From a virus (taxonomy: Duplodnaviria > Caudoviricetes), in IMG/VR virus record IMGVR_UViG_3300027903_000008, positions 1 to 57,433 of that record: a DNA stretch of 57,433 nucleotides; one strand, written 5' to 3'. The first letter of the stretch is position 1; every line of letters begins with the position of its first letter. Below the pieces are notes generated by a model. That model ran no database searches. It saw nothing but the letters and a program-made list of their open reading frames with translations, and was not told the DNA's origin. A program made the position numbers and the translations under genes. Positions 1 to 57,433 of this stretch are shown here, piece by piece.

Positions 1-361
1 CCGATACGCTGATCGACGTAGTCGACTGCACGTAGCCAGTGCCCTGCGCCGTGATCGTGGTGCTGACTGGCAGGCCGTTCATATTGCAGATGCGGTAGTT
101 CGTACCGTCGCTGTTGACGATGAACTCTTTCAGCACACCACTGGTGACAGGGACCCACACCTGTCGAACGGGATCGAGACACTGTACGACCGTAGCGACC
201 TGCGTGGCGCAGATTGCCCACCATCCTGGCGGCAACATGAACCGCGCGCCCGCGGCCATGTAGATCTCGTTGCTCCACACCATCGCCGACACGCCGACGA
301 CGGTCGTAGGGAACGGGTTCTGCGGATACGGAAGGCCGATCCCGGGTCCTGCGAAAGCCAT
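1..361 (-). CDS. Virion structural protein downstream of capsid (truncated by window edge)
   Basis: ATG at 361 overlaps the capsid TAA. Reads MAFAGPGIGLPYPQNPFPT...TITAQGTGY, open to base 1. Confidence 0.7.
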   Translation of the reverse strand, partial: MAFAGPGIGLPYPQNPFPTTVVGVSAMVWSNEIYMAAGARFMLPPGWWAICATQVATVVQCLDPVRQVWVPVTSGVLKEFIVNSDGTNYRICNMNGLPVSTTITAQGTGYVQSTTSISVS

Positions 362-1389
362 TAGAATGCTCCTCCCGGCACGTTCGCGAAGATCGCCCCG
401 GTACTAGGCTTGCTCGTGATGATATTCTCACCGAGGACCATAACACCAACTTGTGCCAACTGTCCCAACGGTATGAGGCTATAGAAGCCACTGAAATCGA
501 ATTGAGCGTCCTCGCTGATGTACATGCTCGTATACTTGCTGTTCACCATGACTACGGTGCCCTTCGGACACCAATGATCGAGGTAGAAGGGGACGCCGTT
601 GATGTTGAGGTTGGGGAAACCGGAACGGACACCGGTATCCATCGTGTACCCGTTGCCAGGGCGGATAAACGTAGTCTCCGTTCCGATGAACTGGGCCTGC
701 AACGTGGCATAGTCGCTCGGGGACATGATGACGTAGTCGGGGCTCTCGCCTCCGGCCAAGTCAGTGACTTGAATAAGATAGCTCGCCCACGCGGCGCGGC
801 TATTGACGATAGGCACCGCTATTGTCGAAAGGAAGTAGTTACCTTGCCAGAACTGGTTGCCAGCCTGCAAGCGGTTGATGCCGCCATACGTGGCAACGTT
901 CGTACCGTTGTCGAAGGCCTCCAAGAACCCGGAGGGCATAAGCGGGTTGGCGCTATTGTTAGTAAACACCGCAGAGGCGAGCTGTTGGACGGTTGTTGCG
1001 TACACGTCATTCATGCGTACGTCGAGAATGGGAACGATCGCCTCTGTGCTCTGTAGAAGCGCCTCACCCAGTACCAACGGCACGGGCACCGTGAAGTACG
1101 CAGTGTTGAACTGCGCCGGCTGTACGCCTGGTATGACCTGCGGCTTGTTGAAGTTGCCGGCGTAACTGGTCCATGCACCTTGGACCATCGGCTGGCCCTG
1201 CACAGGGATGGTAATCTGGTTAAGACCACCCGCGCTACGCTGAGCGGATCCCATGAGCATGAACAGGGTAGGGCTCGCAAAGTAGATATTGCGTACCACC
1301 ACAGGGATGTACGCTCGCCGCGTCAATCCCACCAGTTCATTGAAAACTGAGCCTGCGCTCGGGACTACGCCCGTACCGGGAAGAGGCAC
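361..1389 (-). CDS. Major capsid protein
   Basis: 342 aa following a scaffold-like gene. GTNVATYGGINR and INGVPFYLDHWCP segments resemble podovirus HK97-fold capsids. Confidence 0.85.
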   Translation of the reverse strand: MPLPGTGVVPSAGSVFNELVGLTRRAYIPVVVRNIYFASPTLFMLMGSAQRSAGGLNQITIPVQGQPMVQGAWTSYAGNFNKPQVIPGVQPAQFNTAYFTVPVPLVLGEALLQSTEAIVPILDVRMNDVYATTVQQLASAVFTNNSANPLMPSGFLEAFDNGTNVATYGGINRLQAGNQFWQGNYFLSTIAVPIVNSRAAWASYLIQVTDLAGGESPDYVIMSPSDYATLQAQFIGTETTFIRPGNGYTMDTGVRSGFPNLNINGVPFYLDHWCPKGTVVMVNSKYTSMYISEDAQFDFSGFYSLIPLGQLAQVGVMVLGENIITSKPSTGAIFANVPGGAF

Positions 1390-1403
1390 TCTCTAAACTC
1401 CGT

Positions 1404-2024
1404 TTAGGTGGCCCAAGCCGCCAGATTGCCGTTCGCCTTGTCGGTGAAATACTTCCTCACCATATCACTCTTAAACTTCGCTGGGTTGTCCATGAGCATC
1501 TTATGGTCAGGAGCGTCGTCGCCTGGGTTGAACCAGTTGAGTTCGCGGCCGTCGTACGCATTGATGATGGGGGGAGTGACGGGCAGTGTGCTGCGAACAT
1601 ACGCGGCGGCTACGTCGTAGTCGCCAATGTTGCGCTCCTGCATGACGGCTTCGATCTTCTCAATGCCTTCGGTATCCCAACCGTCGGCCTTGAGTCGGCG
1701 GCGAGCGGCGGAGATAGTGTTCTTTGCCGCGCCTTCGCGGTCGCGCTCTGCACGCTCCGTCTCTTTCTTCTCCTGCTCCGCACGGTAGTCGTCGAACTGC
1801 TTCCGCACCGCTGCGATCTCGGAGAGGATCGGCTCGCTAGCGGCTTTCGCCGTGTCCAACTCAGGTATCGGTGCGTCGGGGAACTCCTCCCGCACCAACT
1901 CCAACGCCTTGAGCTTGTTCTTGCTGTTGAGGACCTTGCCCCATACCTTGCGATAGTTGTCGGCGTCGGCGTACTGCGCCTGTAGAGCTCGTAGCTGAGC
2001 GTCTTCGATCTCGACGAGAGGCAA
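1404..2024 (-). CDS. Capsid scaffolding protein
   Basis: Charged, helical/coiled-coil 206 aa immediately upstream of the capsid gene; TTG start. Confidence 0.65.
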   Translation of the reverse strand: MPLVEIEDAQLRALQAQYADADNYRKVWGKVLNSKNKLKALELVREEFPDAPIPELDTAKAASEPILSEIAAVRKQFDDYRAEQEKKETERAERDREGAAKNTISAARRRLKADGWDTEGIEKIEAVMQERNIGDYDVAAAYVRSTLPVTPPIINAYDGRELNWFNPGDDAPDHKMLMDNPAKFKSDMVRKYFTDKANGNLAAWAT

Positions 2025-2028
2025 AGGA

Positions 2029-2196
2029 CTAACGTCCTTTCTCTACGTGGCGGATCACAAGACTGTTCTTCGGTATCTTGGGCATGGCGCTCTTACGAGC
2101 ACCCATCTGTTGCTCATCAAAGGCTTGCGAGACGATGCGAGGATCGGACTTCGGCACAGTGCGTGTCGGCTCATGAAAGATGTCGGTCGCCATCAT
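2029..2196 (-). CDS. Small head-region hypothetical protein
   Basis: GGAG RBS then MMATDIFHEP...; 55 aa; within the head operon. Confidence 0.6.
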   Translation of the reverse strand: MMATDIFHEPTRTVPKSDPRIVSQAFDEQQMGARKSAMPKIPKNSLVIRHVEKGR

Positions 2197-2215
2197 ACTA
2201 CTCCGAACTATGTTG

Positions 2216-2662
2216 TTATCCACTACTGGCGGCACCGCCGCCAGGCGGCGGACTTGGGCCTGGTGCTCCAGCACCGGGCGGCGCAGACCCACCACCACCC
2301 CGCATCGCCGCCAACTGTGCGAGCAGCGGCGACTCTTGCCGCTGCTGCATCATGTGCTGTTGCATTGCCGCGTTCTGCGCACCGGGGGCTACCGCTCCCG
2401 GAGGGACATGCTTCGCGATGGACTGTATTGCCTTCATGATCGCCTGCCCCTTCTCGGTCGCCGCGCCGGCAGGACCGAGAGTGGACAGGGACTTCGTAAG
2501 AATGTCGACCGCCGTCCGTATCATCGCATCCGCACCTGCCTCAGCTCCACGATTGGGAGTAGGCATAGTGACCGGGGAGGAACCGAATGGTGGCTGACCC
2601 GGTACTCCCGCACCACTTGACGGCGGTGCAGGACTCGTTGGCGATGTCGCGGGAGGCGGCAT
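2216..2662 (-). CDS. Pro/Gly/Gln-rich head-region protein
   Basis: 148 aa, low-complexity termini around a helical core; operon context. Confidence 0.7.
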   Translation of the reverse strand: MPPPATSPTSPAPPSSGAGVPGQPPFGSSPVTMPTPNRGAEAGADAMIRTAVDILTKSLSTLGPAGAATEKGQAIMKAIQSIAKHVPPGAVAPGAQNAAMQQHMMQQRQESPLLAQLAAMRGGGGSAPPGAGAPGPSPPPGGGAASSG

Positions 2663-2684
2663 TCACGTCATTCGTGGCTGGCGA

Positions 2685-2744
2685 CTAGCGCCGACCCCGA
2701 CGATGCCGACGACGCTCGCGCGCACCAGCTGGTAGGGTATCCAT
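2685..2744 (-). CDS. 19-aa Arg-rich peptide MDTLPAGARERRRHRRGRR
   Basis: AGGAG SD 8 nt upstream of ATG; first ORF of the scaffold/capsid block; too short for the ORF track. Confidence 0.6.
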   Translation of the reverse strand: MDTLPAGARERRRHRRGRR

Positions 2745-2884
2745 GAGAGGATCTCCTGTAGAGTTACACATACTCTGCCGCAAGTTCCGAGGGTTCCTCG
2801 TTTTCCACCACCCGACCTTGCGGCCGGCGGGCTTGTACCCCGAGCTTGCTGCCTAGCCCTCCCAGCTTCGCCGCGCAGCGGCGC

Positions 2885-2913
2885 TTGACGCAAGACGCAA
2901 TGCTTGACATAAA
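2885..2913 (+). promoter_or_regulatory. Putative sigma70 promoter of plus-strand island
   Basis: TTGACG-N17-CATAAA, with a second CTTGAC at 2903. Confidence 0.35.
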
Positions 2914-2948
2914 GACCCGTGCGCCACCACCTATACCCATAGATCACC

Positions 2949-3137
2949 ATGCAAGATTGGCTAAACGCGAAACAGACTGCCGCCTTCCTTGGCATGACCG
3001 AACGATGGCTCACGAAGCGCCGTCTCATACGTAAGCCTCCTCCTTACCACCGCTTCGGCGGCAGCGTCCGCTACAACCGCGTCGAACTAGAGAAGTGGAT
3101 CGCCTCTACGAGTATGCAATTCAAACCAGACACATAG
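2949..3137 (+). CDS. AlpA/excisionase-like HTH protein
   Basis: WLNAKQTAAFLG...PPPYHRFGGSVRY...LEKWI is the HTH_17/AlpA pattern. Confidence 0.8.
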   Translation: MQDWLNAKQTAAFLGMTERWLTKRRLIRKPPPYHRFGGSVRYNRVELEKWIASTSMQFKPDT

Positions 3138-3165
3138 CGACTACGTCGCTATAGAGGATGCTCCA

Positions 3166-3450
3166 ATGACACTCATAAGGCAACTGCGGCTAGATCAACT
3201 ACGATCTCGCTATCCACAGATAGAGAGGGGCATGCAGGACATGGCAGCAGGGATATGGACGGATATACCCGGCCATTGTGAATCATTCGCTTACGAGCTT
3301 GGTAGAATGCTTCATCCTGTCCGTCCCAACGGCGGCATCATCGCTCCAGGTTTGCTTCTTGTCACGCGGGACGTAGAACTCGCTATCCGAGAACTAGAAC
3401 AGGCGACATATGATGCCAAACAGATCGAACATGAAGAAGGTATTGTCTAG
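3166..3450 (+). CDS. Hypothetical protein
   Basis: GAGG RBS; 94 aa. Confidence 0.55.
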   Translation: MTLIRQLRLDQLRSRYPQIERGMQDMAAGIWTDIPGHCESFAYELGRMLHPVRPNGGIIAPGLLLVTRDVELAIRELEQATYDAKQIEHEEGIV

Positions 3451-3649
3451 TCACGTTTGGGAGGTCGGCTACGAACCTGCTTCGCAGGTTCTACACGTCC
3501 GCTACCAACCGACTCTACGAGTGCCGGAAGGCCGGCTCGTCGAGTATCACGGCGTGTCCGCTGAAGCGGCGAACACGGTCCTAACAGCTCCGAGCATCGG
3601 TAAAGCTCTACATGAGCACATACGCGGCAAACACGAAATGAGAGGATAA
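3431..3649 (+). CDS. KTSC domain protein
   Basis: SSHVWEVGY...LHVRY...EYHGVS...APSIGKALHEHIRG matches the KTSC consensus. Confidence 0.85.
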   Translation: MKKVLSSHVWEVGYEPASQVLHVRYQPTLRVPEGRLVEYHGVSAEAANTVLTAPSIGKALHEHIRGKHEMRG

Positions 3650-3657
3650 TAGACGCT

Positions 3658-6426
3658 ATGACCCATATTCGCCTCAATATGATTGTCAAGAACGAAGCAG
3701 CTCGCATAGAGCGATGTCTACACTCTGTCCTTCCGCATATTTCTTCATGGGCGATCGTTGATACAGGATCAACAGATGGTACACAAGACATTGTGTTTCG
3801 CGTATTGCAGGATATACCAGGCGATATAAAGGACGAGCCATTTGAGAACTTCGAACAAGCACGTAACGCAGCTCTACAGTATGCACAGAGAACGATTAAT
3901 AACGGCCCAGTGTATCCGTCCGTATCCTCGTTGCCTCTCGACTATGAATACATACTATTCGTTGACGCTGACATGGAGATGATCGTAGATGATGACACTG
4001 TCTTCGACCACCTGATAGCGCCCGCGTATCGAATGTTACAGCGTGGTAACGATCTGTCGTACTGGAATACTCGCCTTCTACGAAAGGACCAGATGGCGAG
4101 ATATATAGGTGTGACGCACGAGTATCTTGATACGGGGACAGAGCCAACGAAGTTAGACGGGGCGTGGTTTCGGGACTATGCCGATGGCAGCAACCGGCAC
4201 AACAAGGCTGATCGCGACATCAAACTGTTGGAGGAGGATGTTAGAAAGAACCCGAAGAACGCTAGATCGTGGTTCTATCTTGCACAGAGCTACAAAGATG
4301 CCGGCAAGTTGGAGAGGGCCGCCGCAGCGTACAACACCCGCATAAACCTAGAAGGGTGGGAAGAGGAAGTATGGTATTCGAAGCTCGCACGGGCGAGATG
4401 CCGTCGCGACGCAGGCTACGAGACAGAGTTTCTCCGTGGAGCACTGGACGCATTTGGCGATAGGCCAGCCCGTGCCGAACCATTATACGATCTCGCTAAC
4501 TACTATCGCAACAAAGGCAAGAACGAGCTAGCGACAATGTTCGCCGAGCGGGGTCTCCACGTTGCGAAGCCGTCCGATCTACTCTTTGTGGAGGATGTTC
4601 CATATGATTACGGTCTACTTGAGGAGCTGAGTATTGCAGGGTACTACGTGCCGAAGGCACGCGAAGGCGCGCATGACGCTTGCGAGAAGCTCGCGCTGTC
4701 GCGCGACGTGCCGGCACATGTGCGCGACACGGCATGGTCCAACTTATTCTTCTACACGCGGCCACTACACGAGACGTGTCCATCTTTCGCTGTGCGAAAG
4801 ATAGACTTTGTGCCGCCGGACGGCTACCACCCCATGAATCCTAGCGTATGTCGCGCCGGCGAAAGCATGTGGTTAAACGTGCGATGCGTAAATTATGTCA
4901 TTGGACAGGACGGCCGATATAGCATGCCGCACGATGGCCCAGGCATAAAGACTAGAAACTTCCTCTTCACCCTCGACGACGACCTTAGAATAGACCAGGG
5001 CAAAGAAATTCTTCCTCCTGCCGACTTCCCCACCGAGTGGAGCGAAGTGATCGGCTTTGAGGATATGCGTCTATTCCATTACAACAACTTTGAGGATATA
5101 CGGCTCTCCGGACATGACGGGCATCTATGGTGTTCAGCGACGGTACGTCAACATAGCAAAGAGGGGTGGTGCGAAATTGCACTGGCGCGAATAAGTGACA
5201 TCACATTTAGGCTGCATAGCTGGCATACCATGCGTCCGGAAGGTGAGAAGCGCAATGAGAAGAATTGGATGCCAGTCTCCGACGGCACTGGACGATTTAT
5301 TTACTCGTGCGACCCGCTCCGAGTGGTAGACGTAACCGGTAAAACCGTAAGCGAGACCACACCACCAGTGGCCGCAGACCACTGGGGAGGTAGCTCGCAG
5401 GCTGTTGTCTTCGATGGTGGTTACCTCGCTCTAGTGCATGAACGGATAGCGAAGCCGGGCCTTGGTCAACGACAGTACCAACGCCGCTTCGTCTGGTTCG
5501 ACGGGGAGCTAGAGCTTCGCAAGATATCGCGGAGGTTCTACTTTGGAGATGGAGAGGGAGAGTTCGTCTGTGGCATGTGCGAACACCCAGATGGCGAGCG
5601 CCTTGTAGTGTCCTACGGAGTGTTGGATAGAGAGGCATGGCTTGCAACAGTCGACGTTGAGGAGGTGAGACTATCGCTGCGCGATGTGGTGCCTCCGGCG
5701 CCACCGCAGGACATGACGTCTCCAACGCCGAAGGATATCAGCGACTGGTTGTGGAGGAACACGAACGCAGCCCTGCAGTCCATTAACGATGTAGACCATG
5801 CTACTGCTTGGCTGCGGTCACAAGGCTGTTCGACCCACCCCGATCGATGGAAGGACTGGGATACGGTCGTCGCTATGCAGCATACTCTCATGACCGTTCC
5901 TAAAGATGGAGCTATACTGGACGCGGGAGCGGATCGAGTTTCGCAGTATCTCCCAAGCCTAGCGAAGCTAGGTTATACGAGCCTCACTGGTATCAACAAA
6001 ATCTGTGACCGTGCAGAAGGCATCAACGGTGTATGGTATGAGAGAGGGGATATAGAGAATACACACTTCCACGATGAATGCTTCGCATTTATAGCGTGTC
6101 TCTCAGTAGTAGAGCACGGCGTAGATATCGGAGCATTCCTGAAGGAAGCGGCCCGCCTATTGCGGAAAGGAGGACATCTCTTCATTTCGACGGACTATTG
6201 GTATAGGCCGCTACAGTGGGATAGAGTCCCGGCGATGACGATATTCACTGAGGAGGACATGAGAGTGTCTGTAGATATTGCCCGCACGGTTGGCCTACGG
6301 CCGACAGGCGCTATACCCATACAGTACACATGTAAGGATAAGGTGGTTCGCTGGGCAGGGATGGACTATACCTTCATCAACCTCCTCTTTGAGAAGGTCG
6401 ACAATTATCCCGTTGAGGAAGTCTGA
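3658..6426 (+). CDS. Multidomain GT2 glycosyltransferase - TPR - beta-propeller glycosidase-like - SAM methyltransferase
   Basis: GT2: MIVKNE, DTGSTDGT, ARNAAL, VDAD, VTHEY. TPR: RSWFYLAQSY, RAEPLYDLA. GH130-like propeller: NPSV, FEDMRLF, EKNWMP. Class I MTase: ILDAGA, CLSVVEH. Confidence 0.9.
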   Translation: MTHIRLNMIVKNEAARIERCLHSVLPHISSWAIVDTGSTDGTQDIVFRVLQDIPGDIKDEPFENFEQARNAALQYAQRTINNGPVYPSVSSLPLDYEYILFVDADMEMIVDDDTVFDHLIAPAYRMLQRGNDLSYWNTRLLRKDQMARYIGVTHEYLDTGTEPTKLDGAWFRDYADGSNRHNKADRDIKLLEEDVRKNPKNARSWFYLAQSYKDAGKLERAAAAYNTRINLEGWEEEVWYSKLARARCRRDAGYETEFLRGALDAFGDRPARAEPLYDLANYYRNKGKNELATMFAERGLHVAKPSDLLFVEDVPYDYGLLEELSIAGYYVPKAREGAHDACEKLALSRDVPAHVRDTAWSNLFFYTRPLHETCPSFAVRKIDFVPPDGYHPMNPSVCRAGESMWLNVRCVNYVIGQDGRYSMPHDGPGIKTRNFLFTLDDDLRIDQGKEILPPADFPTEWSEVIGFEDMRLFHYNNFEDIRLSGHDGHLWCSATVRQHSKEGWCEIALARISDITFRLHSWHTMRPEGEKRNEKNWMPVSDGTGRFIYSCDPLRVVDVTGKTVSETTPPVAADHWGGSSQAVVFDGGYLALVHERIAKPGLGQRQYQRRFVWFDGELELRKISRRFYFGDGEGEFVCGMCEHPDGERLVVSYGVLDREAWLATVDVEEVRLSLRDVVPPAPPQDMTSPTPKDISDWLWRNTNAALQSINDVDHATAWLRSQGCSTHPDRWKDWDTVVAMQHTLMTVPKDGAILDAGADRVSQYLPSLAKLGYTSLTGINKICDRAEGINGVWYERGDIENTHFHDECFAFIACLSVVEHGVDIGAFLKEAARLLRKGGHLFISTDYWYRPLQWDRVPAMTIFTEEDMRVSVDIARTVGLRPTGAIPIQYTCKDKVVRWAGMDYTFINLLFEKVDNYPVEEV

Positions 6427-6764
6427 TGAATCGTGATGATCTCGACGACCTGTTTAGCGAAGCGAGGCATGAGCGCAATCCGCCTATGATCTCGATCCGA
6501 GCTAATACGAAACCCTTCGATGAGGCTGTACTCGAAATAAAATCGCTCTCTAAGCGGCTCGATTATACTACCCGTAGACACATTTTTAAGCTGCTCTATA
6601 CTCTCCCGGAGAAACTTCTTGTCGATTTTGTGTGTTGTCCAACAGCTAACGCATACGAACAAACCATTGTCGCTCAACCATCTCAGAGATTTCTTAGTCT
6701 TTTAGAAGCACTTAAAGCGAGTAAGATCGATCTTGACCGCCTTGATTTCATCCTTAAGGCCTAG
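6426..6764 (+). CDS. Hypothetical protein (lower GC)
   Basis: 112 aa; TGATG coupling to the glycosyltransferase gene. Confidence 0.55.
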   Translation: MNRDDLDDLFSEARHERNPPMISIRANTKPFDEAVLEIKSLSKRLDYTTRRHIFKLLYTLPEKLLVDFVCCPTANAYEQTIVAQPSQRFLSLLEALKASKIDLDRLDFILKA

Positions 6765-6793
6765 TGATGCTCACAGTATGGAGGCACAACAAT

Positions 6794-7459
6794 ATGTCCC
6801 GCAAGTACCTACCTACATTCGCGGAACTGGTAGACCGGCTTAGTATCGTACAGTTGAAGGAGATATTTCTGCCGGAACGACGAGCAGAGTATCGTGACGA
6901 ACGCCGTCTGATAATGCACGATATTGACACAATAATCGACGAAGCTAAGTATCAGATCGGCTCGACAGCTATACACGCTATTATGATGTTAATGCTGACG
7001 AACAGGTATATTTGGGAGAACGAGAGCAAGGCGAGAGCCGGCGGAGATGAGCAAGACCGCCTGCTAAAGCTTACTCACAGCATCAACGGTGTACGAGCTA
7101 CCGCACGAAACGTATTAGCCAAAGAGATGGGTGAGAGAACCGATCTAAAGGTTGACTGCTTCGCGGCGGAACTGCTTACCGAGTATGGTAATTGGGATGT
7201 TTTCAGCAGTAGTAGTGAGCCAGAGCTAGCTAGCCTCAGCTTGCGCGAAAGATTTAAGGCTCAACACCCATACTGGCGTCAAGCGGGATTTACGGAGACT
7301 GAGATGGATCGATTGTTCGATAAATGCGTCAAAGATATCGAGGACCAGGTTAGTGTCTTCGCCCGCTCTGATGTGACAGTACCTTCATCCGTTCCTCTGG
7401 AGGGAGAGACGCAAGGAACTTCTGCTGCGCCGCCTGCCTCTCAACAAGGCGTTCCTTGA
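6794..7459 (+). CDS. DUF6165/DUF4254-like helical protein
   Basis: AELVDRLSIVQLKE...IWENE...NGVRA pattern; GGAGG RBS; 3' end overlaps the portal gene. Confidence 0.6.
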   Translation: MSRKYLPTFAELVDRLSIVQLKEIFLPERRAEYRDERRLIMHDIDTIIDEAKYQIGSTAIHAIMMLMLTNRYIWENESKARAGGDEQDRLLKLTHSINGVRATARNVLAKEMGERTDLKVDCFAAELLTEYGNWDVFSSSSEPELASLSLRERFKAQHPYWRQAGFTETEMDRLFDKCVKDIEDQVSVFARSDVTVPSSVPLEGETQGTSAAPPASQQGVP

Positions 7460-9038
7460 GCATATCTCGGTTTGGCACCTGCAACAGATCGATCAAGTCC
7501 TCTGGGCCGATCGCACCGGCTTTGAAGAGGAATGCGGCAGTATTGGCGTGGTCCTGTTCGTAAACGGGGCTGGCACTATGTCCATCCACCAAGACTCGCG
7601 TGTCGAGGGGCAACTGCGATAGGTAGAAGTCGGTGGCGCCTACAGTGTCACTAGCGTCGGTCCAGTGGGCACGGGCGTCCTTAGCGGCTGTAAGCCACAA
7701 AAACTTCTCGGCGAACTCCGTAAGCTGTCGCTCTATGCGTATAGCGCGGTCGCGTAGACGGGGACTGGCGGTGCGTACTAGGCCCTGGAAGTGTGTGCCG
7801 GCCCGTACGCCGGGCTCTCCCTTACCGCTAAGGACATTGTCGAAGCCGGCGATCTCGTCGAAGAAGCCAATGATAGCCTTCAGCTCATCGAATGCCTTCT
7901 CCGGCATAGGCGGCGTAAGATCTTCTACCTTCGCCCCAGGCGTTGCTTCTGCAATCCACCCATCATTCTTAAGCTGATCGTACTTCTCATCGGACATCCC
8001 GCTAAAGCCCAGGAACGCGCGAATGCGGTCGTACTGTAGAGACATGATCCGCTTAATGTCTTCGAGGCGATCGGACAGTAGAGCCTGTAGCTTTAGGAGA
8101 TCGACCAATTCGCTGCGACCCCAAGCGTAGTTGGACTGCGGGTTCGCACAGATCTTCACGTAAGGATGATCATGGGCAACGAACATGTTGCTCCGCAATG
8201 AACGAGGGGCGAGTAGGATATCCGGTTCGCACATCTGGATGGTAGTGTAGTCCTCAGTGTCGTCGTTGACGATGTACAGCTCGTGGATGGTTATGAGGCC
8301 GGCGGCAACGTCGGGTGAGAGCATAGCGCCATTCGCAAGCGAAGCTAGTTGCACAAAGCCACCGGCTCCGCCGGAGGGCTGGTCGGGGGTCCCCACAACA
8401 GGTGAGGTGCCACTGAGCAAGATCTGGTGTATGTAGCTATCACCCTCCTCTGTAGCGGATCGCCGTCGAGCGTAGGCGCTGGCACGCCTAAAGATTTCCT
8501 TCGCATCGCTCCGATGCGAGATACGACGCCACAATTCCTGTTCAGTAATATAGGCGGTTTCGCAGATAGCCTCTTGTTGGTCGAGCTCAGGCTCATCCTC
8601 ACGGTATAGTCCCATACTCCACGGCATCCGAACCTTCACGATCGGACCACTGTGAGCCCATACCAGCTTTAGAAAGCAACTGCCATGCGGCAGGCTCTCG
8701 AACACGGCCTGACCAAAGGCTATATCGAAGTCGCGGCGGATAAACTCGCGGGTGATATAGCGACCGGCGACTTGGCCGCGGCGAGTCCAGTCGGGACCGT
8801 AGTTGTTTTCGTACTCCACAAAGAAACGGAGGTCCGCCGGCGCGAAAAGGACGCTAGAAAGCTTGTCACAGTGAGGGAGGAGCTTATTGTAGATAGACTG
8901 CACACCGGTCCCACCGCCAGTGTAGAGCCAATTTTTCTGAGTTCGTGCTAATGCTGCACGAGCGCTCGCGCTGACGCGGCATTGATCAACCACGTCTTTA
9001 GTCCACTGCGGTAGCTCCTTGGTATCTGGCAATATCAT
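7350..9038 (-). CDS. Portal protein
   Basis: About 562 aa between terminase and scaffold. YNKLLPH, YAWGRSEL and GKGEPGVRAG segments are typical of P22-like portals. Confidence 0.85.
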   Translation of the reverse strand: MILPDTKELPQWTKDVVDQCRVSASARAALARTQKNWLYTGGGTGVQSIYNKLLPHCDKLSSVLFAPADLRFFVEYENNYGPDWTRRGQVAGRYITREFIRRDFDIAFGQAVFESLPHGSCFLKLVWAHSGPIVKVRMPWSMGLYREDEPELDQQEAICETAYITEQELWRRISHRSDAKEIFRRASAYARRRSATEEGDSYIHQILLSGTSPVVGTPDQPSGGAGGFVQLASLANGAMLSPDVAAGLITIHELYIVNDDTEDYTTIQMCEPDILLAPRSLRSNMFVAHDHPYVKICANPQSNYAWGRSELVDLLKLQALLSDRLEDIKRIMSLQYDRIRAFLGFSGMSDEKYDQLKNDGWIAEATPGAKVEDLTPPMPEKAFDELKAIIGFFDEIAGFDNVLSGKGEPGVRAGTHFQGLVRTASPRLRDRAIRIERQLTEFAEKFLWLTAAKDARAHWTDASDTVGATDFYLSQLPLDTRVLVDGHSASPVYEQDHANTAAFLFKAGAIGPEDLIDLLQVPNRDMLKERLVERQAAQQKFLASLPPEERMKVLSHQSGRRH

Positions 9039-9168
9039 GATAGCTTCGCTCGGTATCTTTGCACACCAAGAACACACAGCATGCATGTTCCTGGCGCCGC
9101 AAACAACGCTGACGATGGCACAGCAGACCGCCGTCGCGGGGTAGGCTTGGAGGGAGCCCGATCCAGGA

Positions 9169-9188
9169 GAGCAGCCGTCGAAGACGGC
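9169..9188. repeat. 20-bp element GAGCAGCCGTCGAAGACGGC, copy 1
   Basis: Exact copy at 19261-19280; contains the palindrome GCCGTC-GAA-GACGGC. Confidence 0.8.
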
Positions 9189-9294
9189 CAGGCACGCCTG
9201 TTCGCCGGCTCGGGCCGTGAGCCGCCGACGACAGATCCCGGGATGTCGTCACAACCGCCGCTTCGCGGAAGGATGTATACCATAGTGTCGTCCA

Positions 9295-9843
9295 TCAACG
9301 GCCGCTCCGGTATGGCTTGTGGGTGGGGTGTTGTACGATCTGCTCGACACGGGCGGCATGCTCGGGCTGAGCTGCGGCGAGGGCAATATGCCCTGGACCG
9401 GCGAACCCGCCAGCTGCGCCGGCCGGTATCACTGGCGCTACCCTTGCGCCAGGCGAGGCGAAGCCGCCGCCCCAGCTCATGTAGTTGACGCCGAGAGAGG
9501 CTTTCGCCTCTCTCGCAAAGCGAGTTACAGCATTGTCCGGCGGCAGCTTCGCCGCTACATCGCCTACCCGCAAATTGTCGTTCATATCCGTCACTTTCAG
9601 TGACGGAGCGCCAAGTTCAACGGCTCTCGCCGCCGACGACTCTTCGAGCTGCCGATACGTACTCTCGGTAGACCGCGCTATCGCACTACCACCAACAGCG
9701 ATGCGCGACGGAATCGGCGAAGCCGATTCGTCGAACTCCGCGCCGCAGCCGCCGCAGAACTTGGGCGGCCCGTCCTCCCGTCGCTGCAACAGTTCGAAGC
9801 TGGCACCGCACTCACACGCATACGTCCTCACGATATAAGACAT
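9295..9843 (-). CDS. FmdB-like zinc-ribbon protein
   Basis: YACECGASFE...PKFCGGCG at the N-terminus. Confidence 0.75.
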   Translation of the reverse strand: MSYIVRTYACECGASFELLQRREDGPPKFCGGCGAEFDESASPIPSRIAVGGSAIARSTESTYRQLEESSAARAVELGAPSLKVTDMNDNLRVGDVAAKLPPDNAVTRFAREAKASLGVNYMSWGGGFASPGARVAPVIPAGAAGGFAGPGHIALAAAQPEHAARVEQIVQHPTHKPYRSGR

Positions 9844-9852
9844 TCGTCATTC

Positions 9853-10302
9853 CTACTGCCGTGGTGGCAACATTAGTTCGTAGCACTGACCGCCCATCTC
9901 CGTCGTGAGGAATGTTACTAGAGAATTATCCTCGACGGCTACCTCTATTATGAGGTTGTAATAACCTGCGCGGCCGAGCCCACCCACTAGGTTGCTAAAC
10001 GCGAACGTGATGATCCCCGGCTCGCCGGCGACCGTAGCCGGCGCTCCAGCCAGTGCCTGTGACGCCCTATTTACTCCGTCGACAAAGATCCCGGCATACA
10101 CAGAGCCCGACGTACTAGTGAGAGCATCGAGCATGATATCACAATGTACGACGCTAAGGTCGTTGAGTTTATGAAACGTGAGCGCTTGATTGGATGGAGT
10201 CCACTTATTTCTATCGTAGAGGAAGTCAGACGTTGCGGCCGGGAACTGTGCCCAATTTATAATACCGAACGCCGCAGCGAGTGCTGTACTACGGACATAC
10301 AT
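9853..10302 (-). CDS. Putative virion beta-sandwich protein
   Basis: 149 aa, beta-rich, coupled to the upstream fibre gene. Confidence 0.55.
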   Translation of the reverse strand: MYVRSTALAAAFGIINWAQFPAATSDFLYDRNKWTPSNQALTFHKLNDLSVVHCDIMLDALTSTSGSVYAGIFVDGVNRASQALAGAPATVAGEPGIITFAFSNLVGGLGRAGYYNLIIEVAVEDNSLVTFLTTEMGGQCYELMLPPRQ

Positions 10303-11479
10303 TGATTACCCCGCCGTTATTCCATAACGTGCCGGACGCTAAACCTGAGCAGCTCGTCGGCCAGCCCCCCACTATAGAGAGAGTTCCGCCGGCCCTGGCG
10401 TTTACAGAATAGTTATTGACTGGACCAACGTATATTCCTCCCTGTGATTGCTCCCCCGCTATAGTTCCAGGTAGAAAGGTGAGAGAATTCCCGCTGTCCA
10501 GTAATTCAGCACCACGAAGTACAGTAAACCTCTTACCTATGACTCCGGTTCCAGCAAATGACGTGCCGAGGTTGAACTGAGCTTCTGCACCGGTCTGTAG
10601 AAAGACAAACTCCCTGGTGTATATCGGTGAGCCTACCGTTGTTATCACACCGGATGGAAAGGCGCTGTAAATCACTGTACCGTTGCTACCTCCGCCGATG
10701 AAACGCTGTGAGGTCCCAGTCAGATAGATATTACCCCATATCTCTACCTGACCGAGGTTTTCAACGTGTATCTGTTCAACGGATGCCGAGTCAAACACGA
10801 CATCATTTCCATACACATTGATTACACCTGAGATTTGAGCGAAGAGACTCGACTGGCACACATTGTTCGTGCCTTTCACGGTTACACGGGCAATGCCGAT
10901 GACGGCGGCATTCTCCACGATTACCGTACCACACACGCCAGTACTACCGTTCCACACCGTCAAAGAGGAACCGGCACCCTGTACCACTACCATGTTGTTG
11001 TCGGTGTTGATTAGACCAATATTATCATGAGTCGCGACGGCCCTATTGGATGATGGGCCGCGTAGATTCACAGTCTCGTTGTATGTGCCAGCGCCGAGAT
11101 TGACCAGCACGATCTGACCGTTGGTGAGGCGGCCGTTCTGCGCCTGATTTATAGCGTAGGTCATAGTGGCACATGGACTGGATTGACAGTTGCCCGCGTC
11201 GGTTCCGCCAATAGCGACGCTCACGCTCACAGGTACAGGCGCCAACAGCTGATCGGCGGTTATGGAGCCCGATGCGAACATATTAGCGATATTGACGCTG
11301 CCGGTGAGGGTCGGCGAAGCCGATGGGGCCAGCCGGTTGAGGGCTGCCGCAGGCAGTGGGCAGTCCGCCACGAACGGTGGCGCAACTTCGTTAGGATTGG
11401 GCACAGGGCAAGCGGCCAAAGCCGCCTGCAATGGCGAGCTCAACACGACCAATATCGCGGTAGCGCTATACCAGGACAT
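10289..11479 (-). CDS. Beta-helix (pectin-lyase-like) fibre/spike protein with signal-peptide-like N-terminus
   Basis: GTDAGNCQSSPCATMTYAI and VNLGAGTYNE motifs; Gly/Asn/Ser-rich repeats. Confidence 0.7.
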   Translation of the reverse strand: MSWYSATAILVVLSSPLQAALAACPVPNPNEVAPPFVADCPLPAAALNRLAPSASPTLTGSVNIANMFASGSITADQLLAPVPVSVSVAIGGTDAGNCQSSPCATMTYAINQAQNGRLTNGQIVLVNLGAGTYNETVNLRGPSSNRAVATHDNIGLINTDNNMVVVQGAGSSLTVWNGSTGVCGTVIVENAAVIGIARVTVKGTNNVCQSSLFAQISGVINVYGNDVVFDSASVEQIHVENLGQVEIWGNIYLTGTSQRFIGGGSNGTVIYSAFPSGVITTVGSPIYTREFVFLQTGAEAQFNLGTSFAGTGVIGKRFTVLRGAELLDSGNSLTFLPGTIAGEQSQGGIYVGPVNNYSVNARAGGTLSIVGGWPTSCSGLASGTLWNNGGVINVCP

Positions 11480-11828
11480 CCGGCCCACCCACAAGCGATT
11501 GATCGGTGATGAAGGGGGAGACGCCTAGCGGCAGTTCCAAGCACGTCTCGAAGTCGTACCGGAGGCCGCCCATCGTTTCCACCGAGAGAGTGATCTGGAT
11601 AGGGAGAGTGAAGGTTAGCGTTTGGACTGAAACGGCCTGCCGCCGTCCAGAGGACGGCGAGATGCAGAGGCCGCGGCTGACGCCGATGAACGAGACTGTC
11701 TCAGGGACGTTGAGCTGAGGTAGTGCCCGGAGGGCGAGCACTTCCATCAGCTCGCCGTCGATGAGGCCGGCGAGGTCTACGACCATCACGCCACGGTAGT
11801 TTGGCACCGGGGACGGGATGCAAGTCAC
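11466..11828 (-). CDS. Hypothetical structural-region protein
   Basis: GTG start overlapping the upstream stop; only the last 120 codons of the 363-aa track ORF look genuine. Confidence 0.5.
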   Translation of the reverse strand: MTCIPSPVPNYRGVMVVDLAGLIDGELMEVLALRALPQLNVPETVSFIGVSRGLCISPSSGRRQAVSVQTLTFTLPIQITLSVETMGGLRYDFETCLELPLGVSPFITDQSLVGGPDVLV

Positions 11829-14578
11829 ACTACCACCTTCCCCATAGGCCACGGGCCGAAGCCGGCGAGGCCGGGAAGGAAGGCGATCCGCGCCGTCGCG
11901 GTCGCGTCGGCCGCCTGCAGTGCCACAGTGTCCGGGCCGGCGGTACGGAACGTTCGGATTGCCCTCAGGAGGTTGGCCATATTGGCGTCGGCCCCACCGT
12001 ACCCGAGGTAGGCGGCCGTAACCGTGGCGTTGTCGAACGGCACGTAAGTCGCTGGACATGATGTGATGTTGAGGATATTCCACAGTACGGTCGTTGCGGT
12101 GCTGTTGGGGATGACGGCCGTCCCGCCGGAGGTGGTGCTTACCTTTATGCGACTGTTTGCCGGCTCGGCAGCCACTACGTAGTAGGTCTGCGTTTCCATG
12201 ACGAAGGGCGACGGTGCCGGCGTACCGCCGGCCAACCCGTTGAAGTAGTCGCTGGTGAAGATCAGCGTCGCACCGACGCCGAATGGGCACTCGGGCCAAC
12301 TCGGGTTCCCGCTGGCCGTCGTCAGCGTGATCCATCCCGTGCTCGTGTCGCTGAAGTTGGCGAACATGTAGATGCCGCCGCCGTCCGGGGCGCTCACCTG
12401 GAACACGAACGTTCCTACGTGGCCCCAGTCCGCCTTGAACGTCGTGTTGCCGCCGCCGTTCTTGAGGTTGATCGACTGTGCCGAGGCAAGGATAGAGCAA
12501 TTCGTGTTCATCCCGCCGGTAAAATACCTGGCATGGAAGGTACACATCGTTGTGCATGCAGCACCGAACGACGGTTCATTCCCATGAATCAGTTTGGCCC
12601 TGGCGAACGCCTCCGCATGGTACGACTGCATCCACGGGTCGCTGGTCCCGGTCTGCGAGATCATGATGCTGTTGAGCCCGGACCCGCCGTTGAAGGCGTC
12701 GAAGTGCCAGAACCCGTTGTTCACCTCGTTTGCCGACAGCACGGTGCTGACATACTCGGCGCCGTAGTTCATCGTGTCTTTCAGACAGTCCTTGAAGTAA
12801 GCGGCTTCGCCAAAGGCTGTGCCGTCGGCGAGCGCGGCGGGCAGAATGCCTGCTGCAAATACCAATTCCCGTAAGGCCCAGGCATTGTTTCGTGTGCTGA
12901 CTGAGACGATGACGTTGCCATAGTATCTTGTGCTCCCAATCAGTGGCGTGCGGTCGTCAGCGTTTACGGACGGCCCGCCGCTGTTGCCGTTGGGAGGCGG
13001 CGGCCAGCCCCCATAAGCTGCTTGCAGCAGTGCGAAATCCGGCACCCTACACATCAACGCCTCGGTCGCTCCCATTAACACCACGTCACGATTGTGAGCC
13101 CCGCCCTCCATCAAGTACGTATAGTAGGCTCCGCTCGGGTAGTGTGTGGTGTCAGTGATGCCGACCCAGTCGCCGTAGGCTAGGATGTCGGTCGGCCCGA
13201 GGACGAAGTTGTTCCACCAGAAGCCGTTGTTGTAGGTGAGCGGCTGGTTCGGCGTCATTCCGGTATAGTCGATGTTCCGGAAGTTTGGTACGCGACCGTT
13301 CGTGTCGAGGTTCATCGCCGGTGCAGTGGCCCATCCAAGCGCGGATATTCGGTGGTTCTGCGCGGTCGTCTTCGTCTGTAGCAGCAAGTCGCGGACGTTC
13401 CAGTCCGGGATCATGCCAATGTGCGGGTGAGAGCCGCCCTGGTTGATGTTGACCTGAGTGTCCCAGTCCGAGAATACTTCGTTAGTCCAGAAACCCTTGA
13501 CCATTGGGGCATAGAGGATCGGCGTCAGGCCGCTCGGCGGATCGGTCGCGTTGGTGGTAAGGTCGTATTTAGGGATAAGGCCGGTCGAGAGCAGGTAGGA
13601 GCGACTGGTGGCAGTGGACTGTGGGTTTGACTGAACCGGGTCGCAGGTGACCAGGAGGTTCTGCGCCTCCACCGTCCCGGCGATCCACCGCGGCTTGCCG
13701 TCGTTCCGGGCCGTAAACCATCCACCGCGGAGGCTGTGCCCGCCAATCGTCGAGGGACTGCCGACGTGCAGCAGCATCGACGGATCACTGTTATTGACGA
13801 TAACCGTCGCACCGTTCTTCAGCACCGGGTTATAGTTGTACCGGTCGGGCACGAAGGTAAGATAACTAGTTCCATCAGTGGACTTGTTGAGCAAGCTGTT
13901 GTGCAAGTATACCAGGTATTCTACGTCCCGGATTGCTCCGGTCGAGGTGTTGAGCCACAACCAAACGTAGACGGCGACGTGGATATGGACGTGGTTGATC
14001 GATCCGTTGGTCAGCTGGCCCCAGGCACGGAACCCCATGCAGCATCGACCTTTGTTGATCTGCTGCACGTAGGAGCCAGAGAGAAGGGTGTTGAAGTGCG
14101 CCAGCCAGTTGCCGGTCGTGTAGACATTCGAAGCGCCGGAGGCGCTTGCCATCGAGTCGCATTCGATGATCAGGTCCTGCGCGCCGCTGAAGACGGTGAG
14201 GTCGGTCAGCAGCTGGGAGGGGGTTTTCCCTCCTGGAAGGGTGTTGTTGAACGGGCCGACGACACTTGAGACGGAGATCGTGTCGTGGCCGCCGGCCGCG
14301 ATAGAGCGGGCGGTGTAGCCACGCACCTCGCAGTACCGCACTGAGCCGTTCGGCCAATAGTTGATGGCGTCGAACTGCGCCGTGAGCGCGTTGTCCGCGC
14401 CGTCGCTGAGAGCGATAGAGCCGCCTGGGGGTACGTCTCCTTGCCGTAAGCCCAGGCCAAACCGGAACGGCGAGCCGGCCGGAATGATGGAGGTGCCAGA
14501 TGTCTCGTTGAGGGTGCGGCTGGTCACTCCGCTCGGAATGAGAGGAGTGGGGGTGGTCGCCAGTAACCACGGATGCAT
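11825..14578 (-). CDS. RIFT-barrel / PcRGLX-YetA-like putative polysaccharide lyase (depolymerase)
   Basis: PFRFGLGLRQGDVP...AQFDAINYWPNGSVRY N-terminal barrel, followed by an aromatic-rich toroid region (THYPSGAYYTYLMEG, RNNAWALR, DPWMQSY). Confidence 0.65.
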   Translation of the reverse strand: MHPWLLATTPTPLIPSGVTSRTLNETSGTSIIPAGSPFRFGLGLRQGDVPPGGSIALSDGADNALTAQFDAINYWPNGSVRYCEVRGYTARSIAAGGHDTISVSSVVGPFNNTLPGGKTPSQLLTDLTVFSGAQDLIIECDSMASASGASNVYTTGNWLAHFNTLLSGSYVQQINKGRCCMGFRAWGQLTNGSINHVHIHVAVYVWLWLNTSTGAIRDVEYLVYLHNSLLNKSTDGTSYLTFVPDRYNYNPVLKNGATVIVNNSDPSMLLHVGSPSTIGGHSLRGGWFTARNDGKPRWIAGTVEAQNLLVTCDPVQSNPQSTATSRSYLLSTGLIPKYDLTTNATDPPSGLTPILYAPMVKGFWTNEVFSDWDTQVNINQGGSHPHIGMIPDWNVRDLLLQTKTTAQNHRISALGWATAPAMNLDTNGRVPNFRNIDYTGMTPNQPLTYNNGFWWNNFVLGPTDILAYGDWVGITDTTHYPSGAYYTYLMEGGAHNRDVVLMGATEALMCRVPDFALLQAAYGGWPPPPNGNSGGPSVNADDRTPLIGSTRYYGNVIVSVSTRNNAWALRELVFAAGILPAALADGTAFGEAAYFKDCLKDTMNYGAEYVSTVLSANEVNNGFWHFDAFNGGSGLNSIMISQTGTSDPWMQSYHAEAFARAKLIHGNEPSFGAACTTMCTFHARYFTGGMNTNCSILASAQSINLKNGGGNTTFKADWGHVGTFVFQVSAPDGGGIYMFANFSDTSTGWITLTTASGNPSWPECPFGVGATLIFTSDYFNGLAGGTPAPSPFVMETQTYYVVAAEPANSRIKVSTTSGGTAVIPNSTATTVLWNILNITSCPATYVPFDNATVTAAYLGYGGADANMANLLRAIRTFRTAGPDTVALQAADATATARIAFLPGLAGFGPWPMGKVVV

Positions 14579-14582
14579 GACG

Positions 14583-15617
14583 TCAAGCCCCGTCGCCGCC
14601 AAGGATATATGTGTTCGCGGCTACCGCTACGATCGTGATCAGGCTGTTCTGTCCGAAGGTGCTGGTGAAGCCGTGCGGGTTTAGGAGGAGAGTGGCGCCG
14701 CCGCCTGCGGCGACGGTCACGGCGCTAGAGGTCATCTGGACTAGGCCGCACTCGAAGCTCGCCGGCAGACCGGAGGGGATCGTGACGGTGCAGCCGGCAG
14801 CGTTCGTGCAAGTCAATATGTTCTGGTTGTCACTGGAGAGGAGAGTGCGCGTCGTCGTCGAGACGACAATGATGTTGCTGGTGCTGGATGGTCCAGTGTA
14901 GCCGGTCGGCCCAGTCTGACCGGCGGTTGAGCCAGTTGGACCGGTGGGACCGGCAGCGCCAGTAGAGCCGGCGGCACCGGTGCTACCTGCGCCAGCAGAG
15001 CCAGTGGGTCCTGTGGCCCCAGTGGCTGCGGCGGCGCCGGCCCTGCCGGTAGGACCAAGCGCACCAGTAGAGCCGGTAGGGCCAGTAGAGCCGGTAGCCC
15101 CTACGCCGGGACCAGTAGGCCCTGCTCCGCCGATAGGACCGGTGAAGCCGGTGGGTCCTGTGGTGCCTGTCAGTCCGACTGGACCGATATGCCCAGTGGT
15201 GCCGGTAGGCCCAGTGAAACCGGAGGGACCTAGAGGACCGGTGTAACCGGTCGGGCCAGTTACACCGGTAGGCCCTATGCCGCCGGAGCCGGCGGGTCCG
15301 ATCGCGCCAGTAGGACCAGATGGCCCGGTGGCGCCGGTAGTGCCAGTGGCACCAGTTACGCCGGACGGCCCTATACCGCCGGTAGGTCCGGCTCCGCCCA
15401 TTACCCCGGCCGGTCCGGTCACTGTGCTGGCGGGACCAGTGTCGCCGGTCGGGCCGGTCGGCCCACCGGACGGGCCGGTGGGGCCTGTGGCGAATCGGCC
15501 TGCCTGGATATAACCAGATATATGGAACTGCGCCGGGTCCCCTTCGAAGGCCGGCCCCATCTGCCGGATGGGAAAGCCGGTGTCAGACTGCTGAAACGGC
15601 CCCGTCACGTTTCTCAT
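14583..15617 (-). CDS. Collagen-like (Gly-X-Thr) fibre protein
   Basis: Long GPT/GAT triplet tract; C-terminal [12 protein letters not shown]...NTYILGGD domain. Confidence 0.9.
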
Positions 15618-15706
15618 CGGGAGACCCTTGACATTTTCCTAAACAGCATTATATGGGGGCGACCCCTTGGGGGTACACCCTCGACAAGCGTATATCGGTC
15701 GGTACG

Positions 15707-17680
15707 TCACCAGTTCCACCTACTACGCCGTTGCAGTCGTTGGGCCTGACGCCGCTCCGCCTCGCGCTGCTGCGCACGCTGCTGCATAATATAATTCATA
15801 AACCCCGGCGAGTCGGCGTTCTCTCCCAGGGCCGCGTCCTTCAGCTGCTCGCGCTCGTATGTCATACCGGAGCCGTCCATCTCCGCACGTTCCCAGTCTA
15901 TCCAGCAGCGTACGCCGAGCGCCAGTGCCACGGGGCGATCGTCCTTCGCCGTCCCGTCCGCTTCGATATACATGCCCTTGCGCGCTAGTCGCTTCATCTC
16001 GTAAATGGCTTGGACGCTGTTGATGATCAGCTTGCCCATCATATATTGATCGCCTAGCTGCGTCATTATCGCTGGTTTGTTGACTGCGGTGGTCTTCCAG
16101 TGCAGGTTGTAGCCGGCGCCGAAGCTGTCGGCGCGATGGTATAGGTAGTTGCGGACGTTGACGATAGGCGACGGCGGCCGCCGCCTCCGGCGTTGTGCGG
16201 TAGCACTGTCGTCGGCGTCGATAGGCTCGTCATCGACCTCATCGTTGCGTGGAGCAGTTAGCCGTCCCGTCTCCAGAAGCGTCTGAAGATGGCGGAACTC
16301 AGTGTAGACAGCTTCGCCAGGACCGTTGATCTCCAGGATATAGCGGGCGTTCTTGTACCAACCACACAGGTCTGCGATGACCCACGTAAACTGATAGGGT
16401 TCCATGTTTGTGACACAGAACTCTGCACACTGTACCAACCGATCTGCGTAGCACCGAAGTACAGTGGCACAAAATCGATCGGAGGTGTCTCCACTACCGT
16501 AGGCTGGGTCCGCGGCGACAATGTATCGTCCGTTGGAGTGTGGTTCATGCCATACTTTCAGTGCGGCGATGCGAGCCACATAGACCTGCTCGCGCTTTAG
16601 CGCGGTGAAAGATTCGCCGAAGTGATAGGCGTAGCCGCGGTAGAGACTCTTCGAGGCAGTCTTCATGCTCTCGTCGAGCACCCTGCCGGGTAGGAATGGG
16701 CTGCCAGTGAGACGGAATGCCTCCTCCGGATATGAGGGGTATTCGACTTCGACTATTTCGGCTTTGCCTGTGTCGACTTCGTCGACATCCTTCTTCCGTT
16801 GTGGGTCCTTGCGATGCCTATACCACGCCCACTGCTCGCGGGTGATCTCGTAGCTGTACATCTTCTTGACGATGTCGCTCGTCTCTTGCTCGTCGCGAGC
16901 AAGATCGGAGTGGCCGTATCTTCGATAGAGGGGCGAAGCCGTCGCGAAGCGGTACTCGGGATGTCGCCACCACGGGAGGAAGATGGCTTTCTTGGCGAGG
17001 TCGTCGGCTATGGCGTCTTCCCAGAGGCCGTTGAAGATGTTGTAGCCCTTCGCTGTGCTCTCGAAGATGTATAGGCGCGCGGGGTACTGGTCGCTGAAAG
17101 AGGAGATGGCGGATTCTAGGCCTTCTTCGTCGCCCCATTGGGCGACTTCAGTGGCATGGAAGAAGTTGAAGGCGCGGCTACGGGCGAGACTGCCTGGCTT
17201 CTTCTTCGTGCCGGCCACCATGTAGTCGATCATGCTGCCGTTCTCGAAGACGAGGCCGTTGCGGTTGTGCACGCGTATCGGCAGAGGGTGGGTATCGGGC
17301 AGGTGCTTTAAGGTCTCGATTATGAGGAGGCGGATCTTCTCCTTGTTCGGCTCGGTGTCGGTGCAGATTGCGCCCTGTAGACCAGGGTACATCGCGCACC
17401 AGAAGAGATCGAGAAGTAACGATAGGGTCGTTATGCCGAGCTGCCGTGCTTTGAGCAAGACGAACCAGTGCACGTCATTGTCTAGTCCGTCGAAAATGGA
17501 CCGGAGGGCGTACTCTTGTACGCCTTGACCTTTGTGACCGGGGAGGTCGTAGAGCTGAAAGGAAGTGTAGCCGGTGTTTTTCGATAGGATCGTGACGTGG
17601 CGCAAGAAGTCGCGAAAGCTACGCTCGAAGGTGCGGCGGTGGAAGGCGAGGGAGGGTGCGGCTCGGGTTGTGACGGCCAT
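15707..17680 (-). CDS. terL: Terminase large subunit
   Basis: Walker A LLKARQLGIT, Walker B FFHATEVA, ESTAKG coupling motif, nuclease motifs AADPAYG and KDDRPVA. Confidence 0.95.
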   Translation of the reverse strand: MAVTTRAAPSLAFHRRTFERSFRDFLRHVTILSKNTGYTSFQLYDLPGHKGQGVQEYALRSIFDGLDNDVHWFVLLKARQLGITTLSLLLDLFWCAMYPGLQGAICTDTEPNKEKIRLLIIETLKHLPDTHPLPIRVHNRNGLVFENGSMIDYMVAGTKKKPGSLARSRAFNFFHATEVAQWGDEEGLESAISSFSDQYPARLYIFESTAKGYNIFNGLWEDAIADDLAKKAIFLPWWRHPEYRFATASPLYRRYGHSDLARDEQETSDIVKKMYSYEITREQWAWYRHRKDPQRKKDVDEVDTGKAEIVEVEYPSYPEEAFRLTGSPFLPGRVLDESMKTASKSLYRGYAYHFGESFTALKREQVYVARIAALKVWHEPHSNGRYIVAADPAYGSGDTSDRFCATVLRCYADRLVQCAEFCVTNMEPYQFTWVIADLCGWYKNARYILEINGPGEAVYTEFRHLQTLLETGRLTAPRNDEVDDEPIDADDSATAQRRRRRPPSPIVNVRNYLYHRADSFGAGYNLHWKTTAVNKPAIMTQLGDQYMMGKLIINSVQAIYEMKRLARKGMYIEADGTAKDDRPVALALGVRCWIDWERAEMDGSGMTYEREQLKDAALGENADSPGFMNYIMQQRAQQREAERRQAQRLQRRSRWNW

Positions 17681-17795
17681 GCCGGTCAGTCTATACCTGC
17701 GAGGGCGACCCCGCCATAGGCTCTCGCCGGCCGTGCCGTCACAAAACCGCAACGCAAAGACGGTAGATATAGCTTATATTTGCAGGAGACGGCTA

Positions 17796-17933
17796 ATGTG
17801 GAAGATAGCTCTTGTGCTTGCCTTGCTCGCGTTGGCGGCGTGCGACGCCACTTTCAGCCCCGACATGGCCCAGAATCCCCACCAGAGCCGTGCTCACGGC
17901 GGCCGCGCGGATGCGGAGCCCGCCTATCACTAG
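17796..17933 (+). CDS. Small lipoprotein
   Basis: AGGAG RBS; MWKIALVLALLALAA-C lipobox; 45 aa. Confidence 0.7.
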   Translation: MWKIALVLALLALAACDATFSPDMAQNPHQSRAHGGRADAEPAYH

Positions 17934-18109
17934 CTGCTTCGCGGTGGTGCTGCCCGCGGTACACGTTTCAGTAATTTATAAACCGACGGCTTCCGGCCAC
18001 AAATCTCACACTTACCCCAAACGTCGTCTTGACACCATTCTCGTTCGGTGCTGCGACAATCGTCACAGGTCGGCGAGAGGTATATCAGATGGGGGTCAGG
18101 TTGAGTCAT
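17930..18109 (-). CDS. Small Cys-rich protein
   Basis: MTQPDPHLIYLSPTCDDC...WCQDDVWGKCEIC. Confidence 0.6.
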   Translation of the reverse strand: MTQPDPHLIYLSPTCDDCRSTEREWCQDDVWGKCEICGRKPSVYKLLKRVPRAAPPRSS

Positions 18110-18285
18110 TGCACACCGCGGCGAGCCGCCCAGTATCTGCACCAGCCATTCGGCGAGATCCGCCCTAGCACTAGCGTGCAGGCGCGAGTGCCGTTGCGGA
18201 ACATGTTGCAGTCGCCGCAACGCTGTCCCACGGAGTAACCCACATAGCCGGCGGCGTCCTTTGTGATAGTGACGGCGGCGGTCAT
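18106..18285 (-). CDS. HiPIP-like [4Fe-4S] protein
   Basis: KDAAGY...QRCGDCNMF...ACTLVLGRISPNGWCRYW has the four-Cys HiPIP signature; no Tat signal. Confidence 0.75.
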   Translation of the reverse strand: MTAAVTITKDAAGYVGYSVGQRCGDCNMFRNGTRACTLVLGRISPNGWCRYWAARRGVQ

Positions 18286-18392
18286 GTCCAGATGCCTCGG
18301 CCGCAGTGACGGCAGCGAGCTGCGCTGCTGTTGAGGACGGCGTCGCGCCAGTCGTGCCAACCAAACAGGCGGCACTTCAGCCAGCTGATCAC
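18282..18392 (-). CDS. DUF1660-like zinc-binding peptide
   Basis: WLKCRLFGWHDW...CRHCG; 36 aa; ATGA coupling to the HiPIP-like gene. Confidence 0.55.
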   Translation of the reverse strand: MISWLKCRLFGWHDWRDAVLNSSAARCRHCGRGIWT

Positions 18393-18393
18393 A

Positions 18394-18624
18394 TCAGGGT
18401 ACCGGTTTCTCATGTATTGGACTCTCGATCAAAATCTTGATTCCCATGATCATCAATCCTTCTGTAGGTATTAATTCGCCAGTGGTGCTCAGATCCCTCT
18501 GTAGCTCAAAATCGAACCGGGACGCGTCATAGCCGTTAGAGAAATTCATTGTCACAGTCAAACTATCCAGAGAAACCCAGTGGTTATTTGCCCAATTAGA
18601 GAGAGCTCGAATGGCGTCGATCAT
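18394..18624 (-). CDS. Hypothetical protein (lower GC)
   Basis: MIDAIRALSNW...; purine-rich RBS upstream. Confidence 0.5.
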   Translation of the reverse strand: MIDAIRALSNWANNHWVSLDSLTVTMNFSNGYDASRFDFELQRDLSTTGELIPTEGLMIMGIKILIESPIHEKPVP

Positions 18625-18631
18625 CGGTATC

Positions 18632-18928
18632 CTACTCCTTTCCGTAGACAAGCTCATGCGGCGGGTCGAGCAGCGGCGAACCCGCACGAGGTGCGGGCCT
18701 CTCGCAGTGACAGACGGCGGGTGACAGCCCGCAGAGCGGACAGTCCTCCAGCTCGCATCCGACGTGATGGTAGCCTGCCGGCAGGGTATTACAGCCACCA
18801 CATCGCTGCGTAGCAGCGGGCGAGTAGCGGCGACGCTCGAAGGTAGCGCCGTACCGCACGGTCCTATGGACCGTGCAGGCCGCGTGCAGATCGGTGCGCT
18901 GGTGACAGGCGCGGCAGCGGACGATCAT
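18632..18928 (-). CDS. Cys/His-rich zinc-finger protein
   Basis: CRAC...RCGGCN...GYHHVGCELEDCPLCG...CHC. Confidence 0.7.
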   Translation of the reverse strand: MIVRCRACHQRTDLHAACTVHRTVRYGATFERRRYSPAATQRCGGCNTLPAGYHHVGCELEDCPLCGLSPAVCHCERPAPRAGSPLLDPPHELVYGKE

Positions 18929-18962
18929 CGTGGCTCACGCAGTGTCCATGAGCGCGCAGCGC

Positions 18963-19208
18963 TCAGCTGTCCCGTATGACGTAGATGCCGTGTGCTACCT
19001 TCATGGTACGAAACTTGCGGGTAAGCTTTTTCCCGTAATACAGCACGATGTTTCGCACTGCGTGAGAGGGGTCGTATGTGTCGTTCCCAATCTGGCTCCA
19101 TGTAATCAGCAACGCTTTGCCGGCGGGGATCTGCGCTATTAACGGATATTTCCAGCTCCTGTTCGGCGCCGGAATTTCCTCGAATACAGATGCAGTTGGC
19201 TCGCTCAT
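18963..19208 (-). CDS. Small putative DNA-binding protein
   Basis: IPAP...KYPL...RKFRTMKVAHGIYVIR pattern, common in phage early/middle genes. Confidence 0.6.
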   Translation of the reverse strand: MSEPTASVFEEIPAPNRSWKYPLIAQIPAGKALLITWSQIGNDTYDPSHAVRNIVLYYGKKLTRKFRTMKVAHGIYVIRDS

Positions 19209-19260
19209 AGCTGTGTTGACCGCGAAGCGATCTGGTTCATCTCCATTGTGCGAGCGTAGC

Positions 19261-19280
19261 GAGCAGCCGTCGAAGACGGC
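19261..19280. repeat. 20-bp element GAGCAGCCGTCGAAGACGGC, copy 2
   Basis: Exact copy of 9169-9188. Confidence 0.8.
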
Positions 19281-19313
19281 GAGCGGCATTGTGTCGCAGG
19301 AGCATGCGAGTGC

Positions 19314-19342
19314 ATGATATAGCACAGGGAAGTGAAGCGCAA
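19314..19342 (-). promoter_or_regulatory. Putative sigma70 promoter
   Basis: TTGCGC-N17-TATCAT. Confidence 0.5.
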
Positions 19343-19402
19343 GTGCTTTGGTGGCGCATAAGGATGGGTGCCAACCAACTCACGCGCTCACCGTCCCATG
19401 AC

Positions 19403-19417
19403 GTTCACGCTCCGTTC
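19403..19417. promoter_or_regulatory. Alphaproteobacterial LexA box
   Basis: GTTC-acgctcc-GTTC, a perfect GTTC-N7-GTTC. Confidence 0.75.
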
Positions 19418-19452
19418 CCTCAACTCAACCTACCGGCGAGAGCCTATACCAT

Positions 19453-19467
19453 GAACACATCATGAAC
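19453..19467. promoter_or_regulatory. Alphaproteobacterial LexA box
   Basis: GAAC-acatcat-GAAC, a perfect GAAC-N7-GAAC. Confidence 0.75.
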
Positions 19468-19535
19468 ACCCGCTAACGCAGCGGTAGCATATGGTATGCT
19501 CGTCCGCAGTGAGACGATCGGTCATCAAATGCCGT

Positions 19536-19564
19536 TTGACTAACGTTCATATAGGGTTTAAGCT
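19536..19564 (+). promoter_or_regulatory. Sigma70 promoter with embedded LexA-like box
   Basis: TTGACT-N17-TAAGCT; GTTC-atatagg-GTTT at 19545-19559 occupies the spacer. Confidence 0.65.
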
Positions 19565-19575
19565 CTTCGGTTCCT

Positions 19576-19980
19576 ATGACTTGGAAGCTGGTTCCCATGT
19601 CTTGGAACCGCGCAGACATCGCCGAGGTACTCGAAGGCGCCTTCGGTGCGAACTGGAGGAAGCTCGCGCACCCGTACCTCGGGTGTACCAGTCGTGCGAT
19701 CCGGTACTGGCTCGCCGGCAGGAAAGCCATACAGCTGCAAGCCGTCGGCATGCTGCGCAAGCGCGCAGAAGCTCGTCTCGCAGAGCTCGACGATCTCGAA
19801 GAGCTCGATATGCAACGGTGTAAGGATCGCGCAGCTTCGCGCCGGGCGGTCACGCTTAGAGCTATCACTCTAAGCTATCACTTACAGAAGGAAGCCGTCT
19901 TCACGCGACGTATGGTTCGAGCCGACCATCGCTTGGCAGGCTACCGAGAAACGGATCTCTTGCATGACGATCCCTTCTGA
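19576..19980 (+). CDS. HTH-type regulator, probably SOS-inducible
   Basis: FGANWRKLAHPYLGCTSRAIRYWLAGRKAI HTH-like segment; lone plus-strand gene behind the LexA boxes. Confidence 0.65.
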   Translation: MTWKLVPMSWNRADIAEVLEGAFGANWRKLAHPYLGCTSRAIRYWLAGRKAIQLQAVGMLRKRAEARLAELDDLEELDMQRCKDRAASRRAVTLRAITLSYHLQKEAVFTRRMVRADHRLAGYRETDLLHDDPF

Positions 19981-19993
19981 CCGCTTCGCGGCC

Positions 19994-20022
19994 AAAAAGA
20001 AAGAGCCCGCCGAAGCGGGCTC
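19994..20022 (-). terminator. Rho-independent terminator
   Basis: GAGCCCGC-TTCG-GCGGGCTC followed by TTTCTTTTT on the minus strand. Confidence 0.85.
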
Positions 20023-20046
20023 CCTCTGCTGAATCGCCGTTGACTG

Positions 20047-20364
20047 TCACGGCATACGGTCGAATACCGCGTCTTCCAGCGTCTCACGCGGGGAGCTTCG
20101 CTCCCCAATCACGCGAATGTAAGGTGAGCCAAACAGATGCCCGCCCTTCGGGCCTAGATCCGTCTCGTAAGTCGCGATCACACTGTAGACGTATATACCG
20201 GCCTTCACCGGTACACGAACTCGCTCCGGGTCGCTCTTCCATCTCCGGGTCGCGCCGTTGCGACGCAGTTGCCACCACCTTGTCGTCACTCCCAACTTCA
20301 TCGCGATCTCAAGCCGACCACTGTCTAGCAGCTCGTCGACATTGTGCCGAGTAATCTCTGTCAT
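20047..20364 (-). CDS. Early hypothetical protein
   Basis: AACCACGGAG RBS; WQLRRNGATRRWKSDPERVRVPVKAG. Confidence 0.7.
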   Translation of the reverse strand: MTEITRHNVDELLDSGRLEIAMKLGVTTRWWQLRRNGATRRWKSDPERVRVPVKAGIYVYSVIATYETDLGPKGGHLFGSPYIRVIGERSSPRETLEDAVFDRMP

Positions 20365-20410
20365 AGCCTTCGCTCCGTGGTTGAGGGGCGGCATAGCCGC
20401 CCACCACACT

Positions 20411-20439
20411 ACATGGTGACAGCGGCACACGATGTCAAG
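20411..20439 (-). promoter_or_regulatory. Early promoter
   Basis: CTTGAC-N17-CCATGT. Confidence 0.55.
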
Positions 20440-20460
20440 CCGCCATACGCAGCAACTTCA

Positions 20461-20601
20461 CTAGTGTCGGAGCATGGTTTCGCGCTCAATAATCTCCCAG
20501 CGGAGCGCAACTACCGCGCAGACTGCCCAACTCTCTCCGCTGAGATAGGCGGGTGAGGACTCGGCGAGCTGAAGTAGGTATCCGAGTTCTCGCATGGTCA
20601 T
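20461..20601 (-). CDS. Small early hypothetical protein
   Basis: MTMRELGYLLQLAES...; GGGAGG RBS; ATGA coupling. Confidence 0.5.
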   Translation of the reverse strand: MTMRELGYLLQLAESSPAYLSGESWAVCAVVALRWEIIERETMLRH

Positions 20602-20786
20602 CGCGTATCCCTCCCGTTGATAGGCTCGCCCCGCGCAGCAGCGGTAAACCGCCGCGCATCGAAATTAGGGTTGCTGCCCGCCAACTCGGAAGCGAAGTGA
20701 GATACGAGTGTTGGTGACGCGTCGAGCTTCCGCAGGATGCGCGCTATCTCGACGTAGTGTCGATGGTGAAAGAGTGGTGATCCCAT
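20598..20786 (-). CDS. Early hypothetical protein
   Basis: HRHYVEIA...NPNFDARRF motif; AACCACGGAG RBS. Confidence 0.75.
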   Translation of the reverse strand: MGSPLFHHRHYVEIARILRKLDASPTLVSHFASELAGSNPNFDARRFTAAARGEPINGRDTR

Positions 20787-20813
20787 AATGGTTCTCCGTG
20801 GTTGGTGGAGTGT

Positions 20814-20841
20814 ATATGGGGCGTCGCGCTCGATATGCAAC
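20814..20841 (-). promoter_or_regulatory. Early promoter
   Basis: GTTGCA-N16-CCATAT directly after a terminator. Confidence 0.45.
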
Positions 20842-20853
20842 CCCCTGGTGGGC

Positions 20854-20882
20854 AAAAAAGAATGGGCCGCTTCACGCGGCCC
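20854..20882 (-). terminator. Rho-independent terminator
   Basis: GGGCCGC-GTGAA-GCGGCCC then ATTCTTTTTT. Confidence 0.7.
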
Positions 20883-20936
20883 AAGTTTACAGGGAGGAAA
20901 CGCCAATGTGGAACACCCACACGGGACGCTGCGATG

Positions 20937-21101
20937 CTAAAGCATCACAACCCAAAGCGCAAGCGCCACAGCGCCGGCCCACACGCCCACCATCGCGCTC
21001 CACCACTTCACCTCTTGCCGACGCGCCCGCCGTCGCACACTGGCGCGCGCTTCGCGCAAGCGCGCATCCAGCAACACTTCAAACTCTCGCTCGCTAGTCA
21101 T
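20937..21101 (-). CDS. Small C-terminally anchored membrane protein
   Basis: Basic N-terminus; hydrophobic WWSAMVGVWAGAVALALWVVML. Confidence 0.6.
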   Translation of the reverse strand: MTSEREFEVLLDARLREARASVRRRARRQEVKWWSAMVGVWAGAVALALWVVML

Positions 21102-21158
21102 TGCTCGCTCCCAACAGCTCATTGCCCGCTCCACTCTGTTAGTCGCCGCGGTCTCACC

Positions 21159-21374
21159 TCAGATAATCGTGATTCGCGGACGAACTGCATGTGAAGCCGC
21201 AGCATCCCGGATGGCCCTCTCCAAATCAAGTGCGAGCCAGCCACTTTGCCAATCGCTCGATAGCTCACCATACAACGAGCTCTTGTCCCGATGGGCATAA
21301 TACGGATTGGCAGTCCGCGGCGACCCCATGGAACGCGCGGCTTTGCCCTCATCATAAGCCCCTCGATGCATCAT
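21159..21374 (-). CDS. Rmf/CrpP-like protein
   Basis: AYDEGKAARSMG...NPY...DWQSGW pattern; GGGGAGG RBS. Confidence 0.65.
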   Translation of the reverse strand: MMHRGAYDEGKAARSMGSPRTANPYYAHRDKSSLYGELSSDWQSGWLALDLERAIRDAAASHAVRPRITII

Positions 21375-21714
21375 CCACGCCCTCCCCTTCGCGAGCGGGT
21401 TTGCCGATCTCGCGCACCAACTCACCATTCTCGTCCAGTACATAGCCATGATCGCCAGCTCGCCCACTTCGATCGATCGTGTGCCGCACAGCTGCGACTG
21501 CTTTGATCAAGTTCATGAACTCGCCGATGAGGCCCACGTTGTCCACGTACGCAGAGTAAGTGTGGACGGCCTTCGGCTCAGCTGATCGTTTCCCGTCTCG
21601 GTCAAGCCCGGTACGCGCTGTGAGCCCATCGTCCAATTCGTCGCATCGTGGGCATTCCTCACGAGGACGCAGTCCTTCGATAGCGTCGAACAAGTGGTTG
21701 TGTCTCACTACCAT
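21352..21714 (-). CDS. Early hypothetical protein
   Basis: GGAGG RBS; 120 aa. Confidence 0.6.
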   Translation of the reverse strand: MVVRHNHLFDAIEGLRPREECPRCDELDDGLTARTGLDRDGKRSAEPKAVHTYSAYVDNVGLIGEFMNLIKAVAAVRHTIDRSGRAGDHGYVLDENGELVREIGKPAREGEGVDDASRGL

Positions 21715-21791
21715 CACGTCCTCCACAGAATCACGCAAAGCACGACCGTTACTCCCGCGTACACTGCGAGCGTCAGCATCGCCTCGATCAT
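21714..21791 (-). CDS. 25-aa transmembrane peptide
   Basis: MIEAMLTLAVYAGVTVVLCVILWRT; coupled on both sides. Confidence 0.5.
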   Translation of the reverse strand: MIEAMLTLAVYAGVTVVLCVILWRT

Positions 21792-22021
21792 GTCTTGTCC
21801 TCGAATACGAACACAAAGCCTCGCTTTGTGCCGGCGCAAATCAGTCGCCCCTTCCATCCCTGGCGGTCCGCCAACATCTGCGCCGCCTTACGGTGTTGTC
21901 CCTCCCTGCTGAGCGAGTGATCCGATGGGATGACAAGACGATGTTCGTTGCACGTCTCCGCTACGATCCGCGAACCCTTCGTATCCGTCGGACCGAGAAA
22001 CCTCGTTTCGATGGCGATCAT
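21788..22021 (-). CDS. Early hypothetical protein
   Basis: AIETRFLGPTDTKGSRI...GFVFVF, a recurrent phage early-gene pattern. Confidence 0.75.
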   Translation of the reverse strand: MIAIETRFLGPTDTKGSRIVAETCNEHRLVIPSDHSLSREGQHRKAAQMLADRQGWKGRLICAGTKRGFVFVFEDKT

Positions 22022-22275
22022 GGCGAGTTACTCCCTGCCGCAGGCTTGCCTTCCCAAGGCATGCGCCTTCCGCGCTCAACACCTTCCTTGCAGTCCCGTA
22101 GAAAGTCATAAGCGGCCGACCAGTTGTCGAAGCAGTCCGCCCAATCTCCACGCCAGTGTCCCCTGCACGCCTTATGCAGCGTGACGACCCCACGAGCCGG
22201 CCCATCCCCTCTATTGACCTTGACGTTCAACCCGAACAATCTAGCGTACTTGATAACTTGCTCCCGCTTAGTCAT
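22018..22275 (-). CDS. Early hypothetical protein
   Basis: AGGAG RBS; promoter upstream. Confidence 0.65.
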   Translation of the reverse strand: MTKREQVIKYARLFGLNVKVNRGDGPARGVVTLHKACRGHWRGDWADCFDNWSAAYDFLRDCKEGVERGRRMPWEGKPAAGSNSP

Positions 22276-22324
22276 AGCACTATCTCCCTATACTAACCAC
22301 ACAACCATCCTCGCGGTACACTCT

Positions 22325-22353
22325 ATGTGGTGCGACTACCACTACCTGTCAAG
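22325..22353 (-). promoter_or_regulatory. Early promoter
   Basis: CTTGAC-N17-CCACAT. Confidence 0.6.
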
Positions 22354-22359
22354 GAGTTC

Positions 22360-22623
22360 TTACGACAGAACTTCCCAGTCGAACGCGTTCGCATCGGTAT
22401 CCTCTAGCATCTCCGCGTACTCACGCAGCGTCTCCGCCCGACCGATCGCCTCTTCGGCCGCGTCACTCTCTTGCCAACGTTCACTCCTCTCTCCAATATC
22501 CATCTCCCATCCGAGAGCTATCAGCGACATAGCCTCTGACAGCGCCGCTCGCGCCGTTTCATACTCGCCGGCGAGCCTCACCAGCTTCTGGTACTGACCA
22601 TCGGTCAGCTTTGCTATCGACAT
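22360..22623 (-). CDS. Acidic early protein
   Basis: MSIAKLTDG...ERSERWQESDAAEE; 87 aa. Confidence 0.65.
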   Translation of the reverse strand: MSIAKLTDGQYQKLVRLAGEYETARAALSEAMSLIALGWEMDIGERSERWQESDAAEEAIGRAETLREYAEMLEDTDANAFDWEVLS

Positions 22624-22811
22624 CACTGTTCCTCTGTGCATACCGGAACGGAGTGAATTCTCCACTCCATAGGATTGGTCGCAGTGAGTTGTCGCACAAC
22701 AATCGGAAAGCCATTCACATCGTGTCCAATCACTACGTAGCCACTCCCGTCTGCATGAGTCAAAACTGTACCTATCAACAGCGCGCGAAGCTCTCTTTCT
22801 ATCACGATCAT
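22623..22811 (-). CDS. Early hypothetical protein
   Basis: Coupled to both neighbours. Confidence 0.55.
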   Translation of the reverse strand: MIVIERELRALLIGTVLTHADGSGYVVIGHDVNGFPIVVRQLTATNPMEWRIHSVPVCTEEQ

Positions 22812-23056
22812 TCTCCATGGTTGATCGCCGCCTCAAGCTCAGCGACGAAGCGTTGATACTCTGCAAGATGGGCCGTCGCAAGACGCAGCAGCGTAGGACC
22901 CCATCGCTCTACCCCATGCGACATCACAAGCGCGCTGCGCGTCTCAGGTGACATTGTGAATCGACGCATATACGCCTCTGTGTATCCAAGTTGATACGCT
23001 ACCTCACTGAACCTGACGCGCGCGACCGTGCCGCGTATAGCGTCACGAAAGTTCAT
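22808..23056 (-). CDS. Early hypothetical protein (HTH-like)
   Basis: MNFRDAIRG...FSEVAYQLGYT. Confidence 0.55.
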   Translation of the reverse strand: MNFRDAIRGTVARVRFSEVAYQLGYTEAYMRRFTMSPETRSALVMSHGVERWGPTLLRLATAHLAEYQRFVAELEAAINHGE

Positions 23057-23265
23057 GATAGAACCCTCTTCCAAGTGTCGCCTCCGCTTTCGTAGCGGAA
23101 GCGCAGATCGCTGCCAGGGAAGCCGACCGGCGCGCGCATAGGCGTAGCGTGCTGGTCGCAGAAGCACACCCACCTCTTAGTCGGCTTGAACCAGACTGCG
23201 ACGATGCCGGGCGCCTGACAGTCGTCCCAGGCGCACCTCGGCGGCTTTTCAAGTGGTTTGAACAT
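23053..23265 (-). CDS. Cys-containing early protein
   Basis: CAWDDC...CFCDQH; AGGAG RBS region; first gene of the leftward early operon. Confidence 0.6.
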   Translation of the reverse strand: MFKPLEKPPRCAWDDCQAPGIVAVWFKPTKRWVCFCDQHATPMRAPVGFPGSDLRFRYESGGDTWKRVLS

Positions 23266-23332
23266 CCTCGTGCTCTCCTTCCCCCTCTAGATGGTTCCGC
23301 CCCACCGCGATACAAGAGCGTATGTGATTATT

Positions 23333-23534
23333 GGTCCCCTGTCTCTCTTCCCCTGTGGACGCTATAAGGGCGGCGATCCGGCAAAATATTTTCTCGCGCG
23401 CGCGTAATTTGTATAATATATATCATCCTTTTAAGCTTCTTTCCTGTTTTTGCGCAAAATTCTGTCCGATCGATCCGCGCCGCCCTTATAACGTCCAAGA
23501 GAAACAGGGGAAGAGAAACGGGGAACCGAGAAAC
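23333..23534. repeat. Long imperfect inverted repeat with AT-rich core and GAGAAAC iterons (candidate origin/packaging site)
   Basis: 23357-23375 vs 23478-23496 match 18/19 as reverse complements; 23344-23356 vs 23504-23516 match 13/13. Confidence 0.75.
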
Positions 23535-23556
23535 AAAAGACACAAGACATCCGTTA

Positions 23557-23585
23557 TTGACACCGCGCATCCACTGCTCTATTTT
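23557..23585 (+). promoter_or_regulatory. Early promoter
   Basis: TTGACA-N17-TATTTT. Confidence 0.6.
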
Positions 23586-23624
23586 TCACACGAGACCAGC
23601 TCCACGCCACCAGGAAACATCCGC

Positions 23625-24341
23625 ATGAGAGTGACTGCCGAGCAATCCCGCTTCCTCGCCGAGCATGCTGACTTCTTCGAGCGTATCGCTCGCGTCGGCC
23701 CAGGCTTCGCCACCTCCCCAATGACTCTCTTAGAGGCCAGGACCCTACGCCGGTCCTTCTATCGCTTCCGCGACGCTGTAGGGCTTTTCAGCCGCGGCCA
23801 CATGGACACCCGGCTTCGCCGCGGCCGCAGCGGTTCAAACAAGTACGAGTCCGCCGCCACTCCCGAAGAGCGCAGCTACGCTTTCGCCCTACACAGCCGC
23901 CTACTCTCCCTGATGGCAACTTTCGAGCCCGCTACCGATCACTCTTCTACCAGCGAACCATTAATGATCGTTCGCTTCGTCCTAGACCCCATCGTTCGCG
24001 AGGCGCGACGGCTCGATCCCACTTACGAGCGCACCGATGCACTAGCTGCGCGACAAATCGACCCCATGACGCATCACCTGACGGTAGACCCAGACTTAGT
24101 AGGAATGCCGCTCGCCGATTATCCACAAACTGACGCCGACCGCGAGCTAGCCGAAGCGCGATGGCGTGCTTCGCACAAGAACAAGCCCACACCAGCAGAC
24201 CAACTCGGCGACGACCCCATGCGCGGACCCGACGAGTCACCACCACGCGACATCCTCGCCGACATCCGCGAGCGCGACGAACGCGAACGCGTAGCTCGGC
24301 AAGCCGCACTACAACGACAAGCCGAACAACAAAACAGTTGA
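23625..24341 (+). CDS. Hypothetical protein
   Basis: AGGA RBS before MRVTAEQSRF; the track's upstream extension crosses the inverted repeat and is unlikely to be coding. Confidence 0.65.
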   Translation: MRVTAEQSRFLAEHADFFERIARVGPGFATSPMTLLEARTLRRSFYRFRDAVGLFSRGHMDTRLRRGRSGSNKYESAATPEERSYAFALHSRLLSLMATFEPATDHSSTSEPLMIVRFVLDPIVREARRLDPTYERTDALAARQIDPMTHHLTVDPDLVGMPLADYPQTDADRELAEARWRASHKNKPTPADQLGDDPMRGPDESPPRDILADIRERDERERVARQAALQRQAEQQNS

Positions 24342-24366
24342 CAGCGGCTACGCCGCACCATACATC
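24338..24366 (+). promoter_or_regulatory. Promoter
   Basis: TTGACA-N17-TACATC. Confidence 0.55.
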
Positions 24367-24414
24367 TACGATGTACCAAACTGAACCACTCCCACGAAAA
24401 ACAGGATCAGCCCG

Positions 24415-24981
24415 ATGACAGAAACCAGAAGTGCTGTTGCGTCCACGCGATATGACGACGCCGAAGGCGTCGTATCGCTCGCGTTCGTGAATGGCAAGAG
24501 TGTAACGGTCGATGCGAACAAGTTGCCGGAGGCAGTCGCGAACGCCCTATTGCTGCGCGGAATTGCGATGACGCTACGCAACAGCTTCCAGAAGATCGAC
24601 GATATCGACGCTGTCGCACACGCAGCGGCGCTCTGCGCCGCGGATATGCTGTCCGGCAAGTGGAAGCCGGGTCGGACCTTCGGCGAGTCTGCGCCGACCG
24701 ATCTAGAGCGGGCGCTTGCCGAGGCCAAAAAGTGCAGCATCAATCACGTCCGAGACACCTGGCTCCCCCAGTACCTCGAAAATCACACCACAGCCGACCG
24801 CGGCGGTCGCCAGCGAGGCAAGGGAGCGGCTATGGAGGCTCTACAGCGCCATCCGCAGGTCGCCCCTCTATTGGCGCGCTACGCGGCCGAACGCGCACAG
24901 GCGGCGCGCGGAGCCGGCGGCAAGGGCATTCCCTCCCTAGACGAGCTTTCGCCTTCGCCTTCGGCGGAAGCGGCCGAATAG
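24415..24981 (+). CDS. Conserved-type phage hypothetical protein
   Basis: 188 aa; own promoter and RBS. Confidence 0.75.
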   Translation: MTETRSAVASTRYDDAEGVVSLAFVNGKSVTVDANKLPEAVANALLLRGIAMTLRNSFQKIDDIDAVAHAAALCAADMLSGKWKPGRTFGESAPTDLERALAEAKKCSINHVRDTWLPQYLENHTTADRGGRQRGKGAAMEALQRHPQVAPLLARYAAERAQAARGAGGKGIPSLDELSPSPSAEAAE

Positions 24982-25009
24982 CGCTCGCTGGCGCGCGCAC
25001 CATATAAAG

Positions 25010-25153
25010 AGGCGCCGACCGTCGAGCGCGCGTGAGCCGACGGTCGCCTGGGGGAGCGCGCCGATCAGGTTTTTCCGTGGTTGGGCCGATCGGCCGGCTA
25101 CACAGCAGCTCCCTGAGAGGCCCGGTATCCCCTGCCGGGCCTCTCTCCTTTTT
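25010..25153 (+). ncRNA. Candidate sRNA (or long structured 3' UTR)
   Basis: No convincing gene; CCATAT -10-like box upstream; GACCGTCG/CGACGGTC stem; ends in a terminator. Confidence 0.4.
25115..25153 (+). terminator. Rho-independent terminator
   Basis: GAGAGGCCCGGTA-loop-TGCCGGGCCTCTC then TCCTTTTT. Confidence 0.8.
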
Positions 25154-25174
25154 CGCCGCAGGCGAAAAATAGGG

Positions 25175-25203
25175 CTTGACGCTCGCCGCGCCTCGCCCTA
25201 CAT
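25175..25203 (+). promoter_or_regulatory. Promoter of replication operon
   Basis: CTTGAC-N17-CTACAT, close to the alphaproteobacterial RpoD consensus. Confidence 0.7.
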
Positions 25204-25247
25204 ATATCACCACAAGAGTTCACATGGGAGAGGGCGAGGAGCGAGAA

Positions 25248-25451
25248 ATGAAACGCAACCTATCTCACGCAGTGGGCGATTACTTGACCGAGAACCTGAG
25301 GCGAAATCTCGTGCAGTGCAGGAACCCCATTACTGATCGCTGGACGAAACTCAGCACACGAAACGGTAGGATCGTAGCCGTCAAAAAGACGAAGGGGGCC
25401 TATCGGCACGTAGCAAAGTTTGAGGACTGGCTTGTGTCGAGGGGGTTTTGA
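25248..25451 (+). CDS. Small basic protein
   Basis: GAGGAG RBS; VQCRNPITDRWTKL...KKTKGAYRHV. Confidence 0.65.
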   Translation: MKRNLSHAVGDYLTENLRRNLVQCRNPITDRWTKLSTRNGRIVAVKKTKGAYRHVAKFEDWLVSRGF

Positions 25452-25741
25452 ACGTCGAGACGCTTACCATGACGGGCGACAGCGTCGTAGACGCCGCAAT
25501 GCGTCTCTACCCCGACGTACCGCGCGGCCGGCACGGCCCCACCAAAGGCCCGCTGCATCGTCTAGCGCTCGCGCTCGACGTAGGCCCTAGCACAGTCCTA
25601 AAGTGGGCGCGCGGAGCCCACCCGGTGCCGAGCTGGGCCATCCGCGAAATCGACCGGCTTCTGTCTGCTTCGCAGACAACCACGGAGCAGCCACCATGCC
25701 CAACCACCTTATCATCACCACGCGCATCATCGAATTCCTAG
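25448..25741 (+). CDS. HTH (XRE-like) regulator
   Basis: RLALALDVGPSTVLKWARGAHPVP. Confidence 0.7.
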   Translation: MNVETLTMTGDSVVDAAMRLYPDVPRGRHGPTKGPLHRLALALDVGPSTVLKWARGAHPVPSWAIREIDRLLSASQTTTEQPPCPTTLSSPRASSNS

Positions 25742-25785
25742 CAGGCGTAGTGCTCGCTGCGCTCGCACTCTCGGTACTACCGTGA
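25696..25785 (+). CDS. 29-aa transmembrane peptide
   Basis: AACCACGGAG RBS; MPNHLIITTRIIEFLAGVVLAALALSVLP. Confidence 0.5.
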   Translation: MPNHLIITTRIIEFLAGVVLAALALSVLP

Positions 25786-25796
25786 AAGGTGACGCG

Positions 25797-26069
25797 ATGC
25801 AGGATCTTCGCCATCGCGTTCTGCGTCTGGTAGAGCTACGCCGTCGCCACGACGCGCACGACCGCCTGACGGCAGTCGAACAGGCAGAGCTAGAGGCTGG
25901 CATTCCCGCCGTCGAGTACGCGCAGATCATAGCCGACATACGCCGCGAGCGGCGCTCGGCTGCGCCGAGCAAGGCCGCGCGACGCAGCAAAGCTGCCGCC
26001 GCCGCCCCAGCGACTACACCACCAAGTCTCGACGACTTCCTCACGAAAGAGAACGAGGCCCCCAAGTGA
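25797..26069 (+). CDS. Hypothetical protein
   Basis: Helical and basic, ending SLDDFL...; operon context. Confidence 0.65.
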   Translation: MQDLRHRVLRLVELRRRHDAHDRLTAVEQAELEAGIPAVEYAQIIADIRRERRSAAPSKAARRSKAAAAAPATTPPSLDDFLTKENEAPK

Positions 26070-26254
26070 GTCGCCGCCACAGCGAGTCCGAGATAGTCGA
26101 GATCGAGGCCGATCTCGTACACGAGACGCCGCGCGCCTACCTTGTTAGCGACGGCGATCGCGAGTGCTGGCTACCAAAGAGCCTAACGCAGTATGACGGC
26201 CACGGTACCTTCGCTATACCCGAATGGCTGGCGATGCGGGAAGGACTAATCTGA
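26066..26254 (+). CDS. Small beta-barrel hypothetical protein
   Basis: HETPRAYLV...WLPKS...IPEWLAMREGL, a recurrent phage pattern. Confidence 0.75.
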   Translation: MSRRHSESEIVEIEADLVHETPRAYLVSDGDRECWLPKSLTQYDGHGTFAIPEWLAMREGLI

Positions 26255-26255
26255 A

Positions 26256-27242
26256 ATGGAGCTGCCACCGCCGCTCTACGACGACTCGCCGCCGCTACCG
26301 CCATTCCCGCGCGTCTTTGACTCTACCATGCGCAGCAGTCTCGTCGCCTGTCCACGACAGTTCTATTGGCAGTACCTTCGCCACCTACGCAAGCCGGGCG
26401 TCTCGATACATCTACACTTCGGTGGGTGCTTCGCACGAGGGCTAGAGACGACACGGAAAGCATTCTACCGCGACGGTCTCTCCGATATAGATGCGCTCTG
26501 CACAGGCATCGCAGAGATCGTCAACTCATGGGGTGATGTAGAGCCCCCTGACACGCCACGTATGTACAAGACGTTACCAGCATGTATTGACGCTCTCGCG
26601 AGCTATGTCGAGCAATGGCCGCTGCGCGAAGACCGGTTGCAGCCCTACCGCATGCCGAACGGCGAGCCAGCGATCGAGATGAGCTTCGCCGTGCCGGTTC
26701 CCGGCACAGCGCATCCCACCACAGGCGACCCATTGGTGTACGCCGGCCGTTTCGACATGCTCGGCTGGTGGGACGATGCGCAGACAATCTTTGTCTGCGA
26801 CGAAAAAACATCCGGCCAGCTCGGATCAAGCTGGCGCAACAACTGGCGTCTCCGCGGCCAGCTCACCGGATATGTTTGGGGATGCCGTAGCTACGGCATC
26901 CGCGCAGCCGGTGCAATAGTACGAGGCAGCGGCATTCTCGCCGGCGATATCACACATGAGGAAGTTATCGAGACACGGCCAGACTGGCAAGTGGAGCAAT
27001 GGCTATCGCAGCTGCGGTACGACCTGAACCGCGCCGCCACGCTATGGCTTGATATGCGAGCGATGGCGCTCGCAAGAGCGTCACCTAGCCGCGACGCTTG
27101 GCCGCAGGCCCTCGACGCCGCTTGTAGCAGCTACGGCGGTTGCCCCTGCCTTCCACTCTGCGATAGCCAATACCCCGAGCGGTGGACAAGCGAGTACGAC
27201 GCAGTCGAATGGAACCCACTCCTGCGGAGCGTAGATACATGA
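26256..27242 (+). CDS. PD-(D/E)XK (Cas4/RecB-like) exonuclease
   Basis: DSTMRSSLVACPRQFYW, YAGRFD, CDEKTS, QLTGY, C-terminal Cys cluster CSSYGGCPCLPLC. Confidence 0.9.
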   Translation: MELPPPLYDDSPPLPPFPRVFDSTMRSSLVACPRQFYWQYLRHLRKPGVSIHLHFGGCFARGLETTRKAFYRDGLSDIDALCTGIAEIVNSWGDVEPPDTPRMYKTLPACIDALASYVEQWPLREDRLQPYRMPNGEPAIEMSFAVPVPGTAHPTTGDPLVYAGRFDMLGWWDDAQTIFVCDEKTSGQLGSSWRNNWRLRGQLTGYVWGCRSYGIRAAGAIVRGSGILAGDITHEEVIETRPDWQVEQWLSQLRYDLNRAATLWLDMRAMALARASPSRDAWPQALDAACSSYGGCPCLPLCDSQYPERWTSEYDAVEWNPLLRSVDT

Positions 27243-28078
27243 AGACAAACACCCTTCTGCTTGGCCCTATCGGCAGCGGCAAGACCTATGTGCTGCGCAC
27301 GCTCCTCGCCGAGTACCCCACGCCAACCGGCGCCACACGACGCGGCGCCGGTCTTCGATGCGGCCTGCTAGCGCTAGAGCCCGGATGGGAAGCCACGAAC
27401 GGTGATCTAACGTGCGACATGGGTTTCCACGTGCGCCAGCACTTGCCGGCTCGCATACCTTGGCCGTCAGCCGAAGAGTGGGCCGGGCGCATCGGCACAA
27501 TGTCGATGAAAGCCGTCGCAGAGATGGAAGTCCCGCACATTATCCGCCAAGACTACCAACAGTTCGTCGGCCTCTATCGCCACGCCTCACACTTCGTGTG
27601 CGAGCGTTGCGAGCAAGACTTTGGCAACGTCAACGACTGGGACGAAGACTCCGTCTTCGTGATCGACGGTCTCAGCGGCATGTCAGCAATGGCAATCCAC
27701 CTAGTGGTAGGCCCCAAGCCGCTGATGAGCCTTCCACAGTATGGCAGTGCGCAGACCCTTATCGAGAACTACCTAAAGCAATGCGTCGGCATCTCTGCCT
27801 CGCATGTGCTCACGGCACATTGGGCGAGAGAGCTAAACGAAGTCAGCGGAGGCACAACCATAACAGTCGACACAGTCGGCGTTAAGCTAGCGCCAAAGAT
27901 CTTGCGCCTCTACGACGAGATCATTGTAACTCAACGTGAAGGCAACAAGTACAGTTGGAGCACCGACGACCCACGCATAGACCTAAAGGCGCGGCGACTG
28001 CCATACGCGCAGAATATCACCCCTGACTTCGTCAACATCTTCGCGCCTTCGGTGCGAAACGGAGCCCGATCCATATGA
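27239..28078 (+). CDS. AAA_24/Sak4-like P-loop ATPase (recombination)
   Basis: LLGPIGSGKT, VIDGLS, VLTAH; adjacent to the nuclease and SSB-like genes. Confidence 0.85.
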   Translation: MKTNTLLLGPIGSGKTYVLRTLLAEYPTPTGATRRGAGLRCGLLALEPGWEATNGDLTCDMGFHVRQHLPARIPWPSAEEWAGRIGTMSMKAVAEMEVPHIIRQDYQQFVGLYRHASHFVCERCEQDFGNVNDWDEDSVFVIDGLSGMSAMAIHLVVGPKPLMSLPQYGSAQTLIENYLKQCVGISASHVLTAHWARELNEVSGGTTITVDTVGVKLAPKILRLYDEIIVTQREGNKYSWSTDDPRIDLKARRLPYAQNITPDFVNIFAPSVRNGARSI

Positions 28079-28290
28079 ACCGCATTGAGAGCGTAAAAGA
28101 CAGCACTCACCTCGACGACCCTCACTACATCGCCGCCGACGCCATGGTAGCCGCCGTAAACAAGGCCATCGTCAGCTCCCTCTTAATGAGGGATCTACGA
28201 TTCTTAGTGAAGGAGCTACGACTAGCCTTCCCATACATCCTTTGGACCCTCCACGACACGTATCCTTACCTTCGCATAGAACACATCTAG
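28075..28290 (+). CDS. Hypothetical protein
   Basis: ATGA coupling; GGAG RBS. Confidence 0.55.
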   Translation: MNRIESVKDSTHLDDPHYIAADAMVAAVNKAIVSSLLMRDLRFLVKELRLAFPYILWTLHDTYPYLRIEHI

Positions 28291-28329
28291 GTCGAGCTTC
28301 GCTCGACCGCGACCACGGAGCAACCACAC

Positions 28330-28620
28330 ATGGCCCTACCACCGTTTGACGAGCGTCCCCCAGTATCCTATAAGCCGCCGCGCCAGCTACACGTATCCTT
28401 CGGTGGATATCACTTCCATCATGTCACTGAGATCGTCGTCAGCGAGAGCCAACGTCTCAGCAACTTCACTACTCGCACAATCACTCTAAAAGGCGAAGCT
28501 GGTGAAGCTGACGCAGTCATCAATGTCTATAGTAGCAACATCAGCAACCCACCGCACATTATGCTAATCACCCCGACCACGTACGTAGACTTACACAATC
28601 ACTGGCCAGATGAGGACTAA
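28330..28620 (+). CDS. Hypothetical protein
   Basis: GACCACGGAG RBS; 96 aa. Confidence 0.65.
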   Translation: MALPPFDERPPVSYKPPRQLHVSFGGYHFHHVTEIVVSESQRLSNFTTRTITLKGEAGEADAVINVYSSNISNPPHIMLITPTTYVDLHNHWPDED

Positions 28621-28625
28621 GACAC

Positions 28626-29108
28626 ATGCGTAACACTAGCGCGTTCAATGTAGACGAGTTCCTACAGACTACTATCGACCCGCAGGGCGTACCGCTCGAC
28701 ACGAAGGTCAGCTTCGTCCCCGAGGGGGAATACCCGGCGCAGATCACCGCCCTCTCCCCGAGAGAGATCGAACAGGACGGTAAGTCTCGCCGTCTCGTAG
28801 AAGTAACGTGGTCGATCACCGACGATGCCCTGCGGGCATCGATGGGGATATCCGACCCTCGCGCTCGTCAGACGCTATGGCTAGACACTGAGTCCGACGG
28901 CAGCTTCATTATCGCGAAGAACAAGAACGTCGACACAGGCCGATTGCTCGACGCCCTCGGCATGAACAACGGCCGACGATGGAGCTGGGCGCAACTCCTC
29001 CACCAGACAGCATACGTGCGAGTAGAGCTACCACGCGACCAAGATCGCGCCGTCCTATCGGACGTAAAGCGAGTAGCGAAGCAGCAGTCGCAGCCGCGAA
29101 GCGGCTGA
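28626..29108 (+). CDS. ssDNA-binding protein-like (DUF669-type)
   Basis: FVPEGEYPAQI...KNVDTGRLLDALG; follows the Sak4-like ATPase. Confidence 0.7.
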   Translation: MRNTSAFNVDEFLQTTIDPQGVPLDTKVSFVPEGEYPAQITALSPREIEQDGKSRRLVEVTWSITDDALRASMGISDPRARQTLWLDTESDGSFIIAKNKNVDTGRLLDALGMNNGRRWSWAQLLHQTAYVRVELPRDQDRAVLSDVKRVAKQQSQPRSG

Positions 29109-29119
29109 ACGCGAAGCGT

Positions 29120-29268
29120 TACACGGAAGAGCTTCTCCCCTGCTACGTCGGCGAGCGGCGGCGTCACAGGCGACGTAACGCGAATAGGCATTGTGGGCAG
29201 AGAGCGCTAACGCGCTCTCTAGTGAGGTCCGTAAAGACTTCGCTGTGATACCGGCGCTCTTCCGTGTA
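29120..29268 (+). ncRNA. Candidate structured ncRNA
   Basis: Perfect 13-bp closing stem (29120-29132/29256-29268) enclosing further hairpins; strand uncertain. Confidence 0.5.
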
Positions 29269-29345
29269 TAAGGCATAGCACCCGGTTAACAATGCCGTCC
29301 GCCGCACCCCTCGCTTTCGCGAGGAGAATAGAGTGACATCGAGAC

Positions 29346-29927
29346 ATGAAATCTGACCAGCTTCGCTTCTACATCGTACGGCCCGCTCTGGCACTGCTGG
29401 GGCCGTCACTCTCGACGAGGTTTGCCGAGGACCTGTTAATCGCCACCTGCGCGCAGGAAAGCAGGCTGGGAGAGTATGTCCACCAAGTGAACGGCCCAGC
29501 GCTCGGCATATATCAGATCGAGCCAGTAAGCCTAGGGGATTTGTGGCTCTGGGTGCAGCATCACAGGCCAAGGTGGGACCTCGCCATCGCTGCCGCTGGC
29601 GTCGACCCGGCAGCCGTCTCTCTCGCCTCCGTCGAAGATGCAGTAATCTATAACCTGCGTTTCGCCACACTGATCGCTAGGCTCTTCTATTACCGCGTTC
29701 CGATGGCCCTTCCGATATACACCACGATACCCAACCTGTGGGAATACTACAAGACGTTCTACAATACTTCCTTAGGAGCGGCGACCTTGGCGGAGTTCGA
29801 GACGTCGCTAAGGCTGACGGACATCTCGGGTTTAGGTGCAACCAGATCTAGCAGTGTCGGTGGCATTTCGACCATATCAACTACGACCGTAGAGACTAGT
29901 ATTCCATCTCAATCGCAAAACCCGTGA
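29346..29927 (+). CDS. Lysozyme-like/SLT-type endolysin
   Basis: LLIATCAQESRLG...GPALGIYQIEP...YYKTFYNTSLG. Confidence 0.8.
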   Translation: MKSDQLRFYIVRPALALLGPSLSTRFAEDLLIATCAQESRLGEYVHQVNGPALGIYQIEPVSLGDLWLWVQHHRPRWDLAIAAAGVDPAAVSLASVEDAVIYNLRFATLIARLFYYRVPMALPIYTTIPNLWEYYKTFYNTSLGAATLAEFETSLRLTDISGLGATRSSSVGGISTISTTTVETSIPSQSQNP

Positions 29928-29933
29928 GGGAGC

Positions 29934-30242
29934 ATGACAAACGCCAGCGAGATATGTCAGACTGCCGCCAATCTAGTCGGTGGTCCTCGCGCCGCGCAGC
30001 ATGGCGACAAGACTGCCAACTTCACTAACATCGCTAAACTATGGAACAGTTACTTAGCGTGTAGGGCGCGGCAAGCCGCTCTACCATATTCCCCTCTAAC
30101 TGCGCTCGACGTGGCGAACATGATGATACTTCTCAAGATGGCGCGGCAAATGACGGGTGAATACAACCCCGACGACTTCGTCGATATGGCCGGCTACGCC
30201 GGCTGTGCCGGCGAGATCGCTGCTGCTGCGCGGCCAAAGTGA
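29934..30242 (+). CDS. DUF6378 protein
   Basis: GPRAAQHG...NFTNIAKLW...DVANMMILLKMAR...DDFVDMAGYA. Confidence 0.85.
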   Translation: MTNASEICQTAANLVGGPRAAQHGDKTANFTNIAKLWNSYLACRARQAALPYSPLTALDVANMMILLKMARQMTGEYNPDDFVDMAGYAGCAGEIAAAARPK

Positions 30243-30439
30243 AGAGCCAGCCGATGCAACGCCAAATCGAGAACTGGCGTCTGCGCTGCGACGACTGCGG
30301 GCGGTTTATCGCTTACGAGGACATCGAGAACGGCGTTGCCGTACACTATCTCGTTACCCCGGAAAGCGCATATACGTCCGAGACATTCGAGACCCTCTGC
30401 AAGAGATGCTACCGCGCGCCGAGGGTAGGCCATGAATAG
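30239..30439 (+). CDS. Small zinc-binding protein
   Basis: RCDDCGRFI...LCKRC. Confidence 0.65.
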   Translation: MKSQPMQRQIENWRLRCDDCGRFIAYEDIENGVAVHYLVTPESAYTSETFETLCKRCYRAPRVGHE

Positions 30440-30581
30440 CACCTATTTCGATCGTAGCGAGAACGGTTGTGGTCGCATCCCCGCAATCTGCGACCCACGG
30501 CTTACAGTCCCTGCCGTTGACAGCCCACTCGCAGGACGCAGAGCGCCTTGACAGGGTAAAGGACTCCCTCTTGGCCTACCC

Positions 30582-30696
30582 GTCGGCTAGTTCCGCAGCA
30601 TCGTCTGTCTTTCCCCTGGGAGATACTACACGCTCTCAGGGGCGACAGCCCGCCGAGAACAGAAAGCCGACAGACGATGCTGCGGAACTAGCCGAC
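30582..30696. repeat. Perfect 28-bp inverted repeat with 59-nt structured spacer
   Basis: GTCGGCTAGTTCCGCAGCATCGTCTGTC (30582-30609) and its reverse complement (30669-30696). Confidence 0.9.
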
Positions 30697-30713
30697 CACT
30701 ATATGGACCAGTT

Positions 30714-30890
30714 ATGATCACCTCTCTGTGCTCCGTTTTCTTGGTCCTTGGAGGGGCTGTTGCCGCCGCTCTAGTCGTGGGCGGTTCGGCCCTGCTGATT
30801 TTCGGCTACCCACTGATTTTGGGTCTGATCCTTTTTTGTAGTGCTGGCTTGGTTTTGATAGGAGTTGGCCTAATGGCTCAGGGCTTCTGA
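30714..30890 (+). CDS. 58-aa two-TM membrane protein (holin- or toxin-like)
   Basis: MITSLCSVFLVLGGAVAAALVVGGSALLIFGYPLILGLILFCSAGLVLIGVGLMAQGF; no charged residues. Confidence 0.6.
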   Translation: MITSLCSVFLVLGGAVAAALVVGGSALLIFGYPLILGLILFCSAGLVLIGVGLMAQGF

Positions 30891-30927
30891 GCATGCCAGA
30901 AGCATCCTTAAAGGAAAACACGATCGA

Positions 30928-31104
30928 ATGACTGAGAACCTTACCGAGATCGCGGTGGAGAGTGTGGGCGATGGAGAAGTGCGGCCTCGCCGCCGCAACC
31001 GTCACACCTGTCGCGACTGCGGCCAGCACGTCATACATCGTCGTCGACTCTGCGAGCCGTGCCGGCGCCGCTCCATCGCCCTGTTTTGGCTTCTCCGTCC
31101 ATGA
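30928..31104 (+). CDS. Small Arg/Cys-rich zinc-finger protein
   Basis: AAGGA RBS; CRDC...LCEPC. Confidence 0.55.
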   Translation: MTENLTEIAVESVGDGEVRPRRRNRHTCRDCGQHVIHRRRLCEPCRRRSIALFWLLRP

Positions 31105-31149
31105 GACTCCCATCTGACGCCCGCTACGTGATATCGGTGTGCTAGAACT

Positions 31150-31590
31150 ATGCCACGGCGACCGCCATCTCTATTAGAGATTGCTTTCATAGAGTATCTT
31201 TACTGGAATGAAAGAAAATCACAGATAGCCATTGCCAAAATGCTCGATCGTTCACAACCTAGCGTAAGCTCTATTATGGCATTATACGGTATTTCAAGTG
31301 AAATAAACAGACGGAGAGAACAAAGAGGCGCACATAACCATAACTACAAGGATGGGTTATCAAGAAGCACTGTCAGAAGGATCACAAAAAGACTAATTGA
31401 AGCTACAGATCGACCATTAAACAAATGTGAGAGATGCAACGAGACATTCAATATCGGTCTTAATAGACATCATAGAGACCGTGATAGGTCCAACAACGCT
31501 ATAGCCAATATAGAATTATTGTGTACGTCTTGCCATATGAGAGAACACAGCGACAGTCGTATACGTGATTCCCGTGGGAGGTACACATGA
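31150..31590 (+). CDS. HTH + HNH endonuclease (possible homing endonuclease)
   Basis: CERC...HHRDRDRSNNAIANIELLCTSCH; AT-rich; overlaps the polymerase start. Confidence 0.85.
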   Translation: MPRRPPSLLEIAFIEYLYWNERKSQIAIAKMLDRSQPSVSSIMALYGISSEINRRREQRGAHNHNYKDGLSRSTVRRITKRLIEATDRPLNKCERCNETFNIGLNRHHRDRDRSNNAIANIELLCTSCHMREHSDSRIRDSRGRYT

Positions 31591-33386
31591 GGCTGGTTCA
31601 AAGTGGTCCGTCTGATGCTAAGTATTGTATTATAGGGGAGGCTTTGGGCGCAGAAGAGGAGCAGCTAGGCCGTCCCTTCGTCGGCTCTAGCGGCCACGAG
31701 CTTTACCGCATGCTAGAAGAGGCCCGCTGGCTGCCGCCTGGCACAGCCGAGCGCATCATCCGCGACCTATACAGGCGCAGCTTCATCGAGCTTACGACGG
31801 CGCTGGACGACGCCAGCATCTTCATCACCAACGTCTGCCATGAGAGACCTCCCAACAATGACATCAACGCTTTCTTCTGCCGAAAAACCGAAGCCAAACG
31901 CAACGGCGTCGCTCCGTTACTCGATCGTTTTCCCAACAGATCTATCCGAGAGGGCATTGTACGACTTAACGAGGACCTTCATCGACTTAAACCGGCGTTT
32001 GTGCTTGCTCTTGGAGGAACAGCACTTTGGGCGCTTACAGGTACGAGCGGAATTACTAAATGGCGCGGGTCTATCCTTGCTATCGGCGAACATCTACACG
32101 GGGCTGCCGGAATAAAGCTAGTCCCTACGTTCCACCCCGCAGACATCCTCCGCGAGTGGCCACATCGCGCCGTCGCAGTACAAGACATGCGCCGCTCCCT
32201 TCGGGAACGTGAATTCCCAGAAATTCGTCGTCCTACATACCACTTCATCACAAAGCCGAGCTTCGCTGAGGCAACCGATTACCTCACGGAGCAGGCCGAC
32301 AACCCGGAGCACGCCGATGTCCCTCTTGTCGCCGATATTGAGACTCCTCATGGCTGGCGCAATCTGCCTGGTCATATTGCCTGTATTGGGTTTGCTTCTA
32401 GTCGTACAGATGCTATTTGCATCCCTCTTATGTGTCTGGACGATCTTGAAGGGTACTGGCCAATGGAGCAGGAGACGCAGATAGTCCTAGGCATACGCCA
32501 TCTCATGACCCAAAGAGCCATGATATTCCACAAAGGCATCTTTGAGTGCCAGCACTTCGCTGCCCACTGGGGCTTCCTGCCTAACTGGCAACATGACACG
32601 ATGGTAATGCAGCATGTGCTCTTTCCTGGCCTACTTGGTGGAAAGATCGATCCTGTTACCGGCCGCGTCGACAAACGCGGCAGCAGCCTCGCACTGTCCT
32701 TTCTATCGAGCATGTACTGCCAATATCACCGGTACTGGAAGGATGACGGCCGCGACTGGAACACCAAAGAGGTGCCAGACGAAGATCAGTGGTGGCGATA
32801 CAACTGTGAAGACTGCGTTCGCACGTACGAGTGCTACGAAGTCCTTCGGCTTTCGTTAGAGCGCGGAGCGCTTTGGGCATCCTATCGTTTTATGATGAAC
32901 CTTGCTGCCCCGGTGCTCTACATGATGCTTCACGGCATGCCCTTCGATCGCGCTACACGCGACGAGTTTCGGGTCGACGTACGTCGTGAGCAGTCCACGC
33001 TCGCGCAGTGGATCAACACCGTCTGCGGCCACGAGCTCAACACTGGCAGTTCGCCGCAAATGCAGTCTCTCTTCTACGAAGATCTTGCCGTCGCGCCGAT
33101 CTACAAGGGCAAGGGCGCTGCGAAGCGGCCCACCCTCAACGTTGGGGCGCTCGACGTGATCGCAAAGCGAGTACCGCTGCTCGCCCCCCTCTGTCACGCA
33201 GTGGCAGACGAGCGTAGCTTAGCGCACTTCGACGAGAACATACTGCGAGCGAAGCTCGACGGCGACGGCCGGATGCGCAGCGAGATAAATCTTACAGGGA
33301 CCGAGACAATGCGCTTCGCCAGCACCGAGACACCCTTCGGCACTGGCCTCAACCTACAAAATATTAACCGCATGCCAGAGGAGTAA
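31587..33386 (+). CDS. DNA polymerase A, N-terminal part: UDG-like + 3'-5' exonuclease + thumb
   Basis: UDG family 4-like motifs GEALG, PFVGSSG, TFHPA; exonuclease motifs VADIET, HDTM, YNCED; ends GTETMRFAS...NLQNI. Confidence 0.9.
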   Translation: MRLVQSGPSDAKYCIIGEALGAEEEQLGRPFVGSSGHELYRMLEEARWLPPGTAERIIRDLYRRSFIELTTALDDASIFITNVCHERPPNNDINAFFCRKTEAKRNGVAPLLDRFPNRSIREGIVRLNEDLHRLKPAFVLALGGTALWALTGTSGITKWRGSILAIGEHLHGAAGIKLVPTFHPADILREWPHRAVAVQDMRRSLREREFPEIRRPTYHFITKPSFAEATDYLTEQADNPEHADVPLVADIETPHGWRNLPGHIACIGFASSRTDAICIPLMCLDDLEGYWPMEQETQIVLGIRHLMTQRAMIFHKGIFECQHFAAHWGFLPNWQHDTMVMQHVLFPGLLGGKIDPVTGRVDKRGSSLALSFLSSMYCQYHRYWKDDGRDWNTKEVPDEDQWWRYNCEDCVRTYECYEVLRLSLERGALWASYRFMMNLAAPVLYMMLHGMPFDRATRDEFRVDVRREQSTLAQWINTVCGHELNTGSSPQMQSLFYEDLAVAPIYKGKGAAKRPTLNVGALDVIAKRVPLLAPLCHAVADERSLAHFDENILRAKLDGDGRMRSEINLTGTETMRFASTETPFGTGLNLQNINRMPEE

Positions 33387-33392
33387 GATCGG

Positions 33393-33569
33393 ATGGCGAA
33401 GGACCTGAAATCATTCTTCATCCCACCTCATAGTTGTCCAGACTGTGGTGAGACAGAGTGGTATTCATGCGAGGATAGTGGCCACGATCTCTGTATAGAA
33501 TGTATGGGCTGCCATAGTCGCTTCGGCGTGCAGATGCCGCCGTTCAACATGATCGAGCGTATCGAGTGA
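33393..33569 (+). CDS. Zinc-ribbon mini-protein within split polymerase
   Basis: GAGGAG RBS; CPDCG...CMGC. Confidence 0.6.
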   Translation: MAKDLKSFFIPPHSCPDCGETEWYSCEDSGHDLCIECMGCHSRFGVQMPPFNMIERIE

Positions 33570-33766
33570 AAGGGCACTTAGTGCAGTACGAATACAAGTT
33601 CGTAAAGCAAGGTATGGGCGGTTCCGGTTCCATACATTGTACTTACTGTCCGAAGCCGCCAGGGCAAGCCTGTGGGTTGAACTGTGTTGATGATGTCTAC
33701 GCGAAGATTCAGAAAGAGAGAGAGGCTGACGGTGTCATCGTCAACGACACACCTGCGCAGGACTGA
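33566..33766 (+). CDS. Small Cys-containing protein
   Basis: CTYC...CGLNC. Confidence 0.55.
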   Translation: MKGHLVQYEYKFVKQGMGGSGSIHCTYCPKPPGQACGLNCVDDVYAKIQKEREADGVIVNDTPAQD

Positions 33767-33936
33767 TGATCACTGTGTCCCGCTTCTTCGACCCCCAGCG
33801 GCGATGCTGGACATCGTGCCACGCCGACGATGACGGGTTTTGCGAGTGGGTGGAGTGCCCTCAGCTCCGCGACAGTGAGCCAGCGCAAACAGGGCGACAT
33901 TGCCCTTTAGATACTAGTATAGTAGAGGATGACTGA
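33766..33936 (+). CDS. Small Cys-rich protein
   Basis: CHADDDGFCEWVECPQLRDSEP...RHCPLD; TGATG coupling. Confidence 0.6.
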   Translation: MITVSRFFDPQRRCWTSCHADDDGFCEWVECPQLRDSEPAQTGRHCPLDTSIVEDD

Positions 33937-33938
33937 CA

Positions 33939-34166
33939 ATGCCAACCACGATTGCTCTCTTTGTCACGATCTGCTTAGCAGCAGACCGGGGGCCAGTCTG
34001 TCGTGAAGTGAACCTATCGGCTTACGCCGACATAGAAGCCTGCGAAGCGGCCCGCACCGACAGGGTCGCGCAGTGGAAGAAAGAGTTCTCCGAGGTGTTT
34101 CCTGGTGTGTACTGGCTTGCCGCTGAGCGCTGTGGACCTAACGCTGTAGAGGGAGATGACCTATGA
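33939..34166 (+). CDS. Small secreted-type Cys protein
   Basis: Hydrophobic N-terminus IALFVTICLA; spaced Cys residues. Confidence 0.65.
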   Translation: MPTTIALFVTICLAADRGPVCREVNLSAYADIEACEAARTDRVAQWKKEFSEVFPGVYWLAAERCGPNAVEGDDL

Positions 34167-34528
34167 TGAACGGTATTATGGTAGGGCTGGCCCTCAGTGC
34201 CGCTGTCCTCGTCCACGACGAGGCACCTCCTCACCACGCGCCTGGCGAGCGCACTCATCTGCCCTTCGCCTGCCGCACTGTCGAAGACGCCCTAACCGTA
34301 GGCGTCGCGATGGACACTATGGCCCCGCAGCGTGTCGGTGAGATTGCTCGTAAGAAGATACTCGCCGGCAAGTGTTGGACTTTGCCGCCAGTGGCTCTCG
34401 CCGAAGGCACGCTTACGGAGCAGCATGGCAGCGAGGAGAACACCACCGTCTGGGGCTATCGTCTCGATGGTGTCGCAGAGGAGTTCTACGTGCCTCTCAC
34501 CCGCGATCCTTCCGACGATGGGCTGTGA
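34163..34528 (+). CDS. Hypothetical protein with signal-peptide-like N-terminus
   Basis: GGGAG RBS; IMVGLALSAAVLV. Confidence 0.65.
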   Translation: MMNGIMVGLALSAAVLVHDEAPPHHAPGERTHLPFACRTVEDALTVGVAMDTMAPQRVGEIARKKILAGKCWTLPPVALAEGTLTEQHGSEENTTVWGYRLDGVAEEFYVPLTRDPSDDGL

Positions 34529-34543
34529 CGGCTTCGCCATCAC

Positions 34544-35284
34544 ATGAAGCCAGCCACGACACCACCGGTGCGGCGCCTGTTCATCCCCTCGCTGGGCTAT
34601 CTACTCTTTGAGGGTGACCTTGCTCGCGCCGATGCACAGATTGTCGCCGCCGAGAGTGGTGACGCGGCCCTTCTGGCCGCATTTCGAGAGAACCTGGACA
34701 TCCACACCGACAACGCGAAGTGGTGTTACAGCAGTCACTTCGTGACTGCGGAGCAGCGACAGTGGAATAAGAATGGCGTCCACGCCGTCGACTACGCCTG
34801 TAAGGCGCGCACCCTCGCTACCACATTACACGTCTCCGTGAGACGCGCCGAGGAATGGATAGACCGATGGTTCACGCTGCACCCGTCTATCCTCGATTGG
34901 CACAAACGAGTCGATCGCGAGCTACGGCTTCGCCGCACCGTGAGCAATATCTACGGCTTCCGCAAATATTACACGGACCGCCTCGACGCTCTGCTGCCGC
35001 AGGCCCTCGCATGGATCGCGTCTTCGACAGTCAGCATAACGATCAATAAGGCACTGTTCCGTATCTACAGCGAGCTGCCGCTCGTGAGGCCTCTATTGCA
35101 GATCCACGACAGCGTTCTCGGGCAGGTTCCACTAGACCAGGCTGACGCTCTCCTACCGTCTATCCGAGAGGCAATGCAAGTCGAGATACCTTACTCTCAA
35201 CCACTCGTCATCCCCGTGACGCTCAAAGTCAGCACCAAATCATGGGGGGACATGGAAACATGGCCGTGGAAGGAAGCAGCATGA
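34544..35284 (+). CDS. DNA polymerase A, C-terminal catalytic (palm/fingers) part
   Basis: VRRLFIP, motif A GDLARADAQ, motif B RQWNKNGVHAVDY, motif C LQIHDS. Confidence 0.9.
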   Translation: MKPATTPPVRRLFIPSLGYLLFEGDLARADAQIVAAESGDAALLAAFRENLDIHTDNAKWCYSSHFVTAEQRQWNKNGVHAVDYACKARTLATTLHVSVRRAEEWIDRWFTLHPSILDWHKRVDRELRLRRTVSNIYGFRKYYTDRLDALLPQALAWIASSTVSITINKALFRIYSELPLVRPLLQIHDSVLGQVPLDQADALLPSIREAMQVEIPYSQPLVIPVTLKVSTKSWGDMETWPWKEAA

Positions 35285-35706
35285 TAGTTACACTGTGTGG
35301 AAGCGTCCGCTTCGAGCAGGACTTCATTGATGCGCAGCGAGAACTTATGTTGCGGGGGATCGCCTGTTACTCTCTCGCTGTGCTACCGTCGCATCGTCCG
35401 AAGGACGAGGCTTGGCAAGATGGCGCGTTCGCGAAGACCATCGCTGATCTCGTTCACTTCGACAAAATCCTTCATAGTGACAAGGTCCTTGTATTAGGTG
35501 ATGGGTATATCGGTCTATCGACGGCGAGAGAGATCGTGTGGGCCGTTCTGCAGAGGAAAGTTATAGTCGAACAGTGGGAGCTTGACGGTAGCCGGGTTAG
35601 TTGGGATGCCATCGTGGATTCCCTCTCTGAGTCTACACCGACGACAGAGCATAGTTATATTTATAAAGAGGCGCTCTCGGTCATGCAGTTTTTGAGTCTG
35701 CGATGA
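35281..35706 (+). CDS. Nucleoside-deoxyribosyltransferase-like Rossmann protein
   Basis: VTLCGSVRF...HFDKILHSDKVLV...GYIGLSTAREI. Confidence 0.6.
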   Translation: MIVTLCGSVRFEQDFIDAQRELMLRGIACYSLAVLPSHRPKDEAWQDGAFAKTIADLVHFDKILHSDKVLVLGDGYIGLSTAREIVWAVLQRKVIVEQWELDGSRVSWDAIVDSLSESTPTTEHSYIYKEALSVMQFLSLR

Positions 35707-35897
35707 TTGTCAGACATGACGCCGAGTGTCCTAAGCGGCTTGAGGCGCATATCGAATGTACGAGCACGCGTGGTTACGCCGTTGTGAACCTATGCCGATG
35801 CAGAGCGGTCCGGCTGCGCGTCAGCCGGTTCTTCAAACGCTTCGCGACGGCCGAAAAGGCGCGGAAAGCCTTGACCGCCGCCCCGGACGGGGCCTAA
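35703..35897 (+). CDS. Small basic Cys/His protein
   Basis: ATGA coupling. Confidence 0.5.
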   Translation: MIVRHDAECPKRLEAHIECTSTRGYAVVNLCRCRAVRLRVSRFFKRFATAEKARKALTAAPDGA

Positions 35898-36024
35898 CCT
35901 CCCGCTTCGCGGGAGCCGAACGAAAGGCCCACAAAGCTTGCCGAATCAGCCACCCCAATCCACCGGCGAGCGTCGCACGATCTCGTCGATAGTCCCCCCC
36001 AACAACCTCGACGATCTATGAGAA

Positions 36025-37305
36025 ATGCCGCGGCATTTCCCAGACTGGATCGAAGCATACATGTCTCTAGTGCGAGGCAAGACAGAAGCGCCAGAGGTAT
36101 ACTCTTGGTGGTCTGCCGTCGCAACGATCGCCGCCGCGCTGACGCGCAGCGTGTGGATAGACGAAGTCCGCTACCGCTTCTACCCTAACTTCCTTATTGT
36201 CTTAGCTGCACGCCCCGGCGTCGCAAAGAAGTCCACGACCATAGACGAGTGTGTCGGCATCCTCCGCGACATGGACATCAAGCCGTCGCTCTTCGGTCCA
36301 CAGGAGACTACTTGGCCGGCACTATGTGAGAGTTTCGCAAAGCACACGCATAGGCGTCCAGTCGGCTCCGCCGACCCAGCCGCGCTAGACACTGAGTTCG
36401 ACGTACAGTGCGCAATGACCCTTTGCCTGCGCGAGTTCGGGACGTTCCTCCGCCCTGGCGACCGCGACATGATCAACGGCATCACGGACCTATGGGACGG
36501 CGGCGACCGGGTCTATATCAAGTCCACGAAGACCAGCGGCGTAGACACGATACAGAACCCTTTCCTAAACATCATCGGCGCCGCCACAGCGCAGTGGCTC
36601 CGCGACAACTTCCGTGAGTTCGCCGGTTGGGGCATCGCTTCGCGAATAATCTTCGTCCACAGCGACGCCGACCCGACGCCAATATGGAGCCCAAGCGAAC
36701 TGATAGACAGCACTTCGTGGCAAAACACCAGGTCACGTCTGCAAGATGATCTCCGTGACATAATGTTACTGCGGGGGCCGTTCTGCTTCGCCGCCGACGC
36801 GGCGAACCGTGCGAAGGTGTGGTACGAAGATGTAATGCGCACTGCGTCAGCTTACGCCCGTACCGAAGGCGCGGACACATGGGTCTGTGACTTCCTCGCC
36901 CGCAAACAGGTACATGCGCACAAGCTCGCGATGATCCTCGCCGCTTCGCGACGTACGGACCTAACGATCACACTCGCTGACTACGAAGATGCTATAGTCC
37001 GAGTGGAAGCTATAGAGAGCGAGATTCGTCGTATCTTCGCTATTACCCTAGTGCCGTCGCCCGCCGCCGCAATGGAGCACGCCATCTTTGCCGTGGTGAA
37101 GGGTGAGCTGTGCAATGGATTAGCTGGCACGGCGAGCCGGCGGTACATCTTCAACCGCATAGCCGCTTACGTTGATGGAGGCACAGCCGACCGCATGCTC
37201 TCTAGCTTCGTACGCCGTGGAGTTCTACACGAAGAGGTGAACAGGGAGGGACCACAGATCATCCTTTCAGAGAATGCCGACGAAATCTTCAACCACAGAC
37301 ATTAA
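36025..37305 (+). CDS. DUF3987-like replicative helicase/ATPase
   Basis: TEAPEVY, YPNFLIVLAARPGVAKKST, EFGTFL, LWDG, NPFLNIIGAAT, GIASRIIFV. Confidence 0.8.
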   Translation: MPRHFPDWIEAYMSLVRGKTEAPEVYSWWSAVATIAAALTRSVWIDEVRYRFYPNFLIVLAARPGVAKKSTTIDECVGILRDMDIKPSLFGPQETTWPALCESFAKHTHRRPVGSADPAALDTEFDVQCAMTLCLREFGTFLRPGDRDMINGITDLWDGGDRVYIKSTKTSGVDTIQNPFLNIIGAATAQWLRDNFREFAGWGIASRIIFVHSDADPTPIWSPSELIDSTSWQNTRSRLQDDLRDIMLLRGPFCFAADAANRAKVWYEDVMRTASAYARTEGADTWVCDFLARKQVHAHKLAMILAASRRTDLTITLADYEDAIVRVEAIESEIRRIFAITLVPSPAAAMEHAIFAVVKGELCNGLAGTASRRYIFNRIAAYVDGGTADRMLSSFVRRGVLHEEVNREGPQIILSENADEIFNHRH

Positions 37306-37318
37306 GGGAAGGATCTAC

Positions 37319-37519
37319 ATGTCAATAGATAGAACGCCAGAAGACTTCGCGATAGAGTATGGGGAGTATCTCGCTGAAGCAGCCGAACGTTTTCTGTCCG
37401 TCCTCAACGTAGGCAACAAAGATCTAGACGATGACTGGCGTTCTCTAGAGAACGCGATCCATGAGTTTCGCAAGAGGAGAGCAAGATGTATGACCAAAGG
37501 GGGAGAGAGTGAGCAATGA
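37319..37519 (+). CDS. Hypothetical protein
   Basis: RTPEDFAIEYGEYLAEAAE...AIHEFRKR. Confidence 0.65.
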   Translation: MSIDRTPEDFAIEYGEYLAEAAERFLSVLNVGNKDLDDDWRSLENAIHEFRKRRARCMTKGGESEQ

Positions 37520-37953
37520 ACATAAAAGCTGGTGTCTGCGATGGCAAAGTCTACGTCGAGTTTGAGAATGGTGACCGTACTCGCCTACTGCTCTCACCTG
37601 AGACAGCGATGGAGCTCGGCTCATTCATCTGCGACGCTGCCCGCCGCATTGTGGCTTCGCCACAACTTACCGACAGTTCAACCCTTCATACCACGGAACC
37701 TCACAAACCGGCTGCTTCGCAGTCGTGGATCGAAGATCGACGGCTGCCTCCCACGTCAAAGAAGTCGTACAAATGTGTTCGTGACGGGTGTACATCGAAG
37801 CCCACAACGCACCACTTCTATCTTATGGACGAGGGGTATGTGTGCAGCGATCATTTGCCGCCGCCCGACGCGTCGAAGTTCCTCGTGGGGCAGCCGCCGA
37901 GCGAGAGGAAGGCAGCCGAAGCTGCGGCTGCGGCTTCGCCGCAGAATGGCTGA
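37516..37953 (+). CDS. Hypothetical protein with zinc-binding motif
   Basis: CVRDGC...VCSDH. Confidence 0.6.
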   Translation: MNIKAGVCDGKVYVEFENGDRTRLLLSPETAMELGSFICDAARRIVASPQLTDSSTLHTTEPHKPAASQSWIEDRRLPPTSKKSYKCVRDGCTSKPTTHHFYLMDEGYVCSDHLPPPDASKFLVGQPPSERKAAEAAAAASPQNG

Positions 37954-38149
37954 GTTCTGGGTGCAGCCTCTCACTCTCGCGCAGGTCGACACGATAGCGC
38001 AGCGGCTCCATCGCGGACAGTGGAAGCGGTGGAAATGGAATTTTGGTCGCGGAGCGACCAAGGCAGCAGATTGGGGTTACAACCCCGGCGCACCCACCGA
38101 AACACCTTGCTTTTCTAGCAGCCCCACTGCTAAGAAAGGGAATGGATGA
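37946..38149 (+). CDS. Hypothetical protein
   Basis: MAEFWVQPL...; overlaps the upstream stop. Confidence 0.45.
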   Translation: MAEFWVQPLTLAQVDTIAQRLHRGQWKRWKWNFGRGATKAADWGYNPGAPTETPCFSSSPTAKKGNG

Positions 38150-38312
38150 CCAGCGTTTCAACGGCTCCGCCGCTACCGATCATGACGCTGAGGCAGTGCT
38201 CGCTACGATGATGCTGAGCGATCTGGCACGGCTGTTCCCTCACCACGCTCGTCAGCTGGCAGCGGCGAAGCCGCTGCTGCCGAGGAGAGACAATGCCGAC
38301 GATCTCGAATAA
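38142..38312 (+). CDS. Hypothetical protein
   Basis: AAGGG RBS; MDDQRFNG... Confidence 0.5.
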   Translation: MDDQRFNGSAATDHDAEAVLATMMLSDLARLFPHHARQLAAAKPLLPRRDNADDLE

Positions 38313-38463
38313 GGTTGTAGCCTCCACGCTGAGCGGAGCCGTGGTCACGATCCTCGTATGGGCCATAGAGCTCTTCGGTGTGACCGTGCCAGGGGAGGTT
38401 GCGGCGGCGATGACGACTGTGGTCGGCGGCCTCGCCGGTTACATCACCCCGCATCAACAATAA
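38293..38463 (+). CDS. Holin-like two-TM protein
   Basis: GAGGAG RBS; NKVVASTLSGAVVTILVW...PGEVAAAMTTVVGGLAGY. Confidence 0.7.
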   Translation: MPTISNKVVASTLSGAVVTILVWAIELFGVTVPGEVAAAMTTVVGGLAGYITPHQQ

Positions 38464-38488
38464 TGGCTTGCTGCGCTCGCATTATCAT

Positions 38489-38857
38489 CTAACCCTCCGA
38501 TGCCCGCACGAAGCACATCGGCGTGGACACTCCATATGAGTTATGGACACAAGCCACCGGCCGTCCCGTCGGATTGTCGACCCGATCCAGAACCTTCTCC
38601 TTCTTGAAGAGCACCCACTCCCCGTGGAACTTCACTTCGACTGAGCCTGGCTCCGCTCCGCTCCGGTAGTCATCCACCTGTTCACAGTCATGGTGCTCAG
38701 CGCAGCATGAGAGGCCACTGCCGCCGTAGATGCCTCCTGTGGAGCCGGGCATCTTGAGCGATCGGTAGAAGTCGGCCCAGAGCTCACCGTCGTCGTGCGC
38801 CAAGGCTGGCATCCCCGACAGCATTACGCCTAGCAGAAGCAACGCCCCGATGCACAC
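38489..38857 (-). CDS. Secreted Cys-rich hypothetical protein
   Basis: Signal peptide ending ALA-HD; SCC...DC...NPTGRPVAC...CF. Confidence 0.7.
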   Translation of the reverse strand: MCIGALLLLGVMLSGMPALAHDDGELWADFYRSLKMPGSTGGIYGGSGLSCCAEHHDCEQVDDYRSGAEPGSVEVKFHGEWVLFKKEKVLDRVDNPTGRPVACVHNSYGVSTPMCFVRASEG

Positions 38858-39042
38858 AGCTGCGCGAGATGTCCCTCGTCTCCTATGGTGGGCTTGGTCT
38901 TGGGCGAGGCCCTCTTCGGCACCGGTCGCTCGGTGAGGCCGGTACGCAGGAAATAATGGTAGTCCGTCTGACATTTCCGACACCAGCGTTGCCCCGGATG
39001 CCGTGGGCGCTCCTCGCACTTTGAGCATAGCCTCTCACTCAT
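38830..39042 (-). CDS. Zinc-finger protein
   Basis: LCSKC...QRWCRKC. Confidence 0.6.
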   Translation of the reverse strand: MSERLCSKCEERPRHPGQRWCRKCQTDYHYFLRTGLTERPVPKRASPKTKPTIGDEGHLAQLCASGRCFC

Positions 39043-39134
39043 TGCAACAACAGGCACACAACACCTACCCCCGCGAAGTAGAAAAACAGCCCCACGACGC
39101 ATCCAAAGAAGAAGGTCTTAGCTGGCTCGATCAT
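39039..39134 (-). CDS. 31-aa transmembrane peptide
   Basis: MIEPAKTFFFGCVVGLFFYFAGVGVVCLLLQ; ATGA-coupled on both sides. Confidence 0.5.
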   Translation of the reverse strand: MIEPAKTFFFGCVVGLFFYFAGVGVVCLLLQ

Positions 39135-39469
39135 TTTCTCGGCTGCGACGTATAGCCGTCGGCCCCTAGCTTGACCCTTACGTCCGTCAGCACATCGGTC
39201 AGTCGGGTGAGGCCGGCCCGAAACTCGGCTGCGGATTGCCCTAAGCTCGCGCGGATCTCGGCCTGAAACGCTACGTCCGAAGCCCGCTGCGCCTCGAAGT
39301 CGCTGCGCATAGCTGCAACGCGCAGCTCATGACCAGCCACCGCAACCTGGAGGCTCTGCACGGCCGAGAAGTTCCACGCGAACAGCGACAGGAAAACAGC
39401 GCCGAGGACACCCAGAAGAATTTTCATCTTCCCGTTCGGAAATGACTCCACCGTCAGAGTCTCCGACAT
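39131..39469 (-). CDS. Single-TM coiled-coil membrane protein (lysis-associated?)
   Basis: TM segment ILLGVLGAVFLSLFAW followed by a heptad-like region. Confidence 0.65.
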   Translation of the reverse strand: MSETLTVESFPNGKMKILLGVLGAVFLSLFAWNFSAVQSLQVAVAGHELRVAAMRSDFEAQRASDVAFQAEIRASLGQSAAEFRAGLTRLTDVLTDVRVKLGADGYTSQPRK

Positions 39470-39504
39470 TGTTGTCACGGGGAGCGTCAAAATCTCGTCA
39501 GAGG

Positions 39505-39765
39505 CTAAGGGCGTTCCACGAGGGAGTATCCGTAGGCGAACTTACCTAAGATTGCAACTGGAGCATCGACCTGTAGCAGACGGCGGCGCAGGTAGAAGAT
39601 TGAGACGCGAACCGAAGAGGCGTCCCGCTCAGCGGCCACGTGTCTCCCCCAGGCCAAATGTAGGAGGGTCTGCCATCTTACCCATCCAGGCCGGCGACGC
39701 CACAGAATACCAAGGATCTCCAAGCCGGTCCCTCTGATCGGAACGACCTTGTCACCGACCTGCAT
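39505..39765 (-). CDS. OmpR/PhoB-type winged-helix domain protein
   Basis: LWRRRPGWV...LAWG...SVRVSIFYLRRRL...YGYSL; the true start may be further upstream. Confidence 0.75.
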   Translation of the reverse strand: MQVGDKVVPIRGTGLEILGILWRRRPGWVRWQTLLHLAWGRHVAAERDASSVRVSIFYLRRRLLQVDAPVAILGKFAYGYSLVERP

Positions 39766-39844
39766 AAAGTTCGCGGACGCCTGAACGAACGGAGGAAAAT
39801 CCCTCGGGTGCCGTATCTCGTCGAGACATCGCTCGCACAGCAGG

Positions 39845-40102
39845 TCAGTGGTCCTCGAAGGGTATCATGCCCGCCTCGCGCGCTCGCGCCAGTGCCCGCA
39901 TGTAGTACGCGTCCTCCAAACCACATCCGGCGGACTTTGCCGGCTCTGCCGGCATAGGGGCGTCTCCCCATACCCACCCCCAACCACAACATCGGTCGCA
40001 CGACTTCGGCCCGTACGGCGCCAAAGGATCGCCCGCCGGCCGCGGCACCCGGCACGTACCCTTGCACTCCGGGCACTGAATTTTCACTCGACCCAACTTC
40101 AT
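39845..40102 (-). CDS. DnaJ-type zinc-finger mini-protein
   Basis: CPECKGT...CDRCCGWG. Confidence 0.65.
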   Translation of the reverse strand: MKLGRVKIQCPECKGTCRVPRPAGDPLAPYGPKSCDRCCGWGWVWGDAPMPAEPAKSAGCGLEDAYYMRALARAREAGMIPFEDH

Positions 40103-40104
40103 AC

Positions 40105-42657
40105 TCAGTGCAGATGGAGGCCAGTAAGGGCGCTGCTCACGTTTACGTGATAAAACTGTAGCTCAGTTACGCCTGCCGGTAGTGGCGTAGGCACGGCAGG
40201 ATGAAGTGCACGCATCTGGGTAAGCGCCGTGGTCAGGAACGCTGGGTCGTAGGTCCCTTGCTCCGCAATCGGCGAACTCGTCGAGCCCGGCGGCGGGTTA
40301 AAGGTTGATTGCCCATTGAGAAGTTCGCTCGTATCCGCCGGGCTCGATGTATCGCTGAAGAACGTCGAAGACGGCCCGACCATGCCGATGCCGGCGACTT
40401 TCCCGCCCGTGCCGTTGCCAGTGATGTGAGTCGTACCGTTAGAGAACAACCCAGTGAGGGCCGCGACGCCTTGGAAGTTATTGAGCGCGAGGGCGACCTG
40501 ACCTCCCGGTGCGGTCATGTTCACCGCAGAGCCGGCATAGGTGAAAGCGCTAATCCCGGTAACGTTGGCGACCAAAACAGTCTCGGGTGTACCTTCGGCC
40601 CACACGGCGACAAGACTGACATGGGCTCCATTCGAGACGCCAAAATTCTGGTAATCGTTCGCGATAGACCCACCCCAAACGTTAGTCGTACCGCCCTGCC
40701 AATTGCCAGCTGCGGCTTGCGCACCCCCAGTTATAACTGTGCTAACCGTCCCCACTGCGCTCGCCGCCACTGCGAAAAGACTATGAATTTCAACCTGTGT
40801 GTAGTCAAGAGCGTCGACAAAAAGATTGGTCTGAGACGATGAGAGAAGAGGCTCAAGTATGAAGACGCGGCTGCCGACTTGATCGACATTGGTCGCCTCG
40901 ATGCCATTGGCGATATTGATCCCGTTGACCAGAAAATCACGTAAGATACACTTGTTGGGTCCGATGAGCTTGATCACCGGCCCAGACGATGCCCCATTGG
41001 CCCAGTTGAGCGCGGAATAATAGCCGTCACCGATTATCTGAATGCCACTGTTGACAGTGGCGGGGACAGTGATAGTTGAGGTCAGACTATACGATCCCAC
41101 GGGAATATGGACAACCGGATGTACGGATGATCCGGTCTGCTCGGCATTCGCGGCGTTCGTTACTCCCTGTTGGACGGAGCAAGGGGCAACCGTAGTACAG
41201 GCCGTGCCGGACCCGGTTGGAGATGTCTCGAAGACCGTGCGACCGAGGTTCGGCGGCGTGCCCGGCAGGATAGGTGGGCGCGGGTTGATCGCAGCGCGAG
41301 GGACTACCTGGTCGTCTATCGAATGGCCGTGGAAGCCGACGCCGGACGCATTGAACGTTTCCGACGGCGTGATAGTAAAGATGTTCCCGATCGAGAACAG
41401 ATCTCCATAGGACGTTGCAACTGGCCCAGTTGTGCCGGTCAAGCTCCTAATTATATTGTCGATGAATACAACCGGGCCGTAGTCTACCTCGAAGAGTGCT
41501 CCGTTCGTGACCACCGTCGTATCAAGAACCGTATTGCCTTGAATGACTACACCGTTCGATGAGTTTGAGCCACCCCCGTACCAGAAACGGTTGGACCCCG
41601 ACGAATAGTTGTCCATGATATCGAAGGCGCCAGTATTCCCATAATTCATATCTGCGAAGGTCGAACCTTGGAAGATACTGTTGAGCACATGAAAATTACC
41701 AGCCCCTGGAGAGTTGGAGACACCAATGGCATTATTCTGAAAAAGTGAATACCATACAAACATGTTCAGCGCATTAAAGTTCTTCATCAATATACCATAA
41801 GATGTATTATTGATGAACTTCCCTCGCAGCATCGAGGTCTCGGAGCATCCAAAATCTATATTGCCACAACGGACCCCAATACCAACGTTTTCAAATACAT
41901 CGTCGGAGTATTCATTGGCGGTATCAAAATTACTGCTCGTATTATCTGACTTGGACTGATCAACAGCGACGACAGCATTGCCTTGACCATTGAAGGTTAG
42001 GCGTGCAAAACGCGAATAGGCGTTCCCGTTGAGGTAGAGCATAGATTCGTTGACGCTCGTCATCGCCTCCGGTCCAATTGTCAGCGGTATAGAGCCATTA
42101 TTAGAGTACGGGGCAATTTTATAATTGTTGCCTCCAAGATTAGTTACGACCACGGTAGGGTTCGGCACTCCCGTTCCGGTAAGTCTTTGCCCTGACTGTA
42201 TAGTCCCGCTGACGCCCGACACCGACAATGTAAAAACGCACGAGGAGGGACATCCCGTCGTAGAGATCGTGCCAGTGAAGTTGGCAGCGGCCACAGCCGA
42301 GTTTCCAGCCCACAGGATAGCCGTGGTAGCCGGATCGGCGCCGATGAGACTAACGTACAGTTGGGCCGCTAGTGTCAAAGTCGAGGTGATCTTATATGTA
42401 CCAGCCGGGAAGTACAGGACTGGCTGAGAAGAGCTAAGCCCATTGAGACACGTTTGGATCGCAGCCGTGTCGTCGGTCGTGCCGTCCCCGACGGCGCCAC
42501 AGGCGGTCTTGACGTTCCTCCAGCTCGGAAACGGCCCGACGAACTCCTCGTCGCTCACTTGCGGCGTACCGCCGAGGATGACATATCCATTGGCTGCTAG
42601 CGCAGCCAATAGGAGACTTGCTGCCGCCGCTACGGTTATGACGAGCCTGCTTGTCAT
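40105..42657 (-). CDS. Pectate_lyase_3-like double beta-helix tailspike/depolymerase with N-terminal signal-like segment
   Basis: [31 protein letters not shown], second repeat [10 protein letters not shown]. Confidence 0.85.
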
Positions 42658-44516
42658 GGGTTCACCGTGGCAAACACTGTGATTTGACCGCTGGCGCTGC
42701 CACTCAGCCAGTTCGACGGGTTGGTAACGATGATCCCAATTCGTTCGCCCGGGTTGAGGGCCGCTGTAGTCACGGTGAGCGTTTGGCTCGTAGCAGCCGC
42801 GCCGTTGGCGTTGAAGCTACCGGTGTGGAGTACCGTCCCGGAGCCGATAGGCACGCCGCCAATCGCTTTGTAGACGCTCATCGTGCCGGCCGTCAACAGT
42901 GGAGTCTCGACGGTAGCGATAATACCTTGGATGGTCATCGCTTGGGTAATGTAGCCAATGAGAGCTCCATTGGGGTTCTGTCCAGGTAGCCAACCGATGA
43001 TGAATGGTATCCGTACCGTGCTTGCGGCAGCCGCCCCGGTCGGCCCAGTGACGCCAGCGCTGCCCTGCACGCCAGCTGTCCCGGTAGGCCCAGTTACGCC
43101 CTGCGCGCCTTGTATGCCGGCGGAACCTGTAAGTCCTCTTGGGCCGGTAGCACCGGTAACGCCTGTGGCGCCAGCTGCGCCAGCCACACCGGCCGTGCCG
43201 GTAGGCCCAGTGCCGCCGGCTGGGCCTACCACGCCCTGCGCACCGGTAGGACCGGTAGAACCTGTAGGACCACCTCCGGTCGGACCAGTCGCGCCCACGC
43301 CGGGGCCGGTAGGCCCTAGCATGCCGGTAGGTCCTGTCGGCCCACCACCGGTAGGCCCGGTCATACCGGTAGTGCCCATAATACCGGTAGCACCCGTAGG
43401 ACCGGTGTTTCCAGTAGCGCCCATCACGCCTGTGGGACCAATAGCGCCGGTCGGCCCTGCCGACGGTCCTGTCGGGCCGGTAGGTCCGCCTCCGGTGGGA
43501 CCGGTAGAGCCAGTGGGTCCTCCGGAGGGGCCGGTTACACCTATGCTGCCGGTCGGACCAGTATTGCCGGTCACGCCTGTCGCGCCAGTGACGCTCGCAC
43601 CAGTGGCGCCTACGGCGCCAGTCGCGCCTGTGACACCGGTCGGACCAATGACACCGGTCGCACCGGTGGCGCCTACGGCGCCAGTAGGTCCAGTAGGCCC
43701 AGTAGGGCCGGTGTTTCCGCCTACGCCTTGCGCACCCGCTGGGCCGGTCGGTCCATTGGTCGGACCTGTCGGTCCGGTAACGCCGATCGGACCAGTTACA
43801 GTAGAGGACGCTCCGGTCGGACCCGTGTTGCCGGTAGGTCCAGCATTGCCCTGTACACCGGCGCGACCGGTAGGTCCTGTCACACCTATTGCGCCGACTG
43901 GCCCAGCCGCTCCGGTCGGTCCTGTAACACTCGCGCCGGACGGTCCCGTCACTGTAGACGCCGCGCCGGTCGACCCAGTCGGTCCTGTACCTGCCGGCCC
44001 AGTATTCCCTGTCAAGCCGAAGGGACCAGTCGGTCCCGCGTTGCCGGTCGGTCCAGTCGCACCAACACCCGGCCCAGTAGGACCAGTAGGACCCATCACG
44101 CCGGTCGGCGCACCACTCGGCCCTGTAGCGCCCGCGGCGCCAGTCGGACCAGCCGCGCCAGTCAGACCGGCCGTACCGGCTACGCCAGTAGCACCGGTAG
44201 CACCAGCCGCGCCTGTGGCACCAACTGCACCGGTAACACCTGCACTACCGGTAGGCCCACCACTGCCAGTCGGCCCGGCAGCGCCGGTTGGCCCCGCTAC
44301 ACCCTGCGGTCCAGCCGTACCAGTCGGCCCCGTCGTACCACCAGCTGGTCCAGTCGGCCCCGTTGCACCGCCAGGCCCACCGTCCGATATATACCCATCG
44401 GTATCCCACACCGCGACATGGCTCGGAGTTACACTGCCAGCCTGTCGTACTGGTGTGCCCGTACTAGTACTTGTTGCGAGCTGTGTCACGAGCGCGGGAC
44501 TTTCATTTTGGGGCAT
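42654..44516 (-). CDS. Long collagen-like (Gly-X-Thr) fibre protein
   Basis: About 450 residues of GPT/GAT/GVT triplets with interruptions; globular C-terminal domain. Confidence 0.9.
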
Positions 44517-44540
44517 ATTTCATGTTCTCGGCCTACTCCC

Positions 44541-44942
44541 TCAATGCATAAAATACCAAGTGGCGTCGGCCGCGCGACAAAGGTACTCCTGCGACCCACC
44601 TCCAGGATTAACCCCAAAGGGAACGACCACAGAGCTGCCTCCCGCGGCTGTCAACGTCACGACGCCGAGCTGCTGCATCTCTGTGAAGAGGGCGAAAAAG
44701 CCGTCGCTGCCCAGATCGCAGGCAGGGAGAACGATGGTAAGGTTCGTCAACGGACCTGCCGGATCGATGATGACAGACTCGAATGGTACAGTCTGTGGCG
44801 ATAGCATTATAACCATGCCACCATCAATCGGCTGCACGTAGGTATAAGACGAGTCTTGGTCCGCTACCGAAGTCAGAGGTTTTGCGTAGACCGAGTATGA
44901 CAGCAGCAACAACGATGCCATCAAAAGAATGAATTTGCGCAT
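44541..44942 (-). CDS. Signal-peptide-bearing structural-region protein
   Basis: MRKFILLMASLLLLSYSVYA; mature part IIDPAGPLTNLTIVLP...TWY resembles fibre C-terminal domains. Confidence 0.7.
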   Translation of the reverse strand: MRKFILLMASLLLLSYSVYAKPLTSVADQDSSYTYVQPIDGGMVIMLSPQTVPFESVIIDPAGPLTNLTIVLPACDLGSDGFFALFTEMQQLGVVTLTAAGGSSVVVPFGVNPGGGSQEYLCRAADATWYFMH

Positions 44943-44958
44943 AAGGGCTCTCCTTTCT

Positions 44959-45855
44959 CTAGTTTGTGTTCACTGCCCATCCTTTGATGGTCAGGTTCGC
45001 TGCTGCGGCGATGCCAGACACGCCAGGAGCCGCGTTGGTCCCACCTGAAAGATCACACGTGCCGTTACTGAGGCCCGCAGCGTCGAGAGCCACGAGAACA
45101 GCATCAATTTCTGACTGGCTAGCAACAGCGCAGCTCCCCAAAAGAACTGTCGACAGCAACGGGGTGTTGGTTATTGTCACGTGGATGAGCGCGCTGTTTA
45201 CCGCCGACAGGCTATTTAGGGCCGTGCATCCAGACACTATCAAGGTGGTTATGGAAAATGAATTCAATGTTAGCGTAAGAATGGCGGTATTGCCGCTGAG
45301 ATCCAGTGTATACGGCCCCGAAAACTGTGCGCCGGTGAGGCGAAGCACATCGACGGTGCCGATCGGTCCACCTGCGCCCGTGGCTCCGGTATCTCCGGTA
45401 GCACCGGTAGCGCCTGCGCCAGTAGGACCTGTCGCGCCTACGCCAGTCGGACCAGTGTTCCCAGTCGGACCAGTTGTGGTAGAAGTTGGCCCAGTGCTTC
45501 CTGTATTGCCAGTAGGCCCCGTGACCGCGGACGCCGCACCAGTAGCACCGGCTGCCCCTGTAGGACCTGTAGCCGCCACTGCGCCCGTAGCGCCAGTAGG
45601 GCCTGTTACGGTAGACGATGCGCCAGTGTGACCTGTCGCACCTGTTGCACCAGTGGCCCCCGTCACAGCCGGTCCAGTAGCTCCCGTTACGGCTGACCCA
45701 GTAGGACCGGTAGGCCCGCCAAATGGACCAGTAGGACCGAGCGGGCCCGCCGGCCCATTGGGACCGGTCGGTCCTCCGCTCGGGCCAGTCGGCCCGGTAG
45801 CGCCAATCATCGGGTTCGCCGGAACCCTTGCTAGTGGCGGACTAGTGTTAGGCAC
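44959..45855 (-). CDS. Collagen-like protein with C-terminal LRR-like domain
   Basis: GPT tract, then [24 protein letters not shown], ending [11 protein letters not shown]. Confidence 0.85.
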
Positions 45856-45858
45856 GAA

Positions 45859-46029
45859 TCATTCCTTAGAGGCGTTGGTACCGAGTCGGTCATTCGCGTT
45901 TCGAGGATCGCGCGGCGGCGGATCATCACGTTGCTTTGACAACCAGAATGGGTAGTGATCCCAATAGCGGTTGATTTCCAGCTGGGTCGACTCGTTGATG
46001 ATGACCGGTCTTTTCACAGACGTCTTCAT
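45859..46029 (-). CDS. Small hypothetical protein
   Basis: MKTSVKRPVIIN...; fills the operon gap. Confidence 0.5.
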   Translation of the reverse strand: MKTSVKRPVIINESTQLEINRYWDHYPFWLSKQRDDPPPRDPRNANDRLGTNASKE

Positions 46030-46037
46030 GTCATACG

Positions 46038-46439
46038 CTACGGCTTGCACCACCACGCCACATCTTCCGTGTAGCAGCTCGCCCCGGCGTTCTGCGCCTT
46101 CGCCAATGACGTAGTCCCATTGATGTTGACGCCAACCGGCGGCGTCAACGTAATGCCGCCACTGCCGCTGGCGAACATGCTTACCATCCACCCCGCAGGG
46201 AAGTGCGCACCCGGCGCTGGCATAGTCACCACTTCCGCCCCAGTGTTCTTGAATACTAGAAGAGCACACTGATCCTTAGGAGCGAGCGTGTACGCTGTCT
46301 CTCCCGCCGAGTGGACCTTCGCCGCCGCGCTGTACTGCGGACACTGCCCTTGCTGCGCAAGGGCAGAGCATGATGCGAGCACCATAGCGGCGATGGCCAT
46401 CACCGTCGCAAGGGACACACCAATATACGTCCTCTTCAT
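46038..46439 (-). CDS. Signal-peptide-bearing fibre-domain-like protein
   Basis: Signal ending SALA; AYTLAPKDQCALLVF...VTMPA resembles collagen-fibre tip domains. Confidence 0.7.
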   Translation of the reverse strand: MKRTYIGVSLATVMAIAAMVLASCSALAQQGQCPQYSAAAKVHSAGETAYTLAPKDQCALLVFKNTGAEVVTMPAPGAHFPAGWMVSMFASGSGGITLTPPVGVNINGTTSLAKAQNAGASCYTEDVAWWCKP

Positions 46440-46588
46440 TTGCGCTTGCCCTTCGTCTTCGACTTGCTCTTCTTCGCGAAGTCGCGAAGTTGCTCCTCCG
46501 ACATACCCGTCTTCGTCTTCTTCCCCGCGCGCTTCCGCGCCAACTCCGCACCCATCATCTTACGCTGCTTCTCTGATGAACTTGGCAT
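46436..46588 (-). CDS. DUF3008-like small basic protein
   Basis: MPSSSEKQRKMMGAELARKRAG...MSEEQLRDFAKK. Confidence 0.7.
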   Translation of the reverse strand: MPSSSEKQRKMMGAELARKRAGKKTKTGMSEEQLRDFAKKSKSKTKGKRK

Positions 46589-46594
46589 CTCTGC

Positions 46595-46906
46595 TTACCC
46601 TAGTCCTAACAGCTTGAGGATATTCTGCGCATTCGACAGAACCCACGCCACAGTATTCCTGTCGATCTCGACAGGACCGCCATTCGGCCCGCCCTTGCAC
46701 ACGCCGTCAGTGTACCCAATAATCACCTGAATAGACTTCAGGACATTGGGCGGCAGCGGAGCAGAGACATTGGTTCGGTCTTTAACGGAGTTGTATGCAG
46801 TACACGCCGTGTCAATGGCGCTCTGCGCCGTGGTGAAGAGGGAGTTGCACGCAGCCAGCGCCAACGTGCCAGCCAGTACACAACCGATGATTTTCCCGTG
46901 TGTCAT
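46595..46906 (-). CDS. Lipoprotein
   Basis: LAGTLALAA-C lipobox. Confidence 0.75.
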   Translation of the reverse strand: MTHGKIIGCVLAGTLALAACNSLFTTAQSAIDTACTAYNSVKDRTNVSAPLPPNVLKSIQVIIGYTDGVCKGGPNGGPVEIDRNTVAWVLSNAQNILKLLGLG

Positions 46907-47460
46907 TGTGGTTCTCTCCGTAACGTGAAGTACACAGCCGGCGCGACAGCGACGGCGCCGTAGATGGCGAGCAGTGCAAGCTGTTGTACACTCGGCGCAG
47001 CGAGAATATCATTGGCAAGCAAGTACGCCCCAATGAGCGTCAGCAGCACCGGCGCACGGTCTACGACGAAAGAGGCTAGTTTCGTCAGCCTCTCTACGCT
47101 GCCGTGCAGTATGGCCACCGCTTCGCGACGCGCGGTGGCAACGGCAGTCGTGGGAGAGACTTCGACGTGCTCCTCGTGTGAGGAGACAAACGGCGATGCT
47201 ACGGAACTAGCCGGCGGCTGCGAGCGAGCTTCAGCTCGCTCGGCGCGCTCGCGCTGCGTGTTGGCCTGCGCCACTGCCGCGTCCGTGATTCGCACCAGCT
47301 CGGCATTCTGAGCCCGCAGTACGGCGACCACATCGCTAGGCGGCGCAATCGGGTTCGCCACAGCCTCTGCCTCGTCGAGCTGCGCAGCTGCGACAGCCTG
47401 GAGCTCCATGTCCATCGCCGGCCGCTCCTGTACGATGCTAAGCCGCGTCTTGCGAGGCAC
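46903..47460 (-). CDS. Coiled-coil protein with two C-terminal TM helices
   Basis: PVLLTLIGAYLL and LALLAIYGAVAVAPAVYF. Confidence 0.7.
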   Translation of the reverse strand: MPRKTRLSIVQERPAMDMELQAVAAAQLDEAEAVANPIAPPSDVVAVLRAQNAELVRITDAAVAQANTQRERAERAEARSQPPASSVASPFVSSHEEHVEVSPTTAVATARREAVAILHGSVERLTKLASFVVDRAPVLLTLIGAYLLANDILAAPSVQQLALLAIYGAVAVAPAVYFTLRREPQ

Positions 47461-47472
47461 GAGCCCACTCCA

Positions 47473-47736
47473 TCATGTCTCTTGCTCTTTCCTGTATGCG
47501 TCGAAGGCGTTCATCGGAGGCGGGCCGATCTGTACGCCCTTCCGGCTCGCCTGCCAATACCCCGACAGCGCCTTCAAGCCGTCTATACGCTCGTCGAGCG
47601 TGGTCACGGCGCCCTCGTCGCCGAGCAGCTGATCGGCGATTTTGACGGCGAGAGCGTCGAGCTTCCGCGCCAGCTCGTCTGTCGCCGCGGGCGACGATGG
47701 TACAAGCGCGATGACAGGGCTTGACTTCTTCGGCAT
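47473..47736 (-). CDS. Hypothetical protein
   Basis: 87 aa, helical. Confidence 0.65.
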   Translation of the reverse strand: MPKKSSPVIALVPSSPAATDELARKLDALAVKIADQLLGDEGAVTTLDERIDGLKALSGYWQASRKGVQIGPPPMNAFDAYRKEQET

Positions 47737-47754
47737 ATCGTGGGGCAGCCTACA

Positions 47755-50709
47755 TCATCTCGCGCCGGTTTTATAGCGCGGCGTCGGAGCCGCCTCACCC
47801 CCACCGCTCTCTTCGAGAGCGGTCCCGACACCGGCTCCTACAGCACCGCCGATCTTCATCGCCCGCCTGATTGCATCCCTCGCCGCATATCGGCTGGCCG
47901 GCGGACCCTTAAGTCCAGCTACCGCAAGCCTCAGCAGTGGTCCCGACGAGAGTTGCGTCACTGTCTTGTAGTACAGACCAAGCATCTGCCGCGCTAGCCA
48001 GTCAACGCCGGGCACTTTCGCATGCCTGAACAACCCCGTTGGGTCGGCCAAACTAGCCGTTGGGTTAAGCACTCTCGCTTCGGCCGCAATCGACATGCCA
48101 GCCCCCGATGCACCACTGCCGAGAATAAACGGCATATCCCTCGCGAGCTGCACCAACTCGTCTCGCGTCGTACCAGGAAACCATATCTGCTGCACCGACC
48201 CAGGTATAACCTCTTCAAGCGTACGGTGTAGCCGCGTCGTCGCCCCGAGCGACCGTTGCAATAGACGCCACGCCGCGACCTGCCGCAACGCCGTCGCCTC
48301 GGGGCTTGCAGCCCCGAACCTCGCTACAGCCGCAAGGCTGAGATCCGGGTCGCGTAGTATCGTCGTAGCGGCTTCGATACCCTTCTCGGTGTGTGCCAAA
48401 AACCCTAGTGGGTCTTTCGCCCTCGCCGCTGCCATCTCGCCGGCCTCGCGAGAGTACTGATGCTCGATAACTTTCGTCTCCTCCGCGAGCGTACCAAGTG
48501 GGTTCGTCTTCGCAACGGCCGCCGCCTCTGCCTTATAGTCCATCGCTCTCTGTAAGAGTGTCGCAACCGTGTCGCCAGGCAGGTACTTCAGTGGTATCTG
48601 CCCTTCCGATGCTAGTATCTGCTGAGCAAGCCGCGTGGACTTCGCCGATATGTCGTTGGGGCTCCATACCGCCTCGCGCACTCTGTTGCTTACTTGCTTG
48701 GCGAACGCAACGGCGTCCAAGCCCTCGCCGAGCTTGCTCGTCGCGACCATCTTGTCCACGTCGGCCGCATGCACAGCCTTCCAAAGGTCGGGACCTAGCA
48801 GTCGCCGGACAGTCTCCCTCTCCGCCGTCGCATCAGGCTTAAACACAATGTCCGCCAGCTTGTTAGCATCACCCACGAACCTATCGCCGCGCGGCCCAGT
48901 CCGCATCTTCTTTACGAGCAGATTGACCATCTCCGCATCGTACTTGCTAAGGTTTCGCTCAGCATAAGCGTCAGCCGCATCAATGATCTTCACACCGGCC
49001 TGCACCTGAAGGGACTGCTGCGGCGAGTGTAAGGCTCTATTGATCATGCCGGCGAGGTTGCGCTTTACGCCTTCCGCCACATCCGCATATGGCGTCATAG
49101 GGCTGGTCGCAGATCGCGCGAGCGTCCTAGCGCCATGCAGCTTCTCTAGAGTGACGCGATTCTGCATCACCATTTCGTCGAGCGTTTGCACAAGGCTAGG
49201 CCAATACCGCTCCATCTCCCTCGGTCTACTACTGACGAGAGATTGCAGCTCGGGGAAAACGGTGTCGAGACGCACTCCCGTCTCGCTCGCAGCGGCATAA
49301 GCCGACGCATATCGCGTGCGAAGATTTGCTTGTATGCCACTGTGTATCGAGTCTAGCTTGTCACCGGCTGCTCGCCAAAGCGCCGACGGGTTCTTGTCGG
49401 CCCCGACGGCCTTTAGGGCCGTACCAACGTCGTTGCGCACGTCGGCAATACCAACGTCTATCGCCCTCTCTGCGGCCTTGCGAGACTCCGTCTCAGCGGC
49501 TTGCAGAATGGATAGAGTGCTCTCTCGCGCGGCGGCTTCGCCATGCCGCGTAGTCTGCGTCGTGTACAACGCCGCGTCTCTCGCCGCGGCGAGCTTCGCG
49601 TCGGTCCGCGCAACTTCGTCACGCGCAGTGCGCATTGCTATCTCGCCGGCCCGCTCTAACGGCACTGGCTTCGTCGCAGTCGTAAGCGGCTCCCTCAGCG
49701 CCGGATCAACGCCAAGCTCCGTAAGTATCTTACCCGCTCTCTGTTCGTAGTGAGCTCGTGCTGGGTCCTCGAATACTCTCTTGCCGTAGAAGCGAGGGTA
49801 GAACACCTCAACCACATCGCGAAAATACGGTGCCTCAGGATAGATGTTGGATGGGCGAGGAATGATGTCTAGTGGCAGACCCGTCTTTAGGTCAGTCTCT
49901 TTGGTGAGACGAGCGGCCTGTTCGACAGCTTCCGGTACACGCTGTGCACCGAGCAGGTTCGATACGAACGATGGCAGCCCGATTCCACTCTTAGTGACTG
50001 CCGCCTTGATGGCCGGCGCAACCGCACTAACCGCCCGACCTACGGACGTACCGACTCCGCCGGCTCCGCCAGCTAGTCCAAGCTCGCCCGCTTCGCGGCC
50101 CACCGAGCGGTCGTACACTCCCGCCAGGCCAAGTATCATATCGTTGAACGCCTGGCCGGCGACGGCTCCGCCTGCTCCGCCGGCCACCGCACCAGGCAGG
50201 TTGCCCAGTGCTGCACCGCCGATCTCTCCTGCAACGCTACCAATTGTAGGAGCCGCGGCGGCCCCCACGAACCCAACAGCCTTGGACACGCCACGGCCTG
50301 GCTTCAACAATCCCTCAGCCGACTCGACATACATCTCCCCGAACGGATCACGCTTAACGCTCCCCTCACCATAAAACTTGCTGAGAACATTGTACCGCTC
50401 TTTGTCTGTCGCGGCCATATCATACAGTGTCTGCGTGACAGGACCGACGCCGCTATACTTCGGCTTGTACCGGATCTGCCCTTGTGGATCGTAGAACGGA
50501 TCGCCCTCAGGTACATGTCCAAACTCACGTACGTCCTTTGGCATCCAAGGCTTCTGTCGCACCTTGTCCGTAGGATCGATCCACCGTGAACCAGGCGGTA
50601 GCACACTAAGGTCCCCCTGGCTGGTGATCTTCGGGAACGGCTGTGGCCCTCGCCCCATAGGCGGAGAGGGCATAAAGCCTAGTGGATCTGGTGCAATATC
50701 GTCGGCCAT
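47755..50709 (-). CDS. Large internal virion (DNA ejection) protein
   Basis: 984 aa, Ala/Gly-rich and helical; last of three consecutive ejection-type genes. Confidence 0.75.
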   Translation of the reverse strand: MADDIAPDPLGFMPSPPMGRGPQPFPKITSQGDLSVLPPGSRWIDPTDKVRQKPWMPKDVREFGHVPEGDPFYDPQGQIRYKPKYSGVGPVTQTLYDMAATDKERYNVLSKFYGEGSVKRDPFGEMYVESAEGLLKPGRGVSKAVGFVGAAAAPTIGSVAGEIGGAALGNLPGAVAGGAGGAVAGQAFNDMILGLAGVYDRSVGREAGELGLAGGAGGVGTSVGRAVSAVAPAIKAAVTKSGIGLPSFVSNLLGAQRVPEAVEQAARLTKETDLKTGLPLDIIPRPSNIYPEAPYFRDVVEVFYPRFYGKRVFEDPARAHYEQRAGKILTELGVDPALREPLTTATKPVPLERAGEIAMRTARDEVARTDAKLAAARDAALYTTQTTRHGEAAARESTLSILQAAETESRKAAERAIDVGIADVRNDVGTALKAVGADKNPSALWRAAGDKLDSIHSGIQANLRTRYASAYAAASETGVRLDTVFPELQSLVSSRPREMERYWPSLVQTLDEMVMQNRVTLEKLHGARTLARSATSPMTPYADVAEGVKRNLAGMINRALHSPQQSLQVQAGVKIIDAADAYAERNLSKYDAEMVNLLVKKMRTGPRGDRFVGDANKLADIVFKPDATAERETVRRLLGPDLWKAVHAADVDKMVATSKLGEGLDAVAFAKQVSNRVREAVWSPNDISAKSTRLAQQILASEGQIPLKYLPGDTVATLLQRAMDYKAEAAAVAKTNPLGTLAEETKVIEHQYSREAGEMAAARAKDPLGFLAHTEKGIEAATTILRDPDLSLAAVARFGAASPEATALRQVAAWRLLQRSLGATTRLHRTLEEVIPGSVQQIWFPGTTRDELVQLARDMPFILGSGASGAGMSIAAEARVLNPTASLADPTGLFRHAKVPGVDWLARQMLGLYYKTVTQLSSGPLLRLAVAGLKGPPASRYAARDAIRRAMKIGGAVGAGVGTALEESGGGEAAPTPRYKTGAR

Positions 50710-50728
50710 TCTACGAATCTCGGATATC

Positions 50729-52780
50729 TTACTGCGGCGGCGCCAGTGGCGAACTCTCCCACCAGTTGGTAGGAGGAGCCGGCCCAGCCGACCCGCTCAT
50801 CGGTGTAGTCAACGCACCCGACGTCGCCGCAGGCGGCGATTCCCCTCGTTGTTCACGTGGCTTCCACTCTCCCTTCAACTGAAGCTGAAGGTCCTGCCGA
50901 TGGTTCTTGTAGATGTCCTGAATGCGCTCCAGAGAGCGTATAGTATTCTTCGCGAGATCACCCATTCGCAGACCACCGATGATAGCGTTGATCTCGCCTG
51001 CTTCGGCAGATAGTGGGCGCCCCTGACGGTCCAATAGCAGTGTAGGAGCAGCAAACTTTAGATAGTTGATATTGCGCTCGAACTGCACCCGATCCGTTTC
51101 ATCTGAGCCAAACAAGTCACCGACTCGCTCTCCAAGCCTGGTAACGCGGCCAGCCGTACCGGAAATCCCGACATGTCTGTCTAGCATGCCGATGGACTCG
51201 TCGAGGAACCCAAGAGAGTCCGCGTACAGACTGTCCCTCGCCTGTAGTCGCTGCTGCTCGTTGCCAGTAATACCCCCCTTCTCCACAAAGTGCGTAATTG
51301 ATGTCTTCTCTTCTCCCGTGAGCGGCCGGTGAAGTTTCTCCTCTAGTTCTTGCTGTTGCTGCCGCACCTCATGTATTTTCTCGCCGGCCATAGTCCCGGT
51401 CGACCGCCACTCGTCATACGCCTGTCGGGCTACCTTGTTCTCCTCGTCGAGCGACAGGCCACCCCCAGCCTTCTCCCTCGCCGATTCGACGGCATTCGCC
51501 ACATAATTCTGCACGCCTCCCACTCTGCCACCATGCCCCATAGAAGCTATCCTAGCGTCATCGAGACGCTTAGTCTCTGCCAGTCTATCTATTGCAAGCT
51601 GGTTGCTGGCTTGCCACTGTCGTAGGCTCTTCTCATCGCTAATCTGCGCGAGAGCACCCGTCTGTTCATGCCCAAGCAGCGACGCGATCACATGTACCTT
51701 CTGCATGCGCTCGCCGGCCTGCAACTTCTCGTCGTCAAGCACATCCCGCAGCTGGTCATGCTGAAACTGCGCCATCTTCAACAGCATGTCTGTGTGGTGC
51801 TTCCACTGCTCCCTCTGGTATTGGTAGGTAGCTTCGTCCTGCTTGTTGTACGCCTCCATCGCGGCTCCGCCGGCATTGAGCGCGGCCATAAGCGGCTGCT
51901 TGGTGAGGAGCCCGCCGAGTATGCCGACTACCGTCGCTAGCCCGCCTAGGCGCTGCATCGCGTCGCGAGGATCGGCCTGCGGAGGCTTCTCCGAGAGCTC
52001 CAATGCGTGACGCTCGTAGTCGAGCATCTTCGTGCGCGCCTCGTCCAACCGTCGCCACGTATCCTTGTCGCGACCGCCAGTGCTGCGCACATCGTCGAGC
52101 AGCTTGCCGACCTGTTCGTTGATAGTGCGTAGCTGCGCCTGCCCTTCGCCCGCATTCGGTATCGGCTGGCCTTTCGAGTTGACCGGCCCAAGCGATGCGT
52201 ACTGGCCGGCAAGTCGGCCATAGTCGACCGCACCCGCCTTCGACGCCTCTATCAAATTGTGACCGTTGGCATCCCTCCCGTATGTCTTTATCATCCAATA
52301 AGCGTTGCCGAAGTCTTGGTCTTTACGGCTGCCGAAATCGAGTGTGCGTCCGAATCTCTGCTGCACCTCGGTTGCGATCTGCCGCCAAGTGCCAGGCTGG
52401 TCCCCATAACCACCAGCCGCATGCGACATTCCCGCCGGTCCTTGCCGCCCCGGCCACGAAGGAAAACCAAAGTTTCCCCCGCCGTACAACGCATCATACT
52501 TGCCGCCCGACTCTCCGCCTTTGACTTTGTCGAGCACAGGGTATAGTGCAGGATCTATATCACCAGCGTACCTAGCCGGCTGCGCCGTCGCAGATACTGG
52601 TGTGCCAAGCCCGCCGCCAGTCTGTGTCACAGGTGTCTGCGATGACGCGGACTGTGCCGCGTTCCGCATCGTGTCCCCGGAAGTGTCGGCGAGAAACGGC
52701 GGCGGCATACGCCGCGCCAGCGGCGGAACGTCCGTTCGATCGTCGCGTACCGGCGATATATCGGCCCTAGCTTCGCTCAC
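50729..52780 (-). CDS. Internal virion protein with lysozyme-like domain
   Basis: GGESGGKYDALYGG...SHAAGGYG...TW...DFGSRKDQD...LAGQYASL resembles the lambda-lysozyme fold. Confidence 0.75.
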   Translation of the reverse strand: MSEARADISPVRDDRTDVPPLARRMPPPFLADTSGDTMRNAAQSASSQTPVTQTGGGLGTPVSATAQPARYAGDIDPALYPVLDKVKGGESGGKYDALYGGGNFGFPSWPGRQGPAGMSHAAGGYGDQPGTWRQIATEVQQRFGRTLDFGSRKDQDFGNAYWMIKTYGRDANGHNLIEASKAGAVDYGRLAGQYASLGPVNSKGQPIPNAGEGQAQLRTINEQVGKLLDDVRSTGGRDKDTWRRLDEARTKMLDYERHALELSEKPPQADPRDAMQRLGGLATVVGILGGLLTKQPLMAALNAGGAAMEAYNKQDEATYQYQREQWKHHTDMLLKMAQFQHDQLRDVLDDEKLQAGERMQKVHVIASLLGHEQTGALAQISDEKSLRQWQASNQLAIDRLAETKRLDDARIASMGHGGRVGGVQNYVANAVESAREKAGGGLSLDEENKVARQAYDEWRSTGTMAGEKIHEVRQQQQELEEKLHRPLTGEEKTSITHFVEKGGITGNEQQRLQARDSLYADSLGFLDESIGMLDRHVGISGTAGRVTRLGERVGDLFGSDETDRVQFERNINYLKFAAPTLLLDRQGRPLSAEAGEINAIIGGLRMGDLAKNTIRSLERIQDIYKNHRQDLQLQLKGEWKPREQRGESPPAATSGALTTPMSGSAGPAPPTNWWESSPLAPPQ

Positions 52781-52791
52781 GCGGCTCTATC

Positions 52792-54033
52792 CTATGCTTG
52801 TTGGTTTACGCCGCTGCGTAGAAACGCCTCATCATTGGATGGCGAGCGCGTGGATTGCGCAACAGCCGGCCCGGCGATACCACCCGCGAAGCGAGCCAAC
52901 GCCAACTGTAGCGCTTCGTCCTGCTTGATCTTCGCGTTCATGAGCTGCGTCAGATCCTGTCCGGCCATACTCTCGGCCGTCTGCGCTCCCGTCACTTCGC
53001 TCAAGCCGATCTGCGCCAAGCCCTTAGCCGCGTTGAACTTCTGTACGGCCGCCTCTTGGTCCACCTGCGCGAGCTGCTCCTTCGCCATCGTCGAGGTAGG
53101 ATTGATGCCCATCGCTGCGAAGCTGCTGCGTATCTGCGCCTTCGCCGCGTTCGCGGCCTGATCGATGGCAGCATGCGTACCTACCGGCAGGGCTCCAGTC
53201 ACTGGTGCATTGATGTTCTGTGTAGCCTGTGCCATCAACTGCCCGGCTTCGCCGCTGAGCTGGTTCGCGTGCGTCTGTATCGGCCCAGCACCAGGTATAG
53301 CCCCTCGATTCATAAGCGTAGCCGCCAGCAATCCGCCGCCAGCTAGTGGCAGCCCTGGGTTCTTCGCGATATAGTCGCCGATGTTCGATATTGCCCCCCC
53401 AATGCCGCCACCTGCGGTGGCGGGCGACGTGGCGGCATCGATGGCCGCTTGGTTCACGGTCCTCTGATTGTCTGTGTTAGGGTCCGACGCATACGCGTCG
53501 TACGGAATATCACCACCCCCGCTCCCGCCGCCGCCAGCCGCTGGCGACCCAGTAGCAACGGTCGGGGCATCACCTATTGTAGAGGAGCCGGTGAACACTT
53601 CGGAGGGGAGATTGGCCTGACTCTGCCCCAGTGGTGCGAACCCGCCGCCGCCACCCAGCAGAGATGACGCGGTATTGACGACTGGTGGCACTGTTCCGAG
53701 CAAGGTACCTGCCGACGGGAAGCCACCGCCGATACCGGCCGATGTAGCGCCGGCCACTTCCGCCGCCGTAGGTGCCGCGGCCGCACCAGCTGCGCCGGCA
53801 GCGCCAAGTCCACCAGTAAAGTCGGTCGCGAGAGCATCGCCGGCAGCAAGAGCCGTCTCGCCGACACCGGTCGCAGCGGCCTCGCCGCCCGCAGTAGCCG
53901 CCTCTGCCGCTCCAACGCCAGCAGTGGCCGCTTCACCTACGCCAAAGAGTGCCGGTCCAATGAATGGCGCTGCTACCGCAGCCGCCGCTCCGAGGAACGG
54001 CAACGCCTTCTGTAGGAATCCATGCTTTGCCAT
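52792..54033 (-). CDS. DNA transfer/pilot-type internal virion protein
   Basis: Gly/Ala-rich hydrophobic N-terminus; Gln/Ala helical C-terminus. Confidence 0.7.
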   Translation of the reverse strand: MAKHGFLQKALPFLGAAAAVAAPFIGPALFGVGEAATAGVGAAEAATAGGEAAATGVGETALAAGDALATDFTGGLGAAGAAGAAAAPTAAEVAGATSAGIGGGFPSAGTLLGTVPPVVNTASSLLGGGGGFAPLGQSQANLPSEVFTGSSTIGDAPTVATGSPAAGGGGSGGGDIPYDAYASDPNTDNQRTVNQAAIDAATSPATAGGGIGGAISNIGDYIAKNPGLPLAGGGLLAATLMNRGAIPGAGPIQTHANQLSGEAGQLMAQATQNINAPVTGALPVGTHAAIDQAANAAKAQIRSSFAAMGINPTSTMAKEQLAQVDQEAAVQKFNAAKGLAQIGLSEVTGAQTAESMAGQDLTQLMNAKIKQDEALQLALARFAGGIAGPAVAQSTRSPSNDEAFLRSGVNQQA

Positions 54034-54044
54034 CTCTACGAGCC

Positions 54045-54362
54045 CTAGCTTATTGCCCACCTCAAGAGATCAGCTCTCGCCGCTCGTGCAGCAATAGAGC
54101 CCTCGTGCAGCAATAGCGCTACAAGCCACGCCGTCGTGAAGTCATGCAAATCAACCCAATCCTTTTCCCTCATGTGCTGTGGCCAAACGTATTTCGGGTA
54201 ATCTTTGAGAAGACGGCTTTTATCAATGGCATACTTCCCATCCAAGCACTCGATCCCATACTCAGTTACAGCCCATTGCCGTCCCTTCCACCAGATAGTG
54301 TCAAGTCTACCTCCCGAAACTTCTACCAACTCATCCTGACAGTCAATAGACATAGTCATCAC
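54045..54362 (-). CDS. Hypothetical protein (lower GC insertion)
   Basis: WWKGRQWAVTEYGIE...WPQHMREKDWVD. Confidence 0.7.
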   Translation of the reverse strand: MMTMSIDCQDELVEVSGGRLDTIWWKGRQWAVTEYGIECLDGKYAIDKSRLLKDYPKYVWPQHMREKDWVDLHDFTTAWLVALLLHEGSIAARAARADLLRWAIS

Positions 54363-55135
54363 TCCGCTTGCTGCGCAGCAGCCTTCGCCGCGTCGATCTC
54401 CGCCTGCGACTTGAACCGGCCATCCGTCTTAGTTGCAGCCGCCAATGCTCGCTCCGCTCGCATAGTCTCTAGATCGTACACGTACGACGTGGTCACGCGG
54501 TGCCCTCCTAGCCGCTCCGCGAACGGCGCAAGATCCACATCCTCGTCGACATCGTTCGCGAAGCGAAACTCCACTGCGTTGATACTATCGGCCCAGTCCA
54601 GCGCCGCCTGGTAGATCCGCACAACCTCGGCGTCTATATTGCGCTGGCCGCCTATCACGCCGTCCTTGCCGCGGCTCACTACGAACACGTCGAAGACTGT
54701 CGGTAGCGGTTCCCACGGCATACGCTCGACCATAAAGAGACCGAAGGCGTGGTCGGTGCGGAGGAACTTGAACGGGTGTCCTTGACACGCCGTGCGCAGC
54801 AGCGGCAGCATACCCTCGCGCGTACACCGCGGATGTCGCCGCGTAAAGCGTGGTATACCCCACAACAGTCCCTCTTCGAGGTCGGCCTCTGTGACCGGCC
54901 GCACGTGATTGGAGACGCCGCGGCCCGGCAGCTTGTGCGAGCCAGTGTACTGCCGTAGCGTCAGCGATGTAGGCTCCCCGGCGCTACGCGCCGGCTCAGT
55001 AGGATCCGGCCGTTCCGGCTTCACCATCTCGTCGAGGCTCGCCACCAACGGCATCTTTATGTTCTTCGCCCGTCGAGCCTCTGGCCCGACTCCGTATTTC
55101 GCCTCGTTGATCTCTGTTTGCGTCAACTGTGCCAT
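54359..55135 (-). CDS. GNAT-fold virion assembly protein
   Basis: VRPVTEADL...ALDWADSINAVEFRF...FAERLG; GNATs commonly precede podovirus ejection genes. Confidence 0.6.
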   Translation of the reverse strand: MAQLTQTEINEAKYGVGPEARRAKNIKMPLVASLDEMVKPERPDPTEPARSAGEPTSLTLRQYTGSHKLPGRGVSNHVRPVTEADLEEGLLWGIPRFTRRHPRCTREGMLPLLRTACQGHPFKFLRTDHAFGLFMVERMPWEPLPTVFDVFVVSRGKDGVIGGQRNIDAEVVRIYQAALDWADSINAVEFRFANDVDEDVDLAPFAERLGGHRVTTSYVYDLETMRAERALAAATKTDGRFKSQAEIDAAKAAAQQAE

Positions 55136-55150
55136 AGCTCGCTCCACTCG

Positions 55151-55486
55151 CTATATCCCAAGTACCTGCCGCCAAAGCCGATGCTCTTCTCGATGCAGCC
55201 AAATCCAATTCGCGAGTTTCTCTTCATCCTCAAAGTCGATCTCTTCGAGATCATTGCTGCCGGTGCCGAGCACGTCGTTGGTATTGATATGCATAGTAGA
55301 ATGCATTGCTGCCCATCCTGTCAAGTCCGCATGATTTATAGGCTCTATCGGCAGACTGATGATGCTCCCGCGCTTCTGCCGAAGTGCCGCAGCAGCCACC
55401 TCATTGTGTTCCGCGGCGTTAGCGATTGAAAATTCGCTGAGGTCTGCCGGCGAGGCCGGCACTTTGAAAAGGGTTGCAAGGCTCAC
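55151..55486 (-). CDS. Virion-region hypothetical protein (His-patterned)
   Basis: AEH...MHSTMH...WIWLHREEH. Confidence 0.7.
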   Translation of the reverse strand: MSLATLFKVPASPADLSEFSIANAAEHNEVAAAALRQKRGSIISLPIEPINHADLTGWAAMHSTMHINTNDVLGTGSNDLEEIDFEDEEKLANWIWLHREEHRLWRQVLGI

Positions 55487-56508
55487 TTACCGACTCCAAT
55501 CAAAGGCAACGGACCGATTAAGGCGACTACTGGGACGTATGTGCCGATCAGACAACCAGCTCCGCCATTGCCGCCGATAGAGCTAGACCAGCCACCACCA
55601 CCACCACCACCACCACACAGGCCAGCATTGCCGGCGGAAGCGTTCGATCCTCCTGCACCACCGCCTCCGCCTGAGCCGTGTGTCGCGTCAAGGCCATCCG
55701 TCCCGGCTCCGCCTGCTCCGCCGCCGAAACCACCGCCACCACCACCACCACCACCACCGCTAGATCCGGCTCCGCCAACGGACGAGTTACCAGCTGTTCC
55801 ACCACCGGTCGAGGCAGAATTGTTTCCACCAGCCCCTCCTACCGTTGTCGAGGACGCAGCCCCACCAGCAGAGCCACCACCGGAGCCACCACCGCCCGAT
55901 CCAGAATTACCACTTGCTGTATTGCTACCCGCGCCACCAACGCCGTGGACGCCACCGGCACCGCCCCCACCGCACCCACCATTCGGGGAGCTACTGCTAC
56001 AGTCACCGCCCTTACCACCAGAGTTCTTAGTCGACCCGACGCCACTGCCAGAAGCGCCGCCGGCACCTCCTGTGTTTGCTGCCCCAGCGCCACCGCCTTT
56101 CGCTCCGACTTGAACAGCCGTCCCAGCGATCGAAGCGCAATTGGATGTCGAGTTGCAGATGTAAGTATCACCTCCAGCAGTCGCATTTATCGAACCAGAT
56201 GTCTGTCCTTTCACTCCTGCCGCGCCGACAGCAATAGTGACCGTCCCCGCCAGAGACACGTTCGTACTAGATGAGTATCCACCGCCGCCACCGCCGGCTC
56301 CCCCTTGAGCGCCAGGCCGGTTGCCGCCCCCACCTCCACCGTATGCTTCCCAGCTATTGTTAGCAGAGTTGTAATCACCAGGAATGGAAAGCGAGGTTTC
56401 CCCAGCCGCACAGTAAATGTACTTTGGGTTGGTGCCAGAAGTGATACAAGCTGCCCACGCCGGCAGTGCCGCTACTGCAAAAGCGGCGGCGAGGGCGAGG
56501 CGACGAAT
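55483..56508 (-). CDS. Glycine-rich protein with signal peptide
   Basis: YGGGGGG...GGGGGGYSS glycine-rich domain; RRLALAAAFAVAALPAWA signal; start codon uncertain (ATT at 56508 or GTG at 56571). Confidence 0.75.
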   Translation of the reverse strand: MRRLALAAAFAVAALPAWAACITSGTNPKYIYCAAGETSLSIPGDYNSANNSWEAYGGGGGGNRPGAQGGAGGGGGGYSSSTNVSLAGTVTIAVGAAGVKGQTSGSINATAGGDTYICNSTSNCASIAGTAVQVGAKGGGAGAANTGGAGGASGSGVGSTKNSGGKGGDCSSSSPNGGCGGGGAGGVHGVGGAGSNTASGNSGSGGGGSGGGSAGGAASSTTVGGAGGNNSASTGGGTAGNSSVGGAGSSGGGGGGGGGGFGGGAGGAGTDGLDATHGSGGGGGAGGSNASAGNAGLCGGGGGGGGWSSSIGGNGGAGCLIGTYVPVVALIGPLPLIGVGK

Positions 56509-56510
56509 GG

Positions 56511-56978
56511 CTAGAACTGCGCCCAAGTGATCACCCCTGACACCTGTACACCCGTGGAGAACAGTAGGCACACGTCGAAGTTGGCATTAGCCGTCTTCGC
56601 GATCTGTCCTACGCCGTCGCCCATCGTAAGACCGCCGTTCGCCGCGAACTGCCATCCGGTCGCAGCCGTCGTACCACCAGCCATCCCTGCCGTACTAGTA
56701 TCACACTCAGTGGTAGTCTTGGTACCCTCCACGAGAGCCACATTGACCGCCCCGGCGACCGGACCAATATTGATCGCACAGACATACACCTTCTTCGACG
56801 AAACCTTACTGATCAACTTAAGGCTCGTGGAGCTGCCGGCGTTGTTGATCGGTGTGCTAGTGGTAGCTTGCCCTTGGCAGTACTGTGGCTGCGCGGCGTT
56901 AATGGCCACTGCAGGCTGGGAGATCGTCCAGCAGACTATAAGGGCGACCATCGAGAAGATAGCCGCAGCGATCCGCAT
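56511..56978 (-). CDS. Signal-peptide-bearing structural-region protein
   Basis: [25 protein letters not shown]; KKVYVC...EGT...C...GWQFAANGG. Confidence 0.75.
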   Translation of the reverse strand: MRIAAAIFSMVALIVCWTISQPAVAINAAQPQYCQGQATTSTPINNAGSSTSLKLISKVSSKKVYVCAINIGPVAGAVNVALVEGTKTTTECDTSTAGMAGGTTAATGWQFAANGGLTMGDGVGQIAKTANANFDVCLLFSTGVQVSGVITWAQF

Positions 56979-57433
56979 CACAATACGATCCAATTACTCA
57001 CTCCGTCCGACATGAGGGGGATGTTGCTGCCGCTAGGACTCGCGTCTGTGAAGACGAACGTAGCTCCGCCGCCGATCGTGTCGGCTCCGTTCGGCGCGAT
57101 AGTATGGCTGTCGCCATTGCCGAGCGTCGTGGCGACGCTGATCTCACAGCCGGTGCAACCGGAAGCGGCGCTCGTGATAGTCGTCGTCTTGGCACCAGAC
57201 GACGCTGAGGACCATATCACCTGTTGCTTTCGCACTGCGGAAGCCGCGACGTTCTGTGTCGTACCGGTCGTAACGGCGATCACCGCAGCTGCGCCCGGCC
57301 CTGTCGGGCCTGTCGGGCCGGTAGGCCCTGTATTGCCGGTAGGCCCCGTCACAGTGGATGCGGCGCCGGCTGCACCGGTCGCACCGGTCGGTCCTGTAGG
57401 CCCAGTGTTGCCGGTTGGACCGGTTGGGCCTAT
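56978..57433 (-). CDS. Collagen-like fibre protein (5' end outside window)
   Basis: GPT triplets up to the window edge; C-terminal [12 protein letters not shown]...SDGVSNW domain. Confidence 0.85.

Follow-up and report, generated by a model that had tools for sequence, protein, structure and literature searches.

A candidate antisense RNA in a soil phage with a predicted loop complementary to the ribosome-binding motif of a set of early genes

We describe a candidate phage RNA whose predicted hairpin loop is complementary to a motif that includes the Shine-Dalgarno (SD) sequence and recurs ahead of five genes of the same phage. The single most likely reading of this element, which we put forward tentatively, is an RNA acting in trans against ribosome-binding sites, either as a free-standing transcript or as the 3'UTR of gene 24415-24981. 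The window, that is the whole stretch of DNA analysed here, covers a complete IMG/VR virus record (57,433 bp, CheckV completeness 100%, about 59% G+C). The phage is present in two soil-metagenome DNA runs, where both contigs are identical to the window and free of variants; no RNA run is among the sequencing runs listed as holding it. Family scans identified structural genes for a major head protein, a large terminase, collagen-like tail fibres and a pectate-lyase-like spike. On the gene map, small minus-strand genes form a block at 18.1-23.3 kb, an AT-rich divergent gap (23266-23624) lies between the early blocks, and a plus-strand block at 23.6-38.5 kb encodes a PD-(D/E)XK exonuclease, a Sak4-like protein, a split DNA polymerase and a DUF3987 primase. 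Scanning 30 proteins turned up no integrase and no recognisable repressor, and the phage therefore looks lytic. No tRNAs were found.

Several other features of the record were noted. The AT-rich divergent gap holds long inverted repeats (window 23325-23535; 23325-23375 versus 23478-23535, with sub-arms 81-95% complementary) around a TATAAT-rich centre, and this region could be a symmetric operator with divergent promoters, or an origin. The two polymerase genes, 31587-33386 and 34544-35284, match parts 544-985 and 994-1239 of a single PHROG profile of 1445 positions; about 1.16 kb with four small ORFs lies between the halves, which are also apart in distant relatives such as L082. Three tail-fibre genes with collagen-like repeats (14583-15617, 42654-44516 and 44959-45855) are the source of the genome's most repeated k-mers, and a tandem repeat of CCACCACCAC (55592-55750) lies within gene 55483-56571.

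The candidate RNA sits in a gene-free gap of 266 nt (24982-25247) between gene 24415-24981 and gene 25248-25451. The first-pass annotation of this DNA, made from the letters alone, had described a terminator-ended segment with no convincing gene that contains GGTTTTTCCGTGGTTGGG at 25068-25085, and we recovered this sequence at exactly these coordinates. The only ORFs crossing the gap, 24830-25213 (-) and 25032-25172 (+), score -0.10 and -0.17 per codon in codon usage, against an average of +0.056 for the called genes, and both encode products rich in Arg, Pro and Gly; it is therefore fair to say that the segment holds no convincing gene. The terminator was equally borne out by its 13-bp stem and TCCTTTTT tail (Table 1). 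It is the strongest terminator-like site of the whole 57-kb record, with a U tail of five U only; elsewhere such sites occur at chance level, and the sole comparable one is 20883-20863(-). The stop codon is separated from the terminator stem by a spacer of 133 nt with two additional stable hairpins.

The -10-like element upstream of the RNA has no TTG-type box at 16-18 nt that would serve as its -35, and therefore the RNA may simply be the 3'UTR of the 24415-24981 mRNA. Judged from these elements, the candidate could be a weakly or conditionally initiated transcript of about 140 nt or, equally, the 3'UTR of an mRNA of about 780 nt. Exact matches to CCATATAMA occur only at the candidate's -10-like element and at the T1 promoter. 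The pattern CACCAYRYA is present in 10 copies versus 2.95 expected (0/100 shuffles). Three of these form the -10 of TTGACA-type early promoters, at 20410(-), 22324(-) and 24356(+), the last being that of gene 24415, and the candidate's -10-like element is of the same type. The early-promoter family as a whole, TTGACA/TTGCAT/TTGACG-17-(CACCA)YRYA, was seen at 20410-20438(-), 22324-22352(-), 24338-24366(+), 20811-20840(-) and 25176-25204(+). Upstream of the tail-fibre gene 14583-15617 lies CCATATAAT (15648-15656, minus strand), a -10-only element that also has no -35; together with the one before the candidate RNA it possibly represents a second promoter class. A minus-strand transcript of the segment was considered and rejected: we saw no promoter on the minus strand, and read in that direction the strong hairpin lacks a U tail. 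The 188-aa product of gene 24415-24981 matched only itself among 5.8 billion proteins and had no Pfam or PHROG match.

Table 1 Coordinates of the candidate RNA, its surroundings and the predicted target sites in the window.
Feature	Position	Strand	Remarks
Promoter TTGACA-17-TACATC (24338-24366) and ORFan gene 24415-24981	24338..24981	+	mRNA would carry the element as its 3'UTR
-10-like element CACCATATAAA (TATAAA 25003-25008)	24998..25008	+	upstream of the candidate RNA, 2 nt before SL1
5' stem-loop (SL1)	25010..25049	+	in MFE and centroid structures alike
Central domain closed by GGGGGAG/CUCCCU	25051..25114	+	centroid; holds seed hairpin 25060-25094
Seed UUUUCCGUGGUUGG	25071..25084	+	complement of the start-associated motif; 14-nt apical loop in the centroid fold
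Intrinsic terminator	25115..25153	+	stem 25115-25145 with 13 bp, 9 of them G-C pairs; 5-nt loop; TCCTTTTT tail
Next promoter TTGACG-17-TACATA	25176..25204	+	restarts transcription past the terminator; outside the RNA, fixes its 3' boundary
Target T1 CCAACCACGGAGAA	20792..20805	-	7 nt before ATG of 20598-20786, directly after promoter TTGCAT-17-TATACA
Target T2 CUCAACCACGGAG	20373..20385	-	leader of 20047-20364, after promoter TTGACA-17 and a GC hairpin
Target T3 CAACCACGGAG (25677-25687)	25677..25707	+	before ATG at 25696 of a 29-aa hydrophobic peptide
T3 second site GCCCAACCAC	25698-25707	+	just past the start codon
Target T4 CGACCACGGAG	28310..28320	+	9 nt before ATG of 28330-28620, right after hairpin GGTCGAGC-TTC-GCTCGACC
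Target T5 CAACCAUGGAG	22813..22823	-	before GTG of 22623-22805; changed base would give a G:U pair

Folded as RNA, the segment 25010-25153 reaches -79.9 kcal/mol (z -3.65), and none of 200 shuffles was as stable. Three modules are predicted, a 5' stem-loop, a central domain and the terminator. The seed hairpin within the central domain has a stem of GCCGAUC/GAUCGGC plus GGU/GCC and folds alone at -21.2 kcal/mol, and its apical loop in the centroid structure coincides exactly with the 14 nt complementary to T1. All 14 nt of the seed are unpaired with a probability of 0.003 (opening cost 3.6 kcal/mol), its 9-nt core with one of 0.10 (1.4 kcal/mol). An earlier caveat, that part of the seed can form a G:U-rich stem, was correct, as the MFE structure contains that stem.

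The complement of this loop is a motif associated with gene starts. Exact copies of ACCACGGAG number 4 in the window versus 0.53 expected, a count reached by 0/100 shuffles. The 11-mer CAACCACGGAG occurs in 6 copies at up to one mismatch versus 1.00 expected (0/100 shuffles, shuffle maximum 4); at up to two mismatches there is no excess, with 16 copies versus 17.0 expected. Five of the six copies read in the sense direction and place GGAG 7-9 nt from an ATG or GTG, the sixth is the antisense copy at 25073-25083 within the candidate RNA, and all six fall within 20.3-28.4 kb. The excess of the motif and its linkage to starts are real. The single copy away from a start equals the chance expectation of 1.0 at this mismatch level. 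It falls in non-coding sequence, which makes up 15% of the genome, in antisense orientation relative to the sole strand with a terminator there, and it matches the T1 motif over 11/11 nt; the exact sequence CCAACCACGGA shared by the two has 2 copies versus 0.04 expected. The shorter CAACCAC occurs 15 times, with 8/15 copies at -29 to +14 of called starts in sense orientation, and the additional sites at or just past start codons extend the set of possible targets.

The motif includes the SD and keeps a fixed 7-9 nt to the start, and CAACCAC also occurs after starts, which argues for a role at the level of RNA and translation rather than for an operator. Two other explanations of the sense motif were set aside. 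Pairing of CAACCAC with 16S rRNA near helix 45 would have the elements in the wrong order. A CsrA/RsmA-type site (ANGGA in ACGGAG) would leave the antisense copy unexplained.

The pairing proposed in the first-pass annotation was reproduced. The 14 contiguous pairs with the leader of 20598-20786 consist of 13 Watson-Crick pairs and 1 G:U (25071-25084 with 20792-20805, minus strand), and this helix continues with two G-C pairs past a 1-nt bulge. Three further leaders had been said to offer 11-13 pairs, and we counted 13 for 20047-20364 (2 G:U), 11 for 25696 and 11 for 28330 (2 G:U). The SD is covered as claimed, GGAG being included in all four leaders (T1-T4). The leader of 22623-22805 (T5) is a fifth target beyond these four. 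The sites do lie in the early, non-structural region. T1 and T2 stand directly behind sigma-70-like promoters, and T2, T3 and T4 directly behind GC hairpins. The CAACCA core of T1, T3 and T5 lies in predicted hairpin loops with GGAG in the 3' arm, an arrangement that suits loop-loop initiation, and T4 is predicted to be single-stranded. In short folds, the T1 leader forms a loop ACCAACCAC closed by CUCC/GGAG, and the T2 motif is partly paired with an upstream GUGGUG.

Two of these loci have features of their own. Each of T1 and T2 has a promoter to itself, and the strong terminator 20883-20863 precedes T1; these units look independent and moron-like. The T3 product (25696-25785) is a strongly hydrophobic peptide of 29 aa, MPNHLIITTRIIEFLAGVVLAALALSVLP, and its gene overlaps, in a different frame, the 3' end of the weak HTH gene 25469-25741. 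The combination of such a small membrane peptide with a possible antisense RNA is reminiscent of type I toxin-antitoxin logic.

The energy ranking against the phage's leaders, which had been suggested as a check, was carried out by adding the hybridisation energy to the opening energies of both partners in 18-nt windows, over 80 start regions (-35 to +15). The start regions carrying the motif ranked 1, 2, 3, 5 and 11 of 80: T1 came first with -15.5 kcal/mol, followed by T4 (-13.8) and T5 (-12.1), while T3 was fifth with -10.3 at its second site GCCCAACCAC and T2 eleventh with -8.0. T2 is thus a weak predicted target, its site being partly sequestered. Rank 4 was taken by gene 33939 (-10.4) at CCAACCACG, just past the ATG. 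All of these interactions (ranks 1-5 and 11) run through 25068-25087. On a coarser grid the real RNA gave -14.2, -13.6 and -11.1 kcal/mol, a top-3 sum of -38.9. Among 47 dinucleotide shuffles, 0/47 reached its best value, 0/47 its second value and 0/47 its top-3 sum, and 3/47 reached its third value; the top-3 sum of the shuffles averaged -29.3 (sd 4.1), placing the real RNA at z of about -2.3. The real RNA is therefore the best of 48, but not by much, since the best shuffle attained -13.9 against its -14.2. Two simpler scans were uninformative, as plain duplex folding without accessibility returned meaningless long duplexes and a 10-mer scan permitting G:U pairs was dominated by U-rich windows. 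Combining the non-coding place, the orientation, the centroid loop and the 11-nt match to T1, we roughly estimate the probability of such an antisense copy by chance at 0.01-0.05, which is suggestive rather than decisive.

No relative carrying the candidate region was found in phage records, viral or genome contigs, or the protein collection. A megablast search with 19-30 kb of the window found nothing among 50,697 phage records. Scans of viral contigs seeded with the 188-aa, 328-aa and 238-aa neighbour proteins gave no relatives; the same was true of a scan of genome contigs, and of P0010 and alignment A1 when run against viral contigs. Relatives of the primase with 50-62% identity are on metagenome contigs of 1.7-12 kb that stop short of the early region. 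A scan with 15 distant primases led to 80 loci, and the four complete phages of 41-45 kb that we examined from it have no start-associated motif and have only the exonuclease-Sak4-polymerase-primase module in common with our phage. No Rfam family reached its gathering score in the window, and matches at E up to 10 in 24900-25300 were noise only, none of them to C4. The seed 15-mer has 60 exact matches in viral contigs, in unrelated contexts and redundant groups of contigs with no extended similarity. In one of these, an unrelated AT-rich phage (L010:7290-7360; also L012, L028 and L058), an intergenic hairpin of 11 bp with a T run after it has the 15-mer TTTTTCCGTGGTTGG in its loop; we judged this a coincidence because there is no matching start motif there.

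These results partly support the first-pass proposal that one trans-acting sRNA shuts off a set of early genes, in that the segment is gene-free and structured, displays the complement in its centroid loop and ends in a terminator, and in that motif-bearing start regions rank high against it; that it shuts off early genes is what we infer from the sequence. Under this proposal a plus-strand RNA would end at the terminator 25115-25153 and would either start near 25013-25016, giving about 140 nt, or be the 3'UTR of the 24415-24981 mRNA. It would display UUUUCCGUGGUUGG in a hairpin loop that is antisense to (C)CAACCACGGAG with its Shine-Dalgarno GGAG ahead of five small early-region genes, 20598-20786, 20047-20364, 22623-22805, 25696-25785 and 28330-28620. 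The loop would pair in trans with these five leaders, probably through a first loop-loop or loop-single-strand contact, and by covering the ribosome-binding site it would lower the translation, and perhaps the stability, of this gene set. We likewise infer the accumulation of the RNA, its pairing in vivo, repression as the direction of the effect, and the timing.

The main rival is that the segment is an ordinary 3'UTR with the terminator of the 24415-24981 unit, and that the complement is coincidental and has no regulatory effect. We regard this as rather unlikely, although it has several points on its side. Exactly one copy of the 11-mer stands away from a start where 1.0 is expected, and the excess vanishes at two mismatches; GC-rich shuffles already attain -13.9 kcal/mol against some start region; the same 2 kb holds many inverted repeats of 17-22 nt at 76-82%; and the same 15-mer turned up by coincidence in an AT-rich, unrelated phage, again within a hairpin loop. 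What a coincidence accounts for poorly is that the copy extends to 11 exact nt, and to 13/14, with T1 (0.04 expected), that it is non-coding, in the right orientation and exactly in the centroid loop, and that the structured spacer of 133 nt before the terminator is left unexplained.

Two other explanations would place the function of the complement elsewhere. At the DNA level, a phage DNA-binding protein could use the 11-mer as an asymmetric operator or as a site resembling a stoperator; alternatively, the 11-mer could mark a recombination boundary or be the relic of an inverted hairpin-plus-RBS module, and the copy at 25073-25083 would be a further site or a decayed copy in minus orientation. 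The clustering of all six copies within 20.3-28.4 kb would fit, as would the overlap of the T1 copy with the predicted +1 of its promoter, the position of T2 about 25 nt downstream of its -10, and the weak HTH protein encoded at 25469-25741 (Pfam matches below threshold). A relic would also be expected to show GGAG changed to GGAA with no start codon after it, as seen here, and on the minus strand a palindrome GGCCGATCGGCC precedes the copy, much like the GC hairpins before T2, T3 and T4. We nevertheless consider a DNA-level role quite improbable, because the motif includes the SD, keeps its 7-9 nt to the start and has its CAACCAC recurring just past starts, because T3, T4 and T5 have no promoter nearby, and because the similarity never extends beyond 17 nt, unlike that of a duplicated module. 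A role in cis appears least probable, and very much so: the loop would fold onto the start region of the very mRNA that carries it (gene 24415, leader CCCACGAAAAACAGGAUCAGC) or, in read-through transcripts, on the 25696 leader 600 nt downstream, and would tune translation or decay of that single mRNA. The arms 24396-24414 and 25057-25075 do form an inverted repeat of 19 nt at 79%, extendable through CCACG with a 1-nt bulge, and the 24415 start region ranks 6/80, but a dozen other inverted repeats in the same 2 kb are equally good and T1, T4 and T5 pair more strongly. The strong terminator also argues against much read-through to the 25696 leader.

Taking the trans-acting RNA as the preferred reading, the candidate would be a further form of the known antisense control of ribosome-binding sites, with c4 of P1 and P7 as its nearest precedent. 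The c4 RNA arises by processing from the very operon under its control, and its target sites lie in a single mRNA (icd-ant), upstream of an antirepressor gene, whereas the sites here belong to at least five separate genes distributed over both strands (20.4, 20.8, 22.8, 25.7 and 28.3 kb). No ant-like (antirepressor) gene was recognised in family scans of the phage proteins. The candidate is not a member of the C4 family, having no Rfam match and a different target layout. To our knowledge, the phage sRNAs that act on genes of their own phage are few (c4, P4 CI and cis-antisense RNAs), and we know of none that addresses a shared start-site motif across many genes. According to a review (PMC12197685), the c4 antisense RNA of P1/P7 blocks translation through loop-displayed sequences that pair around the ribosome-binding site; the candidate is predicted to be alike as a small phage RNA with a loop-displayed complement to the ribosome-binding site that acts in trans on phage genes. 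The same review describes lambda PreS and VP882 VpdS as short phage RNAs that base-pair with mRNAs, are Hfq-dependent and act mainly on host mRNAs or sRNAs (PMC12197685), unlike the regulon predicted here, which consists of the phage's own genes.

Stoperators are DNA sites for an immunity repressor and have no SD, in contrast to the motif described here, which includes the SD and belongs to a phage with no recognisable integrase or repressor among the 30 proteins scanned. Those of L5 (Cluster A) are described, in a passage of PMC3203893, as many copies of a 13-bp asymmetric intergenic site for the regulation of transcription.

A closer parallel to the motif itself is found in the SAS/ESAS of Cluster K mycobacteriophages. 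According to PMC3203893 and PMC11373665, these are asymmetric motifs with an SD core near the start codons of non-structural genes only; they share one orientation except for a lone reverse copy that is not at a gene start, and some have a promoter or an inverted repeat just upstream. Pope et al., in the part of their text that bears on this, place SAS 3-7 bp from the start codons of non-structural genes and call its function unknown, as do the relevant passages of papers of 2024 and 2025 (PMC12699233, PMC11373665). These papers propose no antisense RNA for SAS; the word 'antisense' occurs 0 times in PMC12699233. Phages of K4 and K8 have few SAS copies or none, according to PMC12699233. The motif in our phage is like SAS in its SD core, in its GGAG at 7-9 nt from the start in transcription orientation (5/5 sense copies), in the confinement of its copies to the non-structural 20.3-28.4 kb, and in its single reverse copy (25073-25083) off gene starts. 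It is unlike SAS in sequence, CAACCACGGAG differing from the 13-bp consensus GGGATAGGAGCCC, and in number, with five sense copies here and 13-19 copies of SAS.

We examined the reverse SAS copies in Cluster K genomes for comparison. Anaya has 16 sense copies and 1 reverse copy, the latter in the 385-nt gp96-gp97 gap. This gap folds with z -5.66, and the reverse copy forms the 10-nt apical loop CCUCCUAUCC of a long hairpin. The gap (L160:34717-35067, record 59716-60066) is conserved in 182 Mycobacterium phage records, near the right end. An invariant TAGACT lies upstream of the hairpin. In an alignment of 7 phages, the outer stem has compensatory changes between Anaya and Niklas; 3 of the 7 have an intact anti-SAS loop, 1 has a loop that differs at two positions and 3 have none. 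In Adephagia, the reverse copy likewise lies in the apical loop of a hairpin, in the gp92-gp93 gap (L167:1948-2379), where late transcription appears to initiate according to a passage of PMC11373665. These unrelated Cluster K1 phages thus offer a parallel of the same design, which proves nothing about the window. It is conceivable, though in our view unlikely, that start motifs serve as 'handles' through which one antisense loop RNA silences a whole early-gene class in both phage groups.

If this were true, SAS, first described in 2011, would gain a mechanism in which a late leader RNA shuts off the translation of early genes, and the Cluster K parallel makes the idea testable in phages of Mycobacterium smegmatis mc2155, for which RNA-seq and recombineering exist. 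For the phage described here, a trans-acting RNA of this kind would provide a compact post-transcriptional timing of a gene class, and it would account for the retention of an extended, conserved ribosome-binding motif in some phages.
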